A stretch of DNA of 63,919 nucleotides, the filler included, from Globobulimina sp. (taxonomy: Eukaryota): NCBI GenBank assembly GCA_003354225.1. It is 44 parts of 44 records of this genome, joined end to end, with 100 filler letters (N's around TTAATTAATTAA, not from the genome) between each part and the next. Parts side by side here need not be neighbours in the genome. Positions count along the whole stretch, not along the records: positions 50,934 to 52,287 come from PIVH01018077.1; 43 more parts are not named here. One strand, given 5' to 3'. Below, piece after piece: positions 1-63,919 of the stretch. How positions within the stretch are numbered: the first letter of the stretch is position 1; the number at the start of each line of letters is the position of its first letter. The position numbers were made by a program, and so were the translations under genes. The notes under the pieces were generated by a model. That model made no database searches and was not told where the DNA came from. It saw only the letters and a list, made by a program, of their open reading frames with translations.

Positions 1-11
1 TGCTTAATATT

Positions 12-1193
12 ATGCTTATGTTCCATGCCTTTTTCAACTTCATGGCAAGTATCAACGTTACATCCTTTTATAATACTGTTTATACTGCAGAGCCGATTCA
101 TGTACAGCATCGGAAATATTTCAACTGTATCATCAAATTGGATTTGCCACGAATTATTTATAAATATTTGCTATGGTCAGCACAATTGTCAGTTACTAAT
201 CATTTATTTCGGTATGCTATGACTATGCAGATATCATTGGTGCAATTTATTGAATCTTTTTTACAATTTTGTGGCAATGATCAATATTCAAAATGTCTAT
301 TTTCTGATTCATCATTGTTAAACTTTGCATATTTTGTATTTACCGATTCTGCGTTGCATGAATTTAAAGAATGTGCATTTGATTGTAATGGAGAATGGGA
401 ACATGATCCGTACCCAATTCACGAAGTTAAATGCAGAACACATGGCATTTTATCCTGTTTTCATGTTTTGAACGGTGGCAAACGAACTCAATTTGTTGAC
501 AAATTATTGAAATACAAAAATGGACAGTTACTACAAAAAATGTTCATTCATTGTATTGAAAATAGGCCAATTATTATCTGTTTAATAACATCCATTATAA
601 AATACAGCACATCGTCTCAGTGCAAACAATTTATGAAACGTTATTTATTTTTATTCAAATGTGTCCCAGACTTATATGCAAATTTAATTGGTATAGCCAC
701 TGTAAAATTGGAGATGCGGAATGAGGACTGCTGTTTAGATGTTTCATTGACTGGTTTATTGGAGGAATGTGGTCTGAATTTAGTATTTGATTCACAATGG
801 TTAGTCGACTACGAATATTTAGTGTCTTTTGTGCAGCTTAGAAATTCAAAATATTTTAATGATGCTGTCCAATGCAATGAATTGTATTGGATGATAGTTT
901 CTGAATTTTTAAATCTTGATGCTGAAGAAATGAGAGAATCAATTAAACAGAAACGAAAATATTTAAAAATGCGATTCAAAGATACATTTTGTGCGTACAA
1001 GAATTGTCAACAAAAGAATTACAGAGTGAATAATACAAAATTGTGTTCAGGATGTCGTATGGTGTATTATTGCTGCTCGAATCATCAAAAAAAAGATTGG
1101 AACTATGGTGGACATAGATTTATTTGTCAGGTGTTGGCACAACATGTACAACATATGTGTAGAACTGCCATTAACTGGAAATTGGAAATTTAG
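12..1193 (+). CDS. MYND-type zinc finger protein (5' end uncertain)
   Basis: C-terminal CAYKNC...CSGCRMVYYCCSNHQKKDW...HRFIC matches zf-MYND. Confidence 0.85.
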   Translation: MLMFHAFFNFMASINVTSFYNTVYTAEPIHVQHRKYFNCIIKLDLPRIIYKYLLWSAQLSVTNHLFRYAMTMQISLVQFIESFLQFCGNDQYSKCLFSDSSLLNFAYFVFTDSALHEFKECAFDCNGEWEHDPYPIHEVKCRTHGILSCFHVLNGGKRTQFVDKLLKYKNGQLLQKMFIHCIENRPIIICLITSIIKYSTSSQCKQFMKRYLFLFKCVPDLYANLIGIATVKLEMRNEDCCLDVSLTGLLEECGLNLVFDSQWLVDYEYLVSFVQLRNSKYFNDAVQCNELYWMIVSEFLNLDAEEMRESIKQKRKYLKMRFKDTFCAYKNCQQKNYRVNNTKLCSGCRMVYYCCSNHQKKDWNYGGHRFICQVLAQHVQHMCRTAINWKLEI

Positions 1194-1356
1194 TAGTTTG
1201 TATGGAGAATTTTGTGTGTCATTTTTATAATAATATATACACAAAGTTCTTTATGCAAGAGTTAATTTGGCAAAGAAATTTCCATGTGCCACAACTTGCG
1301 CTTCCAAAGAGCCAGTAAAAGTACCAACATCCGTATGATTCCATAAGTCCCTGACT

Positions 1357-1456
1357 NNNNNNNNNNNNNNNNNNNNNNNNNNNNNNNNNNNNNNNNNNNN
1401 TTAATTAATTAANNNNNNNNNNNNNNNNNNNNNNNNNNNNNNNNNNNNNNNNNNNN
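1357..1456. other. Artificial contig linker (44 N + TTAATTAATTAA + 44 N); occurs 43 times, every ~1455 nt
   Basis: The identical 100-nt spacer has stops in all six frames. The intervening contigs are 1356, then 1355, then 1354 bp long (size-sorted). Confidence 0.99.
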
Positions 1457-1531
1457 TTAGTCAAATGTCAACGACTAGTGCTGTCTGAACATACTTATAA
1501 ACAGAAAAACAACAAATGTAGAATAAATAAA

Positions 1532-2707
1532 TTATAATAATAAATTATTTTCTTCATCCTCAGTCATTTGAACTACAGCAATGTTATCATCAGTTTGTAC
1601 CAATGGTTGGAATTCATTTTCTTCTAAAACACCTGTTGAATCAGTTGGAACTTTAAATACTTTCGATGATACTTGTAATGATCTCTTACTATGCCCACCT
1701 GCATGTTCACCATCATCACTCCCTCCACTTTCCTCATCTTCAGTAACGCCATCCAACTCCGTCTGTAGTCTCATTAAACCACTATTATCCCGTGAAGGTT
1801 TCCTATAAATCGTATTATTTTTCATTAATTTCCTTTTTAATGTGCGTCCCTTTTGTGTGGGATCCACTGTAATATCATCCAATTTTTTACCCAAATATTG
1901 CTTTGCTTTGTCTTTATTTGAAGACATATATTTGAAAGACATACCCTTTTTTTTTAAACCAAGATTACTTGATTTAAATCGCTTAATATCATCATATCTG
2001 TCCTTATATTTTACAATTGCCTCATAATTCAATTGTCGATCCCTTTCGTCCAACGACTTGCTCCGTTGCCGCATGGTAACATCTTTTATTTTAAACATCA
2101 TTAACGAGGCAAGAAACACTAAGATTATATTCTCAATGGTTAATATAATGGAAATAGTGCCCATAGATCCTAATTCCTTTGCAGTGTAACCATTGCCGCG
2201 TTCGGGGTATATATAAATATATAACGACATCGCCCATAACATGCCACAGTTGACAGCCGGTGGTAGCAACGAAGCAGAAATAGCCACACCAATCACAGTG
2301 GCGACATAATCGCCGACTACAGATAGTGCTACGCCTACTCCACTCGCAAAAGCTACGATGGCGCCCGTCGTTAAGCCAATTGAATGACCGCGTGATGACA
2401 TTTCGACAGTTGGCCACGGCCATTCTGCGCTTGGATCATTTTTACTGATTCCTAGAAAGACAAATGCCACAATAAAGCCAACTATTATGCAGATTAATAA
2501 ACTCCAAATCTCATTTTTTAAACCTAATATGGCCAATGATTGCGCCCATTTGAATTTGCGCAAATGGACACCAAATGTTAGCGCCAACACCTTAAAACAA
2601 AACAATATTTGACGATATGGCAAGAAATTTCGGAGCCATGCGATAAATCTAAAACAAGGTTGTATGCGCAACTGAAACAATATCCTGTGGTATGTACAAG
2701 TGTACAA
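1532..2707 (-). CDS. DUF389 family membrane protein with a charged C-terminal tail (true 5' end uncertain)
   Basis: IVAFASGVGVALS...IGVAISASLLPPAVNCG and EMSSRG are typical DUF389 motifs. Confidence 0.8.
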   Translation of the reverse strand: MYTCTYHRILFQLRIQPCFRFIAWLRNFLPYRQILFCFKVLALTFGVHLRKFKWAQSLAILGLKNEIWSLLICIIVGFIVAFVFLGISKNDPSAEWPWPTVEMSSRGHSIGLTTGAIVAFASGVGVALSVVGDYVATVIGVAISASLLPPAVNCGMLWAMSLYIYIYPERGNGYTAKELGSMGTISIILTIENIILVFLASLMMFKIKDVTMRQRSKSLDERDRQLNYEAIVKYKDRYDDIKRFKSSNLGLKKKGMSFKYMSSNKDKAKQYLGKKLDDITVDPTQKGRTLKRKLMKNNTIYRKPSRDNSGLMRLQTELDGVTEDEESGGSDDGEHAGGHSKRSLQVSSKVFKVPTDSTGVLEENEFQPLVQTDDNIAVVQMTEDEENNLLL

Positions 2708-2912
2708 ATACTGTTTCCATTTGACCTTATATTGTTTCTATCTGACAGTATAGCGTTGTCATATGACCGTTTTCTTGCCATATACGGTCAAATATAGTGT
2801 CAGATGGTCAAANNNNNNNNNNNNNNNNNNNNNNNNNNNNNNNNNNNNNNNNNNNNTTAATTAATTAANNNNNNNNNNNNNNNNNNNNNNNNNNNNNNNN
2901 NNNNNNNNNNNN

Positions 2913-4268
2913 AACACAAAATATTATAAAAATCCAGCAATAACCATTCCTTGATATGATCTTTGTACATATCGATATATCCATCATTCCCTTGTAATGC
3001 TGATGGTAAAAATTTACACATAGCAGCTGATAATTCGTATGCATTTCGAACATTACTCTCTGTTTTCAACTTTTCTAACATCGTTTTTCTAATATCGTTT
3101 TTCTTCATATTTTGTTGCATAATTATCGCCATAATGAGCCGATAGGTATATTTCGGAAACGTATTAACGTCACAATAACAATGCATCTTTGACTTGCTTT
3201 GACATCGGGTTTTCCCGCATTTTGCAGCTAACGAAAATGCAAAAAAGCTTTGTAATAAATGTTGATAGGTTTTGTTTTCCAATTTAACCGCATAATTATT
3301 GTGACGCAGTGTAAATAATAATTGTGGATGAATTTGGGAGAGACTCGCTATTTTGTTAAATACATTGACATCAAATCCAGATTTTTGTTGATGTTTAATC
3401 TGAAATATAACCATACATTTCTCAAATATTTCGAAATGAGATCGCTTTATAATTTCCTTGGATGGTTCGCATAACTGATTATTTGGCAATGTCACCCAAA
3501 ATGGTTCGCCTATAAATGAATTTTCTTCTTTTCCAATGGATTTCACATTCAATTGGATTTTATTTTTATTTTCTTCATTAAAATCAGATATAATATCTGC
3601 AATTACTACCACTCCATCATCACATTTATAGCCAACACGTTTAATGTTTTTAAAATTCGTCCTCTTGCTCCATTTTTTAAATGTTCTGTCATACTGAGTT
3701 GAGATAACAAATACAAATAACATATATATAAAAACATGGCAACACAGAACATACGGAGTTATTTTTCCCATTTTCGAGCGAAATATTTGCCATATCCTGA
3801 AATTGACATTTTTTTATCCGATAATAGAGCTTAACTATTAATAACAATGTTTTCTTATCACATTTTGTAAATGTGGATAAATTTTCGACAAATCTTTGTT
3901 CTTTAAAACTATCAAACATTGAGCCATTAATTCCTTCCATTACAAAATATTCAACAATTCTATCTTTAAATGGATTTAATTTCAAAAATGCAGGATCTGA
4001 TAATAAATAATTTAAAATGTATAAAATGTCCGCGTATTCACATTGTATTAATGCTTTTATCGAACCATTCCATTTTAAATGTGTTTTTATATAAAACGCG
4101 GTGATTGTAAACACATTGATTTCTGCAATTGTTTGATATAAAAAACACAAATCATTTTGTATCGCTTGTGTGTGGTCAATATAGCGAGTTAAGTCAGATA
4201 CAAATTCATTTTTGGACTTGGATTTAAATTTTGCTCCATCCATTTCATGCAATTCAAAATATTCTATA
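2913..4268 (-). CDS. Hypothetical protein, partial, two exons (intron 3694-3754)
   Basis: Removing a 61-nt GTATGT...TCAG intron joins ORFs 3689-4252 and 2857-3771 in frame. Confidence 0.6.
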
Positions 4269-4368
4269 NNNNNNNNNNNNNNNNNNNNNNNNNNNNNNNN
4301 NNNNNNNNNNNNTTAATTAATTAANNNNNNNNNNNNNNNNNNNNNNNNNNNNNNNNNNNNNNNNNNNN

Positions 4369-5183
4369 AAGACTCATTCCTACTTCATCAAAAGACATAC
4401 ATCGAAAAGCTGTTAGAAAAGTATGGTCTAGTGGGAGCCACTCCTGTCTCAACACCTTTGGATGTGAATGTTCAATTAGTCAAAGATGATGGTGTCAGCA
4501 AGTTGGCAGATCAGAAGCTGTACCAGTCAATTGTCGGAAGTTTACTCTATGTTGCTATCGCTTCTCGTCCCGATATACAACATGCTGTCAGTATGGTGTC
4601 CAAGTTCAATGCTAAACCATCAGAAACTCATATGACAGCCGCAAAAAGAATCCTTCGTTATTTGAAAGAGACGAAAGCATTTGGGTTACAGTATCTGCCA
4701 TCAAGCCCTGATCTGTATGGTTATGCAGATGCAGATTATGCTGGTGATCTGACCGATCGTCACTCAACCTCCGGATTCTGTTTTATGTTGGCCTCTGGCG
4801 TGATTAGTTGGCATTCAAAGAAACAATCTGTTATCGCATTGTCAACTGCCGAAGCGGAATACATAGCATTGTCTCATGCTACTCAAGAAGTCATTTGGTT
4901 AAAGCGGCTCTTTGCTGAAGTAGGAATGAGTCTTGGTTCAATTGTTATTAATGATGACTCACAAGCCGCTATTGCTATGGCTAAGAATCCCATACATCAT
5001 TCAAAGTCGAAACACATCGATATACGGTATCATTTCCTTCGTGAAGAGTTGGAAAAGAAAACATTCAAATTGGAGTACTGTAATACAAAGGAAATGGTCG
5101 CCGACACATTCACAAAACAACTCCCAAGAGTTCAGTATCAAAAGTTAAGAAAGCTCATGGGTGTTCACAACATGGAATGTTAA
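4369..5183 (+). mobile_element. pol: Ty1/copia retrotransposon pol, C-terminal RT and RNase H
   Basis: YQSIVGSLLY...RPDI, GYADADYAGD...STSG, KKQSVIALSTAEAEY, KHIDIRYHF and MVADTFTK motifs. Confidence 0.95.
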
Positions 5184-5190
5184 GTGGGAG

Positions 5191-5483
5191 TGTTGCAGTT
5201 ATATGTTTGTGTAACGTTCATGTTATGTTTGTATAATATATTGTTAAGTTGCGCCATTGGTGCGCCATCTAGGTAGTAGCGTATATTAATGTTGTTGTGT
5301 AGCCCAGTCGCTGCGTCGTCCGGACAGCTGAGCCTCTCTCTGTTGTTCGTTGTTGTACGTGACGCGTCTCTCTCTTGTTGTGGCCGTTGTGGCCTGTTGT
5401 TAGGTTTACTTATTGCTAATTCCTTTGTGGTTTATTGATGATAAACAGAACGACTTTATTATTCCAATAATCTTATTATAACA
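5191..5483 (+). repeat. Copia LTR (TGTT...AACA), preceded by a polypurine tract (AAGTGGGAG, 5182-5190) and followed by PBS-like GGTTATGGGCC (5486-5496)
   Basis: The PPT directly follows the pol stop, the termini are inverted TGTT/AACA, and a copia-type PBS lies 2 nt downstream. Confidence 0.75.
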
Positions 5484-6010
5484 AGGGTTATGGGCCGCTT
5501 GTTTCCCTCCTGTGCTTAATTCTGTTACAAAAAAAATTGTTTATTTTGCTCCTGTTAACGACGATCACTTTCTGCTTTTTTATTTGTCGCTTTGTTGGAA
5601 AAGCGACACAATAAGGTGAATTATTAATTCATTCTTTTTTCGTAGTGGTCTGGCCTTAAGTCTTGCAGGTTGTGCAAAACATGATTACATTTATATACAA
5701 CTTGGTTGTATGTAAACATTTTTTNNNNNNNNNNNNNNNNNNNNNNNNNNNNNNNNNNNNNNNNNNNNTTAATTAATTAANNNNNNNNNNNNNNNNNNNN
5801 NNNNNNNNNNNNNNNNNNNNNNNNTTTACTGTTTAACCACTACTTTTTATGTAAACACAGTGTAGTTGAATATTGTTTTTTTGTTAGGCAAAACATGGAG
5901 TACCCAAAAAAATTTTGATACGCTACGAAAAGTTCACTTTGATAATCACGAGAGAAAAAAATAAGTACTCAAACAAGAAGGTTACGAAAAGTTCACGACC
6001 AAAAAAAAAA

Positions 6011-7074
6011 TCACGACCAGTAAAATTTTTTCCATTCTTTCCAATTCCAACATTTTTTTTTTGAAAATCCAAAACAATCCAAAAACAAACGATGAAATTG
6101 ATGAGGGTCAACATTCTGATACGGCCCGGTCGTAAAATTAATTCTTGCGGCTGTATTTAACAAATCATTTTCATTGACATAGTCTCTAAATATTTGACCC
6201 ACTCTGTTAAACATCAATCGATGATATTTATTCACTTGAAATATTCCTTGCAAAATCATTGTATTACTATTTTCTGCTAAAATGATATCCAAAATGGTCC
6301 GATATAAATGATATTTGAATTCTGTCTCTTTGATTATAAGCTTTACTTCCATACTATCCATTGATTTGTGTTTAATACATTGCTCCAAATAATAACAATA
6401 ATTTTTATAGGCAATCTCTTTATTTTCAACTGAGCAGAATTTCTGCAAATCATAACACAAAAAACTTCGAACAAATACTTGCGATGAGTTTAATAACATG
6501 AAATTAATAATTTTCTTAAATTCGTCAAACGGCCAACAGCAAACACTGCGAACTAAAAATCCAAAAAAAGGATAACCGCCACAAAATTTTGCATAATTAC
6601 AAATTGCTGTCACTAAAACAATTTTGTATCTGTAATCCAAAATCTTTGGCATATTTAAACGTTTTTGTGCCGTCAGCTAACGGAAAAGGGTTAAAATAGA
6701 TAGGTACATACATCCGTTTTAAAAGCAGGTTCATTGAGGTAAATTTTGGCCAAATCAAACGAACAATGGATATGCTTTTGATTCAAGACATATTTTAACC
6801 AAAATATAACCAGATGAGAGTTCTGCAGTTTCCATAGCAATACAAAATCAAATGGAATTTTATTATATTGTATGGCGTTGTATTGATTATCAAATGGATT
6901 ATATGGCGTTTCTTCATCAATTTGCGCAGTCTCCCAATCAATATCATCATCAACAACTTTCCATTCATCACAAAGTGTTATTGCCTTTTTATGGCAAACA
7001 GGAAATGCTTTCAGTTCAACAAAGCCAAAATCAGTATAAAATTTTGGAATTATTTGGTATGGATTTGTGTTCAA
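6011..7074 (-). CDS. Hypothetical protein, two exons (35-nt intron 6677-6711)
   Basis: Removing GTATGT...CGTTAG gives in-frame ...AFKTD|LTAQKRLNMPKIL..., joining the two ORFs. Confidence 0.65.
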
Positions 7075-7280
7075 ATTGCAATAATACTGGTAAAATGGCT
7101 TAGATATTTCAAATATTCTGCCGATTTGCGAAGAAATTAATCGGTGAATAACTACCTTATTTTCATTATCATTGACAAAANNNNNNNNNNNNNNNNNNNN
7201 NNNNNNNNNNNNNNNNNNNNNNNNTTAATTAATTAANNNNNNNNNNNNNNNNNNNNNNNNNNNNNNNNNNNNNNNNNNNN

Positions 7281-8636
7281 CATGCCATTGTTCCTCCAGC
7301 ACACCATCAGTAATAATCTCTTGCATGGATCTCTGTCCTGAATGTGGCAGTTCCCATTTTGATTTGGACGCAGCTGCTTTTGCAAGGATTGTCGGTGCGG
7401 GCTTAGCAGGAATCTGTGGTGTGATTGAAACAACTGTTCGGAGGGTGAGCTGTCCATATTTGACAAATATTAAAATCAGAGCAAAGAGCGGCACATCGCA
7501 ATATTGGTACGGTTTCCATATTGATAATATTGCTGGATATGGAGCAGTCAGCGCTGCAGAGGTCAAATCATTTGGCAGTTCGAGCTATGACACAACTTGT
7601 GATAAATCAGGAGGTGCCTCATATTGGCTTTGTGCGGGAGGCTTCCCGTTGGCGGCACCGCTCTCTCTGAAATTAACAAATGATAATAATGAAGTGGTTG
7701 TATTCGATGATTGTATCACTAATTTTGATGGTGGCGCTGAATTCGACTGTGGCAGTAATTTTGGTGGAGGAGTTGAGTAATAATAATATACCATCCATCA
7801 ACACTGTTTTTTAGTGTATGATTGATAGATATATGTACAATTAAAATAATCAGGCAACTCCGACTGCAATGACTTTAATTCCAACCACTAAATCACCGAC
7901 CTCTGTTACAGCAGCACCCGTATCACAGCCAACAACCTCACCAATGTCCGGTCCATCCTGTGGTTTGTTGGCCAAATTTACACTGCAAACTGGAAGTTCA
8001 TTGTGGTGGCTTGCTTTTGTTAAGTATCTATGCACATATTTTATACAAATATCAGTGTTAATATAATGTTTTTAGTTTATTGATGAGTTATGCTGCGGCA
8101 CTGTGACAAAAGTGGAAGTTAAGGATGGCAGTAATTATGTATCATATGTAATTGGTGTAGATTCAACATATAATTATTGGCAATTTGATAATGCGGATTA
8201 TGGTGGTTTGTCATTCAGTGCTCCGCTTACAGTCCGTGTCACAAATACTAACAATGAAGTTATTGAATTTCTTGATGTGCTGCAAAGTGTTGACCCTCCG
8301 AATATATTTTATGGTGATACTAATTTCTGTGTTAAGTATCTATATTGGTACACATACCATATCTATGTTACACATTAAATTAATGCATTAAACACCTAAA
8401 AGACATCAACATCGCCACCAACCGATGCAACAACAATTGCCCCGACCCAAAAACCTACAAATCAACCAATAAAACTACCTACAAATAACCCAAGTTATCA
8501 GCCAACAAAATCACCCACAGACAATCCAACAAATAATCCATCAAAGAATCCAATTCCAGGTACACGCACAGTACAATTAAATGCAAAAACGATTTCCTAT
8601 GTTTTTAATAATGCATAGCACCAACAAAAAATCCAA
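7281..8636 (+). CDS. Expansin-like protein, partial: DPBB domain, CBM63-like domain, Pro/Thr linker, second CBM63-like domain, Pro/Thr tail; introns 7772-7853, 8019-8075, 8331-8402 and probably ~8560-8618
   Basis: DLCPEC...HFDL...AF, RRVSC, GTSQYWYGF and GSSLWWLAF...YNYW motifs. The first three introns were checked by hand and keep the frame. Confidence 0.8.
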
Positions 8637-8737
8637 NNNNNNNNNNNNNNNNNNNNNNNNNNNNNNNNNNNNNNNNNNNNTTAATTAATTAANNNNNNNN
8701 NNNNNNNNNNNNNNNNNNNNNNNNNNNNNNNNNNNNT

Positions 8738-9826
8738 GTGTTATGGATTTTGATATTATTCCGCGGCGTGTACTCGTATATCACGTGGAACACTATCTGG
8801 TCGACTCCGGCCTGGGTCTTCTACGGCAGTTTGGTGATGGTTTGGTTCTTATTCTTCAGTTTGAAAGTGACGCCGAAAACGAATTTCGTAGTATCGGACT
8901 TCTGGCGATGGATGGTGGTGCATATGTGGGTGGAGGTGACTTTCGAGGTCTTCACCACGGTCATCGTGGCCTTCTTGTACCGCGAGATGGGATTAGTAAG
9001 CAAGAAAGCGGCGGAACGGGCGACTTACATCGCTGTGATGCTGTTCTTCTTGACCGCCACCATCGGCGTCGGACATAATTTTTATTGGATTGCGAAGCCG
9101 ACGGGAGTCATTGCGATGGGCTCGGCCTTCTCAACCACGCAAGTCATGCCGCTAATTTTGTTGACAATGGATGCGTGGAAATTCATCCAAATGCGGGAAA
9201 AGGCGGAGTTGGAGCAAGCGAAAGGAAATCAGAAGCACATTATGCGCGGAGTGTGGTTGTTTATGCTCGGCGTCAACTTCTGGAACGTATTCGGTGCCGG
9301 AATCTTGGGCTCGTTTATCAATTTGCCGGTGGTTAATTACTATATGCACTCGACGTATTTGACTGGCAACCACGCCCATGCCGCCATGTGGGGCGTGAAG
9401 GGCAACATTGCCATCGCCGGCGTGCTATTTTGTGTGCAGCATACGGTGAAAGAGGAGTATTGGTCCCCGAAGATTGTGTCGGTGGCCTTTTGGTCGTTGA
9501 ATGGAGGCATTGCGGCTCAGATGTTTTTGTCGATGTTCCCCGCGGGATTGCTCCATATGTATACGGCTATGGCGGAGGGATTGTGGGCCGCGCGGACTCA
9601 CGATATGTACAATTCGGCGCTCTTTCAAAATTTGGCGAAAGGCCGCGCGTTTGGAGGACATATCTTTTTGTGGGGCGGGTTGGTGCCGCTTGTTTACTTT
9701 GTGATTTCCAGGTATTTTTATTTGAAGCCGACCACGAAGAATATTGACAAGAATCGCAAATATGATTCATTTTGGTTGGATGCGGCACATACTGCGCCTT
9801 ATCAGACCCTTAAGAAAGTTAATTAG
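8738..9826 (+). CDS. nod: qNOR-family heme-copper oxidase superfamily protein, Nod (putative nitric oxide dismutase) type; C-terminal half, 5' truncated
   Basis: WRWMVVHMWVEVTFEVF, GVGHNFYWIAKPTG, FSTTQVMP, NFWNVFGAG, NLPVVNYYMH and HAHAAMWGVKG; shows HH->HN and E->Q relative to qNOR. Confidence 0.9.
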   Translation: MLWILILFRGVYSYITWNTIWSTPAWVFYGSLVMVWFLFFSLKVTPKTNFVVSDFWRWMVVHMWVEVTFEVFTTVIVAFLYREMGLVSKKAAERATYIAVMLFFLTATIGVGHNFYWIAKPTGVIAMGSAFSTTQVMPLILLTMDAWKFIQMREKAELEQAKGNQKHIMRGVWLFMLGVNFWNVFGAGILGSFINLPVVNYYMHSTYLTGNHAHAAMWGVKGNIAIAGVLFCVQHTVKEEYWSPKIVSVAFWSLNGGIAAQMFLSMFPAGLLHMYTAMAEGLWAARTHDMYNSALFQNLAKGRAFGGHIFLWGGLVPLVYFVISRYFYLKPTTKNIDKNRKYDSFWLDAAHTAPYQTLKKVN

Positions 9827-10192
9827 AGTTTATAGTAAATCGGTATTTTATATTTTTATTGCAACAGCGATTTTCTTTTTTGTTTTGGACGTCTAATATT
9901 TTGCAGGTGATTTTTTGGATATTGCCTTTTTGTTTTTTTGCTTTTTATATTAATTACTGTCTTCTTCGATTTTAAAGTTGTTGTGGTGTTTTTTTTTTAT
10001 TATTTTATAATTTAATTTATTAGTTCTTTGTTCTTCGAAATTTCTGGTTCTCAGTTCTATCGGATTTACAGTAATTAGTTATTCCAAAAACANNNNNNNN
10101 NNNNNNNNNNNNNNNNNNNNNNNNNNNNNNNNNNNNTTAATTAATTAANNNNNNNNNNNNNNNNNNNNNNNNNNNNNNNNNNNNNNNNNNNN

Positions 10193-10512
10193 GAATATAA
10201 TAAGAATAATAATGTCCATAAATGATATGAATACGAGGCGAGCAAGAGTACCCGTGAGAGATATAATAATTCGACTTTATAACACCAAACTATTGAAATA
10301 AAGATTCTCGATCCACTGTACAGTAATGCTATTATAAAAAACATATATTGTGAGATTAGTAACATTGGAGAGGCTTTTTTTGCTTTTCGGAGGCCTCTTA
10401 CATGATATATTGAAATAATACAAACAAAACATTGCACCAATTCAATAATACAATATAATGCTAAAAGAAACAATTCCGCTGTCCTGTAGTGTTGACATGT
10501 GTACGTTGCCAT
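10193..10512 (-). CDS. Multi-pass (7TM-like) membrane protein, N-terminal fragment
   Basis: Three hydrophobic helices; runs off the contig end. Confidence 0.5.
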
Positions 10513-10618
10513 CAGTGTTTTTTTTTATACTTCAAAATCCAAAATAGTTATCTTGCTAAATCTACACATCACAAATGTACTTTAGAAGAATATAGATCAC
10601 TGTACAATAGTGTATATA

Positions 10619-11401
10619 TTATAATAATGTGAAAACATTATCTTTTATCTGAGAATGACGAGATATTTGTTTTTCTTTGCATGTGATTGAAGTAAATCGA
10701 TCAGCGGAAATATGCCCTTTTCCAAAAGTTTCAAATGTTCCCATTGTTTTGATATCAATGGATGCATTATGTGAGGTAATGTAACCTCTGTTTATCATTT
10801 TAAAGTCACCACCGATTTGAATATTAATATCATTGCCATACGAAGTAATTCGTGCTCTATCACTCATTTCTAAATTATTCCCACAGTAAATTGTAATATG
10901 TCCACTTTGAATGCATGCTCTATCAATTAATTGTATATCATTCTCAACGTTGATAAATATATTTCCATCCTCGTATTTTCTCCGCAATTCTGCGCTTTTA
11001 TCCGTATTTAATAATAATTTTGTATATCCTTTATCTGTGCCATACTGTTTACTTAATGTTAATATGGAGGCCATGTCGTTGATAACCAAATTCCTGCAGG
11101 AAATATATATACTTCCTCCGTAATATTTTGCATCAAATTGGATTCGATCATTGATATAAACATCATTCATCACAATGATTCTCATATTTTTACATTTGCC
11201 AATCATTTTTTTGTCCAATTTCAATGTATCAAATACACGAATATTATCATCATCGATATAATATGATCGTTGCGATGTTGTGCAAAGTGGATATTTTTGT
11301 GTTTCGAGTTGTTGCATCATTGTATATCGCAACCCAAAAAGATTCAAATCATTTTCAGCAAAATTAATACAAATTCTGACTACTTGGTCGGTAATATTCA
11401 T
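10619..11401 (-). CDS. Hypothetical protein with beta-helix-like repeats
   Basis: 260-aa ORF with about 22-aa repeats of the form IxIxxxxxxxMxxRxxITS. Confidence 0.55.
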   Translation of the reverse strand: MNITDQVVRICINFAENDLNLFGLRYTMMQQLETQKYPLCTTSQRSYYIDDDNIRVFDTLKLDKKMIGKCKNMRIIVMNDVYINDRIQFDAKYYGGSIYISCRNLVINDMASILTLSKQYGTDKGYTKLLLNTDKSAELRRKYEDGNIFINVENDIQLIDRACIQSGHITIYCGNNLEMSDRARITSYGNDINIQIGGDFKMINRGYITSHNASIDIKTMGTFETFGKGHISADRFTSITCKEKQISRHSQIKDNVFTLL

Positions 11402-11806
11402 ATTATATGTTCCAGTTAAATAATGTAAGAATGATATTATGAAATATGGTTTTATTTCATCAAATGATTTCCATTCATTGCATAATAACTCATTCTTACT
11501 CTTTTATAAATCATATATAAGACGTCAATACATAATGGATTAAAAAATNNNNNNNNNNNNNNNNNNNNNNNNNNNNNNNNNNNNNNNNNNNNTTAATTAA
11601 TTAANNNNNNNNNNNNNNNNNNNNNNNNNNNNNNNNNNNNNNNNNNNNCGAAGTTGACCTAGTATTCGAATCCTAGTATTCAAAGTTGAAAACCACTCTA
11701 GCTAACCCAAAAACCTTGCCAATCACAAAAGAAGTGTTTAGAAGTTTAAGCCTAAAAAGTCAATTATGTAAATTCTTAGAAAAATGATTGGAAATTCACT
11801 ACATCG

Positions 11807-12110
11807 ATGCATAGCAATACTGCAACAATTCAGCTGTCCAAAAATGATGATTTTTTCCCCGTAAATATTTGTATCAAACTACAGCAAATGAATCGAAATA
11901 AAGTAGATATACTCGAGGAACATATCGCTGACTTGAAAGCAGAAATAAATTCTTTAAGAACTCAAGTAACACCGACTGGTGCCATAGTGCTTTGGAGTGG
12001 TGATATTAAGCAGATTCCTAAAGGCTGGGTGTTATGTGACGGTCAACACACAACTCCAGATTTATCCGATCGATTTGTTTTAGGTTATGGCGCTACGTAC
12101 AATCAAATCG
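11807..12110 (+). CDS. Coiled-coil plus phage tail collar-like domain protein fragment
   Basis: PTGAIVLWSG...IPKGWVLCDG...TPDLSDRFVLG. Confidence 0.75.
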
Positions 12111-12114
12111 GACA

Positions 12115-13004
12115 CAACCAAATGGAACAGAAAACATTTGGTGGGTTGGCAGAATACCAAGACATGGAATTCGTTTTGTGAGAATACATTATTTATTGGA
12201 TTTATTAAAAGTAAAAGCAATGAATACAACTGAATCATTAAGCTATGACTGGACAGATTTAGATCGAGCAATGGAAATTCTACGATCAAATAATCGTTTT
12301 CCAATATTCGAATTAATGGGTAATCCATCACTTTATTGGACTGACTTTTCAAATGCAACACAGCTATACACATGGAAAGATTTGGTGACACAGATCGCAC
12401 AAAGATATCTCACAAAATATGGCATGGATATTGTAAATAAATGGCTGTGGGAAAGTTGGAATGAGGTAAATGTTTCCATATTATGTTGCTTTCATGCTCA
12501 AAAACATGTTTTCTATATTAGCCGCCGTCAGGGACCGAAGGTTTTAACTTTAACAAAACGAGCTGGGAAAATTATTTCGATGCATGCAATCATGGATTAT
12601 TGGCCGTTGATACAGATTTAAAATTTGGAGGTCCAGCTTGTCACAGCTATAACACAGATTATTTGAAAATTGCTTTGGATCATGTTACGAATGGAACAGA
12701 TTGCTTTACCGGGAAAGTTGGCAATATTCGAATTGATTTTATCTCGAAGCATAACAAAGGAAACGAAGACGAACAAACTCTGTTATCTCAAGATTTGAGT
12801 ATCGCAGAATTAATTGATACAAATTACACGTCATTAGTTAATCGCAGTGTTTTTTACAACGATGGTTGGGCTGATCATTATATATGGCGAGCAACGCCGT
12901 CATATGTGTATTTGCTGTGGTATTTACCATTTATATATGTACGTTTGCAGCGTTTGAAGTGCAAGGAATTAATTATCATTTGGAGAATTTTGATACAATT
13001 TTAT
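12115..13004 (+). CDS. GH39 alpha-L-iduronidase-like glycoside hydrolase fragment (intron 12466-12521)
   Basis: GIRFVRIHYLLD and FELMGNPS; after splicing, WESWNE|PP...NYFDAC...KFGGP restores the catalytic NEP. Confidence 0.85.
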
Positions 13005-13104
13005 NNNNNNNNNNNNNNNNNNNNNNNNNNNNNNNNNNNNNNNNNNNNTTAATTAATTAANNNNNNNNNNNNNNNNNNNNNNNNNNNNNNNNNNNNNNNN
13101 NNNN

Positions 13105-13248
13105 GTTGGAAAATTCTAATTGATCTAAATGACCATTTCCATCAACATCATACCGTCTAAATATAGATTTTAACACAATTTCTGGCGTATTACGATGTAT
13201 TCCTGATTGACTCTTATGCATTGAGCTGTACTGGATGTATAGTAGCAA
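13105..13248 (-). CDS. EF-hand protein fragment
   Basis: IFRRYDVDGNGHLDQLEF is a canonical EF-hand loop. Confidence 0.65.
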
Positions 13249-13270
13249 AAAAAACTGTTACATTTAATTC

Positions 13271-14455
13271 TTAAAGTTTTTTTATCCATATAATATTTAG
13301 TTCGTGTTCAATGCAACCATTATATAAAATGCATCCGATATCATCAAATTGTTGTTTATATTTCAAAACTACATACGATGTAATTAGAGAATCCAAACAA
13401 TATAAATATTCGCCATTATCTGCATGTTTATCTCTTATTTCATACAACACTTCAAAATCTTTCCAATCGTTTTCAAAGATATCATCTTCAGCATAGCCAG
13501 ACAGTTTTTTACATAAAAACTCTCTTTCATCAAAAACAGGATATCCTTCAACAAATTCACCTAATTCGATATAAAACGTTCTCAAATTTGTTTTATGTTC
13601 GCTTAAATGTCTGAATATGTCATCCATAATGAATGTACTCAATCGAATATTTCGCATATTTACAGTGTGTAAATTTGGAAATAATCGAGTCACTGTATCA
13701 ACATTTATCCATTCATATTCCTCAATGTACAATTCACCAAATATCCCTACATTTGGATTTGCTACAATTGCTTTCCACTTAGTATCTAAACAAGTTTTAT
13801 TCATACAGATGTCATTCAACATTGGATCAGTTTTATTCATCCACTTTTTTATATTATTGTCATTACCATTTCCATAATATCTCTGTCCAAGAAAACGAAT
13901 CATTTCTGTGACATAACTTTCTCGATTTGGTACAATCAGTAAAATGTTGTCATGTAAATCAGCCATTGCAAATAAATTCATTTCAATGCATCTATCAACA
14001 GCTTCTTTCACTGAAAACTCGCATTTCCCATTTGCTGCAATTGAAAACGCACAGCAATTTCTTTTATCATTAACAAATGATGCAATATCATTCAATATAA
14101 ATGAAGATACAGTCACACCGACCACATGTATCCAGTCCATATCAGGAAACACAATCTTTAATAACTCAATTTTTATCCATTCTGTGTTGCGGTTGAAAAA
14201 TATATCAGCCATAAATGAATATTTCTGGCGACATTGCGCATAATCAATTCGTATCAGACATTTATTGTTAAAATAAGTATTGCATAATTTCCTGCCATAA
14301 TCTGTCAAAGATTTAAATTGTTCATATTCTGATGGTCGTTTGTATGATAATTGATTATTTATAATTGTTTTCATTAAAAACAACATTGAATCTGGAATAT
14401 CGCCAACAAATTCCTCCCTCGCATCAATGTCTAATATATTATTAATATTACCCAA
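13271..14455 (-). CDS. Hypothetical protein, partial, with an internal duplication
   Basis: Long ORF; EWIKIELLKIVFPDM and EWINVDTVTRLFPNL are repeated units. Confidence 0.6.
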   Translation of the reverse strand: MGNINNILDIDAREEFVGDIPDSMLFLMKTIINNQLSYKRPSEYEQFKSLTDYGRKLCNTYFNNKCLIRIDYAQCRQKYSFMADIFFNRNTEWIKIELLKIVFPDMDWIHVVGVTVSSFILNDIASFVNDKRNCCAFSIAANGKCEFSVKEAVDRCIEMNLFAMADLHDNILLIVPNRESYVTEMIRFLGQRYYGNGNDNNIKKWMNKTDPMLNDICMNKTCLDTKWKAIVANPNVGIFGELYIEEYEWINVDTVTRLFPNLHTVNMRNIRLSTFIMDDIFRHLSEHKTNLRTFYIELGEFVEGYPVFDEREFLCKKLSGYAEDDIFENDWKDFEVLYEIRDKHADNGEYLYCLDSLITSYVVLKYKQQFDDIGCILYNGCIEHELNIIWIKKL

Positions 14456-14730
14456 CGCCTNNNNNNNNNNNNNNNNNNNNNNNNNNNNNNNNNNNNNNNN
14501 NNNNTTAATTAATTAANNNNNNNNNNNNNNNNNNNNNNNNNNNNNNNNNNNNNNNNNNNNTTGAGATTCGTAATAATCGCAAACAGTGGTTTATAAATTG
14601 TTATATCGCCACATTATTATGTAGTGAGTATTTCCCTGTCGTCGGGATCTCAAATATTAGTGATGAAATCAAGTGGTGTTGGATCAAACAGCTCTGCCGA
14701 TCTTCCATATATTTTATAAATGATATTACG

Positions 14731-15916
14731 ATGAATAAAAAATGTATCTATTTAATTGACACTTTAATTCAAAAATGTTTCAATAATAAATATATTAAAC
14801 CGCGTGATACATTTTTTCATGAAAAAGATTATCAAAATTTACAAATCTTACTGCATTTAGTTACAAATTATATTTCTGCAAATCATTTAAAAAAAATTAA
14901 TTTAAGATTTAAACAAATGATGCCGTTGTTAATCAACAATAAGCAGCACCAATATTTTATTAATTTAATCACAATTCCTCAGATATTGGATGGATTCAAA
15001 GAGAGCGATATTTATCAATGTATTATGATTATTAATAATGAAAAAGATCATTTATGTCAAGAATTAATAAAAATATTATTAAGTAAAAATATAAATAAAA
15101 TATATCCGCCAAATGCATTATATCTTCAAGAGATCATTAAAAATGGTGATGGTGAGGATGATGAACAGAATGTATTGATGAAATTAAAAATAAATTTAAT
15201 GATTGATCCAAAATTATTACATAAAACCTATCCAGATTTATATGATGGAATGACGCCATTACAATACGCAAAAAAGGAAAAAACAAATATTTGGCCAGAT
15301 GTTATTTCATTTTTGCAGGAAAAACAAGAGGGCTATACACTATCTCCTCCATTATTATTATCTGCCGATTCTGCTCCATCTGCTCCATTGACCAAAGGAA
15401 AGGAAAAAGAAAAAGAAAAAGTTAAAGAAAAGAAAAAGACAATAACACCAACATCTGCTGTATCTGTAGCACCATCGCCATCATCATGGGGTTTCTCCAA
15501 TTTTGTTGGACACTGTTTCTCATTTACACAATTTACAAATACCTCGGCCTCAACATCACCATCTAAGCCTACATCGCCATCGCCGTCGCCCTCGTCATCA
15601 TTCCCATTATCATCGTCTCGCAATCGTCAGTTACAGCAAAGGTTACAATCTTATATTGCCACATTAGAAAAATATAAAACAAAAACCCGAAACTTAGAAC
15701 ACAAATTAAATAAATTAAATAAAAGCATGGAGCGACAAAATGATAAAATTATTGAATTAAAATTAGAAAACAAAATGCTAAAAAATGTGTTTATGAATAA
15801 TGAATTTAAACATAATAACAATCAAATCAATGATTGCGATGAAGATGAAGATGTTGATGATGAGAGTGATGATGTCGATGCAATGCGAATTACCCAAAAG
15901 AATTGGAAGAATTGGT
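14731..15916 (+). CDS. Hypothetical protein with an ankyrin-like motif, Ser/Pro-rich region and coiled coil, partial
   Basis: GMTPLQYA motif, heptad region, and WKNW (possible SAM start) at the contig end. Confidence 0.55.
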
Positions 15917-16016
15917 NNNNNNNNNNNNNNNNNNNNNNNNNNNNNNNNNNNNNNNNNNNNTTAATTAATTAANNNNNNNNNNNNNNNNNNNNNNNNNNNN
16001 NNNNNNNNNNNNNNNN

Positions 16017-17372
16017 TGGCAATACCAAATTATCCGAACAACAAAAACGTAAACAACGCCTTTTAAATGATGCAATTATTAAAAATAAACCATCAAATCC
16101 GACATATAATAAAAAAATATTTGTGCCATCAATAACACCAATTCACGATCGATATGACATACAAAATTTGAGTAATAATATTATCGAAACCAAACAAAAT
16201 AATGATCCTACATTGTATTCGATAATTATCTATTTAAAAACAAATAATCCACATTTGTTATATGATCTGCCGTCGCATTTATATCACACTGTATTAAATG
16301 GACGATATTACATTAATCATAATGGCATATTAATGTATAAATTTCAAACAATAAATTGTATGGTTATACCGGATTGTTTACGTAGCAGTGTGTTGCATTG
16401 GGCACACACTAATGTACATAATGGTGGCGCGCGTATGTTGGCTGGGATTACGAGCAGGTATTGGTGGCCTGGATTACGTACTGATATCGCATTATATACC
16501 AAATCGTGCCATAGCTGTCAAACTGTAAAAAGAGGCGGGAAACAACCATTTAAATCAGGAAAAATACAAACGTTTTCCGCTACAGCACCATTTGAATTAA
16601 TTTCAATAGACATAGTTGGACCGTTACCACAAACAAATGATGATAATAGATATATGGTGACAATGATTGATAAATTTTCGCGTTTCTGTATGCTTGTACC
16701 TGTTAAAAATATAAAAACATTAACTGTAATTAAAGCGTATGAGAAATGGATCTCATTATTTGGACCGCCAACAGCGATATTAAGCGATAATGGATCTCAA
16801 TTTATATCTGAAATGTTTAAAGAATATAATAAAGAAAAAGGCATTAAACAGAAATTCGCCACTCCATACTATCCAGAAACAAATGGACAAATAGAGCGCC
16901 TACATAGATGGATTAAGGAGAGATTAACGTTGATAGCAATCGACCTTGGAATTAATTTCGTAGATGGTGATGATGATTGGGACCAATATATTCCATTAAT
17001 TCAACATTCATATAACTCAACACCAAATACAATGACGAAATATTCACCAAACAAAATTATATTTGGTAATGATTTTAAAATTACATTGGATCGCATTAAT
17101 AATGTAATAGTCGATCGTACCATACCATCAGATTATATACGTATGATGAATAATAATAAGAGGATAATACATAATAAAGTCAATATAAATCAAATGCGAT
17201 ACAATAAAAATCGATCGAAGACGTATAATAAATCCCGGAAAAATGCAATAAATTACGCAGTCGGCGATCTTGTTTTGTTGAATATAACTCGTCGATTAAT
17301 AGGTAATAAAAAGAAATTCTCTGCCTCATGGATTGGACCATATGAAATACTCCAAATCAATGACAAACAAAT
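16017..17372 (+). mobile_element. Ty3/gypsy retrotransposon integrase region
   Basis: H-H-C-C zinc finger (HTNVH...CHSC), ISIDIVGP, ILSDNGSQF, YYPETNGQIER and WIGPY. Confidence 0.93.
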
Positions 17373-18064
17373 NNNNNNNNNNNNNNNNNNNNNNNNNNNN
17401 NNNNNNNNNNNNNNNNTTAATTAATTAANNNNNNNNNNNNNNNNNNNNNNNNNNNNNNNNNNNNNNNNNNNNGTTGAGGATTTTTATGGATGACAAAAAA
17501 AATAACTTTTCTCAAACAAAAAAGTTATATTTGAAATTTCATATACAAAAAAAAAAAACTTGTTGTTATAAAAACTGAAAATGTAATAAACTCATTTAGT
17601 GAATATTATTCATGGTCCAATGGCATATTCAACAAAGAAGTGCAATATTTCGAATGTGCAGTTTGCATTCACTTTGCAAACCCAATGCAAATATACTCAT
17701 AGTAAGTTGGAAGAAAAACGGAACTAAACATTATTTCCATGTTTCTCATGGTCGTTCATTGCATAGCCTGAGGCTATATGATTAGGATATTTCTAATTAT
17801 GAAACTTTTTTGGCTTAGTTTCGTTTCGTTTCATTTCTTGCTACAATTATTAATATGTAGTTTATATACGAATGTGATTCTACATATATTTTTTACTTTG
17901 TCATTATGTAATTCTCCAAAAAGTTAACCGTCATATTTAGTTGGACAAAATTACAGTTTTTTTAAATTTAGAAACAACCATATACAAATATACAATGTAT
18001 ACATATAACAATCTGGAAATACAAAAAAAAACATTCGCAAACAAAACATGCAGAAACAAAATCA

Positions 18065-18811
18065 TTACTCAACATCATCACCGCCATAATCTTTTTTGTT
18101 CTCAACAATTTTAAGAAAATACACATGCTGTTTATCAATATCGTTAATCATTTGCTGTTTGCTTCTAAAACCTACACTCTTCCAATTTTTTCTATACAAA
18201 TCTTTATACTTCGCCTCCTCCTCAAACTCAACATAATATCCGCTTTTCTGATAATACATATCCACATAATCCCTCCTCACAATATTCCCATAATTCAGCA
18301 ACATATTCCCCTGTCTCCGCGGATACAAATATTTCTTCACCATCGGATACCGCCTCTTATCCCTCTCCGTCAACGGCTTAAATCTCTGCTGCCGATTCCA
18401 ATCCAATATCAACAATCCCTTATCCCACAACACCTCCTCACACACAAAGTGTTCGCAACTGTTCCTCCCCCGCACAGTCCCACTGTCCAAATACTTAAAC
18501 TTATACAACAGCTCAAACTGCAGCGAATCCCACGCATAACACGTCTCAATCCATACGGCAGGATACCAATACTTACTGTCACTTCTCCGCACGGGATATA
18601 CCCACAACCTCTCCCCCACAGACTGACTAATATTAACTGGATCAACTTCCCTCTTTTTCCGCCTCTGCCCATCCGTCAAACTCACGCATACATTCCTCAC
18701 TTTATGCTCATAAATCTCCTCCCCATCCACCCGCGGTACGAGTCGCACATTCGGCGCAAACCGCTTGTTCCTCCCTTCACATTTCTCGCTACGTCGACAG
18801 CGCTCAGCCAA
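18065..18811 (-). CDS. Hypothetical protein, partial
   Basis: 248-aa ORF followed by an AT-rich 3' region; the + strand ORF is its antisense shadow. Confidence 0.5.
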   Translation of the reverse strand: MAERCRRSEKCEGRNKRFAPNVRLVPRVDGEEIYEHKVRNVCVSLTDGQRRKKREVDPVNISQSVGERLWVYPVRRSDSKYWYPAVWIETCYAWDSLQFELLYKFKYLDSGTVRGRNSCEHFVCEEVLWDKGLLILDWNRQQRFKPLTERDKRRYPMVKKYLYPRRQGNMLLNYGNIVRRDYVDMYYQKSGYYVEFEEEAKYKDLYRKNWKSVGFRSKQQMINDIDKQHVYFLKIVENKKDYGGDDVE

Positions 18812-20039
18812 TTGATGGAAATCAATCNNNNNNNNNNNNNNNNNNNNNNNNNNNNNNNNNNNNNNNNNNNNTTAATTAATTAANNNNNNNNNNNNNNNNN
18901 NNNNNNNNNNNNNNNNNNNNNNNNNNNAAAATTGGAACACACTAAAATGGCATAATAAACAAACTCAACGGACAAATGAACAAATTCAACCATCATTCAT
19001 TTGTTGAATAGTCTCAACTTCATCAGTCCAACAGCAAATCAGCTATAATGTATTGTTAACTGATATGATGTACTGTAATGTCAACTGATATAATCATGGT
19101 ATCTGTATACTGTGTACTGTTCTATTATGTTCTGTATACTGTGTACTGTTCTGTTCTGTATACTGTTGAGTGCACTATCCAGACAATTGATCTAAAAGAC
19201 ACGGTTTGATGTTAATTGTCAGCGCTGACGTTTACCGTTCTATCCACTGTCCAGATCCATCCTTCATCATCTAATCAGCTAAGGAGCATTCCATTGTACT
19301 GTCCCATAGTATTGTCCAATCTCAGCCATCAGATCTTTCATAAACCCATAGTATTCAGAATCCGCCAACAATATAACATTCACATCACACAGCAAAACAA
19401 CAGCATCCTGGCCAGACATGCAGAAATTCCATTATGTGAAAGTGATTAACATGCGTTGGATCCGAAATACCACAAAGTCGTCAGCGAGTAAGGACGCAAA
19501 TAATGTAATAACCACAGTACCTCGATCTCCTCTAATCCTTAACTGAGCAAATCCAGCTAAAAGAAAATCAACCGATCACTGTATCCAGCATAGTAATCAG
19601 CTAATTATTGAATATCAAAAATTATCAAACATAATAATAACAGCTAAAAGAAGAATATTATATAATGTCGTCAATCATCGTCTTCCATCCTGATCGTCCT
19701 AAAAATTCAGAAATGTAGAATCACCATTCTTTCCTCTCTTTTGGTTGACTAGCGCGGTTCCTGATTTATTTATGATAACTAAAAATTAAAATTTGAATTA
19801 TAGACATAATAATATTGTGAATGTGTGTATACTAATAAACTATTTTATACTAATACACTTTTAATAACAAATTACAAAATCAAATTATCAAACTTTCACA
19901 GCACCGAAAATAGAAATACTATCAGCGTACTATCATTGTGACTAAATATTATGCCTGCAAATTATCAGCTTAACATGTTACACCAAATAATAATACAATA
20001 AAATAACAAATTAACAAAAATAAATAATAAACCAATCAT

Positions 20040-20282
20040 CTATCTCTGTCTGGTTGATCGATGCATAATGTTTCTGTCAATATTGGACTCATCTGTATAT
20101 CGAACAGGTTGATTCCTTACACGAGATGATCTTCTCTGTGCTGGTGGTGTTTGAGCATCAGCCAATACTTGCAAAAATGTGTCACAAGCCACTCGTTCCT
20201 GCTCTGGTGTTTTCCATAGCTCGTAAACTTCTCCCCTTCTCTCAGCATCAATTTTCTTCTGTACTTCTTCATTTATTGCACG
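20040..20282 (-). CDS. C-terminal fragment with an RRSSRVRNQPVRY motif, possibly a retrotransposon integrase tail
   Basis: Hand translation gives 80 open codons from the contig end. RRSxRxxxxPxRY is common at the end of LTR pol proteins. Confidence 0.4.
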   Translation of the reverse strand, partial: RAINEEVQKKIDAERRGEVYELWKTPEQERVACDTFLQVLADAQTPPAQRRSSRVRNQPVRYTDESNIDRNIMHRSTRQR

Positions 20283-20384
20283 NNNNNNNNNNNNNNNNNN
20301 NNNNNNNNNNNNNNNNNNNNNNNNNNTTAATTAATTAANNNNNNNNNNNNNNNNNNNNNNNNNNNNNNNNNNNNNNNNNNNNCC

Positions 20385-20480
20385 ATTGAAACGCCTTATC
20401 CAATCAATGAGAAACTGTTAGCAGCAATGAAATCATATCAAAAGGCATTTGTAAATGTTAAGAATCGAGGAATTGAGTAA
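20385..20480 (+). CDS. DUF1778 (TacA/AtaR-like) antitoxin, C-terminal fragment
   Basis: IETPYPINEKLLAAMKSY...* overlaps the start of the GNAT gene. Confidence 0.65.
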   Translation: METPYPINEKLLAAMKSYQKAFVNVKNRGIE

Positions 20481-20967
20481 GAAACATAATCGAAAAAAAT
20501 TTGACTGTGATAATTCGGTACTAAATCAATATTTACAAGCAACAGCAAGACAACATAGCGTAAAAGGAATATCCAGAACATTTGTATTGATTGAAGTCGA
20601 AAATCCACTTGAGATATTAGGATTTTTCACGTTAACGTTTTGTGAGATTCAAGCCAAAACATTGCCTGTAGAGAATGCTAAAAAATATCAATCTGCCATC
20701 CCTGCAGCAAAATTAGCACGACTTGCGGTTTCAAGTATGTATCAGCGCCAGGGATTAGGAAAGCACATGATGGTCAATGCAATAGAAAGGACATTGTTGG
20801 TTTCAAAAAATATAGGAATTATTGGATTTTTTGTAGATGCAAAGGATGTTAAAGTTAAAGAGTACTATAAACAGTTTGGATTTTTTACATTGCCTGACAA
20901 TACATTGCAATTATTCTTACCTCTGACGAGACTTCAGCAAACATATGATTTGATTTCAAAAGGATAA
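20455..20967 (+). CDS. GNAT-family toxin (TacT/AtaT-like acetyltransferase), bacterial
   Basis: HNRKKFDC..LNQYL, IPAAKLARLAV..YQRQGLG and VDAKD...YYKQFGF. Confidence 0.88.
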   Translation: MLRIEELSKKHNRKKFDCDNSVLNQYLQATARQHSVKGISRTFVLIEVENPLEILGFFTLTFCEIQAKTLPVENAKKYQSAIPAAKLARLAVSSMYQRQGLGKHMMVNAIERTLLVSKNIGIIGFFVDAKDVKVKEYYKQFGFFTLPDNTLQLFLPLTRLQQTYDLISKG

Positions 20968-21006
20968 ATGTTATAAAAAACAAAAAATGCCCACTAAGGA
21001 GTAAAT

Positions 21007-21327
21007 AATGACCGCTGAGGATGTTAAGAGGTTGAAAAAACAAATTGCCCGCTAAGGACGCGAAGGGCGCTAAGAAAATAAAAAAAATATTTGATCGGTT
21101 TTATGTACTTCAGGGGTGAAAAATGACCACTGAGGATGTTAAGAGGCTGAAAAAAACAAATTGCCCGCTAAGTGCGCGAAGAGCACTAAGAAAACAAAAG
21201 AACTTTCACTCTTCGAGTGCAAAAAAATAACCCCCGAGAGTGTTATGGGGTTGTAATCAAATAAACTGTCCGCCAGGTTCTCTAAGGTCACTTAGTTTTT
21301 AAAAAACTTCGCGTACTTCGCGGGCAA
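21007..21327. repeat. Intergenic repeats: 72-73-bp direct repeats (21007-21078, 21122-21194) and an inverted 21-bp copy (21307-21327)
   Basis: AATGACCRCTGAGGATGTTAAGAGG...TTGCCCGCTAAG..CGCGAAG occurs twice; CTTCGCGTACTTCGCGGGCAA is the reverse complement of 21161-21181 at 19/21. Confidence 0.85.
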
Positions 21328-21369
21328 AACGTTTAAAATTATGATATTAACCTTCAAAACTTCTTCTTT

Positions 21370-21633
21370 TTATTCATAATGCGTCCACATCCTTAAAACA
21401 TGAACGATCCTTTGTCTTTCGTCTACTGAATATACCAGCCGGTGCTTTATGTTAATTCGACGGGAATAGAAGCCTTTAAGATTGCCGACAAGTTTTTCAT
21501 ATGCAGGCGGTGTATGGAATGGATTGTCTTTCAATAAATTGAGCAGAACCTGGGCTTGAGGCTTAAGGCCGGCATTCCGTAATTTCACGGCGTCTTTTAC
21601 AGCTTTGCGGGATAAAATGACATTCCAGCTCAC
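21370..21633 (-). CDS. yoeB: Txe/YoeB family mRNA interferase toxin
   Basis: NPF..PP.YEKLVGNLKGFYSRRINIKHRLVY...RMWTHYE. Confidence 0.92.
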   Translation of the reverse strand: MSWNVILSRKAVKDAVKLRNAGLKPQAQVLLNLLKDNPFHTPPAYEKLVGNLKGFYSRRINIKHRLVYSVDERQRIVHVLRMWTHYE

Positions 21634-21737
21634 CAGTCAAGATGCACCAGGGCAGTTCATTTTACAAGCGGATCCTGGTCAGCCTTGATAATGATTTCAA
21701 CAAAACCGGGAAGCTGGTTAAGATAAAGAGTCTCCCC
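21630..21737 (-). CDS. yefM: Phd/YefM antitoxin C-terminal fragment with an internal TGA at 21657-21659
   Basis: ETLYLNQLPG...DPLVK*TALVHLDW*; the terminal TGA overlaps the GTG start of yoeB. Confidence 0.7.
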
Positions 21738-22677
21738 NNNNNNNNNNNNNNNNNNNNNNNNNNNNNNNNNNNNNNNNNNNNTTAATTAATTAANNNNNNN
21801 NNNNNNNNNNNNNNNNNNNNNNNNNNNNNNNNNNNNNCTTCCACCCATATTTGGAAGGAGTGAAGCACAGATTTGTGTTAGGCACATCTTTGGGGACTAG
21901 GAAATATATTTATCAGCTGGTACAATATTTGAAGAAAAGTACAACAGGTTCTTTAAATAAACTCAACAAATTGAGATTGATTTTCTAGTTTATACATATT
22001 TTCATAATCATTGTCGTTCATGTTTTAGGATCCATAGACTTTTGGGATTTTCGAACTTTGCGATTCTTCTGTCCCGCTGCAGATAGAAACGTTTCTCAAG
22101 GTTTTGAGCAGGTTTTTATGTCAATCAGAAACGCATTTGTTACCTTATAACGTTTTTGTCACCCAGTAATTCATTTCTGTACAGACGAAAAGTTCTAAAA
22201 GTCCTGGAATTCCTAAAAAACGACAATGATTATGAAAAGAAACTGAGCGACAATGATTTTGACAATTAGTATAATACATATGGTTTTATTTCATTTTCTG
22301 TGTGTTTGTTTTCTGTTTTCTTTGTGTTTATGTTATTGTTTTCCATTTGTACGGATGCAAAATATAGTCAGACGTATACAAATGGAAAGTAATGATCTGC
22401 CTTCTCAGCTGCCGCGAAAATGCGATAGAATTGTTTAAATTCTTATATTAAACAAATACATAATATAATATTGGATTTCTAGATTTTTTTATCATATGAA
22501 CGCCTTGTTACTATGTTCAAATATGAATCCCAAAATATGCGGTTTTTCACAACTGTGTAGATCTCATGAGAGAGGCAGGGAAAAACTATAAACTCAGTTG
22601 CATTTTTTATAATTAGTACATGGTTACAATTAATATTCAAAATGGAGAGTTATTTATTATAAAAGTAATTGTATATT

Positions 22678-23192
22678 TTATAATTTTTGAAATTGGCCAT
22701 GGGTTTCATCCAATAATGGTTGGCTAAGTTGAATTGAATTGTCCTGATAATTAATATTGGATTTCCTCAAATCAATTTCTTCTGTAATTTTATATTTTGT
22801 TTTACGACAAATTTGATTGATTCCAAAATAAAATAAAAAAATAAATGGTAAAATTGCAAAAATAGCAATCAAAATGATAGAAAACATATTATTGCTATCC
22901 CAATCGATACAAGTTATTAATAAAGTAATCACCAACAATGCAATCAATATCATTTCCATATCATTCATTGCTTTGATAATAAATGGCTGATATTTATGTT
23001 GCAAATATAAATAAAACAATAAAATAATACATAGAAAGACCTTCCATTCATTTGCATCAAATGAAATGGCTAAAAATGCGACCATCACTCTCCTAAAAAA
23101 GACAATAAATTCCCAATAAAATACATTTGGTTTATAATGTTTAATCAATGGATATAAATAATTCTTTTCCTGACTTTGTCGTTGAATCTCTG
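22678..23192 (-). CDS. Multi-pass membrane protein C-terminus (YWE...RR / QPF...N..E type, TRP-C-like)
   Basis: YKPNVFYWEFIVFFRR...YQPF...NDME with several TM helices. Confidence 0.65.
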
Positions 23193-23461
23193 NNNNNNNN
23201 NNNNNNNNNNNNNNNNNNNNNNNNNNNNNNNNNNNNTTAATTAATTAANNNNNNNNNNNNNNNNNNNNNNNNNNNNNNNNNNNNNNNNNNNNACGGAATG
23301 ACACCATCATGATGATTCGCTGCCTTCATAGCCTGGCTTCCACCCAGTTTCTCGCCCTCCACACCCTCCCCTCCCTAGTTCTTTCCGCCCTCATCCTCTT
23401 CGTCCCCGGCGGTTGCAAAGGCACTGAAAAAGTCGAAGCTCACATTCCTCCACTATTGAAT

Positions 23462-23743
23462 CTAAAAATTTGTTCGAGTTACTGAAAGCACAAAAAAATA
23501 TAACCATTCAGCACTTGTTGGGAAATACAGGTACCTGAATGCAAAATTTGTTTTCTGATGACAATCGTAAACATCTCTGGCTTTATCATACCGGTCAAAA
23601 CAATCCAATAATGTCGAATATGTAAATTTATGCCATTGCATTGAAGATTTAAACTTAGTGAATCGAAATTTATCAATAGCTTTCTTTATATCAGCGTCCA
23701 TTTCAAGTACCACGTCCTCGTCAAGTTGGAATTTAGTTGACAT
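23462..23743 (-). CDS. Short ORF with a PPR-like motif
   Basis: FTYSTLLDCF..YDKARDVYD resembles a pentatricopeptide repeat. Confidence 0.3.
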   Translation of the reverse strand: MSTKFQLDEDVVLEMDADIKKAIDKFRFTKFKSSMQWHKFTYSTLLDCFDRYDKARDVYDCHQKTNFAFRYLYFPTSAEWLYFFVLSVTRTNF

Positions 23744-24383
23744 TATTAACCGTAAGGTCCAACAAGTGCTGTTTAAAACATTAGACTAATGCCAACTAAG
23801 TTATCTCTAGAAACAATCACCACCAAAACAAATATATATATTTCAATCTTTAAAAGTTAGAAGGCCTTTAGCTGGAAGCGTAACAAAAAGTGATTTTTGT
23901 CCCTTTGAAACATCTATCACTATATATTCAAAAATTCATTACAAAATTACCTCTTGCATTAAATTATTATACTCATTAAATTATTATACTCATAAACATC
24001 CTGGATTTTTATTGTCGTGTTTAATTAATAATTAAATAATTATAATCCATATCCACAACAAAATAGTATTTTACCATATTCAGTAATATCGAGGCGCCCA
24101 AGATACTATTTTGGGATTACAAATATGTCCATGTAATATTTATAATTTCATCGCTTTTGATTTGTTTCGTGTAAAATACGTTCTTCAATACACAAAAATA
24201 TCGCAGTTGTTTGCATGTAAACAAATTAATATATTTTGCAAATGGATCAGGAAAACAATCCGCGGTGTTTGCGATAATAATAAAGAAAGCATCTTAACAA
24301 AAAATTTTTATTTTTATTTTATTTTAAAGCAGTTGATAAAAACAACAAAAATTCAAATGTCACTTTTTTTTTTTTTTTTTCTT

Positions 24384-24647
24384 TTACATTTTACAATTTA
24401 TTATTCGTGTTTCAGTAAATCCAGGATACATTTCAAGTATTTCTTCATCCTCATCAAAATAATTTGAATTAAATAATAATGGTTTCTTAATATGTGTCGG
24501 CGGATTGACATCATCAACATATAAACATTGATTAAATCTATTATCTCCCCATAAATAATATTTGTTATCCGCTGTTTTAACAATATTATGATATGCACCA
24601 CATTTAATATCAATAATTGTTTCCTTTTTTAATGTTTCATTTGGTTG
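24384..24647 (-). CDS. RCC1-repeat protein C-terminal fragment (not in the ORF track)
   Basis: Hand translation: IIDIKCGAYHNIVKTADNKYYLWGDNRFNQC. Confidence 0.75.
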   Translation of the reverse strand, partial: QPNETLKKETIIDIKCGAYHNIVKTADNKYYLWGDNRFNQCLYVDDVNPPTHIKKPLLFNSNYFDEDEEILEMYPGFTETRIINCKM

Positions 24648-24916
24648 NNNNNNNNNNNNNNNNNNNNNNNNNNNNNNNNNNNNNNNNNNNNTTAATTAAT
24701 TAANNNNNNNNNNNNNNNNNNNNNNNNNNNNNNNNNNNNNNNNNNNNACTCTTTCTGTGAACATTTGATATTAAACAAACACGTATATACACTCACCAAA
24801 TCGCACTGAACGAACACATATATTTATGCATCTGTAAAATCAACAAGGAATATCTAATATTATCACTCCCGAATTCAAGATAACAGACACGTTGTTGATA
24901 ACTTTGCATATTATTT

Positions 24917-25570
24917 ATGAGTTTTGTCCTGATACTTTTGCAGCTCGATTACAGATCACTAGTGTTTTTTTTCATGGCACGGGAAATTTCAGCGAAACAA
25001 ACCAAATGTGATTTAGAGGACGAAATTGTTGGATATATGGCAACCTCCTCAATTGAGGCCATTAAAGCAGGCGGCCATTCATATATAAATAAATGGGCAG
25101 CAATACATTTCACAAAAGGAAAATATTCGAATCATATGACAATACAAGGGAGCACATTACAATGTATTTATGCTTTTTTATGTTTTAAATACACAAATCA
25201 TTCACAAATGCAGTTATTTTATACATGGATGAAAGCAAAAGCAAAGCAAAGAACAAAAGATTTAACCAAACAAATTGTTCAAAGTGTTTCACAAAATGTT
25301 AAAGTAAAACAGAATGTTCATTTTCATGAACCTGATTCCGTTAATATTGAAAATTTGGATGATAATAAAAGTAATCAACAAAATATAATAATGACAGCAG
25401 GATCATTTGGTTTTGAATACAACAAACTGCAAACATTGAAATTAATAAAATTGAAATCAATCAATGTTTACAATGCCATTCTGGAATTGAATGAAACATA
25501 TTTTATCGATTTAAAAAGGAATCATCACATTGACATACGTTTTGACAATGTGCTATCATGGAACAATTGA
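24917..25570 (+). CDS. Hypothetical protein
   Basis: 217-aa ORF with no recognisable motif. Confidence 0.4.
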   Translation: MSFVLILLQLDYRSLVFFFMAREISAKQTKCDLEDEIVGYMATSSIEAIKAGGHSYINKWAAIHFTKGKYSNHMTIQGSTLQCIYAFLCFKYTNHSQMQLFYTWMKAKAKQRTKDLTKQIVQSVSQNVKVKQNVHFHEPDSVNIENLDDNKSNQQNIIMTAGSFGFEYNKLQTLKLIKLKSINVYNAILELNETYFIDLKRNHHIDIRFDNVLSWNN

Positions 25571-25706
25571 GTAGCACAACGTACATAATCGGAGTTTTGT
25601 GACTAAAAAAAAAAGTTTTTGTTACTGGCCACATAAACATCACAAGCTTGCACATCCTTCAACAGACAAGCAAAGCAATAGCAAACCACCCAAATAAAGA
25701 CCTGCA

Positions 25707-26102
25707 ATGTCCAAGGATGTGGTGGGAGCATTGAAGGACGACTGGTGGGCTGCAGCGAAGAGTGCCGATAAATGGAAGCCGAAATATGAATGCATGAAGG
25801 AAATATTTAATATATTGACCGGCAACGAAGAAACCAACGTCGAGATCAAATGTGACATTTCAGACCATAAAAAAGCCAGTGATTTGATGAAAATATTAAC
25901 CGATTGGTTGGTGAATGAGAATCATGTCTTTACTCGTATTGCTATCTTGCGTTTAATGCCAAAATTAATTAAAGCATTTCCAAAAAAAACCATGGCAAAG
26001 TATCAAAATCTATTATTTGAGACTTTATTAACCAAACAATGGACTGAAAAAAAGAAACCCTTATTAGACCTCGTCACGCCTTCAATCATTAAATTATGGC
26101 TC
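25707..26102 (+). CDS. TOG/HEAT domain fragment (XMAP215/CKAP5-like)
   Basis: WWAAAKSADKWKPKYECM...EKKK resembles TOG-domain HEAT repeats. Confidence 0.55.
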
Positions 26103-26944
26103 NNNNNNNNNNNNNNNNNNNNNNNNNNNNNNNNNNNNNNNNNNNNTTAATTAATTAANNNNNNNNNNNNNNNNNNNNNNNNNNNNNNNNNNNNNNNNNN
26201 NNAAATGAAAAATAAAAACCGGGCCACTAAGAATTAAAATAAATATATGTCTGATTTTCAATATATGTGTATTTATTAATATATATGTTCCAGTATATCA
26301 CTATGATAATTTTGTTTAATATTATTTATATACAGAGTATATTATTGGATTATGGATGATGGCAAGGAAAGAAAAGAATGTATGTTACTATGTTTGGTTT
26401 GTGTTGTTTTAGGAATATGATGATAAAATTTAGTGTATCTGTTTCGCGACAGTCTTATGAAATACGTTTGTGAACAAAAACATTGAACGAGTTTCTGATA
26501 CAGTTTTTTTATTGCAAATTAATTGTTTTTTATTTTAATATTTGCTGAAAATAGTTGTTGTTGTTATATGTAAACAGATGCATTTTGCTTTGATGACACT
26601 GGACTTATAACACCTGAAATATTATTAGTAACTGCAATGAAATAATGATTGGATGTTGATTGGCTTTTTAGTGATATGTCACGTGTTTGTGTAAGAAGAA
26701 AAACCATCAGACAAAGATTTAATTTCTTTATTTTTTTTCTCTATTTTTTTTAATATATTTTTTTGAGATATCATATTGCAATTTATTTAGCAGAAACTTC
26801 CACCCATATTTGCAAGGAGTGAAGACAGATTTGTCATTTGCTAGGAAACATTGTTAATTTTGAAGAAAATGACAATACATTCTTCCATGCTCATTTTTTT
26901 CTGTATATAATACAAATCTCACTCACAATACATTGCTTTAATAA

Positions 26945-27557
26945 TTACATAATCGCACAGTCAATTCCTCCAAGGTTACAATCACAATTTCCGCAGTCAC
27001 CGCAGTCACAATTTCCGCAGTCACAATCACAATTTCCGCAATCACAACAATTTCCACAATCACAACAATCATCACAACAATCATCAAAGCAATCACATCC
27101 AAAGCCAGAATCTCCACCACAACAATCACAATCATCACAAATATCTAACAAGTTCCCTATGCCATCTCCACCTCCACCGAAACCTCCACCGCCACCGAGC
27201 TGCCCATCATAGAACACAGCGGCCCCTAAACCTCCCGCAGCAGCTCCAGCTAAAAGCAATAATAATAAGTTATTATCATACTGTAACTCCCTTTTGTTAT
27301 CCAAATGTGTCCAGAATCGACATTTTATAGATTCTGATGCGTCACTTTCAAATTCAATCTGAACTTGTTTTACCTGCACAGAGCAGTCCACCGCCACAAT
27401 GCTGCCTTTCCTCCATTTAACATCAACACAATAATCGTTATGTACATAGCCGCCATTTATTTGATTCACAGTTGAATTTATTTTAATTTTTTTATCCTTA
27501 AAGTCTTTGGGAACCCGTTCAGTGACAGCACCACCTTTAAATAACCGTTGATATGGA
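26945..27557 (-). CDS. Protein fragment ending in a Gly-rich then Cys/Asp-rich tail with a CaaX box (CAIM)
   Basis: LLLLLAGAAAGGLG...CDDCDCCGGD...CDCGNCDC...CAIM*. Confidence 0.6.
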
Positions 27558-27693
27558 NNNNNNNNNNNNNNNNNNNNNNNNNNNNNNNNNNNNNNNNNNN
27601 NTTAATTAATTAANNNNNNNNNNNNNNNNNNNNNNNNNNNNNNNNNNNNNNNNNNNNTATAAAAATTTCAAACAATTTATAATTGATGTTTCT

Positions 27694-28089
27694 GTGCAGA
27701 ATAATTTTGTTTGTGAGTTTACTGAATTTTTTATATATGAAACAACGCAAAAATTATTGAAAAAAGAAGAGAGAAAATGGAATGATAAATGGGAGAATGA
27801 GTTTTATCAAAGAATGGGGCATTGTCAGTATCAAAAAACAAAAATGATAAATAAAATGAGAAATAATAAGAAAACCATTGCTTTATTGGCAACCGGAGGC
27901 ACTGCTGCTGTGATTGGAGTGATTTGTATCTTAATTGGAGATATTCAGGCAACAATGGATAATTTATCATGTTTTGGTGGTCAAGATATATTTGATTTGG
28001 ATTTGATGGATGGTGATTGTTGTGGATGTGATGGTGGCTGTGACTGCGATTGTGATTGTGACTGTGATGCTGAATGTCTTGTTATGTAA
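27694..28089 (+). CDS. Protein C-terminus with a hydrophobic segment, Cys/Asp-rich tail and CaaX box (CLVM)
   Basis: IALLATGGTAAVIGVICILI...DCCGCDGGCDCDCDCDCDAECLVM*. Confidence 0.6.
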   Translation: MQNNFVCEFTEFFIYETTQKLLKKEERKWNDKWENEFYQRMGHCQYQKTKMINKMRNNKKTIALLATGGTAAVIGVICILIGDIQATMDNLSCFGGQDIFDLDLMDGDCCGCDGGCDCDCDCDCDAECLVM

Positions 28090-28259
28090 ATAATTACCTA
28101 TGTCAAAAACCTTAGTGAGGAAACTTTTCCACTTGTATTGATTCACAAGCATTCATTTCAACTGATATTCATAATTACAAAAATAATCTATATTCATAAT
28201 TACAGATATCGTATTAATATCAGTTATTTATATATTTGCATCCATAATCTGACAAAAAA

Positions 28260-29012
28260 ATGGCAGAAGATCTCGATCCAATTAATTTAACAGATATTCT
28301 TGCTGTGGGAGATTCTGTTACACCCATTGCTGAAGACGATGGCATGCATAATACACTCAAGAGCTTAAATGATTTTGTTTCTCACGCGACAGTGTTATCA
28401 AATTCAATCGAAGCAAATAGAAATGAAATGAATCAAATTTTAGGAGAAAATAATAATAAAACAGACAAAGGTTTGACAAATGGAATCAATCGCAAATTAC
28501 CTAAAAACATTGAAAGAATCAGTCAGTTTATAACATCAACACACAGCGAACATGTCAATTCTTCACAAATTCAAAAGAAATTATCGGAATTATTAGCAAA
28601 ACTGCAGAAAGTTCAAAAACAAATCAACAACCTACAAACACAAAATCTGACCTTATCCACATTGATTGCAAGCAACGGCGACACCCAAAGTCTCAGGAAT
28701 CTATTACTCAAAGAAAGCAATGAGCTGCAACACAAAAATCAAACATTGCAACAAATAATGAGCTCTGAGCGAGAGACTAAACACAAGAAATTAAACGCAT
28801 TTGTTTCCGTATTGGACGATTTTGACAATTCAAATGTTAACATATCGTCAGATATAAGATTACCAGCAATTTGTGGAGAAAATGTTCGACTCAAACAGGA
28901 AAAGTTAAGGTTACAAAACGTTTTTGAAACCAACGGAGCTACGCGCAATGAATCGGAGTTAATATGCCACAAAATGGAGTTGGAAGGAATGGAAAGAGAT
29001 ATCCAACGGATT
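28260..29012 (+). CDS. Coiled-coil protein, N-terminal part
   Basis: Long heptad-rich ORF running to the contig end. Confidence 0.55.
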
Positions 29013-29329
29013 NNNNNNNNNNNNNNNNNNNNNNNNNNNNNNNNNNNNNNNNNNNNTTAATTAATTAANNNNNNNNNNNNNNNNNNNNNNNNNNNNNNNN
29101 NNNNNNNNNNNNCGATTAATTAACTTGTGAATGTTGCTCTCCATTTTTATTTTGGAGGCGGGCAATTGGTTGCAACTTGCAAGGAGTGCAGAGAGCAATC
29201 TGTTTTATAGAAAAGCACTGCAAGACCTTGGAAAGGAAGGAAGGAAGGAAGGATGCTTCAAAAGGAAAGTTTTTTCGCTGATGTTTTTATTTATTTAATT
29301 AGAGGTTTATAATATTTTTTAATATGATG

Positions 29330-29601
29330 TTCATTTGCATTTGTTACTTTTTTTGGAACACATTTTCTTTCCCCATCAATCCTTAAAACACCATCTAATT
29401 AAATTGTAATTTAAATAATATTTTAGTAAGGTCCGTAAGGAGAATGTTGCAGAAACGATATGTGTACATACTTTTTACAGAAATGTTAATATCATCTTTT
29501 TGAATGCCTGGTAAATCAATCTGGATTCCATAATCATTTTCGTTATTTGTTACATCTGTGACGTTTAAAATTAGTTCGGAGTTTTTCATGTCAAACAACA
29601 A
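29330..29601 (-). CDS. Small heat-shock protein (Hsp20/alpha-crystallin) fragment; intron 29395-29471; ends approximate
   Basis: YGIQIDLPGIQKDDINISVK|NGVLRIDGERK after splicing. Confidence 0.65.
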
Positions 29602-30567
29602 TTTGTATATTACGAACCTGTAGAATTTGAGACAAATTTACTGCCATTTCTTGATGATAAATGAAATTTGCTGCATTGAGCTCGAGCTTTTTTTGAGATC
29701 GTTGCTATTTATTATGTACATTTTATACGTTTACCAAAAAAAATCATACATTGATCATACTTTTTTTTTGATGAAATCTGCACTGTCGATCGTTCACTGA
29801 CGCGATTAAAACGAAACAGCGCATTGTACTTTAAACAAAATAATACATTACAAACATATTTCCTTCCTCACCAACACTCAAACATATATTTAATATAAAT
29901 CAATCTCATCCGATTCTTTCTCTTTCAATGCACAGATAAATTCCAGCAAAGACAGAGATTGCACAGCTTGCAACAAACTCTGTTGTGTAGCTCAAATCAG
30001 CAATGTCCGCAGTACTTAATTGACAGAACGTAAGGGGTTGTTCTTATATTGCACCATATTGTTGTGCTAAATAAGCCTGCGTTAAAAGCCCGTAACTCCG
30101 TAAAAAAACTGACTGTGAATCTTTCCTTAGAAACAGGAATGTTTGGACCATGTAATTAGTACAACATAGCTGAACAGCCTGTTAATGGCAGTCATAAATG
30201 GATGACTAATTTAGTATGCTTCTTTTTTGTCTTCTACTTTATTGCAATATTTCTTGTTATATATATATATTTTTTCAGTGGATATGGGATCCGTATTTTA
30301 AACATGTGTTTGGTGGCCATGGCTATGAGAGCAATTAAATGGTTCTTGATTTGCAATGAATATAAAAAAAACATCATTGCTAATTTATTAGTTAATATGA
30401 GTCCCCCTCCCTCAGCCATGATTTTACCACACATTATTATTATTTTGTTTGTGTGTCACAATTGATGNNNNNNNNNNNNNNNNNNNNNNNNNNNNNNNNN
30501 NNNNNNNNNNNTTAATTAATTAANNNNNNNNNNNNNNNNNNNNNNNNNNNNNNNNNNNNNNNNNNNN

Positions 30568-30756
30568 TATTGATTCATATCCAGTAAACGTAAAATTTCT
30601 AAAATTTGGTGCTAATGTTAGGTTGTATTGGATTGGATTAATTGTTGTTGGCAATCGGTACGGGTTTGTTGTAGATGCGGTGCTAAATACCATTGAACAT
30701 AGGTATAAATATGATATGATGGACACTCGGTGTTGACATGATTTGCTACTCATCAC
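30568..30756 (-). CDS. M1 family aminopeptidase N-terminal fragment
   Basis: Hydrophobic leader followed by YRLPTTINPIQYNLTLAPN..NFTFTG. Confidence 0.75.
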
Positions 30757-30770
30757 TCCTTGAACTAATC

Positions 30771-31070
30771 ATGGGTGACTGTTTAACAACACCTGCACAA
30801 CAACAGTCGGATAACAGTTATGCACCACCTGATCGCGAGCATGTATCCAAAAAAGAGACGCAACATGATGCCGCTGTGAAATATGGCTTAGAGATCATGC
30901 GAAAAGGATTCGGTATGTTATTTATATTAATTTAATTATATATGTGTCAAATTTTGTGAAATATGTAAATAAAGTGAGAGCTGATCATTTTGATAACATT
31001 TATCGGTTAAAACCCAAATTTGAAGGTGCACCAAACTTGCGACAAGCTTCAGGATTTAATATATATGGCA
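30771..31070 (+). CDS. Paladin-like (PTP-like phytase domain) protein N-terminal fragment; intron 30913-30974
   Basis: MGDC myristoylation-type start; splicing gives GFVRADHF...EGAPNLRQA.GFNIYG. Confidence 0.6.
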
Positions 31071-31375
31071 TTACAATCACCTGACACCCTTAGGTTTTGA
31101 TGACTATATGTGTCATGTCGGAAAAAACTCATCCTAAATTATAAAAAAGACAAAAATACACTTGATTTTCTCAAAAGATAAAAAAGCACTTTTGCGCAAG
31201 TTAGACTGAGTTTTGGTTCAGAGGGAGTGTAAAGGTCAGCTACAAATCATAATTACTTATAAAATTACCAAATCATAATTACCAATTATAGTGATCAATA
31301 ATTCTTTATCCTTTCCATTTCCCATCACATTTTAAAATTTCCCATCCTTTGAATTAAGAATTTTACCATCAAAAG

Positions 31376-31900
31376 ATGAACCATCCTGCCAGGAAAAGAC
31401 GGTCCCAATTATTAGTGAGTGGATACGTTAGAAAATGTAGGACTCGGTACATCCATACAGATATTATTAGTATCATTCATGCGTTTCATTATTATATTCT
31501 ATTGGAATTATATTCTATTGGCAAGAATGCAAAATATAAAAATATTGAACAAATAACAAAAATAAAAACGTTTAAAAAAGATATACAAAATATTGTTACT
31601 TGTGGTAATTATAATAATATAACAACATATATTTTATTTGATGATGAAACGTATGAATGTTGTGGTGATAATAGAAGTGGTGTATTAGGTGTTGGACATA
31701 ATAATAATATTAATACATGGCATCAAATGAAAGATATGAAAATAAAAAATATATTTGCTGCAGCAAACGGATCAAAACACTCATTTTGTATTTCAAATGA
31801 GAATAAATTATATTCTGTCGGATCAAAGTCCTATAATCAATGTGGTATAAAAACAAATACAGAAAATAATAATCAATGGACACCAATTAATACAACATGA
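31376..31900 (+). CDS. RCC1-repeat protein, possibly truncated
   Basis: CGDNRSGVLGVG and HSFCISNENKLYSVG...NQCG. Confidence 0.7.
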   Translation: MNHPARKRRSQLLVSGYVRKCRTRYIHTDIISIIHAFHYYILLELYSIGKNAKYKNIEQITKIKTFKKDIQNIVTCGNYNNITTYILFDDETYECCGDNRSGVLGVGHNNNINTWHQMKDMKIKNIFAAANGSKHSFCISNENKLYSVGSKSYNQCGIKTNTENNNQWTPINTT

Positions 31901-32022
31901 TCGATTCAAAAAGTAGCCACAGNNNNNNNNNNNNNNNNNNNNNNNNNNNNNNNNNNNNNNNNNNNNTTAATTAATTAANNNNNNNNNNNNNNNNNNNNNN
32001 NNNNNNNNNNNNNNNNNNNNNN

Positions 32023-33377
32023 GGGCTAGCTCTGGCGTGCAGGTATCAACAATCAGCAAAATGTGGATGGCGGACTATACCGGCAGTGGCAATGCTGATT
32101 TATTAGCATCAAATAACGCTTATAAGCTATCCACAAGTTATCTATATACATACTGACCATTTCAATATATGCTGTTATAAAAATGAAGGTGGTGCACAAA
32201 ATGGAAACAATTATCAACATATTAATTTTGCGACGGCTTTAGGCAGCAATGGATTTACATCGGTCGGTATAGCTAATTATGGCTTAAATTGTCAATTGGG
32301 ATTATTTATAGTGGGCAGTAAGCAATATAGCGGCTATGTGTATTTACGCAATGCCGCGAGTAGCACCGTGTCGGTGACTGTGAGTTTGAAGGATGCCTCG
32401 CGGAACGATGCCGTGTTAGATAGCGTCGCACTTAATGTGGCAGCCGGTAATCGATGGGCAAAATATGCGTTTACATTCAACAATAAACAGTCGTATAATT
32501 CGAGCTGTTCTAATGATGCGAATGGTTACTTTTCATGCTCTGGGAAATTTGTGATTGCATTGACCAAAGCTGGCGATCAGATTGATGTCGATTTGACGTA
32601 TTTGAGTGCGGCAGCATGGGGTATACGCAATTACACTGGTTCTGGCTCATTGGGCTTGCCGGCAAGGAAAGATTTGGCGGATCAGTTGCAATACGAAGGC
32701 ATACGCAATATTCGTATGGGTGGCTCCATGTGCAATCAAGCTGGATATCGGTGGAAGAACTTCCGAGGACCGCGGGATGAAAGACAGCCGTATCAGGGCC
32801 TATGGTATGGACAGAGAGGTTTGACGCAGAGTCGCGGCTTCGGTATGTTCGAAGTGATTGATTTGTGTCAAGAAATTGGCTGTGATGCGGTGATTACGTT
32901 TAATAATGCGGAGAGAGCGGCGGATATGGCTGATTTTGTCGAGTATTGCTGGGGCGGCGCCAGTACGACATGGGGAGCTCAGAGGATTGCGGACGGCCAC
33001 CCTCAGGTTTATAATGTAAGTTGGATAGAAGTGGGCAATGAGCAGGGGCTAAATCAGAATTTATTGAATCAGATTACGAGTATTTCTGCTGCAATGGATG
33101 CGAAAGTGAAGAGTTTGGGAGGGAGTACTCCGGAGTTTAAGTATTTTATTGGACAGAATTTAGATCAAAATGGACTGAATAATGTGATGACGAATACGTT
33201 TATTAATACATTGAAACCGTTGGGGAATAGAATCTTTTGGGATTTACATAGTGTGTTTTGCTACTTTTGGTGTATTTTTATGTGGATTTATATTGCTATG
33301 TGATATATAGTGTTGGCTGAACCACAGACTGTGGCACAATGGGAGTCGATGGTTACTAATTTTGCGGCAAAAGTAAA
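32023..33377 (+). CDS. GH51 alpha-L-arabinofuranosidase-like glycoside hydrolase, partial and probably intron-containing
   Basis: IRMGG...YRWK..GP..R, FGMFE, ADFVEYC, WGAQRIADGHP and IEVGNE. Confidence 0.85.
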
Positions 33378-33477
33378 NNNNNNNNNNNNNNNNNNNNNNN
33401 NNNNNNNNNNNNNNNNNNNNNTTAATTAATTAANNNNNNNNNNNNNNNNNNNNNNNNNNNNNNNNNNNNNNNNNNNN

Positions 33478-34832
33478 TGGATGGTTGTCAAAATATGGCA
33501 AGACGATGATTGAGATTTTGATGGCAAGAAGTATTTCAAGAAATGACGCTTTTCAATTGGAAGTAATGGATGAATCAAAATTGTTCCATATATATATGCA
33601 AACTGTGCGTGCGACATATCCTGAGCCACTCAAACAATATCAAAGTTTTGTTGCTAAATCTTATCAAAAATTAAAGAAACAATTAAATACAGATTCCACA
33701 TCTCATGTCTGCGCAGAAAATAAGCCTCCAGCATCTGCATTATTTGGGCAAGCCACAGGTATCCAGGTTCACATTCATTGCGTCACAGATTTAAACGAAT
33801 CCAGATATGACTGTGAATTTAAAATCAGGGCTTATTATTCTCCATCATATAGCATCAAACATATTACGTCTTCTGCGATTAGCAAATTACAAAGAAAATT
33901 CCATCCTGTTAAATTTGAACTGACTGCAATTGACAGTTTGTTTGGTACAGAAATTGATTCTGATCATGAATTGGATCAGATTTTGGAAAAGCATCTTACT
34001 GATTTTAGTTACAAACAGTTGAATAGTGTATATTTAACAGTATGCGTCTCGACATTTCACCATAAAGTTGAAAATCTGGATACAATCAGCTGTCCAATGA
34101 TGTTGAAACAAAATACCAACAATGCGCTCTGCTGCAGTGTTTATGTCGAGATTAAAAACAAACATTTCTCAAAGGATAACTTACATCATATGCAAAATTT
34201 TACTCATTTTGTTGGCGGTTATGTGGATAAACCAAAATGTAAATATGGTGACGAATGTAAATGTTTTCAACGGTTACAAAATGGTGGCAATTTAGTTGGA
34301 GATCAATGTCATATGGAAATACATTTACATCCACCTCGACGACGATATGGAAAAAATAAAATCGGAAAACAGATTCATCCGTTTGAAGTTAATCAAAATG
34401 TGACTCAAAATCAGCCATTATATGAGCCAACGTTTGAAGATGAAAATAAATATGAACATAATGAGCGTGATGGATATATGAACGCGTTGATTGATGAAAT
34501 AATTGTTAACGCTCAAGAGTCTGAATTGGGCGGCCAGGACAATGGGAAATACTTTTTATTGAATTTTGTTGATTCTAAGTTGCAGTGTGACAGACATAAG
34601 CAAATGGGTTCGCCTCTCAACAGAGGTGAAATGTTGTCTGTTTTATGTTATACAGGAACAGAGTGCTATGCTCAAATGACCAGTTGTCAGAGAAAGGGCG
34701 ATTTTCTTACATGGAAATGGTTTGATTATTGTTTGTATTCTGCAATTCAAAAATTAGGGATCTGTGAGTGGGGCAGTTATGCATTATATTCAGGAATGAA
34801 TGGAGTTAAATTGGAGAGGAAAACGGTGAAAA
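33478..34832 (+). CDS. Protein with a Cys/His zinc-finger-like motif leading into a probable ADP-ribosyltransferase-like domain, partial
   Basis: CKYGDEC...HMEIHLHP, then EMLSVLCYTG...WKWFD..LYSAI.KL...LYSG. Confidence 0.5.
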
Positions 34833-34932
34833 NNNNNNNNNNNNNNNNNNNNNNNNNNNNNNNNNNNNNNNNNNNNTTAATTAATTAANNNNNNNNNNNN
34901 NNNNNNNNNNNNNNNNNNNNNNNNNNNNNNNN

Positions 34933-36127
34933 TTACAAAATTATACACTCACCTTATTTATCTTGGAATGCAATTGCAAAACTCAGGCTTTCAAAACTGG
35001 GCCACAAATTTGGGGTACAATACTTCATGTTACAATGTACAACCCTTCAAGGATTATCTTTACCCCCACTTCCAATATTCTACAAAAAATGTGTGGAGAA
35101 CTGGACATTGTTTGCTTCAAAAAGCCCAATTACAAACAAGCAAACAATATTGAAACAACCCATTTTTGGTAATTCCAACATTACATTCAAAAATGGTAAG
35201 GCTTTATTTTTTGACCATTGGACAAAATCAGGGCTTATCAAAATATCAGATATTTGGAATTCTGAAAGAAATGCCTTCATAACACCAGAAACCATAATAA
35301 ATAAATTGACGATTAAGCAAAATTGGATTATAGAATGGATGACCATCAAAAAGTATATACCAAAGATCTGGAAAGAAGTTCTCAATACAGATATGGTAAT
35401 TCCAGAACCACAGAATATGCTATTTACTGGTATAAGTATTGAATGTTATAATAATAATGTTCTTGTAAATGGAAATGAAATCCAATCAGTGAAAAAATTT
35501 AAGTCAAAAGATATATGTAACCATTTGAGCTATCCAAATCCCTATCCACAGGCAATGGCTAAATGGGACCAATACTTTGGAACTAACTTAAATTGGCCAT
35601 TAATTTTTCAGATAAACACAGATACCATAAAAAACCGTAAACACCTTGATTTAAACTGGAAAATTTTCCATAAGGCATTATTTACAGAAGACAGACTCAA
35701 AAAAATGGGTCGCTCAAATGGTATATGTAAAATATGTACTAAGGATAATGAGGATATTCCTCATTTATTCTATAACTGTAAGACAGTATTACCATTGTGG
35801 CAGGAGATCACAAACATCTTAAACAATGACATAGGAATCAATGTTGTTCTTAGTCTGGAAAATATACTATTTGGCCTTCCAGTAGGCTTAGACCTCCCAG
35901 TAAACCTGACTTATAACTTTTTAATATCCACAACAAAGTGGATAATTTGGAAACATAGAAACAATGTTGCCTATGGTAATAAACCAAGGCAGACAGTAAA
36001 TCAGCTAAGACATTATGTCTTATCTGATTGTAAATCTGAGCTAGATATAATTATGAAATCATCAAAAAGGGATAAGTTTGATAAACAGGTCATAGATAGC
36101 CTAACAAGAATCACAAACCAATGGTAA
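34933..36127 (+). mobile_element. Non-LTR retrotransposon (L1/Tx1-like) ORF2 C-terminal zf-RVT region with a TGTA-type 3' microsatellite
   Basis: WKIFHKALFT...CKIC....EDIPHLFYNC...W...KWIIWKHRN; simple repeat at about 36150-36200. Confidence 0.85.
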
Positions 36128-36387
36128 CTGTTTTGGCAGTTCTATCTAATTGTATGTATGTGTGTGTATGTATGTGTTTACGCATGTAGGTATGGATGGA
36201 TGGCTGCATGTAACTTATTTATGCATAACATTTTCAGATCTTTAAAATACACGGTGCTATAATTATATATTTATAATTCATTGTAAANNNNNNNNNNNNN
36301 NNNNNNNNNNNNNNNNNNNNNNNNNNNNNNNTTAATTAATTAANNNNNNNNNNNNNNNNNNNNNNNNNNNNNNNNNNNNNNNNNNNN

Positions 36388-37074
36388 TAAATTGAAATCC
36401 ATGAATCTGTCTTTATTGTACATTGCATTCATAAAACAATCATAGGAAAGATTTACTTGTTTGACTGCATTATGTATAATATATTGATTATATATAGATA
36501 AAATATCGAAATTTATCTGTTTTTCTTTCATATTATTATTAGTATTTGAATCTAATAACGCATCAATTTTGTTGTTTAAATTCAGCACACACAGTAAAAA
36601 GAATATATTTTCCTCATTGTATTGTTTGGTCATAAATGTGATTAACGAGGTCAATAATGGTGGATCATCATAAATAAATTGTAATGATGGACGCCATTTT
36701 GATTTAGGAGTGACGGGAGTTTCTGTAGCAATAAATTTTCTTTTCCATTTTGGTGTTTTTGAATTGAACAATTTTAGTGATATCCTGCGGTTCAGATTTG
36801 CGGTCGAAATCGAATTAAATAAAGTTTTAATAGTTTGATTGGCTGTTGATATTGTTGGGAGAGGTGCAAAGCGTGGTGATTTGGGGCTCATTATAACTGG
36901 TCTTGTTCCTCGTGCACTTGCTATTGGACACTCGACGTTGTTAGATCTAGATGGAAAATATGCAATTGATTGATTTAATATTGGTGAGATAGGCAGTTTT
37001 CTATCGACAATATCCATCTTGTTTTCGTTTTTTGCATTTTGGGTGGAAGACATTATTAAAAATGCAGTAGCCAA
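36388..37074 (-). CDS. RGS domain protein, partial
   Basis: FMTKQYNEENIFFL...IYNQYI....KQVNLS. Confidence 0.8.
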
Positions 37075-37421
37075 AAAATGATCTTCTTCTTCAAAACTCT
37101 AAGAAATCCGAGTAGTCCGATATTTCTTCAAAACACTAAGAAAATGATACTAAGATTACGTGTCAGAGTTCAAGAAAAAAATAGACAGTCTACGTTAAAA
37201 TTAATTATTAAATCACTGTGCAACAAAAATAAAAAAAAATAATTAAACTAACAAACCAAATAACTACTACTATAATGTACCATTACTACCACTTCTAAAT
37301 CTAAAAAACACGACTATGAAAAAAAAATTTAAAAGAAAAATAAAAAAATAATACGAGAAAAAAAACAAAAAAATTTAACATTCAATGAGGGAAAAAATAA
37401 CACATTTTCTTCAGTATTAAA

Positions 37422-37742
37422 TTATCGACACCTACGATCTGTACTACATGTTTCCGAACAACATTCACTATCTGATCCACAGGCATCCTCTGCAAAACGG
37501 CATGGCGTATTCGCCATAGATATAAATGTATTGACAGGTGGATCAGGTAAACAATCCGCGGCCTCCCATACACATCGCGTGCTTGGTACAGCTGAACATC
37601 CCGCTGCTGACGTTTCGCTCCAACAATAACCTCTCCATGGCTTAAAATTCAATATTCTGGTTCGACAACAATACGGCGACGGTCTTGCCACAGCTACCGG
37701 ATTCGTCGGTTGTTTTGTAGGCGGATTCAAAACCACCACAGG
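37422..37742 (-). CDS. C-terminus of a Pro/Thr-linker, Cys-rich secreted-type protein
   Basis: PTKQPTNP linker followed by Cys modules ending CGSDSECCSETC....CR. Confidence 0.6.
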   Translation of the reverse strand, partial: PVVVLNPPTKQPTNPVAVARPSPYCCRTRILNFKPWRGYCWSETSAAGCSAVPSTRCVWEAADCLPDPPVNTFISMANTPCRFAEDACGSDSECCSETCSTDRRCR

Positions 37743-38019
37743 NNNNNNNNNNNNNNNNNNNNNNNNNNNNNNNNNNNNNNNNNNNNTTAATTAATTAANN
37801 NNNNNNNNNNNNNNNNNNNNNNNNNNNNNNNNNNNNNNNNNNAAAACACTTTGTATATGATCATGGCGACCAAGACCGGAAACAGTTTTTTGTTTTTTCG
37901 GTTTTTACATGTTCCATAAAAACATATTGATGACAAAGAGATGATATTGATGGTACAAACTATTTGGATATTTAATTTTTAACCCAAATCGTTTACACCA
38001 TCATATTTGATATGTTTTT

Positions 38020-38886
38020 GTGGAACAACTCCTGCCATCTCCACCAACAGCAACACCATACGAACAACCGGAAGAAACTGACGAATATAGAATTGTGATC
38101 AATGCAGAAGATGTCAATAAATTAGATGCTGATGAAGTTACCACTATTGTGACAGATACAATATCTACAGATGGTATTCGAATTCATGCGGTTTCTACGC
38201 AAACTCTTCATGGCTCCATTATTATAGTTGTCAGTGTGTCCCCTGATATTGATATAAATGAAAAAGAGATGGAAGATGAGTTGGAGCAGCAGTTGGAAAA
38301 TAAATATGATCAAGATTTGAGTGTATCGGTTGAATCTGTGGATGCTTTAGAAAACAATGAGAAACGAAAAGATTTGTTGTCGTTGTTATTTACAAATAAA
38401 ATGTTATTAATGATGACCATATTAATTATAGCATTAATTGTAATAATTGTTTGTTGTATATTGGTAGCTATTTATTTAATTATAAATAGCAAAACTGTTA
38501 CAAAAACAGAAGAGAAAATTAAAAGATTGGATTCGGAAAAAAAAATAAACGCTGCTAAGGTTGAAATGCATGCACTTGAAAAAGTAAAAAGTACGTCGTT
38601 GACAGGGAATAGCCCCATTAGCGCACGTACGAATAATCAATCCATTGTAACACCATATTTACCAAACTTACATATTGGGGAAAATGAAAAAGGCGAAGGG
38701 GAGGCACCGGATATTGAGGAAATGTATGCTAAAGTAGTAAAAGCCCAAACTTTAGGGAATAGGAATGATGAAGCAAATGGAAGTTATGGTAAGCATAGGA
38801 TTATGGATCAAGAGGACAGCGATGATGATATATATGCTCCAGCTTTTAATGTTGTAGTCACAGCAACACAATCGGTAAATGTTTAG
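38020..38886 (+). CDS. Single-pass type I membrane protein C-terminus
   Basis: Acidic ectodomain, one long TM segment and a cytoplasmic tail. Confidence 0.6.
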   Translation: MEQLLPSPPTATPYEQPEETDEYRIVINAEDVNKLDADEVTTIVTDTISTDGIRIHAVSTQTLHGSIIIVVSVSPDIDINEKEMEDELEQQLENKYDQDLSVSVESVDALENNEKRKDLLSLLFTNKMLLMMTILIIALIVIIVCCILVAIYLIINSKTVTKTEEKIKRLDSEKKINAAKVEMHALEKVKSTSLTGNSPISARTNNQSIVTPYLPNLHIGENEKGEGEAPDIEEMYAKVVKAQTLGNRNDEANGSYGKHRIMDQEDSDDDIYAPAFNVVVTATQSVNV

Positions 38887-39624
38887 ATTGAATCATGATA
38901 AATATCATATAAATGTGAAATACTTACATTTGTAAATTCCTATCATTCAATGTATCAAAAAAAACATTGTTAATTTTCTCGTGTATACATATCGATCAAT
39001 ATAAAGTTTGGGCGTGTCAACACAAATTTGTGTTAACACGGGCATTTGACTTTTTAGGTTCACACTAAAGTTTTGAAGAATCAAGCTTAAAGTAAGTTTT
39101 TTTGTTTCATTACATAAATGCACAGTTCATGGCACACACTCCGTTAAACGCAAAAAGCATTGTGCTAATGTGGATCAATTATTGTGTAGTATTGTTANNN
39201 NNNNNNNNNNNNNNNNNNNNNNNNNNNNNNNNNNNNNNNNNTTAATTAATTAANNNNNNNNNNNNNNNNNNNNNNNNNNNNNNNNNNNNNNNNNNNNGAA
39301 ATGTTTGAGAAATCGCAAACAAAAACGAGTCATGGAAAGTTAATCATTAATATAAAAAAGTATGACCAGAATAAAACTATCAAAGAGTTGGGACTTAACC
39401 AAAATGATGAAAATGACTCAGACAATGAAAGTGTGGATGAATTTGGGTGTTTCTATGAGAATGCGGAAAATAAGAAATTTGGGTGTTTCTAAATATTCTT
39501 TTTTATATGTTATCTATGTACACAAAAATGTAAATTCGTTCTAGCGCAATAATAATACCTACGTTTTCAAAAAACATTAGTTACTACAAACTCTTCAAAA
39601 TAATCACATCAGACCAGCTTATAA

Positions 39625-40548
39625 ATGGGAACTCTCGTGTCCTGCGAATGCTGTTTTAAATGGGATGATCTAAAGCCAACATTTACATTATCCAATGAAG
39701 GTCGAGCAGCCAATGTCCAACAAACAATTAGGCAAAAATCTAAAAACGAAATGGACAATTATGCAAAAAACGAAAAATCTAAAAAAGTCTGGGCCTTAGA
39801 TTCAAAAACCATGGAATTAGTGATGGACATAGATTTCAATCATGATGCCTCGGACATTATATACCACTCAGATACAGATCCTACAATTTATACAAATACA
39901 GACGAAATGCGTACAGATTCAGAGGAAGTACACTTTGATCCGGATCCATTAACTGAGCATTTGCGCAAAGCGTTGGGCGGATTAAATTATGATTTTAAGA
40001 CTGAAGAAATTGAAATAAAACGTATTTCAAAGGATTTGAGCTGTTCGAATTCTCGTCTTCAAATAATGTCAATGCAAAGAATACAGTCTCGAGATGCTTT
40101 TGTGGATATTATAGCGGACACATATATGGTCAGTGATGAACCCGAAGAGATCGATGTATATTCGAGTTCCTATGAAGAGCCCGAAATATTAAAAGAAATT
40201 GAGAGAATGAAGTCGAACCAGAGCACGATGTCAGTAATAGAAAGGGAGACAATTAAAGGGGAATTATTTCGGCCGGATACTGTTCGCCAATGGAATAAAG
40301 ATGAGATGCACGTACATATGGATGAGATGATGAAAGAAATGGATGCGATGAAGGAGCAACATTCAGTTGGGAGTGGTGTTGACGTAGTGAATGAAGGTGT
40401 GGATGATGGGGGATACAAACCATCGTTGTTTCGAGATAAATCAGACTATAAATGGGATGAAAAACGGTTAGTGGAACAGAATAAACACATGCAAGCACAT
40501 TTGGTGCATTTGATGCAGACTTCTGTTGATGATCCGGTGCAGAAATGA
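39625..40548 (+). CDS. Hypothetical acidic protein with a possible N-terminal acylation motif (MGTLVSCECC)
   Basis: Complete 307-aa ORF. Confidence 0.6.
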   Translation: MGTLVSCECCFKWDDLKPTFTLSNEGRAANVQQTIRQKSKNEMDNYAKNEKSKKVWALDSKTMELVMDIDFNHDASDIIYHSDTDPTIYTNTDEMRTDSEEVHFDPDPLTEHLRKALGGLNYDFKTEEIEIKRISKDLSCSNSRLQIMSMQRIQSRDAFVDIIADTYMVSDEPEEIDVYSSSYEEPEILKEIERMKSNQSTMSVIERETIKGELFRPDTVRQWNKDEMHVHMDEMMKEMDAMKEQHSVGSGVDVVNEGVDDGGYKPSLFRDKSDYKWDEKRLVEQNKHMQAHLVHLMQTSVDDPVQK

Positions 40549-40752
40549 TATCATATATTAACGGTTTGATGTTAAATTGTTTTTTTGTTTAATTATCAAA
40601 ATTTCAAACAATGTAATATATTATATATATATTAATTACTATACTTTTTGTGNNNNNNNNNNNNNNNNNNNNNNNNNNNNNNNNNNNNNNNNNNNNTTAA
40701 TTAATTAANNNNNNNNNNNNNNNNNNNNNNNNNNNNNNNNNNNNNNNNNNNN

Positions 40753-41814
40753 TTGTGTCTGTTTCTTAATAATTTGTATCATATACAAACCTGTCATTTG
40801 TTGAACAGACGTATATGTAAACAACTACTTACTTTAAAATGCTTTGTTTTTGTGTTTATAGCGTATAGAAACAGGGACAGACTGTATGGATTTAAGAAAA
40901 GTCAACCTTTGACTTATTATCTTGAGGGCGTGGTCGCAATCGGTATGATAATGATATGTTTAACGGCATTTATATTGGACGACAATTTAGACAATGGACA
41001 GATTGACAAAACCTATATCATTGTCCGTGGTGTCGGCATGCTGTTATTTGATTTGATCGAATTAGTGATGCTTATCCCCATTCGCACCATTGCCATTTCA
41101 CCAAAATTCAAAAAACATTTTCAAAAAAAAGGCAGGAAAAAATATTTACGCACTTTCCGATGGATTTGTTTTGTAAATATCTGTAACATTACATATTCGA
41201 CAATATTTATTTGCGACCAATTTCAGAATGTATTGACGGATTATAATATATTATCGACTTCGAGCATGCGAAGTGCATTCACATTCAGTTTTGGCTCCAT
41301 ATATTTTAGCATTTGGGGCCTATCGCAGTTATTGCCATGGATAATACCGTCAGATTTCGAGTCGTCCACATTGTATACCTACAATCCAGGAATTGAGCAA
41401 CATTCCGAGATATCATATATGACTCAATACCATCAAGTGGATAAATCGCGACTTGGTGTTGGCATAAATGGGATAAATAGCAATTGCATATCGCCGCCGC
41501 CAAGTAATTTGTTGAGTGATTTGGATTCTTCGTTGAAATATAAATTGAATCGAAGGCATTGTGCGCAAGAGAGGGAAAAGGGGGATTTGTCCTCATTGAA
41601 AATTATTGAATCACCCACATCAAATACAAAAAAAACAAGTAGAAAGAGGCCAAAGTTAAAAGAAAGAAAAATCAATATTAGTTTTGATGAAAATGAAGAT
41701 GGCGGAAGTAATTGTTTTGGGATTGAAAAATATGAGGATGTTATTAAAATGTTCCAAGCGGCGGAGGCTGAGAATAATAAGCATGAGAATGATAATAATA
41801 ATAATCAACAATAA
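40753..41814 (+). CDS. Multi-pass membrane protein, C-terminal part
   Basis: About four TM helices and a long hydrophilic tail. Confidence 0.55.
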   Translation: MCLFLNNLYHIQTCHLLNRRICKQLLTLKCFVFVFIAYRNRDRLYGFKKSQPLTYYLEGVVAIGMIMICLTAFILDDNLDNGQIDKTYIIVRGVGMLLFDLIELVMLIPIRTIAISPKFKKHFQKKGRKKYLRTFRWICFVNICNITYSTIFICDQFQNVLTDYNILSTSSMRSAFTFSFGSIYFSIWGLSQLLPWIIPSDFESSTLYTYNPGIEQHSEISYMTQYHQVDKSRLGVGINGINSNCISPPPSNLLSDLDSSLKYKLNRRHCAQEREKGDLSSLKIIESPTSNTKKTSRKRPKLKERKINISFDENEDGGSNCFGIEKYEDVIKMFQAAEAENNKHENDNNNNQQ

Positions 41815-42207
41815 TCACACTTAAAAAAAATAAATAATTATGTCTTTAAAATTGTAATTATGTCAAAATAATTAAATTAATTTATAATATTTTCATCAGA
41901 AACATCAGATATTTTTCGAAGTAAAAATCTCAATCATTAAATGATGCGTAGCACCAAAACAATTTTGGAATGGATCGATATGAAAAGAATACTTTAGAAT
42001 AGGACCTGTTTGAAACACATTGTTTTTAAAATCCGCAAATTCGCAAGTCGTTTTGTTAGGAGATGGTGATGACCTCTCCATAGGTTTTAAAATTTTTCTA
42101 AAACGCANNNNNNNNNNNNNNNNNNNNNNNNNNNNNNNNNNNNNNNNNNNNTTAATTAATTAANNNNNNNNNNNNNNNNNNNNNNNNNNNNNNNNNNNNN
42201 NNNNNNN

Positions 42208-43360
42208 TCATATTCATAATCGTCATCATAGTCATCATCGTCATATTCAACATCTACTAATTGATTACTGATGCTCTTGTTATAATTACTTAAGCTTTCA
42301 CCGCTATCAATATCCCCGCCATCCGCAGGAATAATACCTCCCGGATCCGGACTCAGAGTGGGTGTAATCCGTCGACTATTTCGTCTGTTTTTGCCCATTT
42401 TTCTAATACAACACATTTTGCATCGATGATCACATTTTGAGCACATAAAAGTATAAACATGGTGGAAACACTGATAAGACACCAAAATGCATAGATAGTT
42501 TGTATATACATCGGCCAATGTAAAAAATGCTAAAGTACAATATCCCAACTCATGGATGGTTTGGTTGTGAGTCATAGATATAGCATAATAGCCAAATAAT
42601 AAACTGATTGGCGTACAGACAGTCATTGACAATGAAACCACCGCCAATATCGTTGATTTAGTGATGTAAGATAATAATTTGTTGTTTTCCATTGTATCGT
42701 TATACGTACTCTCGTCGACATCCATTGTTTTGAAGACTTGAACCAATTTATACTGTTTATATTAACGGAATTAATATATTTTAATTATTAATAGTCATTT
42801 TGCATAATACATACCACAAACGTAAATAGCAAGAAACAGGAAAACGAAATAATGAAAACAAACGGCGCGGATAACAGCATAGTGTTATATCGACCGTTAT
42901 GATTAAACCACATTATTATCAAATAAAAAGGCGCCGCGCACGGCACGCAGACAAAGATAGATCCACATATTTTAACCATACGCTTTGACAAACTGTATTC
43001 TGATCCATCGAACACATATTTTAATCTGAAAAATAATACCAACCAAAGCAAATAGGTTTGTAAACCATAAAAAATAATAAAATAAACCCATTCTGTAATA
43101 TCCAAATGGTCAATTTCGCCATGAAAACAGATATCCATTGCATTTCGAAACTGAATCAACATTATAATCAATGAAGATACAAAAAACACAAAACCGGAAT
43201 AAGTTAGCATTTTGGGTGTAGTTGACTGAATATCTGCTTTGTAATCTTTACAAAATTTATACAATGTATAAATTGTTGATGCGTATAACACTAAATTAAT
43301 GAGTGTGTATACAAAGGTAAATATGGCTGTTGGAATAGAACAAGACATGTCAGACGTCAT
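42208..43360 (-). CDS. 7TM GPCR-like protein (intron 42753-42814)
   Basis: The two ORFs join in frame across GTATGT...ACAG; seven hydrophobic segments; LFFRLKYVF motif. Confidence 0.7.
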
Positions 43361-43409
43361 GCTCCGTTATTGCTTATATTTAAAAACTGTAGAGCACTCA
43401 GTTTCTCAT

Positions 43410-43562
43410 TCCGAAAATACGGAGTGTAGTTTTAAGCAAAGAGGCAGAAATATAAATGTAACGACACAAACATAAACATCCGAAAATACGGATTGTAATT
43501 TTTACAAACAGGAACACGCAAAAAATATAATAGCACAGACACAAACAATCCGAAAATACGGA
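43410..43562. repeat. Degenerate 69-70-bp tandem repeat with an invariant TCCGAAAATACGGA core (x3)
   Basis: Cores at 43410, 43479 and 43549. Confidence 0.85.
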
Positions 43563-43662
43563 NNNNNNNNNNNNNNNNNNNNNNNNNNNNNNNNNNNNNN
43601 NNNNNNTTAATTAATTAANNNNNNNNNNNNNNNNNNNNNNNNNNNNNNNNNNNNNNNNNNNN

Positions 43663-43806
43663 ATCTTCTTGTATTTTAATGTTATATATATAAAATTGAC
43701 TAGTTTTACTTTCAATAGTAAAATCTTGTCCAGAATCATTTTCAGTATTTATTATATATTCATTCTTCTTATTCAAAAAATCTTCTGGTATATCATTGTT
43801 TCTCAT
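43663..43806 (-). CDS. Bacterial-type hypothetical protein N-terminus
   Basis: GAGG ribosome-binding site just upstream of the ATG; open to the contig end. Confidence 0.45.
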
Positions 43807-43835
43807 TTTAACCTCTTTAAATTAACTAGACACTG

Positions 43836-44273
43836 TTAGCTAATTATTTTCATTAAAATATTTTTAATAGCAGCAAGAAAAATAAAGTTTAGAAAAATAA
43901 TATCGCTTTTATCGAATCGCATTGCTAATCGTCTGTTTTCTTTAAGTTTTCCAAAGAAGCATTCGATTTTTGACCGCAATTTATAAAGCTCTTTATCATA
44001 AAAAATTGTCTGTTTTCTGTTTCTGCGACCTGGAATTACTGGTATATTATTTTGACTCATTAAAACATTTCTAAATTTATCAGAATCATAACCACGATCA
44101 CCTAAAACAAAACATCCAAAAACATCTTCAAACAGATTCTCAGAAACGGTTATGTCATGATCGTTTCCTCCGCTTAACATCCCTTCAACAACATGACCAT
44201 CAGCCGTCATAACCAAGTTAAATTTTGTAGTTATACCTGCTGGATTTTTCCCTTTTGTTTGCTGCCCCCTTTT
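43836..44273 (-). CDS. IS5 transposase OrfB (DDE), reached by a -1 frameshift at AAAAGGGGG (44265-44273)
   Basis: GDRGYDS and YKLRSKIECFFGKLKENRRLAMRFDK; the -1 frame reads GQQTKGKNPAGITTKFNL. Confidence 0.88.
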   Translation of the reverse strand, partial: KRGQQTKGKNPAGITTKFNLVMTADGHVVEGMLSGGNDHDITVSENLFEDVFGCFVLGDRGYDSDKFRNVLMSQNNIPVIPGRRNRKQTIFYDKELYKLRSKIECFFGKLKENRRLAMRFDKSDIIFLNFIFLAAIKNILMKIIS

Positions 44274-44611
44274 AAGCCACCTCCGTGACGGTGAACCTTA
44301 AATGTTGTGGAATCAATCATGACAACATTCATTTTTAATCGTTTTTTCTGTTGTAAAATCAATAAGATAGACCACCAGACACCTCGCTTACTTCCTTTGC
44401 TAAAACGCAAATAAACGCTGTGCCAATAACCGTAACATTTTGGCAAATCCCTCCATGGAACACCAGTTCTAAGAACATAAAGCATTGCACAAAATACTTG
44501 ATAATCTGAAATCTTTTGTGGTCGACCCGCTTTAGAATAATGCTTTCTTATCAATGGCTTAATGTTAGAATTAAATGCTTGCTTGCTGATAGGATAAAGG
44601 CGTGAGTCCAT
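44231..44611 (-). CDS. IS5 transposase OrfA (DUF4096-like)
   Basis: YVLRTGVPWRDLP..YG.W..VY.RF and MIDST. Confidence 0.9.
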   Translation of the reverse strand: MDSRLYPISKQAFNSNIKPLIRKHYSKAGRPQKISDYQVFCAMLYVLRTGVPWRDLPKCYGYWHSVYLRFSKGSKRGVWWSILLILQQKKRLKMNVVMIDSTTFKVHRHGGGLKGGSKQKGKIQQV

Positions 44612-44679
44612 GATAATTCTCCTTAAAATGTTAATAATAAGGAAAGAATAACATAAAAATAATTAGCTAACAATGCCTA

Positions 44680-44920
44680 GTACAGTAAATATTGATAATC
44701 TTGAATTTAATGTTGATGGTTATGTCTCTGCTGGAATTTATGCTTATGATAACAATACTGTAAACTCTACAGGACTTAAACTTAATATTTATGATTTAAG
44801 CACAGGAATCGAAGCTGGGAATAATACAACGGTGAATTTAGCAAATACTGAAATTAACTCTGGTTATTTTATAGGTTATGGAGTCAGTGCTTGGGATGTT
44901 GGATCTGTTATTAATTCAAC
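44680..44920 (+). pseudogene. Fragment of an autotransporter/adhesin beta-helix passenger-like gene truncated by the IS
   Basis: STVNIDNLEFNVDGYVSAGIYA...GIEA...TVNLANTEI...GYGVSA repeats. Confidence 0.45.
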
Positions 44921-44994
44921 TTTTTCTTTATCATCAAGTTGTCCATCATCACTGATTCTTTTATAAATAGAAGTAATTGGCAATAAACTTATTA

Positions 44995-45017
44995 GGCATT
45001 GTTAGCTAATTATTTTT
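44995..45017 (+). mobile_element. End of a second, oppositely oriented copy of the same IS
   Basis: TA followed by GGCATTGTTAGCTAATTATTTT, the exact reverse complement of 44656-44677, with a different outer flank. Confidence 0.8.
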
Positions 45018-45117
45018 NNNNNNNNNNNNNNNNNNNNNNNNNNNNNNNNNNNNNNNNNNNNTTAATTAATTAANNNNNNNNNNNNNNNNNNNNNNNNNNN
45101 NNNNNNNNNNNNNNNNN

Positions 45118-45903
45118 ACGAATTTCACTGATAGCACCAACAATATTATCTTTTAAACACCCGCAGAGAGCCAATTTCATTCCAATATCAATGTCGGTGT
45201 CGTTATGTATTTGCAATGCAGGCATATAAATTCCCGGTGTATCTAAAACATGAATTAACGGATATTGACAGATTTTGAATGCTGAAATGTGTCTGGTAAC
45301 ACCTGGTATTTTACCAACCGCTGCGGAGCCACGAATTCTATGCAATGTTCGTAGTGAATTTATTAAAGTCGATTTACCGACATTTGGAAATCCTAAAATT
45401 GCCACCATTAAAGGTAAGGACCTCCATTTTGCTTCATTCACTGACATTAATTTTAAAACATTACATATTCGTTTACTTGAATGTATACCGCGTGAATCGC
45501 CTAAAATTGCACCAATTCTGTGATTATGATCAAAATCGCCATCCAAGTCATCATTGGTATACAATCGGTAATTATCGGTGATGTATGATAATAATTTTTT
45601 TTTTTGCGGCGTCGTTAATAAATCTGATTTGTTAAATATAATCAATCTTTTTTTATTTTTGATCAATGGTTCAATGTGATGATTAATGGAAGAAATCGGA
45701 ATTCGCGAGTCACGTATTTCTAATATTATTTGTGCTCGCGGCAAGAAATCTGTTTCTAACATTCGTTGGGCTTTTACCATATGCCCGGGATACCAGTTGA
45801 TAGTTCTTGGGTAGTTGTAATGTGTTGAATTATGCTTCACTTTATCTACTGCAATTTTTATTGTTTTGTCTTTTGTTTTGCGTAAAGAATTTAACAACGA
45901 CAT
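45118..45903 (-). CDS. MTG1: RbgA/MTG1 circularly permuted GTPase, partial
   Basis: WYPGHM, EIRDSRIP, NKSD, GFPNVGKS, PGVT and DTPG. Confidence 0.9.
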
Positions 45904-45948
45904 GGTTGAGCGAAAAGATTTATTTATAATAAAAAAAAGTGAAGACTT

Positions 45949-46471
45949 TTGGTCAATTTAAATGTCGTCTTCCGTTTGGAACAATCTCATTGTTTCTCAA
46001 ACAGGTTACATATATCCACAGTTAATCAATATTGGCGACTCACTGTGGTATTCAACAAATGTATTGAACAACTGCATTCAAACAGAAATGATAAAATTAA
46101 ACAAATTGTAAAATATCCACAAAATATTAAACCAGGTTACCATTCAATATGTAAACACAATAATAATATATATATATTTACTTTTTTTATTGATGGTGAT
46201 AATGGAGAAATTATTTTATTTAATCCATCAACCAAACAATTTAAACAAATACTAAAAACGCCAAAAACGTATGGATTTCAAGCATGTTGTTTAGCACTGC
46301 ATGATGATATTTATATATTTGATGTTGCCAGAAATTGTTCATATTTCAGATATTCAATAAAAGAGAATAAAATTAACACATTCAATCATTTCAATGATAA
46401 AATTAATATTACAAAATCAAAGATGAATGATGTCTCTATATTAAAGTATAAAGATACAATCATTAGATTTG
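45949..46471 (+). CDS. Kelch-like beta-propeller fragment
   Basis: YPQNIKP..HSIC....IYIF...DG pattern. Confidence 0.5.
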
Positions 46472-46571
46472 NNNNNNNNNNNNNNNNNNNNNNNNNNNNN
46501 NNNNNNNNNNNNNNNTTAATTAATTAANNNNNNNNNNNNNNNNNNNNNNNNNNNNNNNNNNNNNNNNNNNN

Positions 46572-47925
46572 AACTAAAGTTGCAAGGGAGTTTGCGGAGC
46601 AATTTGTTTCATATTTAAATGGGCAATCAACGTTTAATGACAAATCACAGGAAAGATTCGCAAGTTCTATACATATAAAATTTTCATTTGTCAACGCAAA
46701 TGGAATAATTTTAAATAAAAATGATTTCATTGAATGGGTGAAAGCATCAAATATTGATCGAAAATCAAAAGAATATGATGGTTGTTTTCATATCGATCCC
46801 AAATCATATTCCATCGTAAATACATTACATAACAACAATCATATTGTTTGCTGCCAATTTGTTATTCATCCATCATTTGTTTCGATATTTTGTGGTCATA
46901 ACGGAATCAAAGAAATACAAAAATTACATCCGGCGCACCGCAGTGTTTTAGGCAGTAAAAAATGTAAAATGACATTCATTGTTTCACAAAACAAGATAAG
47001 ATATGTTGTATCAGCATTTTATCGATTTGTGTCTGTAACAAAAACACATTTAAAATCGATGGCGACTCAAATGCGATTTGATAAACAATTACCGTGGTTC
47101 TCCTCAAATGCAATGAATTCCAAATTTAAACATAAGAAACTTCGTTCTCAGTCCGATATTTATAACGCATTAAGATCAATAAATTATATTCCAAATGGAA
47201 TTTGTATGATAATATCTCAATTCGCACATAATATATTTACAGAAACCATTGAAAATTGTATTTTTCCATTTTGTTCATCATTTGCGCTGTTTTCGCGTAA
47301 TAATAAACATCGATATTACCAACAGATGGAAGATACATTGGATCGCAAATTCCATATTATCAATACAATAGATAATGGCAGAAATTATAAAGAATTTACA
47401 AACTCTGTGTCGAACATTGGCGGTAAAGAAAATTCAAAATATACTGTAAAGCAACGAGATTTCAAATTGTTGGATTTGTTTGATGATATTGTAATCATTG
47501 GATATCAGGAATGGATTAATGATGATACATTTTATTTGTATCTCACACCAATTTTGTGCCTCAATAAAGGGAAGAAAGATATTTCAAAGCAAAATCCAAT
47601 ATTATTTGTTTATGCACACGTTGTGATCCCATTTGACAATTTGCAAAGATTTGAGCTCGTGGAACGATAATAATATAATGAATGAATCAAATATGAACCA
47701 ATGGTTAATCTCAATTGAAAGCCATGAAAATATGAAGAAACAACAAATAATGATGAATGAGTTGATGGCATTCACGGAATTGAGCCATTTGGATGCAATG
47801 AAAATATTAAAAAATGCAAATTGGTCATTATCTGCGGCGATCGAGCATCATTTTTCTGCACAAGACATTGAGCTCAGAATACAATCAGAGAAAGAAGAAA
47901 AAAGCAATAAAAGCAACACTAATTT
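46572..47925 (+). CDS. Hypothetical protein fragments, ending in a UBA-like domain (probably chimeric or frameshifted)
   Basis: ORF 46738-47670, then AFTELSHLDAMKILKNANWSLSAAIEHHF (UBA-like). Confidence 0.45.
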
Positions 47926-48135
47926 NNNNNNNNNNNNNNNNNNNNNNNNNNNNNNNNNNNNNNNNNNNNTTAATTAATTAANNNNNNNNNNNNNNNNNNN
48001 NNNNNNNNNNNNNNNNNNNNNNNNNTTTGAAAAAAAAATTGTTTTTGCTAGGTAGATGCCTCTAAAGTACACAAAAGTACGAGAACACAGCGTAAGAATG
48101 CATTTAATTACGTCATTTACCTACATTCCCTAACT

Positions 48136-49379
48136 TTAATAAATTACGAACAAGACTATAAACACAAGGTACATCAGTATCATTATAATCCCATGAATCA
48201 GTTTTAATTTGAGGTTATTTAAATGCATCATTATTAAAAACAAAAACGAAGCAAATATCTGAATTAACATCAATCCAAATGCATTTTTGGTGTTTACATT
48301 ATTTGCATTTCCATCGTATTCATTTGACAACAGATACTTAAACAAAAACGTCGTTCCTAAGACAAAGCATATATTAAATATATTGGAACTAAAACAGTTT
48401 GAAATAACCATATCAATTTTGCGGTTTCCATATTTTTTTGCTAAAATAAATGAAGTTAATGTGTCAGGCAATGATGAACCAATTGCGATGACTGACATTC
48501 CCATAATCGATGCTGAGATATTTAAGCAATATCCGATTGTGGTACATATGCTCAGCAGTATGTATGTTATGACACACATATAAATGATAGATAAACAAAA
48601 CAATAATAAAAAGTTTGCAAAATGTTTGTTATTGTTAATATTTACTATTCTCCCATCATTATTATTATTGCTATTTGGTAGTGGGAACGTTGATAAATAA
48701 TCACTTTCTAAGTCAATAATACTCGAATCAGCAGAATCATCAACAGATAATACATCGAACTGCGTTGGAACTGAAATTGGAATGAGATAATAGAATAATT
48801 TATGGATAGGCTTTGAATAAAATAATTTATAAAACTCACTGATAATATCCATGCATATCATTGTTGATCCTTTTTGTTTATGATTGTCAGCAATAACTGT
48901 CTCATATTCATAATCCGTGTCATTAATATCCATGGTTTTATCACATAAATGTTTGCATTTGTAACTGTTTAGCAATATTATTACATATATAATCCATACA
49001 AAAATTAAACATAATCCTTCAAAACCACTCATTTGTTTCGGTGATGAAATATCATAAAAAATATATAATAAAATGGCTGACATTATGTATGCTAAAATAT
49101 CGCGATACAATGCAAATGAATTAATGCTTTCTGTATTTGCGTATTTTGTGTCTTTGTGGAAAGTATTACAAATAATGACATAGAAACCAGTGACAAATGA
49201 TGTATTATACATTGACGAACCAACAATTGTGGATGGTGCTGGATTCAAATCAAAGTTATCTGAATATAAAAATATTGCTATTAATGATGTAAATAATTCA
49301 GGTGTGGTGAACCAATGGCCATGAGAGTTGCGCCTTGAATGTCTGATGATAACGAGAACTGATTTCCGATATAACTTAA
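48136..49379 (-). CDS. K+-dependent Na+/Ca2+ exchanger (SLC24/NCKX-like), partial, with a 1-nt frameshift near 49306
   Basis: Alpha-1 repeat GATLMAIGS/TPELFTS...IVGSSMYN and alpha-2 repeat AIGSSLPD...SNIFNI. Confidence 0.85.
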
Positions 49380-50487
49380 NNNNNNNNNNNNNNNNNNNNN
49401 NNNNNNNNNNNNNNNNNNNNNNNTTAATTAATTAANNNNNNNNNNNNNNNNNNNNNNNNNNNNNNNNNNNNNNNNNNNNGGTATCGATATCACTCATGTC
49501 CAACATACCCGATTCCAACATACCCGAGGTCTTGGGACTTGTCTTTTTAATCATGCATTTTGGTGCGGGTATGGACTCGTTTTTTGATGGATTTCTGGCG
49601 GAATATGGCTAGCTAATTTGTGACATGTGGCATTGGATTACTGGGCCTTAATATTTCTGCCTTTTTTTTCTGATTTCTGTGTTTCAAAAAATGTGAAAGA
49701 AAGAAAAAAGTCCCAAGACAATACTTTACTTGAGTTCAATTATTCTTCCCTCCCCACACAAATCACTGTACCTTTGAACAACCACAGCAGTAACACCTCC
49801 TCGTGCAGTTTATTAATACAATGGGACTAATGCAAACATATCCAATCGCCACTATCTCTTAAATTATCTTTCTTTAGTTTATTCAATTCTGTGGAATCAC
49901 CAAACATTTCGTCCAAAGTTGGGATGTTCAGATCCTGTGCAAACGCAGTGAAACAGCAGCATTGTTTTTCTGTTCATTCATTGATTGAGCATTGCTTTTT
50001 TTGCTTTGAACATTATTATTGCCATTGTCTGTCGATTCCTCAAATGCTACGTTTTATTGATCGAGAGTTTCGCCAGAGAAAGTGAACGAGTATGGAAGGG
50101 AATGATGGATACTCACGTGTGGATTAACTGATGCATGAATTGGCTATTTTGGGAATAAAGAATAACCAGGGAATAGGAGTCCATCTTTTTTGAAGTGTGT
50201 GTTTTTGAACTTTAAATCCAACATCAGAAAATGTGTTGCAACATTATTATCGCTAGTGGACTGCGATTTCTTGCATTATTTGTTCCATTATGCTTTTCCG
50301 GACAACTTCCTTAACTTTTCGGAGAAACCAAATACAGATGTGATAAATGAACATCAAAAAAGGCTAATGAATGGCTGCAATTTCGTAAAGGTTTTAGCTT
50401 TCGTGTTCCAAACTATGTTATTTTTGACTTCCTCATCTTCTTCGTTCAAGTCTGTGATCAAAATTGAGTTCGAGTTGGGATTGATAA

Positions 50488-50680
50488 ATGTGGGTGTTGT
50501 GCTAGCACTGAACAGGAAAAGGAAAATAAAATGTTGCACAAACAATTAGCAGATGAAAAACGAAAAGACCAATCAGTTAAAAAATTGCTATTTTTGGGAA
50601 GTGGACAATCTGGTAAATCAACCATGTTCAAACAACTCCGCGTACTGCACGGAACTGGATATGCAGACAAAGACATATTG
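50488..50680 (+). pseudogene. Heterotrimeric G-protein alpha subunit N-terminal fragment with a disrupted start
   Basis: KLLFLGSGQSGKSTMFKQL; ATG-T-GGG-TGT-TGT places MGCC out of frame by one nucleotide. Confidence 0.65.
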
Positions 50681-50933
50681 ATTGTCGTGATTGGAGTCGC
50701 AGTAAACCTCTTAGAATTCATACTAAACGCAAATCCTCAATTATCATTTTGCATTTATATTCATTATTGCATTTATTAATATCAAAATTATTACTACCAA
50801 TTACAAAAAAATTTATTTATCACCAGGCAAGATNNNNNNNNNNNNNNNNNNNNNNNNNNNNNNNNNNNNNNNNNNNNTTAATTAATTAANNNNNNNNNNN
50901 NNNNNNNNNNNNNNNNNNNNNNNNNNNNNNNNN

Positions 50934-52168
50934 TTAATAAATAAATAGACTAAAATATGATTATAGTGTGGAATTCTGTAATCATTGTATTTCCTAAAAA
51001 TGGGCTTTTTCCGTGTTAATGTGATGTCGATGGTTGTGTTAATATAATGTACCAATGAATATAACTCACGAAGTGAGGCCAGGGTATGCAACATAAGCAC
51101 CTCCTGCATTGCAATACTCCCGTCACTAATAAATACACAGACAAAAAACAAAAAAGTGAACTCCGCCATTAAAGACATGAAGAGTTGATGAGTTGAGAAA
51201 GTTTTACTGATAAACAGCAAAAACATTCCCAGTACACACACACTCAAAACACACAAAACACACAAAACTAATCCACACAGAATTTGGCAGTTAAATCTAT
51301 GATAAATGCTTGCTAATATTTCTAAAAGTTGCGGGGGAAAAATAGGTATTACAACCATATAATCTCGTTTTATTTTCATTCCCTCATAGCGGCGAATCTT
51401 TAGCTGTACAAAATATCAATTTATTGAAAAACCTGCAAATACCATGATCCAAAACTGATCACAAAACACTGCCAAAACGTGATCAAACCACCTAAAAATA
51501 TACTGACACAATCAATTGCTACATTAAACGTATAAATCCTCCAAAATCTCCGCATCCATAGACCCATAACAAAATAGATGAACGTAAAGTCACCAACATT
51601 CCAAGCTCCAATGTACAAAACTTGGCAATGCATCCTCGATAATGGGATTCTAACCCTTCTAAAAGTACTCCAAAAACGCATAAGATATAAAATATCATCG
51701 TACCTTTCGTATACGGGTTCAACATCTCCCCCTCCGAGGAGAATCACATCAGATCTAAAGACCCAAATGTGAGTCACTAATATCCAGGACAGAGTGAGAA
51801 ATACCAATGTAAACAATACATAATAAAATAAAATAAAACACCAATAATATAAAATTAAACGCTGAATAATCAAACAACAAAATAACCAATACCAAAGGAA
51901 TAAAATTAATATGTTCCACGCCAGAAAAACACCTAAAAAAACTAAGATAATAATAATACTCCACTGCACGAAATATACGCCATGATCAAAATTTGAACTC
52001 GATAATTGTGCACTTTCAAACATAAAATTAAAATCTATACTGTCGACCGATAAATCAAAGTTTAAATTGAAGAGCGAACAAACTCCATGACCAAGATATC
52101 CTAATCGTTGTAGCTCCGCAAATCGGTTGGTCAAATTCCTACACATTATATCCATAAAGGACGAATAA
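50934..52168 (-). CDS. Single 397-aa hydrophobic ORF on the circle (51379->50934, continuing 52168->51421), weak Cox2 resemblance
   Basis: The junction reads ...NHILVYLFI-NYSSF-MDIMC... without a stop, fusing the two tracked ORFs; only 41 nt remain outside it. Confidence 0.6.
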
Positions 52169-52287
52169 TTAATAAATAAATAGACTAAAATATGATTATA
52201 GTGTGGAATTCTGTAATCATTGTATTTCCTAAAAATGGGCTTTTTCCGTGTTAATGTGATGTCGATGGTTGTGTTAATATAATGTAC
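50934..52287. other. Contig with an exact 119-bp terminal direct repeat (50934-51052 = 52169-52287): a 1235-bp circle or tandem unit
   Basis: Base-by-base identity of the first and last 119 nt. Confidence 0.92.
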
Positions 52288-52387
52288 NNNNNNNNNNNNN
52301 NNNNNNNNNNNNNNNNNNNNNNNNNNNNNNNTTAATTAATTAANNNNNNNNNNNNNNNNNNNNNNNNNNNNNNNNNNNNNNNNNNNN

Positions 52388-52900
52388 GCGTATGCAGGGC
52401 CGGGCGATTTGTATGAGATGGATTTGCCGAATGTCTTGGATGTGAGGGATTGTTTAATGAAAGAATTTGGTGGAAATGGGAATTTTGCTGAGGACCATTC
52501 AAAAATAAATATAGAAAGGCATTCATTGAGGAAATCTATATTTGATAAGAAATGGATTTCTAATTTGAGCCAAGAGATACGGAGTAAAAATGTAATGGGT
52601 AATGACTTGAGTAATGTGCTTATTTTGACAGAAGCGTTGTTTTGGTTGCTCTCGGAAGCTGAATGCGAGAATTTGATAAAAAGAATGTCTGAACATTTCA
52701 GTGGTGCTACTTTTGTATTTGATGCAAAACCAACAAAGAAGTTTATGGCAGAAAATGAAGGCAAATTGTTTGAAACGCAGAATCAATGCTTATTGCTGAA
52801 TGAGACTCAAGTTCGGAAAAATGTGCCATTGTTTGCAAGAGTGGCATGCACTATGATCTCTAAGGGGACGTTTTATGTTACAAAATTAAAATATTTGTGA
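52388..52900 (+). CDS. LCM/TcmP-like SAM-dependent methyltransferase fragment
   Basis: LYEMDLPNVL.VR, SIFD..W and LILTEALF.LL...FVFD. Confidence 0.7.
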   Translation, partial: AYAGPGDLYEMDLPNVLDVRDCLMKEFGGNGNFAEDHSKINIERHSLRKSIFDKKWISNLSQEIRSKNVMGNDLSNVLILTEALFWLLSEAECENLIKRMSEHFSGATFVFDAKPTKKFMAENEGKLFETQNQCLLLNETQVRKNVPLFARVACTMISKGTFYVTKLKYL

Positions 52901-53183
52901 GCTACGTATTGCTATCAATCAATACATAATTAGCATGGACTTGTTCTTGCCCGTTTTGTAACACTTACCACCATTAATCATGCTAACTATGCCCAAAACA
53001 AATCCTGATGACACCTCCCCAATTTATATGGGTTGAACAGACAATTAATTTAAAATTATAGATCTACAAAAAATAAAAAAATAAAAAAAAAATACAGGAA
53101 AAAAAACTATGGATTGAAACGTACATAAAAATAATATAAAAATGAAGGGAAAAACATCTTATAAATAAATCATTTGTATATCA

Positions 53184-53741
53184 TTATATCTTGTTATTAT
53201 TATTATTGTCATCAATATTAACAATACAAACACAACACGCGATAATTATCGATATAACGCAGGTTAAACAAACAACAAACATTAATGCCATATTTATATT
53301 TGAATCAATATCCTCCAAACTATCAAATTTATTAACTACATGTTCAGTTTCACGTTTCTGAGTATCATGATCATGTGACAAAAAATCACCATCTTTCACA
53401 CATTCATGATTGTAACAAACAGATCTTTCACCACAACAATTGTCATGGTCCAAACATCCATAATATCCTTTTTTAATACAACAAAACATTTTACTTTTAT
53501 CATAAGAAACTATGTCTTCACACCGACATGTTATCCCATTCTCTCTCTCATCAATATCATTGGGACAGCAATCCTCTGTTTTACTACATCTGCCACCAAT
53601 AAAACACTCAGAAATATCATTTGTTGGATCTATTAAACACACAAAAAAAACATCTATTAAACACACATATATATATATTCACAAACTGTGAGTTGGGCCA
53701 TTTGTCGGTATAAAAGTTGGATAAACAGTTGGAAATGTTGG
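53184..53741 (-). CDS. Cys-rich type I membrane protein C-terminus with a Pro/Thr linker
   Basis: Two Cys-knot-like modules and a C-terminal TM helix. Confidence 0.55.
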
Positions 53742-54163
53742 NNNNNNNNNNNNNNNNNNNNNNNNNNNNNNNNNNNNNNNNNNNNTTAATTAATTAANNN
53801 NNNNNNNNNNNNNNNNNNNNNNNNNNNNNNNNNNNNNNNNNGTTATAACTTTGTCTTGGGTTTGCAAATCCAGAACAAAGTCAGAACAAATTTATAATTT
53901 AACCAAATGTATACAACTTATCGACCAAGGTGAGGGGGGTTATCTTTTGGAATATATCGTTTAGATTTCTATAATAGGCTATTTGGCTTTATTCGTTTCG
54001 GTTTGCTGTTATCAATAAATGTCGAAAATGCGCTACATGTACAAAAAGTATACATTGTTTACATGAGAAAAAATGTTAATTTCATGTTAAAAATGTCTCA
54101 GAAAGGAACAAAAATATAATTTAATTATAAATAATAAATATATACAAGTAATTTAATTTTTTT

Positions 54164-55195
54164 TTATTTTTCCAAATCTTTTTCCATTTTATTAAGCTCA
54201 TTAACCCCATCACACATAAACTGCACCAACGTAAGCTCAGAATATCCCATTCGAAATTTGTTACTGATATCCACCACGGCATCCGCTGCAATCTCCGAAT
54301 GCTCGCCATACAATCCACGGATCTGCATCTTATATTTGATGCCGATGTCATTCAATTTGTCTAAACCTTCCTTGCATAACTCGGGCAACGAGATATGCAC
54401 AGACGCTCTCAATCCGGTCCCCAAATTGGTGGGACAACACGTCACATTTCCATACTGTTTGTCGAACAAAAAGCCATTCGATTTGCCATTGGTCACCTTC
54501 TTGATGCCGGCTTCCATGGCAATCACCGCCTTCTTCAACCGATCAAACACTCCCTTCACATTATTCGTCCTCTCCATCGAGATCAGCCGTAAATGGTCGC
54601 CTTCATTCAACCACACAATGAACGTCTTGGCCTCATTCAAGTAAATACCGCGTCCTTTGGGGAACCATAAATGATATCCGCTGTCAGTCTGCATCGGGTC
54701 GTCATCGCCGGAAAACAAAAAGTGATCATCGATGAATTGCTGTCGCACTTTCTCCTCCATCCCATACAACGGATAATATTGTCCTTTTAAGTCGGCGTCG
54801 CTCTGCAAAGTCGCAAACACCTTTTTCATAATGCCCTCAATCTCCAATTTCACCGCAACGTCGGTCTGCGACGGAGCCAACGGGAAACCATCGATGTTGC
54901 GCGCCACCCGGATTCGCGTCGATTTTATGTTTTTGATGTTGGGAATGTCCCCTTCATTGATGCCTTGCTTCTCGTCCGAGTCTGCGGAAAACGACGATTT
55001 GATGCCGTTGTGATACGTCTTCGTCTGATGATAGTCTTCGATCACAACTCCAAAGATGTCATTGAACAACGAATACGACTCGATATCGCCCGCATGAATA
55101 CCCACCAAACTCTGCGGGTTTTTCACCCCGGTATTTATCGCATTTTTGAGCATGAAGCCATTGGCCGTCTTCAACTCCTTCAACTTCTCAAATAA
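54164..55195 (-). CDS. ATP:guanido phosphotransferase (arginine kinase-like), 5' truncated
   Basis: STRIRVARN, DDHFLF, GRGIY, NEGDHLR, CPTNLGTGLRASVH, RGLYGEHS and DISNK.RMG. Confidence 0.93.
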   Translation of the reverse strand, partial: LFEKLKELKTANGFMLKNAINTGVKNPQSLVGIHAGDIESYSLFNDIFGVVIEDYHQTKTYHNGIKSSFSADSDEKQGINEGDIPNIKNIKSTRIRVARNIDGFPLAPSQTDVAVKLEIEGIMKKVFATLQSDADLKGQYYPLYGMEEKVRQQFIDDHFLFSGDDDPMQTDSGYHLWFPKGRGIYLNEAKTFIVWLNEGDHLRLISMERTNNVKGVFDRLKKAVIAMEAGIKKVTNGKSNGFLFDKQYGNVTCCPTNLGTGLRASVHISLPELCKEGLDKLNDIGIKYKMQIRGLYGEHSEIAADAVVDISNKFRMGYSELTLVQFMCDGVNELNKMEKDLEK

Positions 55196-55295
55196 NNNNN
55201 NNNNNNNNNNNNNNNNNNNNNNNNNNNNNNNNNNNNNNNTTAATTAATTAANNNNNNNNNNNNNNNNNNNNNNNNNNNNNNNNNNNNNNNNNNNN

Positions 55296-56649
55296 AATGA
55301 CTGCATTATTTACTCCGCCGTATTCAGCACAGATTGCGAGTTCCGATGGGTTTACTTGACCCAATGTATCATTTATTTATTGCTCGCAGTCTCATTCTGC
55401 CGCGGTCCAAATTATCGCTTTGTGGTCGCCAAACAGATCAAAAAGGCCAATGTTTTACTATTCGCATTTATTTTATTATGCATCATCGGCTTAATCGAGT
55501 TTGTGTACACCGTCCTGTACTTCAATACGCATCGCGGCTGGTTTATATTCGAATTATTGATCGATATTTGCGGTTTTTCCTTGTTCTTTTCCTACGCACC
55601 GATCGTGGGCAAATTGGCTCATTTTCAGGACAAAATTGGCAGAAAAACGCTCATCGCGCATATTTGCTTTATTCTCATCACTATTTTTACTGTGATTTGG
55701 CTGTTAATTGCGATGTTTTTCAAGTTACAGCTCGAGGATTCGGCGTCGAATTCGATGGCCATCGTATTGATTATATTGGAGAGCATGGTGATTATCGAAT
55801 GGATTCATGTGGTTTTCGAGTGTTACCAGCATAGAGATTATTGGATCCAGGAAAACGACGAAGTGGTTATAATCATTCCGGACAATGAGGATCAAGGCGA
55901 AGTTGAGCAAAAAGAGAGGGAAAACGTGCAGAACATAGCTAAAAAAGTGCTGTTGGACTATGAGATCAATTGGAATGTGTGGTTTTATGTGGCTTTTTTG
56001 ATGCAAATGACAGGGTTTTTGTACGGCTTTTTCAAGGCGGTACCCACTGCGGATACGAGTAGCTGCGCCACGAGCTTTGAGATCACATTTGAGATTTGGA
56101 ATAATTGCAAGAATCAGAGGTGGATTGTCCAGTTTGTGCTGTATGTGATTGCTGCCATTATTTTGATTACGCGGTTTTGTGTGATGGAGGATGCGGAATT
56201 TAAATTGTTTCAATTTCGCAGGTTTGTGTATGGAATAACTGTTGTGTTATAGCTTCAAAATTGAATATTTTGATGGAGTTTAGCTCAAAAAACACGTTTC
56301 TGCATAGATTTGAAGCACAGAATGTTGTTATATTCAATTTTGGAGCGATTTGCATCGTGAAACTGCACAATATATAGGTTGTATTTTGCATTTATAATTT
56401 GGATTCTTTTGTTGTTGATAGAATGTTTATTTGTTTATGTGGTGAATAAGAATTATATGCTTCAAGTAGGCATTGATTTTTTTGGCTATTTGTCAATGTT
56501 CATCCAGGCGTTGTTTGTGGTGATAATGAGGATATATACGAGGTCGCCCTTCATCCGTGTACTTATAAGGGATTTCCCTTATTAAGGGATTTCCCTTACT
56601 AAGGGATTTCCTTATAAGAGATTTCCATGTATAAATATTTCTCTGTATA
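55296..56649 (+). CDS. Multi-pass membrane protein, partial
   Basis: ORF 55356-56252 with about seven hydrophobic helices and further hydrophobic segments downstream. Confidence 0.55.
56566..56627. repeat. Tandem palindromic ~17-bp repeat TAAGGGATTTCCCTTA (about 4 degenerating copies)
   Basis: Seen directly. Confidence 0.85.
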
Positions 56650-56749
56650 NNNNNNNNNNNNNNNNNNNNNNNNNNNNNNNNNNNNNNNNNNNNTTAATTA
56701 ATTAANNNNNNNNNNNNNNNNNNNNNNNNNNNNNNNNNNNNNNNNNNNN

Positions 56750-58022
56750 CAAGGCCAAGGCACACAGCTTAGTCACGCAACCTTCGCTAAGTTGCCCGCG
56801 TTCGCCGAGTATCCCAGAAGAAGATGACATTTTAGACATCGACCACATGTTAGCGGTGCACGGGAGTGGTGACGACGCCATGTCTTCACATTCAGATAAC
56901 TCAAGTTACGGTTTTTCGAGTGACAGTGACTCTTCATCTACAGACCATGACTGCGAGATGCCGAACCCACTAAAACCGAGTGGCAAAGTCCTATTTTCAG
57001 CTACCTGCACACCTCCGGCAGAGTCACCCAGTTTGGAGCGGTCCTCAAAGTCATGTGATGCGTTGTTGAGCGGCTTGAAGAAGTTTAAAATCATTAAGCA
57101 AAGCTGTACACCCAGCAAAAGTTTTGAGTCTACAACTACTGATTCGCACGAATTCGAAGAGAGCACCGAAAGTATAATACGAGATATGGCTGACGATGTA
57201 GATGAAAAGGATGACTTTTCAGATGTAGATAGTGATGGAATTGGCAGTATTGGCTCTGGCAACCATTTAACCACATCCATGTATACTAAAATCGAGCATA
57301 ACGCGATCACGCCGTTACAATTAGCCATTGTGGACGAGATGAGACAGCGGTCGTTGTCCAATGAACATAACGTACGGGATCGGACCTTATCAAATGGCTC
57401 CATAGCATCCAACGCGTCGTCTGCTTCGTCGTCGAGCAGTTGCTCGTCGTCGAGTGATTGGGATGAAGAGGTCCGTGAGGAAGAGGAGGAAGAGCGACAT
57501 AAGAAACTGCAGGGCAACGGCAGTGCGAGTGAGTCGATAGAGAGCGAGTTGGCCACTTCTAGCGACAGTGAGAGCGATGTAGATGACGAGGATTGCGATG
57601 ATGCATTGTTACTATCACTGCAGCAATCCAATAAGAACCAGGATAGCAATGATAATATACCCATAAGACCGCAATCTACGCCGTTTAGGTCGTCCAAAGG
57701 CACTGCGGCGTTCCTGTCACATTTGAAATCGTACGGAAGTGGCAAGTTAAGTGGCAATTTGAATGAGTTAATCAACGGCGTATCGCGCAAATTGAATAAA
57801 ACTGAAAGACAACGAAAAAATAAAAATATGTCACAGCAAAATGATTCACAAATGAAACCAATCAAAACTATAAAACCAGTGATGATAATCGATAAATATA
57901 AAACAAAATTTGCGGATAATCCCAATGGATATAACAGCCCGCAACCATTGAAAATGAAAAAAAATAAAAAAAAAAGTTTAAAGCGTCACAGAAACGAAAG
58001 AATGTGTTCTCATCGAAAGTAA
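56750..58022 (+). CDS. Low-complexity Ser/Asp/Glu-rich protein with a basic C-terminus, partial
   Basis: 391-aa ORF. Confidence 0.6.
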
Positions 58023-58250
58023 ATGTTTGATTTTTTTTCATTTTGCATTTGAAAGGCTGTCAATCTGTAATCTCAAGTTGTTGTTGTTTATATGTACTAA
58101 AATNNNNNNNNNNNNNNNNNNNNNNNNNNNNNNNNNNNNNNNNNNNNTTAATTAATTAANNNNNNNNNNNNNNNNNNNNNNNNNNNNNNNNNNNNNNNNN
58201 NNNAAACGCAAAAGGAAAATATTCGGAAAACAGTGGGGTTATCGTTGAGG

Positions 58251-59540
58251 TTACAAATTATAAACAGTCCTTGCAAGTTTATACTGAAAGGAATTATTAA
58301 CCAATGTATTTTGTTGAATAGCTTTTAATATTTTTAATCTTTTCCGCATGCACCACCAAATAAAAAAGCCCCAACAAATGGCAGAACCAAATACACCAAA
58401 CACAATAAAAAAATGATAGTCACACTGTCTAAAATCGCAATTAAAACTGGAACCATCACCCTCCAAAATTGCCAATATTACAATACAAATAATGAGAATA
58501 ACTCCAATCACAAAGAAAATGGGCGCAAAAATATATCCTACACTCGGACAATACCATAAACGATAACCACTGATTACTGCACTGATCACTGCAAACCCTT
58601 TATATGTCAATGACAAATTATTAGGTTTTAGTGATTGGAATATTGATTTTTTAATCTCCAACAAAATGAGTGGTTCAGCATTTATAAATTGAATGCATAG
58701 CCGCGTAATGTCAGATATATAATTAAAATGTGGCAATAATGCGTTGTAAACCATTCGCTGATGTTCTGATTGTAAGGAAATAATAGCTTTATTTGGTCCA
58801 GATTCGAATAACCAAATCAAAGATTTATTGCTCCATAAATAATGATCCAAACCGTTCCATAATAAAAATGACCATAAAGTGCGAATAAATGCTGCCACCA
58901 ACAATGAATATGCAGGCAATTCATATGTGATACTGTAGGAGTCCATAGATATTATGTTTGTGCTCTTTGTTTGCAAATATTGCATGTCTGATAACACATC
59001 ATTTTCTATGTCTATTTGTAGCAACGAACGAGACATATTTCCATTCCCATCTGCATATTGGTAGAAAAATAAAGAGTCAAATAACTGTGCTGTGTCGATA
59101 ATTAATGATGTGATTGAATGCCATTTTAATAACGGTGACAATAACCATGGTAATGAGATAATGTATGCATCGATACCAGACAACAAATCAGTTGATGGCA
59201 AATGATATCGAATACGGAAATAAAAATTAAAAAATGTATAATAAATTAGAAGCAAAATCACTGCGAATAAAATACTTTCCATACAGCCATAAACTAATGA
59301 ACAAAGATGATTGTCTGACGATGGACACGTAAATACATGCACTTCATCAAATGTTGTGTATGAATTGAAATTCCAATGGAGTATCACCAAGACAATAAGG
59401 GTAAATATCGCACAAATTAATTCTCTGTATTTATGAATGCATTTATGGCAACGAGTATGTTTTCTTCTTGTTATATGATCAGGTATTCGTGACAAAACGC
59501 CATATTCATGATCTCCTTTTTGGCCTGTTCTGTAAAGCAT
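58251..59540 (-). CDS. Multi-pass membrane hypothetical protein
   Basis: 429-aa ORF with several TM segments. Confidence 0.6.
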   Translation of the reverse strand: MLYRTGQKGDHEYGVLSRIPDHITRRKHTRCHKCIHKYRELICAIFTLIVLVILHWNFNSYTTFDEVHVFTCPSSDNHLCSLVYGCMESILFAVILLLIYYTFFNFYFRIRYHLPSTDLLSGIDAYIISLPWLLSPLLKWHSITSLIIDTAQLFDSLFFYQYADGNGNMSRSLLQIDIENDVLSDMQYLQTKSTNIISMDSYSITYELPAYSLLVAAFIRTLWSFLLWNGLDHYLWSNKSLIWLFESGPNKAIISLQSEHQRMVYNALLPHFNYISDITRLCIQFINAEPLILLEIKKSIFQSLKPNNLSLTYKGFAVISAVISGYRLWYCPSVGYIFAPIFFVIGVILIICIVILAILEGDGSSFNCDFRQCDYHFFIVFGVFGSAICWGFFIWWCMRKRLKILKAIQQNTLVNNSFQYKLARTVYNL

Positions 59541-59719
59541 TATTGCTCAAAAATGTTNNNNNNNNNNNNNNNNNNNNNNNNNNNNNNNNNNNNNNNNNNN
59601 NTTAATTAATTAANNNNNNNNNNNNNNNNNNNNNNNNNNNNNNNNNNNNNNNNNNNNGAAACGCAAAGTAAATATTAGGCAAAACATGTACATATTATAT
59701 TAAAATAAAATAAAATAAA

Positions 59720-60159
59720 ATACTCAACGAATCCTCAAATAGCGAGACAAGATGTGCTTCCGTGGCAACTTGCAATGCCATCAAAGCAGTAGCTTGGAAT
59801 CGCAAATCCGGTTTGTATTTATTTGCGATCTCTTTGACAAGCCTTGAAAATGGTAATTTCCGTAATAATAAATCGGTGGAACTCTGATATTTTTTAATCT
59901 CTCTCAATGCTTTTGTCCCTGGTCTGCTTCTATATTTTTTTTTGTTTGGTGAATAAATATCTGGTTCTTCGCGACTTTTTGATGATTTTGGACGTGCTGA
60001 TTTTGATGATTTTGATGTTTTCGATGATGTTGTTTTGGTTTTAGATTTTTTTTTATGTTTTGTTTTAGATTTTTTTTTATTCTCAGTTACAACTGACGAT
60101 GATGGACTTGGTGTGGACATTGTTTTAGATTTACGTGATTTGTGAATGCTTCTTGCCAT
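59720..60159 (-). CDS. Histone H3 variant with a long divergent tail (CenH3-like), first exon
   Basis: [33 protein letters not shown]...[21 protein letters not shown], followed by a GTTGAGT intron donor. Confidence 0.85.
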
Positions 60160-60674
60160 ACTCTTGAAATATTTGAAATAAAAATTGTTAAGAGTTTTTT
60201 GTTGTGTTTAAGTCATGGCACGTAAAAGGAAGCTAACACCTGACCAAGATTTTTGGAACCATATTCATAAAATATTATATTGGATCCAATCCATAAAATC
60301 ATGTTTGAATCCAATTGTTCTGAATGTAAAGATGATTGTATGGAACAATTGAATTTATGTGTTGGTTGTAACAGAATGTATATGAATATTTATATTGTTT
60401 AAAATACGTAATCGTAGGATAGTACATTTAGATCATATTGATTGGCGGAACACATATAAATGTTCAAAATGTGCATGGTGGATTAATGGATTATGTGGAC
60501 ATATGATATGTAATAAATGTGAGAGAGATGGATCAGAGACACCAGATTACACAGTTGACTTTTTAGGTTTTTTAAAGTTTTCTGCGAACACGAAATTGAG
60601 CTATCACCAAAACAACATTAAAAATATGAAAGAAAGATAATAATTATCAAAATACAGCAGATTTAATTTCATTT

Positions 60675-60889
60675 TCAAACTGTAAATATAGTTTTTTTTA
60701 ATTTTTGATACTCATTTTTCCTTCGAAATCTGTTATACGAATCTCTCATTAATTTATACATTTCATTACAAACTTCCTCATACAAATCAACGTAATCTCT
60801 AAAATCAAATTCATCCAATGATTGATATGTACCATCCCTATCACTATTTTTTCCAAATAATTTTATAAATCGAACTCTTAAACTCCATT
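60675..60889 (-). CDS. RGS domain C-terminal fragment (not in the ORF track)
   Basis: Hand translation: ...LYEEVCNEMYKLMRDSYNRFRRK...*; the upstream part YLKYIAIGSEYEVNIEW lies on the + strand at about 60912-60963. Confidence 0.7.
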
Positions 60890-61011
60890 AAAAATTAAAT
60901 CAAAAAAATTGTATTTGAAGTATATTGCAATTGGCAGTGAATATGAAGTAAATATTGAATGGAGTTTAAGAGTTCGATTTATAAAATTATTTGGAAAAAA
61001 TAGTGATAGGG
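60836..61011. repeat. Perfect 54-bp inverted repeat (60836-60889 / 60958-61011), fold-back junction
   Basis: Exact reverse complement running to the contig end. Confidence 0.9.
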
Positions 61012-61122
61012 NNNNNNNNNNNNNNNNNNNNNNNNNNNNNNNNNNNNNNNNNNNNTTAATTAATTAANNNNNNNNNNNNNNNNNNNNNNNNNNNNNNNNN
61101 NNNNNNNNNNNTGAGACAAAAA

Positions 61123-62465
61123 TTAAATATCAGCAAGGTGTGAATAATAATTAAAAATAGGTGTTTTACAATTTAGCGGTAATGTATTCATATATATATA
61201 TTTAATATATCCACAAACAAGATCAGCTTTTAATTTCCCAAAATATTCAATTAATATATTTTTTAATAATGTATATAACGATAATTTAATATGAATTGGC
61301 CCGTTCATATCATCCACACACAACGAATGAATCACATTATTGCTGCGATTAATAATCAGCTTACAATATTCACCCAACTCAATTCTTATACTTTTGTTAT
61401 ATTTAAATCTTTTCTCAAACAACAAATCAAATATCCACAACTCTTTCAATTTGTGATAAAACACAAACAAAAAATGTTTAAATCCTAAAATCACCGAATA
61501 ATCCGCAAAAACCCCAAACGTATAATATGGTAATTTTAACGTAGATTTCTTCCATTTTATTAATTTTTTATCACCAATGTCTATATAATAAATATCATTA
61601 TACCACATTCTATAAAACGATGGCTTGCTATCACTCATTCCAAAGATGTATATCCTTTTCATCCCATCAAAGGATACATATATCACATCATTCACTTCCC
61701 AAATATATTTATGTTCAATTCCATTGAATCCAACTTCTTTAAACATCATCAATGACCGATCAAATTTTGCAAACCGACCATTACCAAATATATACAATAA
61801 ACCATCCACAATCAACGATGCAGTGACTTCAATATCGATCAAATTATATTTTACAGACTCACTCATCGAAGTTACATTCCATTGTTTGCTTTTTAAATCC
61901 AATATGGACCAGGTTGGAAAACAATAAATATGTAATTGTTGGTTTATATCGTCCATTGTGGCCTATAATACATAGAAAACATAATGTAATCAATCCACAT
62001 TATTACATAAACCTACCTTAAAATATGCTTTTGGTGGCACAGGATATGAAGCTAAATATTCCAAGGAATGATAATTAATATCATACCGATACACACCGGC
62101 GGCGTATTCACTGTTAAACGTATTCCACTCCGTGCAACAAATGATGTATTCTCTGTTCATCACCGCATCTGAATAATATAATATTTTCTCGGTATGACAG
62201 GGCAATATTGGCGGTGACTGCAGTTTAATTTGGTGAATAAATAGCGAATGTTTATTTGATTTCGATTTATAAATATCATACGAAGGATGTGCTTTTATTT
62301 TACTGCTCCGTTTGTCAATCCATTCGTATTGACCTGAGACATCATTGTAAATACAGACGCTGCAATCACTCATTTGCATAATTTTACAAATCTTCCATTT
62401 ATAGTCCAAGTCATTGCGAATATATAACGAGTCCAACTCATATTTGTCCAGCCAATGTTCGCCGG
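61123..62465 (-). CDS. Kelch-like beta-propeller protein (intron 61963-62016), partial
   Basis: The two ORFs join in frame across GTAGGT...ATAG; LYIFG and IYIFG blades. Confidence 0.65.
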
Positions 62466-62639
62466 NNNNNNNNNNNNNNNNNNNNNNNNNNNNNNNNNNN
62501 NNNNNNNNNTTAATTAATTAANNNNNNNNNNNNNNNNNNNNNNNNNNNNNNNNNNNNNNNNNNNNATTCCCAAAAATTCCCCCCCCCCCCCCCTCCTGGG
62601 CGAAAGTTATTATATACATTTTTTGATTCAATTATCTGA

Positions 62640-63917
62640 AAAAAAGCAGATCTTATCAATGAAACAAATGATGACTATCCCACTCCATCCTCGTCCTCAT
62701 CAAACACTCCACAAAAACCCAACCCCGAAGAAAGTGCAAAAAGGTTACCACCAATAGTTCAGAAACAATACAATGAAATCACCATCAACCAACAAGCTAA
62801 ATCACCAAAAGCTACCCAATTACCATCATACCCAAATAATAATACTCAAAGTATTGAAAACACATTACAAGTAATTACGTTACCAAATAATAAAAATGAT
62901 GATCTGTCAAATGAAGTGCCTTCCATCCACAGCAAGGATGAGGATATCAAACCTTCTTCACCAGCAACTATCAGATCTGTCAGATCACCAAATCAACATA
63001 AAATTACAAGCGGTTTTATTTATAATATGGATATTACAGAATCCGATGAGCGAATATTGAAGCCTCCAACTTTACAATTTGCAACACCCCAAACAACAAA
63101 GACAAGCGGACCCACCAATGCAAGTAAACAAACATCATTGAGACCAACCGGATATTTGCCAGTCGTAACCAGAAATGATGCAATTTATGATTTAGCACAA
63201 GAGACGAGATTAGGAGAAAGGGAATCATTTACAAATAAATGGTTAACTGCGGCAAATATCGATAATCCAATTCTGCTGTCACCAGAACAGAGTCATACGA
63301 ATATTATTAATATGCAAGATTTGATTGTTACTGACGATCTATTGAATAACACACCGAATTATAATTATTCTCAGCAATCAGTAAATGTTAACGCAGATAA
63401 TTCGAATGTTATTGATACTTACAATGAAATGCTAGATTATGAGGAGGAGAAACATGATATGAACATAGATGATGAAAGTAGAGAGACTGCAAAGTCACCG
63501 ACAGAGATTAAAATTATTTCTGAATTAAAATGTGAAGCAAATCAATCGGAATTATGGTTTACAGCACGTTGTGATTCTCCATCAAGCAAAGAGTCGCATG
63601 AATCATTTTGGAATGAATTAATTGGAGATTTAGATAAAAATAATGATTTTGAGGCATTGTGTAAATTTGAAGACTTTACACACAATAAATTAAGATGCAA
63701 AATTGATGGTAAATGGACGCGACGATTTGTGCAAAAACGAACAAAGCCAAAAATATTAAATTCTTTACATAGAGAACGGATTGATTTATTAATTAAATAT
63801 ATTTGCCAAGATCATGAAATATGGAAAAAGAGAGAAAACGTTTATGTTAATTTAGCATTGCGATGCAGATTAAATTGCGAGTCGACCAATCAATGGCGAT
63901 TAGTGTTGGAAAAATAT
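62640..63917 (+). CDS. Hypothetical protein, open to the window end (not in the ORF track)
   Basis: Hand translation gives an apparently uninterrupted frame KADLINETNDDYPTPSS...QWRLVLEKY. Confidence 0.55.
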
Positions 63918-63919
63918 AA

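What the first reader, a model, noticed from the sequence alone, without database searches (positions are those of the whole stretch)
8738..9826. Nod-type (nitric oxide dismutase-like) qNOR homologue in apparently eukaryotic host DNA
Seen: ORF residues H62, E66, H113, N114 (AAT at 9077) and Q135 (CAA at 9140), plus H212 and H214, within HMWVEVTFEVF / GHNFYWIAKPTG / STTQVMP / HAHAAMWGVKG. Known: this spacing matches the qNOR catalytic residues H508/E512/H559/H560/E581 (Geobacillus numbering). Replacement of the third non-heme-iron His by Asn and of the Glu by Gln is the signature of the putative NO dismutases of Methylomirabilis-type oxygenic denitrifiers, proposed to catalyse 2NO -> N2 + O2. 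Seen: the stop is followed by about 265 nt of very T-rich, UTR-like DNA with no next gene, and the raised coding GC resembles the phosphagen kinase contig. Inference: a protist, probably a benthic foraminiferan, encodes a horizontally acquired Nod-like enzyme that could complete denitrification to N2 without NosZ and make intracellular O2 in anoxic sediment. Caveats: Nor/Nod-like genes have been reported from denitrifying foraminifera, Nod activity has not been biochemically proven, no intron is visible, and the N-terminal half with the quinol-binding site is missing.
Basis: partly seen in the sequence, partly recalled or inferred. Interest (0 to 1): 0.9.

Follow-up and report, generated by a model that had tools for sequence, protein, structure and literature searches.

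The report
Known foraminiferal Nod-type NO enzyme gene
This is the back half of a gene, already published from denitrifying foraminifera, for a membrane enzyme that looks like the bacterial "nitric oxide dismutases"; the sequence reading is right, but whether it makes nitrous oxide or nitrogen plus oxygen is still unknown.

Summary
Window 8738-9826 (+) is a 362-codon frame, open at its 5' end because the 1356-bp contig (8737-10092) starts there. A full-length 801-aa protein, 97% identical, also lacks His328 and Glu332.

The gene is foraminiferal. It is 97% identical to a protein labelled Globobulimina turgida. It sits in a 100/100-supported clade with Bolivina argentea, inside the Nod-type clade that holds NC10 and HdN1 sequences, and not among canonical qNORs. 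No prokaryote genome scanned exceeds 55% identity. The 3' flank and the codon usage fit a eukaryotic host.

None of this is new. Woehle et al. 2018 described these Globobulimina genes and their likeness to Nod. Gomaa et al. 2021 proposed Nod function for foraminifera. No Nod has been characterised biochemically. Acetylene-blocked foraminifera accumulate N2O, so N2O formation is the likelier outcome, at roughly 55:30 against dismutation.

Earlier notes of this scan cover bacterial and phage nod genes only, not this one.

The parts
8737..10092 (.). One 1356-bp contig of a fragmented assembly, bounded on both sides by N44-TTAATTAATTAA-N44 spacers
   Evidence: List of N runs; sequence read; 44 contigs of 1354-1356 bp
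8738..9826 (+). 3' half (362 codons plus TAG) of a Nod-type qNOR-family gene, cut at the 5' contig edge. It corresponds to residues 440-801 of the 801-aa homologue P0390.
   Evidence: Pfam COX1 7.8e-32; 3AYF E 8e-64; 351 of 362 residues identical to P0390, no gaps
8921..8935 (+). H62 (CAT 8921-8923) and E66 (GAG 8933-8935), matching the non-haem-metal ligand H508 and E512 of Geobacillus qNOR; both conserved
9074..9079 (+). H113 (CAT) and N114 (AAT), matching H559 and H560. The third metal-binding His is Asn, the Nod mark.
   Evidence: Nod definition in PMC3413370 section 7
9140..9142 (+). Q135 (CAA), matching E581. The active-site Glu is Gln, the second Nod mark.
   Evidence: PMC3413370 section 7
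9371..9379 (+). H212 and H214 in NHAHAAM, both conserved. That they are the haem b3 and haem b axial ligands is my recollection of the cNOR/qNOR structures, not a call result.
   Evidence: Both columns are His in nearly all signature classes listed, Nod-type and canonical alike; coordinates
9656..9658 (+). G307 (GGA), matching quinol-binding Asp746 of Geobacillus qNOR. The Asp is lost, so part of the quinol site can be tested inside the fragment.
   Evidence: Alignment (chain ...vpdt ends at 747; canonical rows D, Nod-type rows mostly G); role of Asp746 from PMC3413370 figure 4 legend
9827..10092 (+). 266-nt T-rich non-coding 3' flank, probably 3' UTR and downstream DNA. GC 0.24, T 0.54, with a T10 run at 9989. 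No frame of 60 aa or more within it and no terminator-like site.

Best explanation
The contig carries the 3' half of a nuclear gene of a benthic foraminiferan, Globobulimina or a very close relative. The gene encodes a Nod-type member of the quinol-NOR (NorZ) branch of haem-copper oxidases and is one copy of a multi-variant family already described from denitrifying foraminifera.

Shown here:
- The protein keeps the haem ligands in the fragment, two of the three His ligands of the non-haem metal, and Glu512.
- The third His is Asn, Glu581 is Gln and quinol-site Asp746 is Gly.
- Its 97%-identical full-length homologue also lacks His328 and Glu332.

Inferred:
- It sits in a membrane, probably the mitochondrial inner membrane as Woehle et al. 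proposed, and turns over the NO made by NirK at a haem b3/non-haem-metal centre.
- It cannot take electrons from quinol at the canonical site.

My commitment on products: in foraminifera it most likely yields N2O, acting as an NO reductase fed by an unidentified non-quinol donor, rather than N2 + O2. My odds are about 55:30, with the remaining 15% for mixed or other chemistry.
For: Family and signature:
- establish the family and the residues.
- Among the 403 fetched homologues of 180 aa or more, the signature columns fall mainly into two classes: xRHEHNQHHG (Nod-type) and H.HEHHEHHD (canonical). P0001 reads HEHNQHHG.

Placement (careful IQ-TREE, 71 rows, 338 columns; supports are ultrafast bootstrap/SH-aLRT):
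- P0001 + P0390 + the G. turgida protein: 100/98.
- A 9-row clade with Bolivina argentea: 100/100.
- A 48-row clade with the NC10 and HdN1 sequences: 100/100.
- All 53 Nod-signature rows: 100/100, stem 0.98, nested among canonical qNOR rows.

Eukaryotic host:
- EukProt labels on P0011 (97% identity) and P0067 (72%).
- The best prokaryote match among the 80 loci kept from 185,579 species genomes is 55% identity.
- The 3' flank has GC 0.24 and no gene or terminator-like site.
- RSCU correlates at r 0.81 with the window's phosphagen kinase ORF, against 0.14-0.43 for three bacterial Nod-type genes of similar GC3.
- Other contigs in the window hold a retroelement integrase and a Na/Ca exchanger.

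Gene alive: 31 of 33 listed coding differences among co-occurring variants are synonymous.

Literature (passages read):
- Woehle 2018, PMC6783311: Globobulimina Nor sits next to M. oxyfera Nod; one copy lies beside a eukaryote-specific gene and was PCR-validated; N2O was measured under acetylene.
- Gomaa 2021, PMC8153729: no quinol site, Nod-like catalytic changes, about 10-fold higher expression than NirK, and acetylene data pointing to N2O as an intermediate.
- Woehle 2022, PMC9231491: Nor is present in all 10 Peruvian rotaliids sampled.
Against: - Without a quinol site there is no known electron entry route, which is exactly why Ettwig et al. doubted that such proteins are reductases (PMC3413370 section 7).
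- The N2O seen under acetylene could come from associated bacteria.
- No foraminiferal NosZ has been found, so a dismutase would neatly explain N2 production.
- The contig is only 1356 bp and carries no flanking host gene, so the nuclear location of this particular copy rests on composition, codon usage and near-identity to labelled transcripts, not on linkage.
- The phosphagen kinase ORF used as the host codon-usage reference was not itself shown to be a host gene.
- The kinds of the sequencing runs are not on record, so I have no expression evidence of my own.
Confidence: 0.55

Rival explanations
1. Same gene and same host, but the enzyme is a true NO dismutase (2 NO -> N2 + O2). It would let the foraminifer finish denitrification without NosZ and supply O2 inside an anoxic cell. 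2021.
For: - All three sequence marks of putative Nod are present: H560N, E581Q and loss of the quinol site, matching the definition in PMC3413370 section 7.
- The sequence branches in the 48-row clade with the NC10 and HdN1 sequences at 100/100 support.
- No NosZ was found in foraminiferal genomes or transcriptomes (PMC6783311 and PMC9231491, passages read).
- Expression is reported as high (PMC8153729).
Against: - No Nod of any organism has been characterised biochemically or structurally (PMC11549561, passage read; bioRxiv 10.1101/2023.11.21.568154, passage read).
- Globobulimina accumulate N2O under acetylene, and Woehle et al. concluded the function is not Nod-like.
- Gomaa et al. concede the same point.
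- The 23-row clade holding the foraminiferal sequences sits on a stem of 0.55 changes per column away from the bacterial Nod-type rows, so function may have shifted.
Confidence: 0.3
2. The contig comes from a bacterium associated with the foraminifer (contamination or a symbiont), not from the host genome.
For: - The family is otherwise bacterial.
- The ORF has no intron.
- Its GC3 (0.68) is the highest of the longest open frames of the window's 44 contigs.
- The contig carries no host gene.
Against: - None of the 80 loci kept from the scan of 185,579 prokaryote species genomes exceeds 55% identity to the 97%-identical full-length homologue.
- It is 97% identical to proteins labelled Globobulimina turgida in EukProt and clades with Bolivina argentea.
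- The 266-nt 3' flank has 24% GC and neither a gene nor a terminator-like site.
- RSCU r is 0.81 with the phosphagen kinase ORF against 0.14-0.43 with bacterial Nod-type genes.
Confidence: 0.04
3. A dead or truncated copy (pseudogene fragment) of the gene family, with no function of its own.
For: - Only half the gene is in hand.
- Many sequence variants co-occur in the laid runs.
Against: - The truncation coincides exactly with the contig edge.
- All 362 codons are open and align without gaps to a full-length 801-aa protein at 97% identity.
- 31 of 33 listed coding differences are synonymous.
Confidence: 0.05

Closest known systems
Globobulimina 'Nor' genes (Woehle et al. 2018, Curr Biol, PMC6783311) and the Nod-like Nor transcripts of Nonionella stella and Bolivina argentea (Gomaa et al. 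2021, Sci Adv, PMC8153729)
   Same: - 97% identity to a protein labelled Globobulimina turgida and 72% to one labelled Bolivina argentea.
- Same clade at 100/100 support.
- Same Nod-like catalytic changes and missing quinol site as those papers describe.
   Different: Nothing of substance. This is a partial copy, and it differs at 11 of 362 residues from the nearest full-length protein. I could not see the papers' supplementary alignments, so I cannot say which published paralogue or clade (I or II) it matches.
Putative NO dismutases of Ca. Methylomirabilis oxyfera (DAMO_2434, DAMO_2437) and gammaproteobacterium HdN1 (Ettwig et al. 2012, PMC3413370)
   Same: - His-to-Asn and Glu-to-Gln changes and loss of the quinol site.
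- Same 48-row clade as an NC10 partial sequence (P0097) and the HdN1 gene (L154).
   Different: - About 50-56% identity only.
- Eukaryotic host.
- The host accumulates N2O under acetylene.
- I had an NC10-labelled partial sequence, not the named DAMO proteins themselves.
Canonical quinol-dependent NO reductase (qNOR/NorZ), e.g. Geobacillus stearothermophilus 3AYF
   Same: Same fold family (E 8e-64 for the fragment, 3e-130 for the full-length homologue). H508, E512, H559 and the two haem His are conserved.
   Different: - H560N, E581Q, D746G, H328I and E332R.
- Branches outside all 13 canonical qNOR rows in the tree.

Membership tests
Haem-copper oxidase superfamily, NOR branch (Pfam COX1 PF00115) | COX1 domain above Pfam's gathering score | tested here: met
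   111.1 bits against a cut-off of 34.8, E 7.8e-32
Canonical quinol-dependent NOR (qNOR/NorZ) | Three His plus a Glu around the non-haem metal (H508, H559, H560, E512 in Geobacillus numbering) | tested here: not met
   H62, H113 and E66 are present, but H560 is N114
Canonical quinol-dependent NOR (qNOR/NorZ) | Active-site Glu581 | tested here: not met
   Q135
Canonical quinol-dependent NOR (qNOR/NorZ) | Quinol-binding His328 and Asp746 | tested here: not met
   Asp746 is G307 in the window. His328 lies outside the fragment, but it is Ile325 in the 97%-identical full-length P0390.
Nod-type qNOR homologues (putative NO dismutases, Ettwig et al. 2012) | One metal-binding His consistently replaced by Asn | tested here: met
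   N114, AAT at 9077-9079; definition from PMC3413370 section 7
Nod-type qNOR homologues (putative NO dismutases, Ettwig et al. 2012) | Catalytic-site Glu replaced by Gln | tested here: met
   Q135, CAA at 9140-9142
Nod-type qNOR homologues (putative NO dismutases, Ettwig et al. 2012) | No proper quinol-binding site | tested here: met
   D746G in the window. H328I and E332R only in the full-length homologue P0390, since that part of this copy is not on the contig.
Nod-type qNOR homologues (putative NO dismutases, Ettwig et al. 2012) | Groups with the NC10 and HdN1 sequences rather than with canonical qNOR | tested here: met
   48-row clade at 100/100; all 53 Nod-signature rows at 100/100
Nod-type qNOR homologues (putative NO dismutases, Ettwig et al. 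2012) | Catalyses 2 NO -> N2 + O2 | not testable with these tools
   Unproven for any member (PMC11549561). The foraminiferal physiology points to N2O.
Foraminiferal Nor/Nod-like gene family (Woehle 2018; Gomaa 2021) | Near-identity to, and a shared clade with, sequences labelled as foraminiferal | tested here: met
   97% to the G. turgida protein P0011 and 72% to the B. argentea protein P0067; 9-row clade at 100/100
Foraminiferal Nor/Nod-like gene family (Woehle 2018; Gomaa 2021) | Located in host nuclear DNA | tested here: inconclusive
   The AT-rich non-coding flank, host-like codon usage and absence of a close prokaryote match fit this, but the 1356-bp contig carries no linked host gene.

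The most novel reading that the evidence does not exclude
The foraminiferal enzyme really does dismutate NO, wholly or alongside N2O formation, so a eukaryote would make its own O2 in the dark in anoxic sediment and bypass NosZ. In addition, the 100/100-supported 23-row clade around it includes unnamed metagenome genes at 60-68% identity that sit in microsatellite-rich, gene-poor DNA. No prokaryote match exceeds 55% identity. That clade may therefore be a wider eukaryotic radiation of this enzyme than the benthic rotaliids described so far.
Probability: 0.25. Interest if true: 0.85.

Novelty: already known. Interest (0 to 1): 0.2.

Why it matters
Foraminifera are the only eukaryotes reported to carry out complete denitrification, and they matter for marine nitrogen loss. 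Whether their single NO-converting enzyme releases N2O, a greenhouse gas, or N2 + O2 changes both the nitrogen budget and how these cells survive anoxia. This contig adds no new gene or idea to that question. It confirms what has been in print since 2018-2021. Its only small contributions are two. First, loss of the quinol site (D746G) can be read from the C-terminal half alone. Second, the closest relatives outside the labelled foraminifera also look eukaryotic.

Tried and rejected
- Whole-genome search of the window's own assembly: none is held.
- NCBIfam: 0 families for P0001.
- Other Nor pieces in the window: tblastn with two full-length homologues hit only 8738-9823, so the 5' half is not here.
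- Expression: no listed run is on record as RNA. All four runs laid (X1, X2, X6, X9) are Logan contigs of unrecorded kind, so I make no claim on expression, transcript ends or polyadenylation. Cover fades between 9933 and 10092 in all four. No poly(A)-signal hexamer (AATAAA or ATTAAA) is in the flank.
- Read-level check of AAT at 9077: only contigs were available, and 38 difference rows were not shown.
- Fetching DNA of the 97%-identical full-length gene: the metagenome scan returned nothing above 68% identity, so introns, 5' UTR and neighbours of the true orthologue could not be examined.
- Donor lineage: the sister of the 23-row clade among bacterial Nod-type rows is unresolved, because the relevant fork is drawn open at 80/90. 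I name no donor.
- Search for biochemical work on Nod: one search was too loose and gave nothing relevant. One search listed 14 papers, none a characterisation judging by title or abstract start.
- Earlier notes of this scan: none for this genome. Look-alikes were bacterial or phage nod genes only.
- Structure prediction, complex prediction and ESM Atlas were not run. Alignment to solved qNOR at E 3e-130 made them unnecessary.

Full report
**What is at the coordinates**

The window is not one stretch of genome. It is 44 contigs of 1354-1356 bp joined by N44-TTAATTAATTAA-N44 spacers. The finding lies on the contig 8737-10092.

Frame 8738-9826 (+) is open for 362 codons and ends in TAG. It starts at the contig edge, so the first codon, GTG, is not a start codon. 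The frame aligns with residues 440-801 of an 801-aa homologue.

- H62, CAT at 8921
- E66, GAG at 8933
- H113, CAT at 9074
- N114, AAT at 9077
- Q135, CAA at 9140
- H212 and H214 at 9371 and 9377

The 266 nt after the stop have GC 0.24 and T 0.54. No frame of 60 aa or more lies within them, and they hold no terminator-like site.

**What family it is**

Pfam gives COX1 at 7.8e-32. Against solved structures the best match is Geobacillus stearothermophilus qNOR (3AYF, E 8e-64, query 1-336 against chain 446-774). Other qNORs follow, and cNOR NorB comes far behind.

That alignment pairs the residues as follows:

| This ORF | Geobacillus qNOR |
|---|---|
| H62 / E66 | H508 / E512 |
| H113 / N114 | H559 / H560 |
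| Q135 | E581 |
| G307 | D746 |

D746 is one of the two residues that hydrogen-bond the quinol (PMC3413370, figure 4 legend).

A full-length protein from a metagenome, P0390 (801 aa), is identical at 351 of 362 positions with no gaps. Aligned to 3AYF at E 3e-130, it has Ile at H328 and Arg at E332.

Ettwig et al. 2012 define the putative NO dismutases by one metal-binding His replaced by Asn, a nearby Glu replaced by Gln, and no proper quinol site (section 7 read in full). This gene meets the first two directly. It meets the third partly within the window and fully in its near-identical homologue.

Across the 403 fetched homologues of 180 aa or more, the ten signature columns fall mainly into two classes. 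Nod-type rows read xRHEHNQHHG and canonical rows read H.HEHHEHHD. A few intermediates exist, such as seven rows that keep H328 but have N, Q and G.

**Whose gene it is**

The nearest database proteins are:
- P0002, 90% identity, from a metagenome.
- P0011, 97% identity over 230 aa, labelled EukProt Globobulimina turgida.
- P0067, 72% identity, labelled Bolivina argentea.

A careful maximum-likelihood tree was built from 71 rows and 338 columns covering only the region present in the window, with four cNorB rows as outgroup. Supports below are ultrafast bootstrap/SH-aLRT.

| Clade | Support | Stem |
|---|---|---|
| The window's protein + P0390 + the G. turgida protein | 100/98 | - |
| 9 rows, including B. 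argentea | 100/100 | 0.28 |
| 23 rows, the additional rows all unnamed metagenome sequences | 100/100 | 0.55 |
| 48 rows, including an NC10-labelled partial sequence and the HdN1 gene | 100/100 | 0.84 |
| All 53 Nod-signature rows | 100/100 | 0.98 |

The 53-row clade is nested among the 13 canonical qNOR rows. The tool warns that several canonical and outgroup rows are long branches. The clades cited here are not among them.

A scan of one genome from each of 185,579 prokaryote species with P0390 kept 80 loci out of 135 confirmed. None was above 55% identity.

Within the window, the ORF's GC3 (0.68) is the highest among the longest open frames of the 44 contigs. Its codon usage correlates at r 0.81 with the window's phosphagen kinase ORF (54167-55195, minus strand, GC3 0.62, Pfam 1e-59). 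The figure is 0.14-0.43 for three bacterial Nod-type genes of similar GC3, and about 0 for low-GC3 ORFs. That pattern fits a codon-biased host gene better than recent contamination. The samples are small, however, and the kinase was not itself shown to be a host gene. Other contigs carry a retroelement integrase and a Na/Ca exchanger.

The contig has no linked host gene, so the nuclear location of this copy is inferred. [quoted passage not shown]

**Variation**

Contigs from four public runs of four studies were laid on the stretch. Their kinds are not on record and their names are coded. They gave thousands of very short pieces with many differences and no joints, so there is no sign of an intron here.

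Of the 33 listed differences inside the ORF, 31 are synonymous and 28 fall on third codon positions. The variants are therefore under purifying selection. None of the 40 listed differences is at 9077-9079, but 38 rows were not shown.

**How it probably works**

Shown: a haem-copper-oxidase fold with the haem ligands of this half intact, a non-haem-metal site of His2-Asn plus Glu, Gln in place of Glu581, and no canonical quinol site.

Inferred: it handles the NO produced by the foraminiferal NirK in a membrane, probably the mitochondrial inner membrane (Woehle 2018 model).

What it makes is open. No Nod has been characterised biochemically or structurally (PMC11549561, passage read; bioRxiv 10.1101/2023.11.21.568154, passage read).

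For N2O:
- Globobulimina denitrification was measured as N2O accumulating when N2O reductase is blocked with acetylene, and the authors concluded that the function is not Nod-like.
- Gomaa et al. grant that such data argue for Nor-type chemistry.
- The ODZ preprint cites foraminifera as evidence that Nod-family proteins may yield N2O.

For dismutation:
- The full Nod signature and clade membership.
- No electron entry site.
- No foraminiferal NosZ.

I put N2O formation at about 55%, dismutation at about 30%, and mixed or other chemistry at the remainder.

**Comparison with what is known, and novelty**

- Woehle et al. 2018 (passages read) reported these genes from a Globobulimina genome and transcriptome, placed them beside the M. 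oxyfera Nod, and compared the catalytic residues.
- Gomaa et al. 2021 (abstract and passages read) reported the missing quinol site and the shared catalytic changes in two further species and proposed oxygenic denitrification.
- Woehle et al. 2022 (passages read) found Nor in all ten Peruvian rotaliids sampled.
- A full-text search for 'foraminifera' plus 'nitric oxide dismutase' found five papers.

The gene, its signature, its host and the hypothesis are thus already known. I could not open the papers' supplements, so I cannot say which published paralogue this copy is.

**Noticed beyond the finding**

The unnamed metagenome genes that join the foraminiferal clade (L001, L002, L077 and L080 at 64-68% identity; L003-L005 at 59-61%) are single intronless ORFs of about 800 codons with GC3 0.61-0.77. 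They lie in lower-GC DNA.

L001 was looked at more closely:
- An (ATCC)n microsatellite lies in its 5' flank.
- A (CTCCT)n run of 62 copies lies just upstream of the gene.
- 42-bp and 21-bp minisatellites lie downstream.
- None of 6 flank ORFs has a Pfam match.

These look eukaryotic as well. The eukaryotic radiation of this enzyme may therefore be wider than the labelled benthic species. I did not identify the organisms.

**Verdict**

The finding is already known, so interest is low for discovery, although the underlying open question remains a good one.

Noticed in passing
whole window (N runs listed): The window is a chain of 44 contigs of 1354-1356 bp joined by N44-TTAATTAATTAA-N44 spacers. 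Neighbouring features on different contigs are therefore not genomic neighbours.
   Followed up: yes
L001 (gene 1596-4043), L002, L077, L080; L003-L005: Unnamed metagenome genes at 59-68% identity form a 100/100-supported 23-row clade with the foraminiferal sequences. Their DNA looks eukaryotic: L001 has (ATCC)n and (CTCCT)n microsatellites upstream and 42-bp and 21-bp minisatellites downstream, and 0 of 6 flank ORFs has a Pfam hit. No prokaryote genome exceeds 55% identity. The organisms were not identified.
   Followed up: partly
window 54167-55195 (-): Phosphagen (ATP:guanido) kinase ORF (Pfam 1e-59) with GC3 0.62. Its codon usage correlates at r 0.81 with the Nod-type ORF. Both stand out from the roughly 0.25-0.35 GC3 of most ORFs in the window.
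   Followed up: partly
window 16018-17370 (+): Open frame spanning the whole contig with retroelement integrase domains (rve 3.4e-18, Integrase_H2C2 5.5e-16), GC3 0.25.
   Followed up: no
window 48139-49377 (-) and 32107-33300 (+): A Na/Ca exchanger domain ORF (2.7e-34), and an ORF with a weak alpha-L-arabinofuranosidase ASD1-domain match (2.3e-12).
   Followed up: no
window 7325-7780 (+) and 8103-8378 (+), the contig before the finding: Two open frames on one contig share a similar motif (...LTNDNNEVVVFDD... and ...VTNTNNEVIEFLD...). This suggests two exons or repeats of one domain. No family search was run.
   Followed up: no
window 8737-9826, laid runs X1, X2, X6, X9: Summed word depth of laid contigs is very high over the ORF and falls steeply after the stop codon. 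There are many co-occurring, mostly synonymous variants. This fits many paralogues, alleles or species sharing the coding region but not the flank. Contig depth is not a measure of copy number or expression.
   Followed up: partly

What the first reader, a model, noticed from the sequence alone, without database searches (positions are those of the whole stretch)
50934..52287. 1235-bp circular (or tandem) element almost filled by one 397-aa membrane-protein ORF
Seen: the first and last 119 nt are identical, as expected when an assembler reports a circular path. On circularisation the two minus-strand ORFs fuse in frame (…VYLFI-NYSSF-MDIM…) into 397 codons, leaving 41 nt outside the ORF. The coding strand is G/T-skewed, intronless and rich in Phe/Leu/Ile/Trp, unlike the host contigs. 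No Rep, integrase or transposase motif is visible. Inference: a single-gene minicircle (organelle-type or a novel extrachromosomal element), which strand-displacement amplification would enrich.
Basis: partly seen in the sequence, partly recalled or inferred. Interest (0 to 1): 0.75.

Follow-up and report, generated by a model that had tools for sequence, protein, structure and literature searches.

The report
Non-autonomous Penelope-like element keeping open frame
The apparent one-gene minicircle is most likely one repeat unit of a small jumping element that depends on a Penelope-like retrotransposon of a foraminiferan, and it is unusual because its long reading frame stays free of stop codons while the protein sequence itself appears to drift.

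Summary
In detail: 119-nt terminal repeat, 1235-nt unit, 397-codon fused frame. A second assembly of reads spans the junction. The interpretation mostly fails. The unit belongs to a nuclear repeat family. It shares its head (about 160 nt from the start codon) and its 3' end with endonuclease-bearing Penelope-like elements (PLEs) in the same assembly. Relatives lie between host flanks with pseudo-LTRs or as 5'-truncated copies. It is a non-autonomous PLE derivative; tandem array versus free circle is unresolved. Two features are not textbook. (1) The frame is open far beyond chance in four loops (0 of 500 simulations) and runs across the unit junction, yet the body evolves at pN/pS 0.85-0.94 (neutral simulation 0.76; PLE reverse transcriptase 0.15), with compensated frameshifts. 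The hydrophobicity follows from the T-rich strand. (2) The partner's hammerhead is absent; a covarying, probably pseudoknotted RNA without Rfam match sits in its place. Best guess: being translated matters, not the protein. The tail part does show dN/dS below 1.

The parts
50934..52168 (-). One 1235-nt unit of a non-autonomous Penelope-like element (head, body, spacer, structured RNA, tail), closed on itself in the assembly
52169..52287 (.). 119-nt duplicate of 50934-51052: assembly overlap, the same length as in 7 other loop contigs held
52030..52168 (-). Head: homologous in DNA to the first ~160 nt of the autonomous PLE ORF; PLE-equivalent ATG at 52155-52153; read in different frames in different family members; inferred binding site of the PLE protein. 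Lower boundary approximate
   Evidence: function inferred from PMC11167929
51424..52029 (-). Body: T-rich, stop-free in one frame, not found in the autonomous PLE contigs tested, weakly homologous to the bodies of other family members
   Evidence: (20.5 bits; best of 200 shuffles 2.4)
51421..51423 (-). TAA stop of the long frame; changed in the related contigs of runs X6 and X8
51170..51420 (-).
51055..51195 (-). Block A: conserved structured RNA (closing helix, side hairpin, long stem with inner hairpin, probable pseudoknot); begins with the conserved ATG at 51169; lies where the autonomous element has its hammerhead; no Rfam match
50934..51169 (-). First 236 nt of the conserved 327-codon frame, which continues at 52168 only in a tandem or circular template
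50934..50970 (-). Tail: short motif shared with the autonomous PLE (50968-50961); flanked relatives end about 15-40 nt behind it, just before the head

Best explanation
The contig is one unit of a non-autonomous derivative of an endonuclease-bearing Penelope-like element (PLE) in a foraminiferan nuclear genome, collapsed by the assembler from a head-to-tail array or present as a circle. Shown: it keeps the PLE head and 3' end, has no RT or endonuclease, and relatives are integrated with pseudo-LTRs or 5' truncation. Inferred mechanism: a transcript starts in the upstream unit; the PLE protein, supplied in trans, binds the head and starts reverse transcription just upstream of it, at a nicked AT-rich target. 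Because the head lies behind the start point, only a tandem or circular template can yield a whole unit; a lone copy yields tail-only insertions, which are common here. Inferred for the ORF: source elements are selected to be translated from block A across the junction and the head to near the next block A (most likely to escape nonsense-mediated decay, or to keep the head in a translated state as in the parent), while the amino-acid sequence of the body is close to free. Step odds: PLE derivative 0.9; trans-mobilisation as described 0.7; translation matters more than the protein 0.55.
For: Head homology to PLE contigs, ending near +160 (9 of 22 contigs tested hit, profile positions 1-171 only). 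L024 ORF matches proteins with RVT_1, PF26215 and GIY-YIG domains (E 2e-9). L083 (C862) carries PLE RT sequence between ~128-nt hammerhead-bearing direct repeats, with a 16-nt duplicated flank read by eye. L039 is a family copy with 164-nt direct repeats (2 mismatches) between unique flanks. 13 non-autonomous and 2 autonomous flanked ends printed leave the element before the head. One short copy has an 18-nt target duplication. Run X6 (another study) holds a ~94% identical linear copy with about 59 nt of terminal redundancy and other sequence on both sides. ORF: 0 of 500 under three null models in 4 loops; 0-4 of 2000 neutral lineages stay stop-free at 10% divergence; substitutions by codon position 80/66/77 against 151/69/407 in RT; close pairs regain register within about 60 nt after frameshifting indels; the two hammerhead-bearing loops have no ORF over 88 codons. 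In the Anolis PLE the minimal RNA needs the first 172 nt of the ORF and RT starts internally (PMC11167929).
Against: No autonomous contig tested carries block A, so the direct parent of that part is unknown. Only 1 of 8 flanked copies tested gave a clear target duplication. At least two copies (L023, L101) run on into the head before leaving the element, and in the Anolis element RT starts at +111 to +118, not upstream of the ATG. The tail part of the ORF has dN/dS below 1 in 11 of 12 pairs (0.26-1.18), though RNA structure overlaps it; two of the four body pairs pooled have pN/pS near 0.6. Translation, transcription of this unit and mobilisation were not observed. Pfam itself found no RT or GIY-YIG domain in L024 or L078 and PDB gave no hit: the PLE call rests on remote protein hits, motifs read by eye and architecture.
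Confidence: 0.68

Rival explanations
1. Same PLE derivative, but the ORF encodes a functional, fast-evolving membrane protein (an accessory cargo like the transmembrane ORFs of Terminons); pN/pS near 1 reflects a mix of constraint and positive selection or loose hydrophobic constraint.
For: A shared ATG in block A; tail dN/dS below 1 in 11 of 12 pairs; in-frame indels common; 3-6 hydrophobic stretches; fragments called as proteins in EukProt; Terminons carry ORFs with transmembrane domains (PMC6431247).
Against: No codon-position bias in the body (P 0.48); the conserved DNA blocks are read in up to three frames in different members; hydropathy change of 80 replacements not below expectation (P 0.135); target only 18% identical to L010 in the protein alignment; fold models unreliable (pLDDT 54 and 45).
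Confidence: 0.22
2. Physical state: this unit is a free extrachromosomal DNA circle (circularised cDNA or pLTR-pLTR recombination product of the PLE derivative), enriched by whole-genome amplification. Compatible with the best explanation.
For: The X1 contig runs 1164 nt through the junction with no listed branch to a flank except those of the separate copy L016 (10 loose ends not shown); the body has no other match in G000; 5 of 8 near-full family units are loops against 0 of 15 PLE RT contigs.
Against: Depth is modest (16.5 against 10-11.5 for the L016 flank pieces; the tool warns depth is no copy number); array ends can be lost in assembly; PLE derivatives form multicopy head-to-tail insertions (PMC8557442); the X6 relative is linear with flanks; a host-gene contig (L042) has the same 119-nt closure.
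Confidence: 0.35
3. Artefact: a single chromosomal copy whose pseudo-LTR was collapsed, or an amplification chimera; the fused ORF does not exist.
For: LTR-like repeats collapse in short-read graphs; L016 shares block A at 94% and touches the loop in the X1 graph.
Against: The same tail-to-head adjacency, with the frame open across it, is inside linear contigs L006, L007, L039; L016 differs from the loop on both sides of the shared stretch.
Confidence: 0.06
4. One reading: an organelle-type or stand-alone single-gene minicircle unrelated to retroelements.
For: Closed path, strand skew, intronless frame filling 97% of the unit.
Against: DNA homology to PLE heads and tails, flanked nuclear copies, no organellar domain; TGA falls as a stop at the same place in three members under table 1 or 11.
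Confidence: 0.03

Closest known systems
Putatively non-autonomous Chlamys PLEs such as MRC1 of Chlamydomonas reinhardtii (Craig et al. 2021, PMC8557442; 12 passages seen)
   Same: No RT, pseudo-LTRs, head-to-tail copies, similarity to autonomous families at the 3' end, no canonical hammerhead.
   Different: Partner here has a C-terminal GIY-YIG domain and a hammerhead; the derivative also keeps the ORF head and has a long open frame across the junction. The passages seen mention no such ORF and the main text has no 'Rhizaria' or 'foraminifer'; supplements not seen.
Animal non-LTR retrozymes (Cervera and de la Pena 2020, PMC7229834, 12 passages; bioRxiv 10.64898/2026.07.22.740005, part 1 of 5)
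   Same: Non-autonomous, tandem, low GC, proposed to derive from PLE pseudo-LTRs. The loops L015 (663 nt) and L018 (800 nt) in this assembly fit this kind well.
   Different: Retrozymes have a type I hammerhead in each unit, ~300-nt monomers and encode no protein; the target is 1235 nt, has no hammerhead and has a 327-codon frame.
Canonical EN+ PLE, Poseidon of Anolis carolinensis (Frangieh et al. 2024, PMC11167929; parts 1-2 of 4 read)
   Same: Tandem organisation; the first ~170 nt of the ORF are the cis element, matching the length of head kept here.
   Different: Autonomous; RT starts 111-118 nt inside the ORF, whereas most flanked copies here end just before the ATG.
Terminons of bdelloid rotifers (as described in PMC6431247; 9 passages seen)
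   Same: PLE-class elements carrying accessory ORFs, some with transmembrane domains, in head-to-tail arrays.
   Different: Giant, telomere-attached, hammerhead at the 3' end; no telomeric repeats were looked for here and the unit has a single ORF.
[quoted passage not shown]
   Same: The autonomous partner and the non-coding loops carry this core variant with a palindromic helix III.
   Different: Absent from the target on both strands.

Membership tests
Non-autonomous Penelope-like derivative | Shares terminal cis-sequences with an autonomous PLE of the same genome | tested here: met
   Head and tail homology; partner ORF matches RVT_1/GIY-YIG proteins
Non-autonomous Penelope-like derivative | Encodes no RT or endonuclease | tested here: met
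Non-autonomous Penelope-like derivative | Partial-tandem insertions that form pseudo-LTRs | tested here: met
   L039 164-nt repeats, L012, and the X6 contig for the target's own subfamily; not shown for the target contig itself
Non-autonomous Penelope-like derivative | 5'-truncated copies with a common 3' end | tested here: met
   exceptions L023 and L101
Non-autonomous Penelope-like derivative | Target-site duplications | tested here: inconclusive
   1 of 8 flanked copies clear, 18 nt
Non-autonomous Penelope-like derivative | Mobilised in trans by the PLE protein | not testable with these tools
   inferred from shared ends
Non-LTR retrozyme | Type I hammerhead in each unit | tested here: not met
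   own scan finds it in 7 other loci, none in the target; Rfam none, but Rfam also missed the variant in the partner
Non-LTR retrozyme | Short and non-coding monomer | tested here: not met
   1235 nt, 327-409 open codons
Non-LTR retrozyme | Accumulates as circular RNA | not testable with these tools
   no raw RNA reads offered
Autonomous EN+ PLE | Single ORF with RT and GIY-YIG endonuclease | tested here: not met
   absent from the target; present in L024
Organelle gene minicircle | Recognisable organellar gene, and different genes around a shared constant region | tested here: not met
   no Pfam hit; loops carry homologous bodies; copies lie between host flanks
Obelisk or viroid-like RNA (features recalled) | Rod-like fold of the whole unit | tested here: not met
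   multibranched minimum-energy and centroid folds of the linearised unit
Known small self-cleaving ribozyme (block A) | Match to an Rfam ribozyme family | tested here: not met
   4 weak non-ribozyme hits, best E 0.24; cleavage itself not testable

The most novel reading that the evidence does not exclude
A new kind of PLE parasite in foraminifera: the hammerhead has been replaced by an undescribed pseudoknotted RNA (possibly self-cleaving, or a translation-start element), the element propagates only from multimeric or circular templates, and it must be translated across its own unit junction by a frame whose protein sequence is irrelevant, so that selection acts on the absence of stop codons alone.
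Probability: 0.2. Interest if true: 0.8.

Novelty: new variant of a known kind. Interest (0 to 1): 0.55.

Why it matters
Non-autonomous PLE derivatives are known, but those I could read about are described as non-coding or without mention of an ORF. A family whose 260-400-codon frame stays stop-free over 20-25% DNA divergence while its body drifts at about the neutral rate would be a clean natural case of selection for translation as such, and makes testable why retroelement RNAs need ribosomes. The family also marks, by what it keeps, the cis-signals of a protist PLE (head of about 160 nt, 3' end just before it), which can be set against the one PLE studied in vitro, and offers a compact structured RNA as a ribozyme candidate. 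It is also a warning that loop contigs with one long hydrophobic ORF in amplified protist assemblies can be retroelement units.

Tried and rejected
Organellar gene (a nad5-like look of one stretch, my own impression): no Pfam support, table 4 adds nothing shared. Protein search of G000 with the target's second half found only itself. Homologue searches with the family alignment found only two EukProt fragments of the same family; ESM Atlas no usable hit; fold models too poor to search, so no fold search was run. PDB search with the PLE protein: 0 hits. Rfam: only two tRNAs in flanks and weak hits. First hammerhead script found nothing because of a regular-expression fault; redone. Metagenome scans for block A: 0 matches, then 4 matches that cover only 17-25 nt of the model and are chance. 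Three of the 14-nt head matches in G000 (L096, L100, L103) are chance. No RNA holder listed for the stretch; runs X6 and X8 are RNA by guess only, so nothing is claimed on expression; runs X5-X8 hold small word shares, and X5 showed only short pieces. Classification of the 40 listed X6 substitutions (8 synonymous, 30 not) is not used as evidence: 55 more were not shown and some lie in frameshifted stretches; one apparent new stop disappears once the neighbouring 3-nt deletion is taken into account. The RNA model of block A could not be run over the whole assembly, so block A was sought only in 41 held sources and by BLAST-type search. Literature: searches (listings only, except the six papers named) showed no report of a foraminiferan PLE or of such an ORF; the library lacks most subscription journals and Repbase, and supplements were not read.

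Full report
Observation. The window is a string of 44 short contigs joined by N spacers; the finding is one of them, G000:C18077 (L001), 1354 nt, and the only one with a terminal repeat. The repeat is exactly 119 nt, the unit 1235 nt, and closing it fuses two minus-strand frames into 409 stop-free codons, 397 from the ATG at 51379. This length was reached in 0 of 500 simulations under Markov orders 1, 2 and 3. A k-mer assembly of run X1, which may be the source sample, has a 1164-nt contig across the junction at flat depth 16.5.

Host. Two EukProt fragments of this ORF family are labelled Globobulimina turgida and the nearest relative of the associated reverse transcriptase Bolivina argentea, so the host is a foraminiferan. 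That the EukProt set comes from transcripts is my recall and was not checked.

A repeat family, not a lone circle. A DNA search of the assembly gave 29 matches on 23 contigs including itself; a search with the relative L010 gave 42 matches. Two blocks are shared. Block B, the head (window about 52030-52168), matches the start of a 1384-codon ORF in L024. That ORF matches proteins with RVT_1, PF26215 and GIY-YIG domains (E 2e-9 and 1e-7); Pfam and PDB did not recognise it directly. Its RT region has 76 matches in the assembly. A profile of the family head and body hits 9 of 22 PLE-related contigs, only over positions 1-171. Seven loci carry, just upstream of the head, a minimal type I hammerhead with a U3-A8 core and palindromic helix III, a variant described for Cercyon PLEs (PMC4209133, passages). 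L083 has PLE RT sequence between direct repeats of about 128 nt that hold this hammerhead, with a 16-nt duplicated flank seen by eye. These are canonical endonuclease-bearing Penelope-like elements.

The target's family is integrated like a PLE. L039 has 164-nt direct repeats with 2 mismatches around head and body, between unique flanks. Many short copies hold only the tail, start at different places and end together: of 24 loci examined, 13 non-autonomous and 2 autonomous flanked ends printed, and all leave the element about 15-40 nt behind the shared tail motif, before the head (L035 and L041 look like one site; four loci did not pass my print filter). L023 and L101 run on into the head. One of 8 flanked copies tested has a clear 18-nt target duplication. 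For the target's own subfamily, run X6 of another study has a 2061-nt contig with 76 differences over about 1200 nt that covers 52248 down to 50955, about 59 nt more than one unit, with other sequence on both sides. Non-autonomous PLEs with pseudo-LTRs and head-to-tail copies are known (PMC8557442, passages), as are hammerhead-bearing retrozymes proposed to derive from PLEs (PMC7229834, passages; bioRxiv 10.64898/2026.07.22.740005, part 1 of 5).

Mechanism. In the Anolis PLE the minimal RNA needs the first 172 nt of the ORF and reverse transcription starts inside the RNA (PMC11167929, parts 1-2 of 4). The family here keeps about that much head, and reads it in up to three different frames, so the head is kept as nucleic acid. 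Since most insertions end just before the head, I infer that the protein binds the head and primes upstream of it. A whole unit can then be copied only when another head follows it, that is from a tandem or circular template; a lone copy gives tail-only insertions. This fits the assembly: 8 of 51 contigs held whole close with 119 nt, namely 5 of 8 near-full family units, two hammerhead-bearing non-coding units (L015, L018) and one host-gene contig (L042), against 0 of 15 RT-bearing contigs. These steps are inferred, not shown.

Circle or array. No flanked copy of the target body exists in G000 at the sensitivity of the search, and the X1 contig shows no listed branch other than to the separate copy L016 (10 loose ends not shown). 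That allows a free circle or an array whose ends were lost. I give the circle about 0.35.

The ORF. The start shared by relatives is the ATG at 51169, at the 5' edge of block A; from it the frame is 327 codons in the target and 405, 314, 306 and 261 in four other loops, and at least 272 in L006. It runs through the tail and across the junction, so it is complete only with a long pseudo-LTR, a tandem or a circle. Openness is selected: 0 of 500 in four loops, and 0-4 of 2000 neutrally mutated copies stay stop-free at 10% divergence, 39-93 at 5%. X6 shows net in-frame indels (3, 6, 3, 93 nt; the last also in X8) and two +1/-1 pairs, one unpaired 1-nt deletion just before the stop, and 5 indels not shown. 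Yet the body shows little amino-acid constraint: four pairs pooled give substitutions 80/66/77 by codon position (P 0.48) and pN/pS 0.85, or 0.94 beyond the head, against a neutral no-stop simulation of 0.76 (0.54-1.08) and 0.15 with 151/69/407 for the PLE RT (codons differing at all three positions were dropped). All 28 body pairs range 0.53-2.12. Close pairs leave and regain register within about 60 nt. Against a purely neutral reading: two of the four pooled pairs are near 0.6, and the tail part is below 1 in 11 of 12 pairs, where RNA structure overlaps the frame. Hydrophobicity is no evidence: the +1 frame scores as high, and the T-rich 3' UTR of the autonomous element higher; replacements are not significantly conservative (P 0.135). 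Fold models are unreliable. I therefore favour selection for being translated, most simply against nonsense-mediated decay (recalled background, not tested in this lineage), over a sequence-specific membrane protein. The non-coding hammerhead loops are an internal contrast.

Block A. The target has no hammerhead on either strand. Between the TG-rich box and the tail motif, where the partner has its hammerhead, the family has a conserved RNA. For the structure I drew from these sequences, 95.7% of 447 cells pair, 4 of 29 pairs change on both sides, and slid controls reach 31-54% (16 sequences; related sequences and a structure derived from them inflate such scores). RNAalifold finds the same nested helices. 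The four pseudoknot pairs are almost invariant and so untested. No Rfam family matches, and the model finds it in no autonomous contig among 41 sources at E below 0.1. Its role (ribozyme, start element, protein-binding site) is open.

Verdict. Not an organelle minicircle, and not categorically new: a non-autonomous PLE derivative. It is a new variant in two respects that I did not find in print in the searches: a junction-spanning frame held open with near-neutral sequence, and an unknown structured RNA in place of the hammerhead. Supplements of the cited papers, which list PLE families, were not read. Earlier notes of this scan agree that the assembly holds PLEs with U3-A8 hammerheads; none matched this sequence. 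Interest 0.55.

Noticed in passing
L015 (G000:C33772) and L018 (G000:C28738): Loops of 663 and 800 nt with the U3-A8 minimal hammerhead, the PLE head and no long ORF: retrozyme-like derivatives of the same PLE.
   Followed up: partly
L083 (G000:C862) 1-4893: Near-complete autonomous PLE with hammerhead-bearing direct repeats and a duplicated AT-rich flank; its ORF is in pieces (longest 966 and 366 codons).
   Followed up: partly
L078-L082, L090-L092 (for example G000:C342, C924, C2495): A second, distant group of PLE-like RT ORFs (about 31-33% identity to L024, up to 1593 codons) with no hit to the family head.
   Followed up: no
L012 (G000:C5795) 165-1214: A 2481-nt loop holding a whole pLTR-body-pLTR copy plus a 1050-nt unrelated spacer; its upstream repeat has two deletions (2 and 7 nt) that restore the frame.
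   Followed up: partly
L042 (G000:C1465) 1-4214: A contig with host-like genes (a sugar-transporter-like ORF by eye and a 558-codon ORF without Pfam hit) that also closes with a 119-nt repeat and holds a short tail insertion.
   Followed up: no
window 8738-9823 (+): Heme-copper oxidase family ORF (PF00115, E 1e-31); looks like a quinol-dependent nitric oxide reductase to me (recalled, not tested), of interest in a foraminiferan assembly.
   Followed up: partly
window 54167-55195 (-): Phosphagen kinase ORF (PF00217, PF02807).
   Followed up: no
window 4369-5724, 16017-17372, 34933-36287, 43663-45017, 20383-21737: By eye from translations: copia-like RT/RNase H, gypsy-like integrase, a LINE-like C-terminus, a split IS5-like transposase and a bacterial-type GNAT acetyltransferase; the last two suggest bacterial DNA in the assembly.
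   Followed up: no
L016 (G000:C5083): A solo block A copy 94% identical to the target lies about 500 nt upstream of a 291-codon ORF with the look of a restriction-like endonuclease of R2-type elements (by eye).
   Followed up: no
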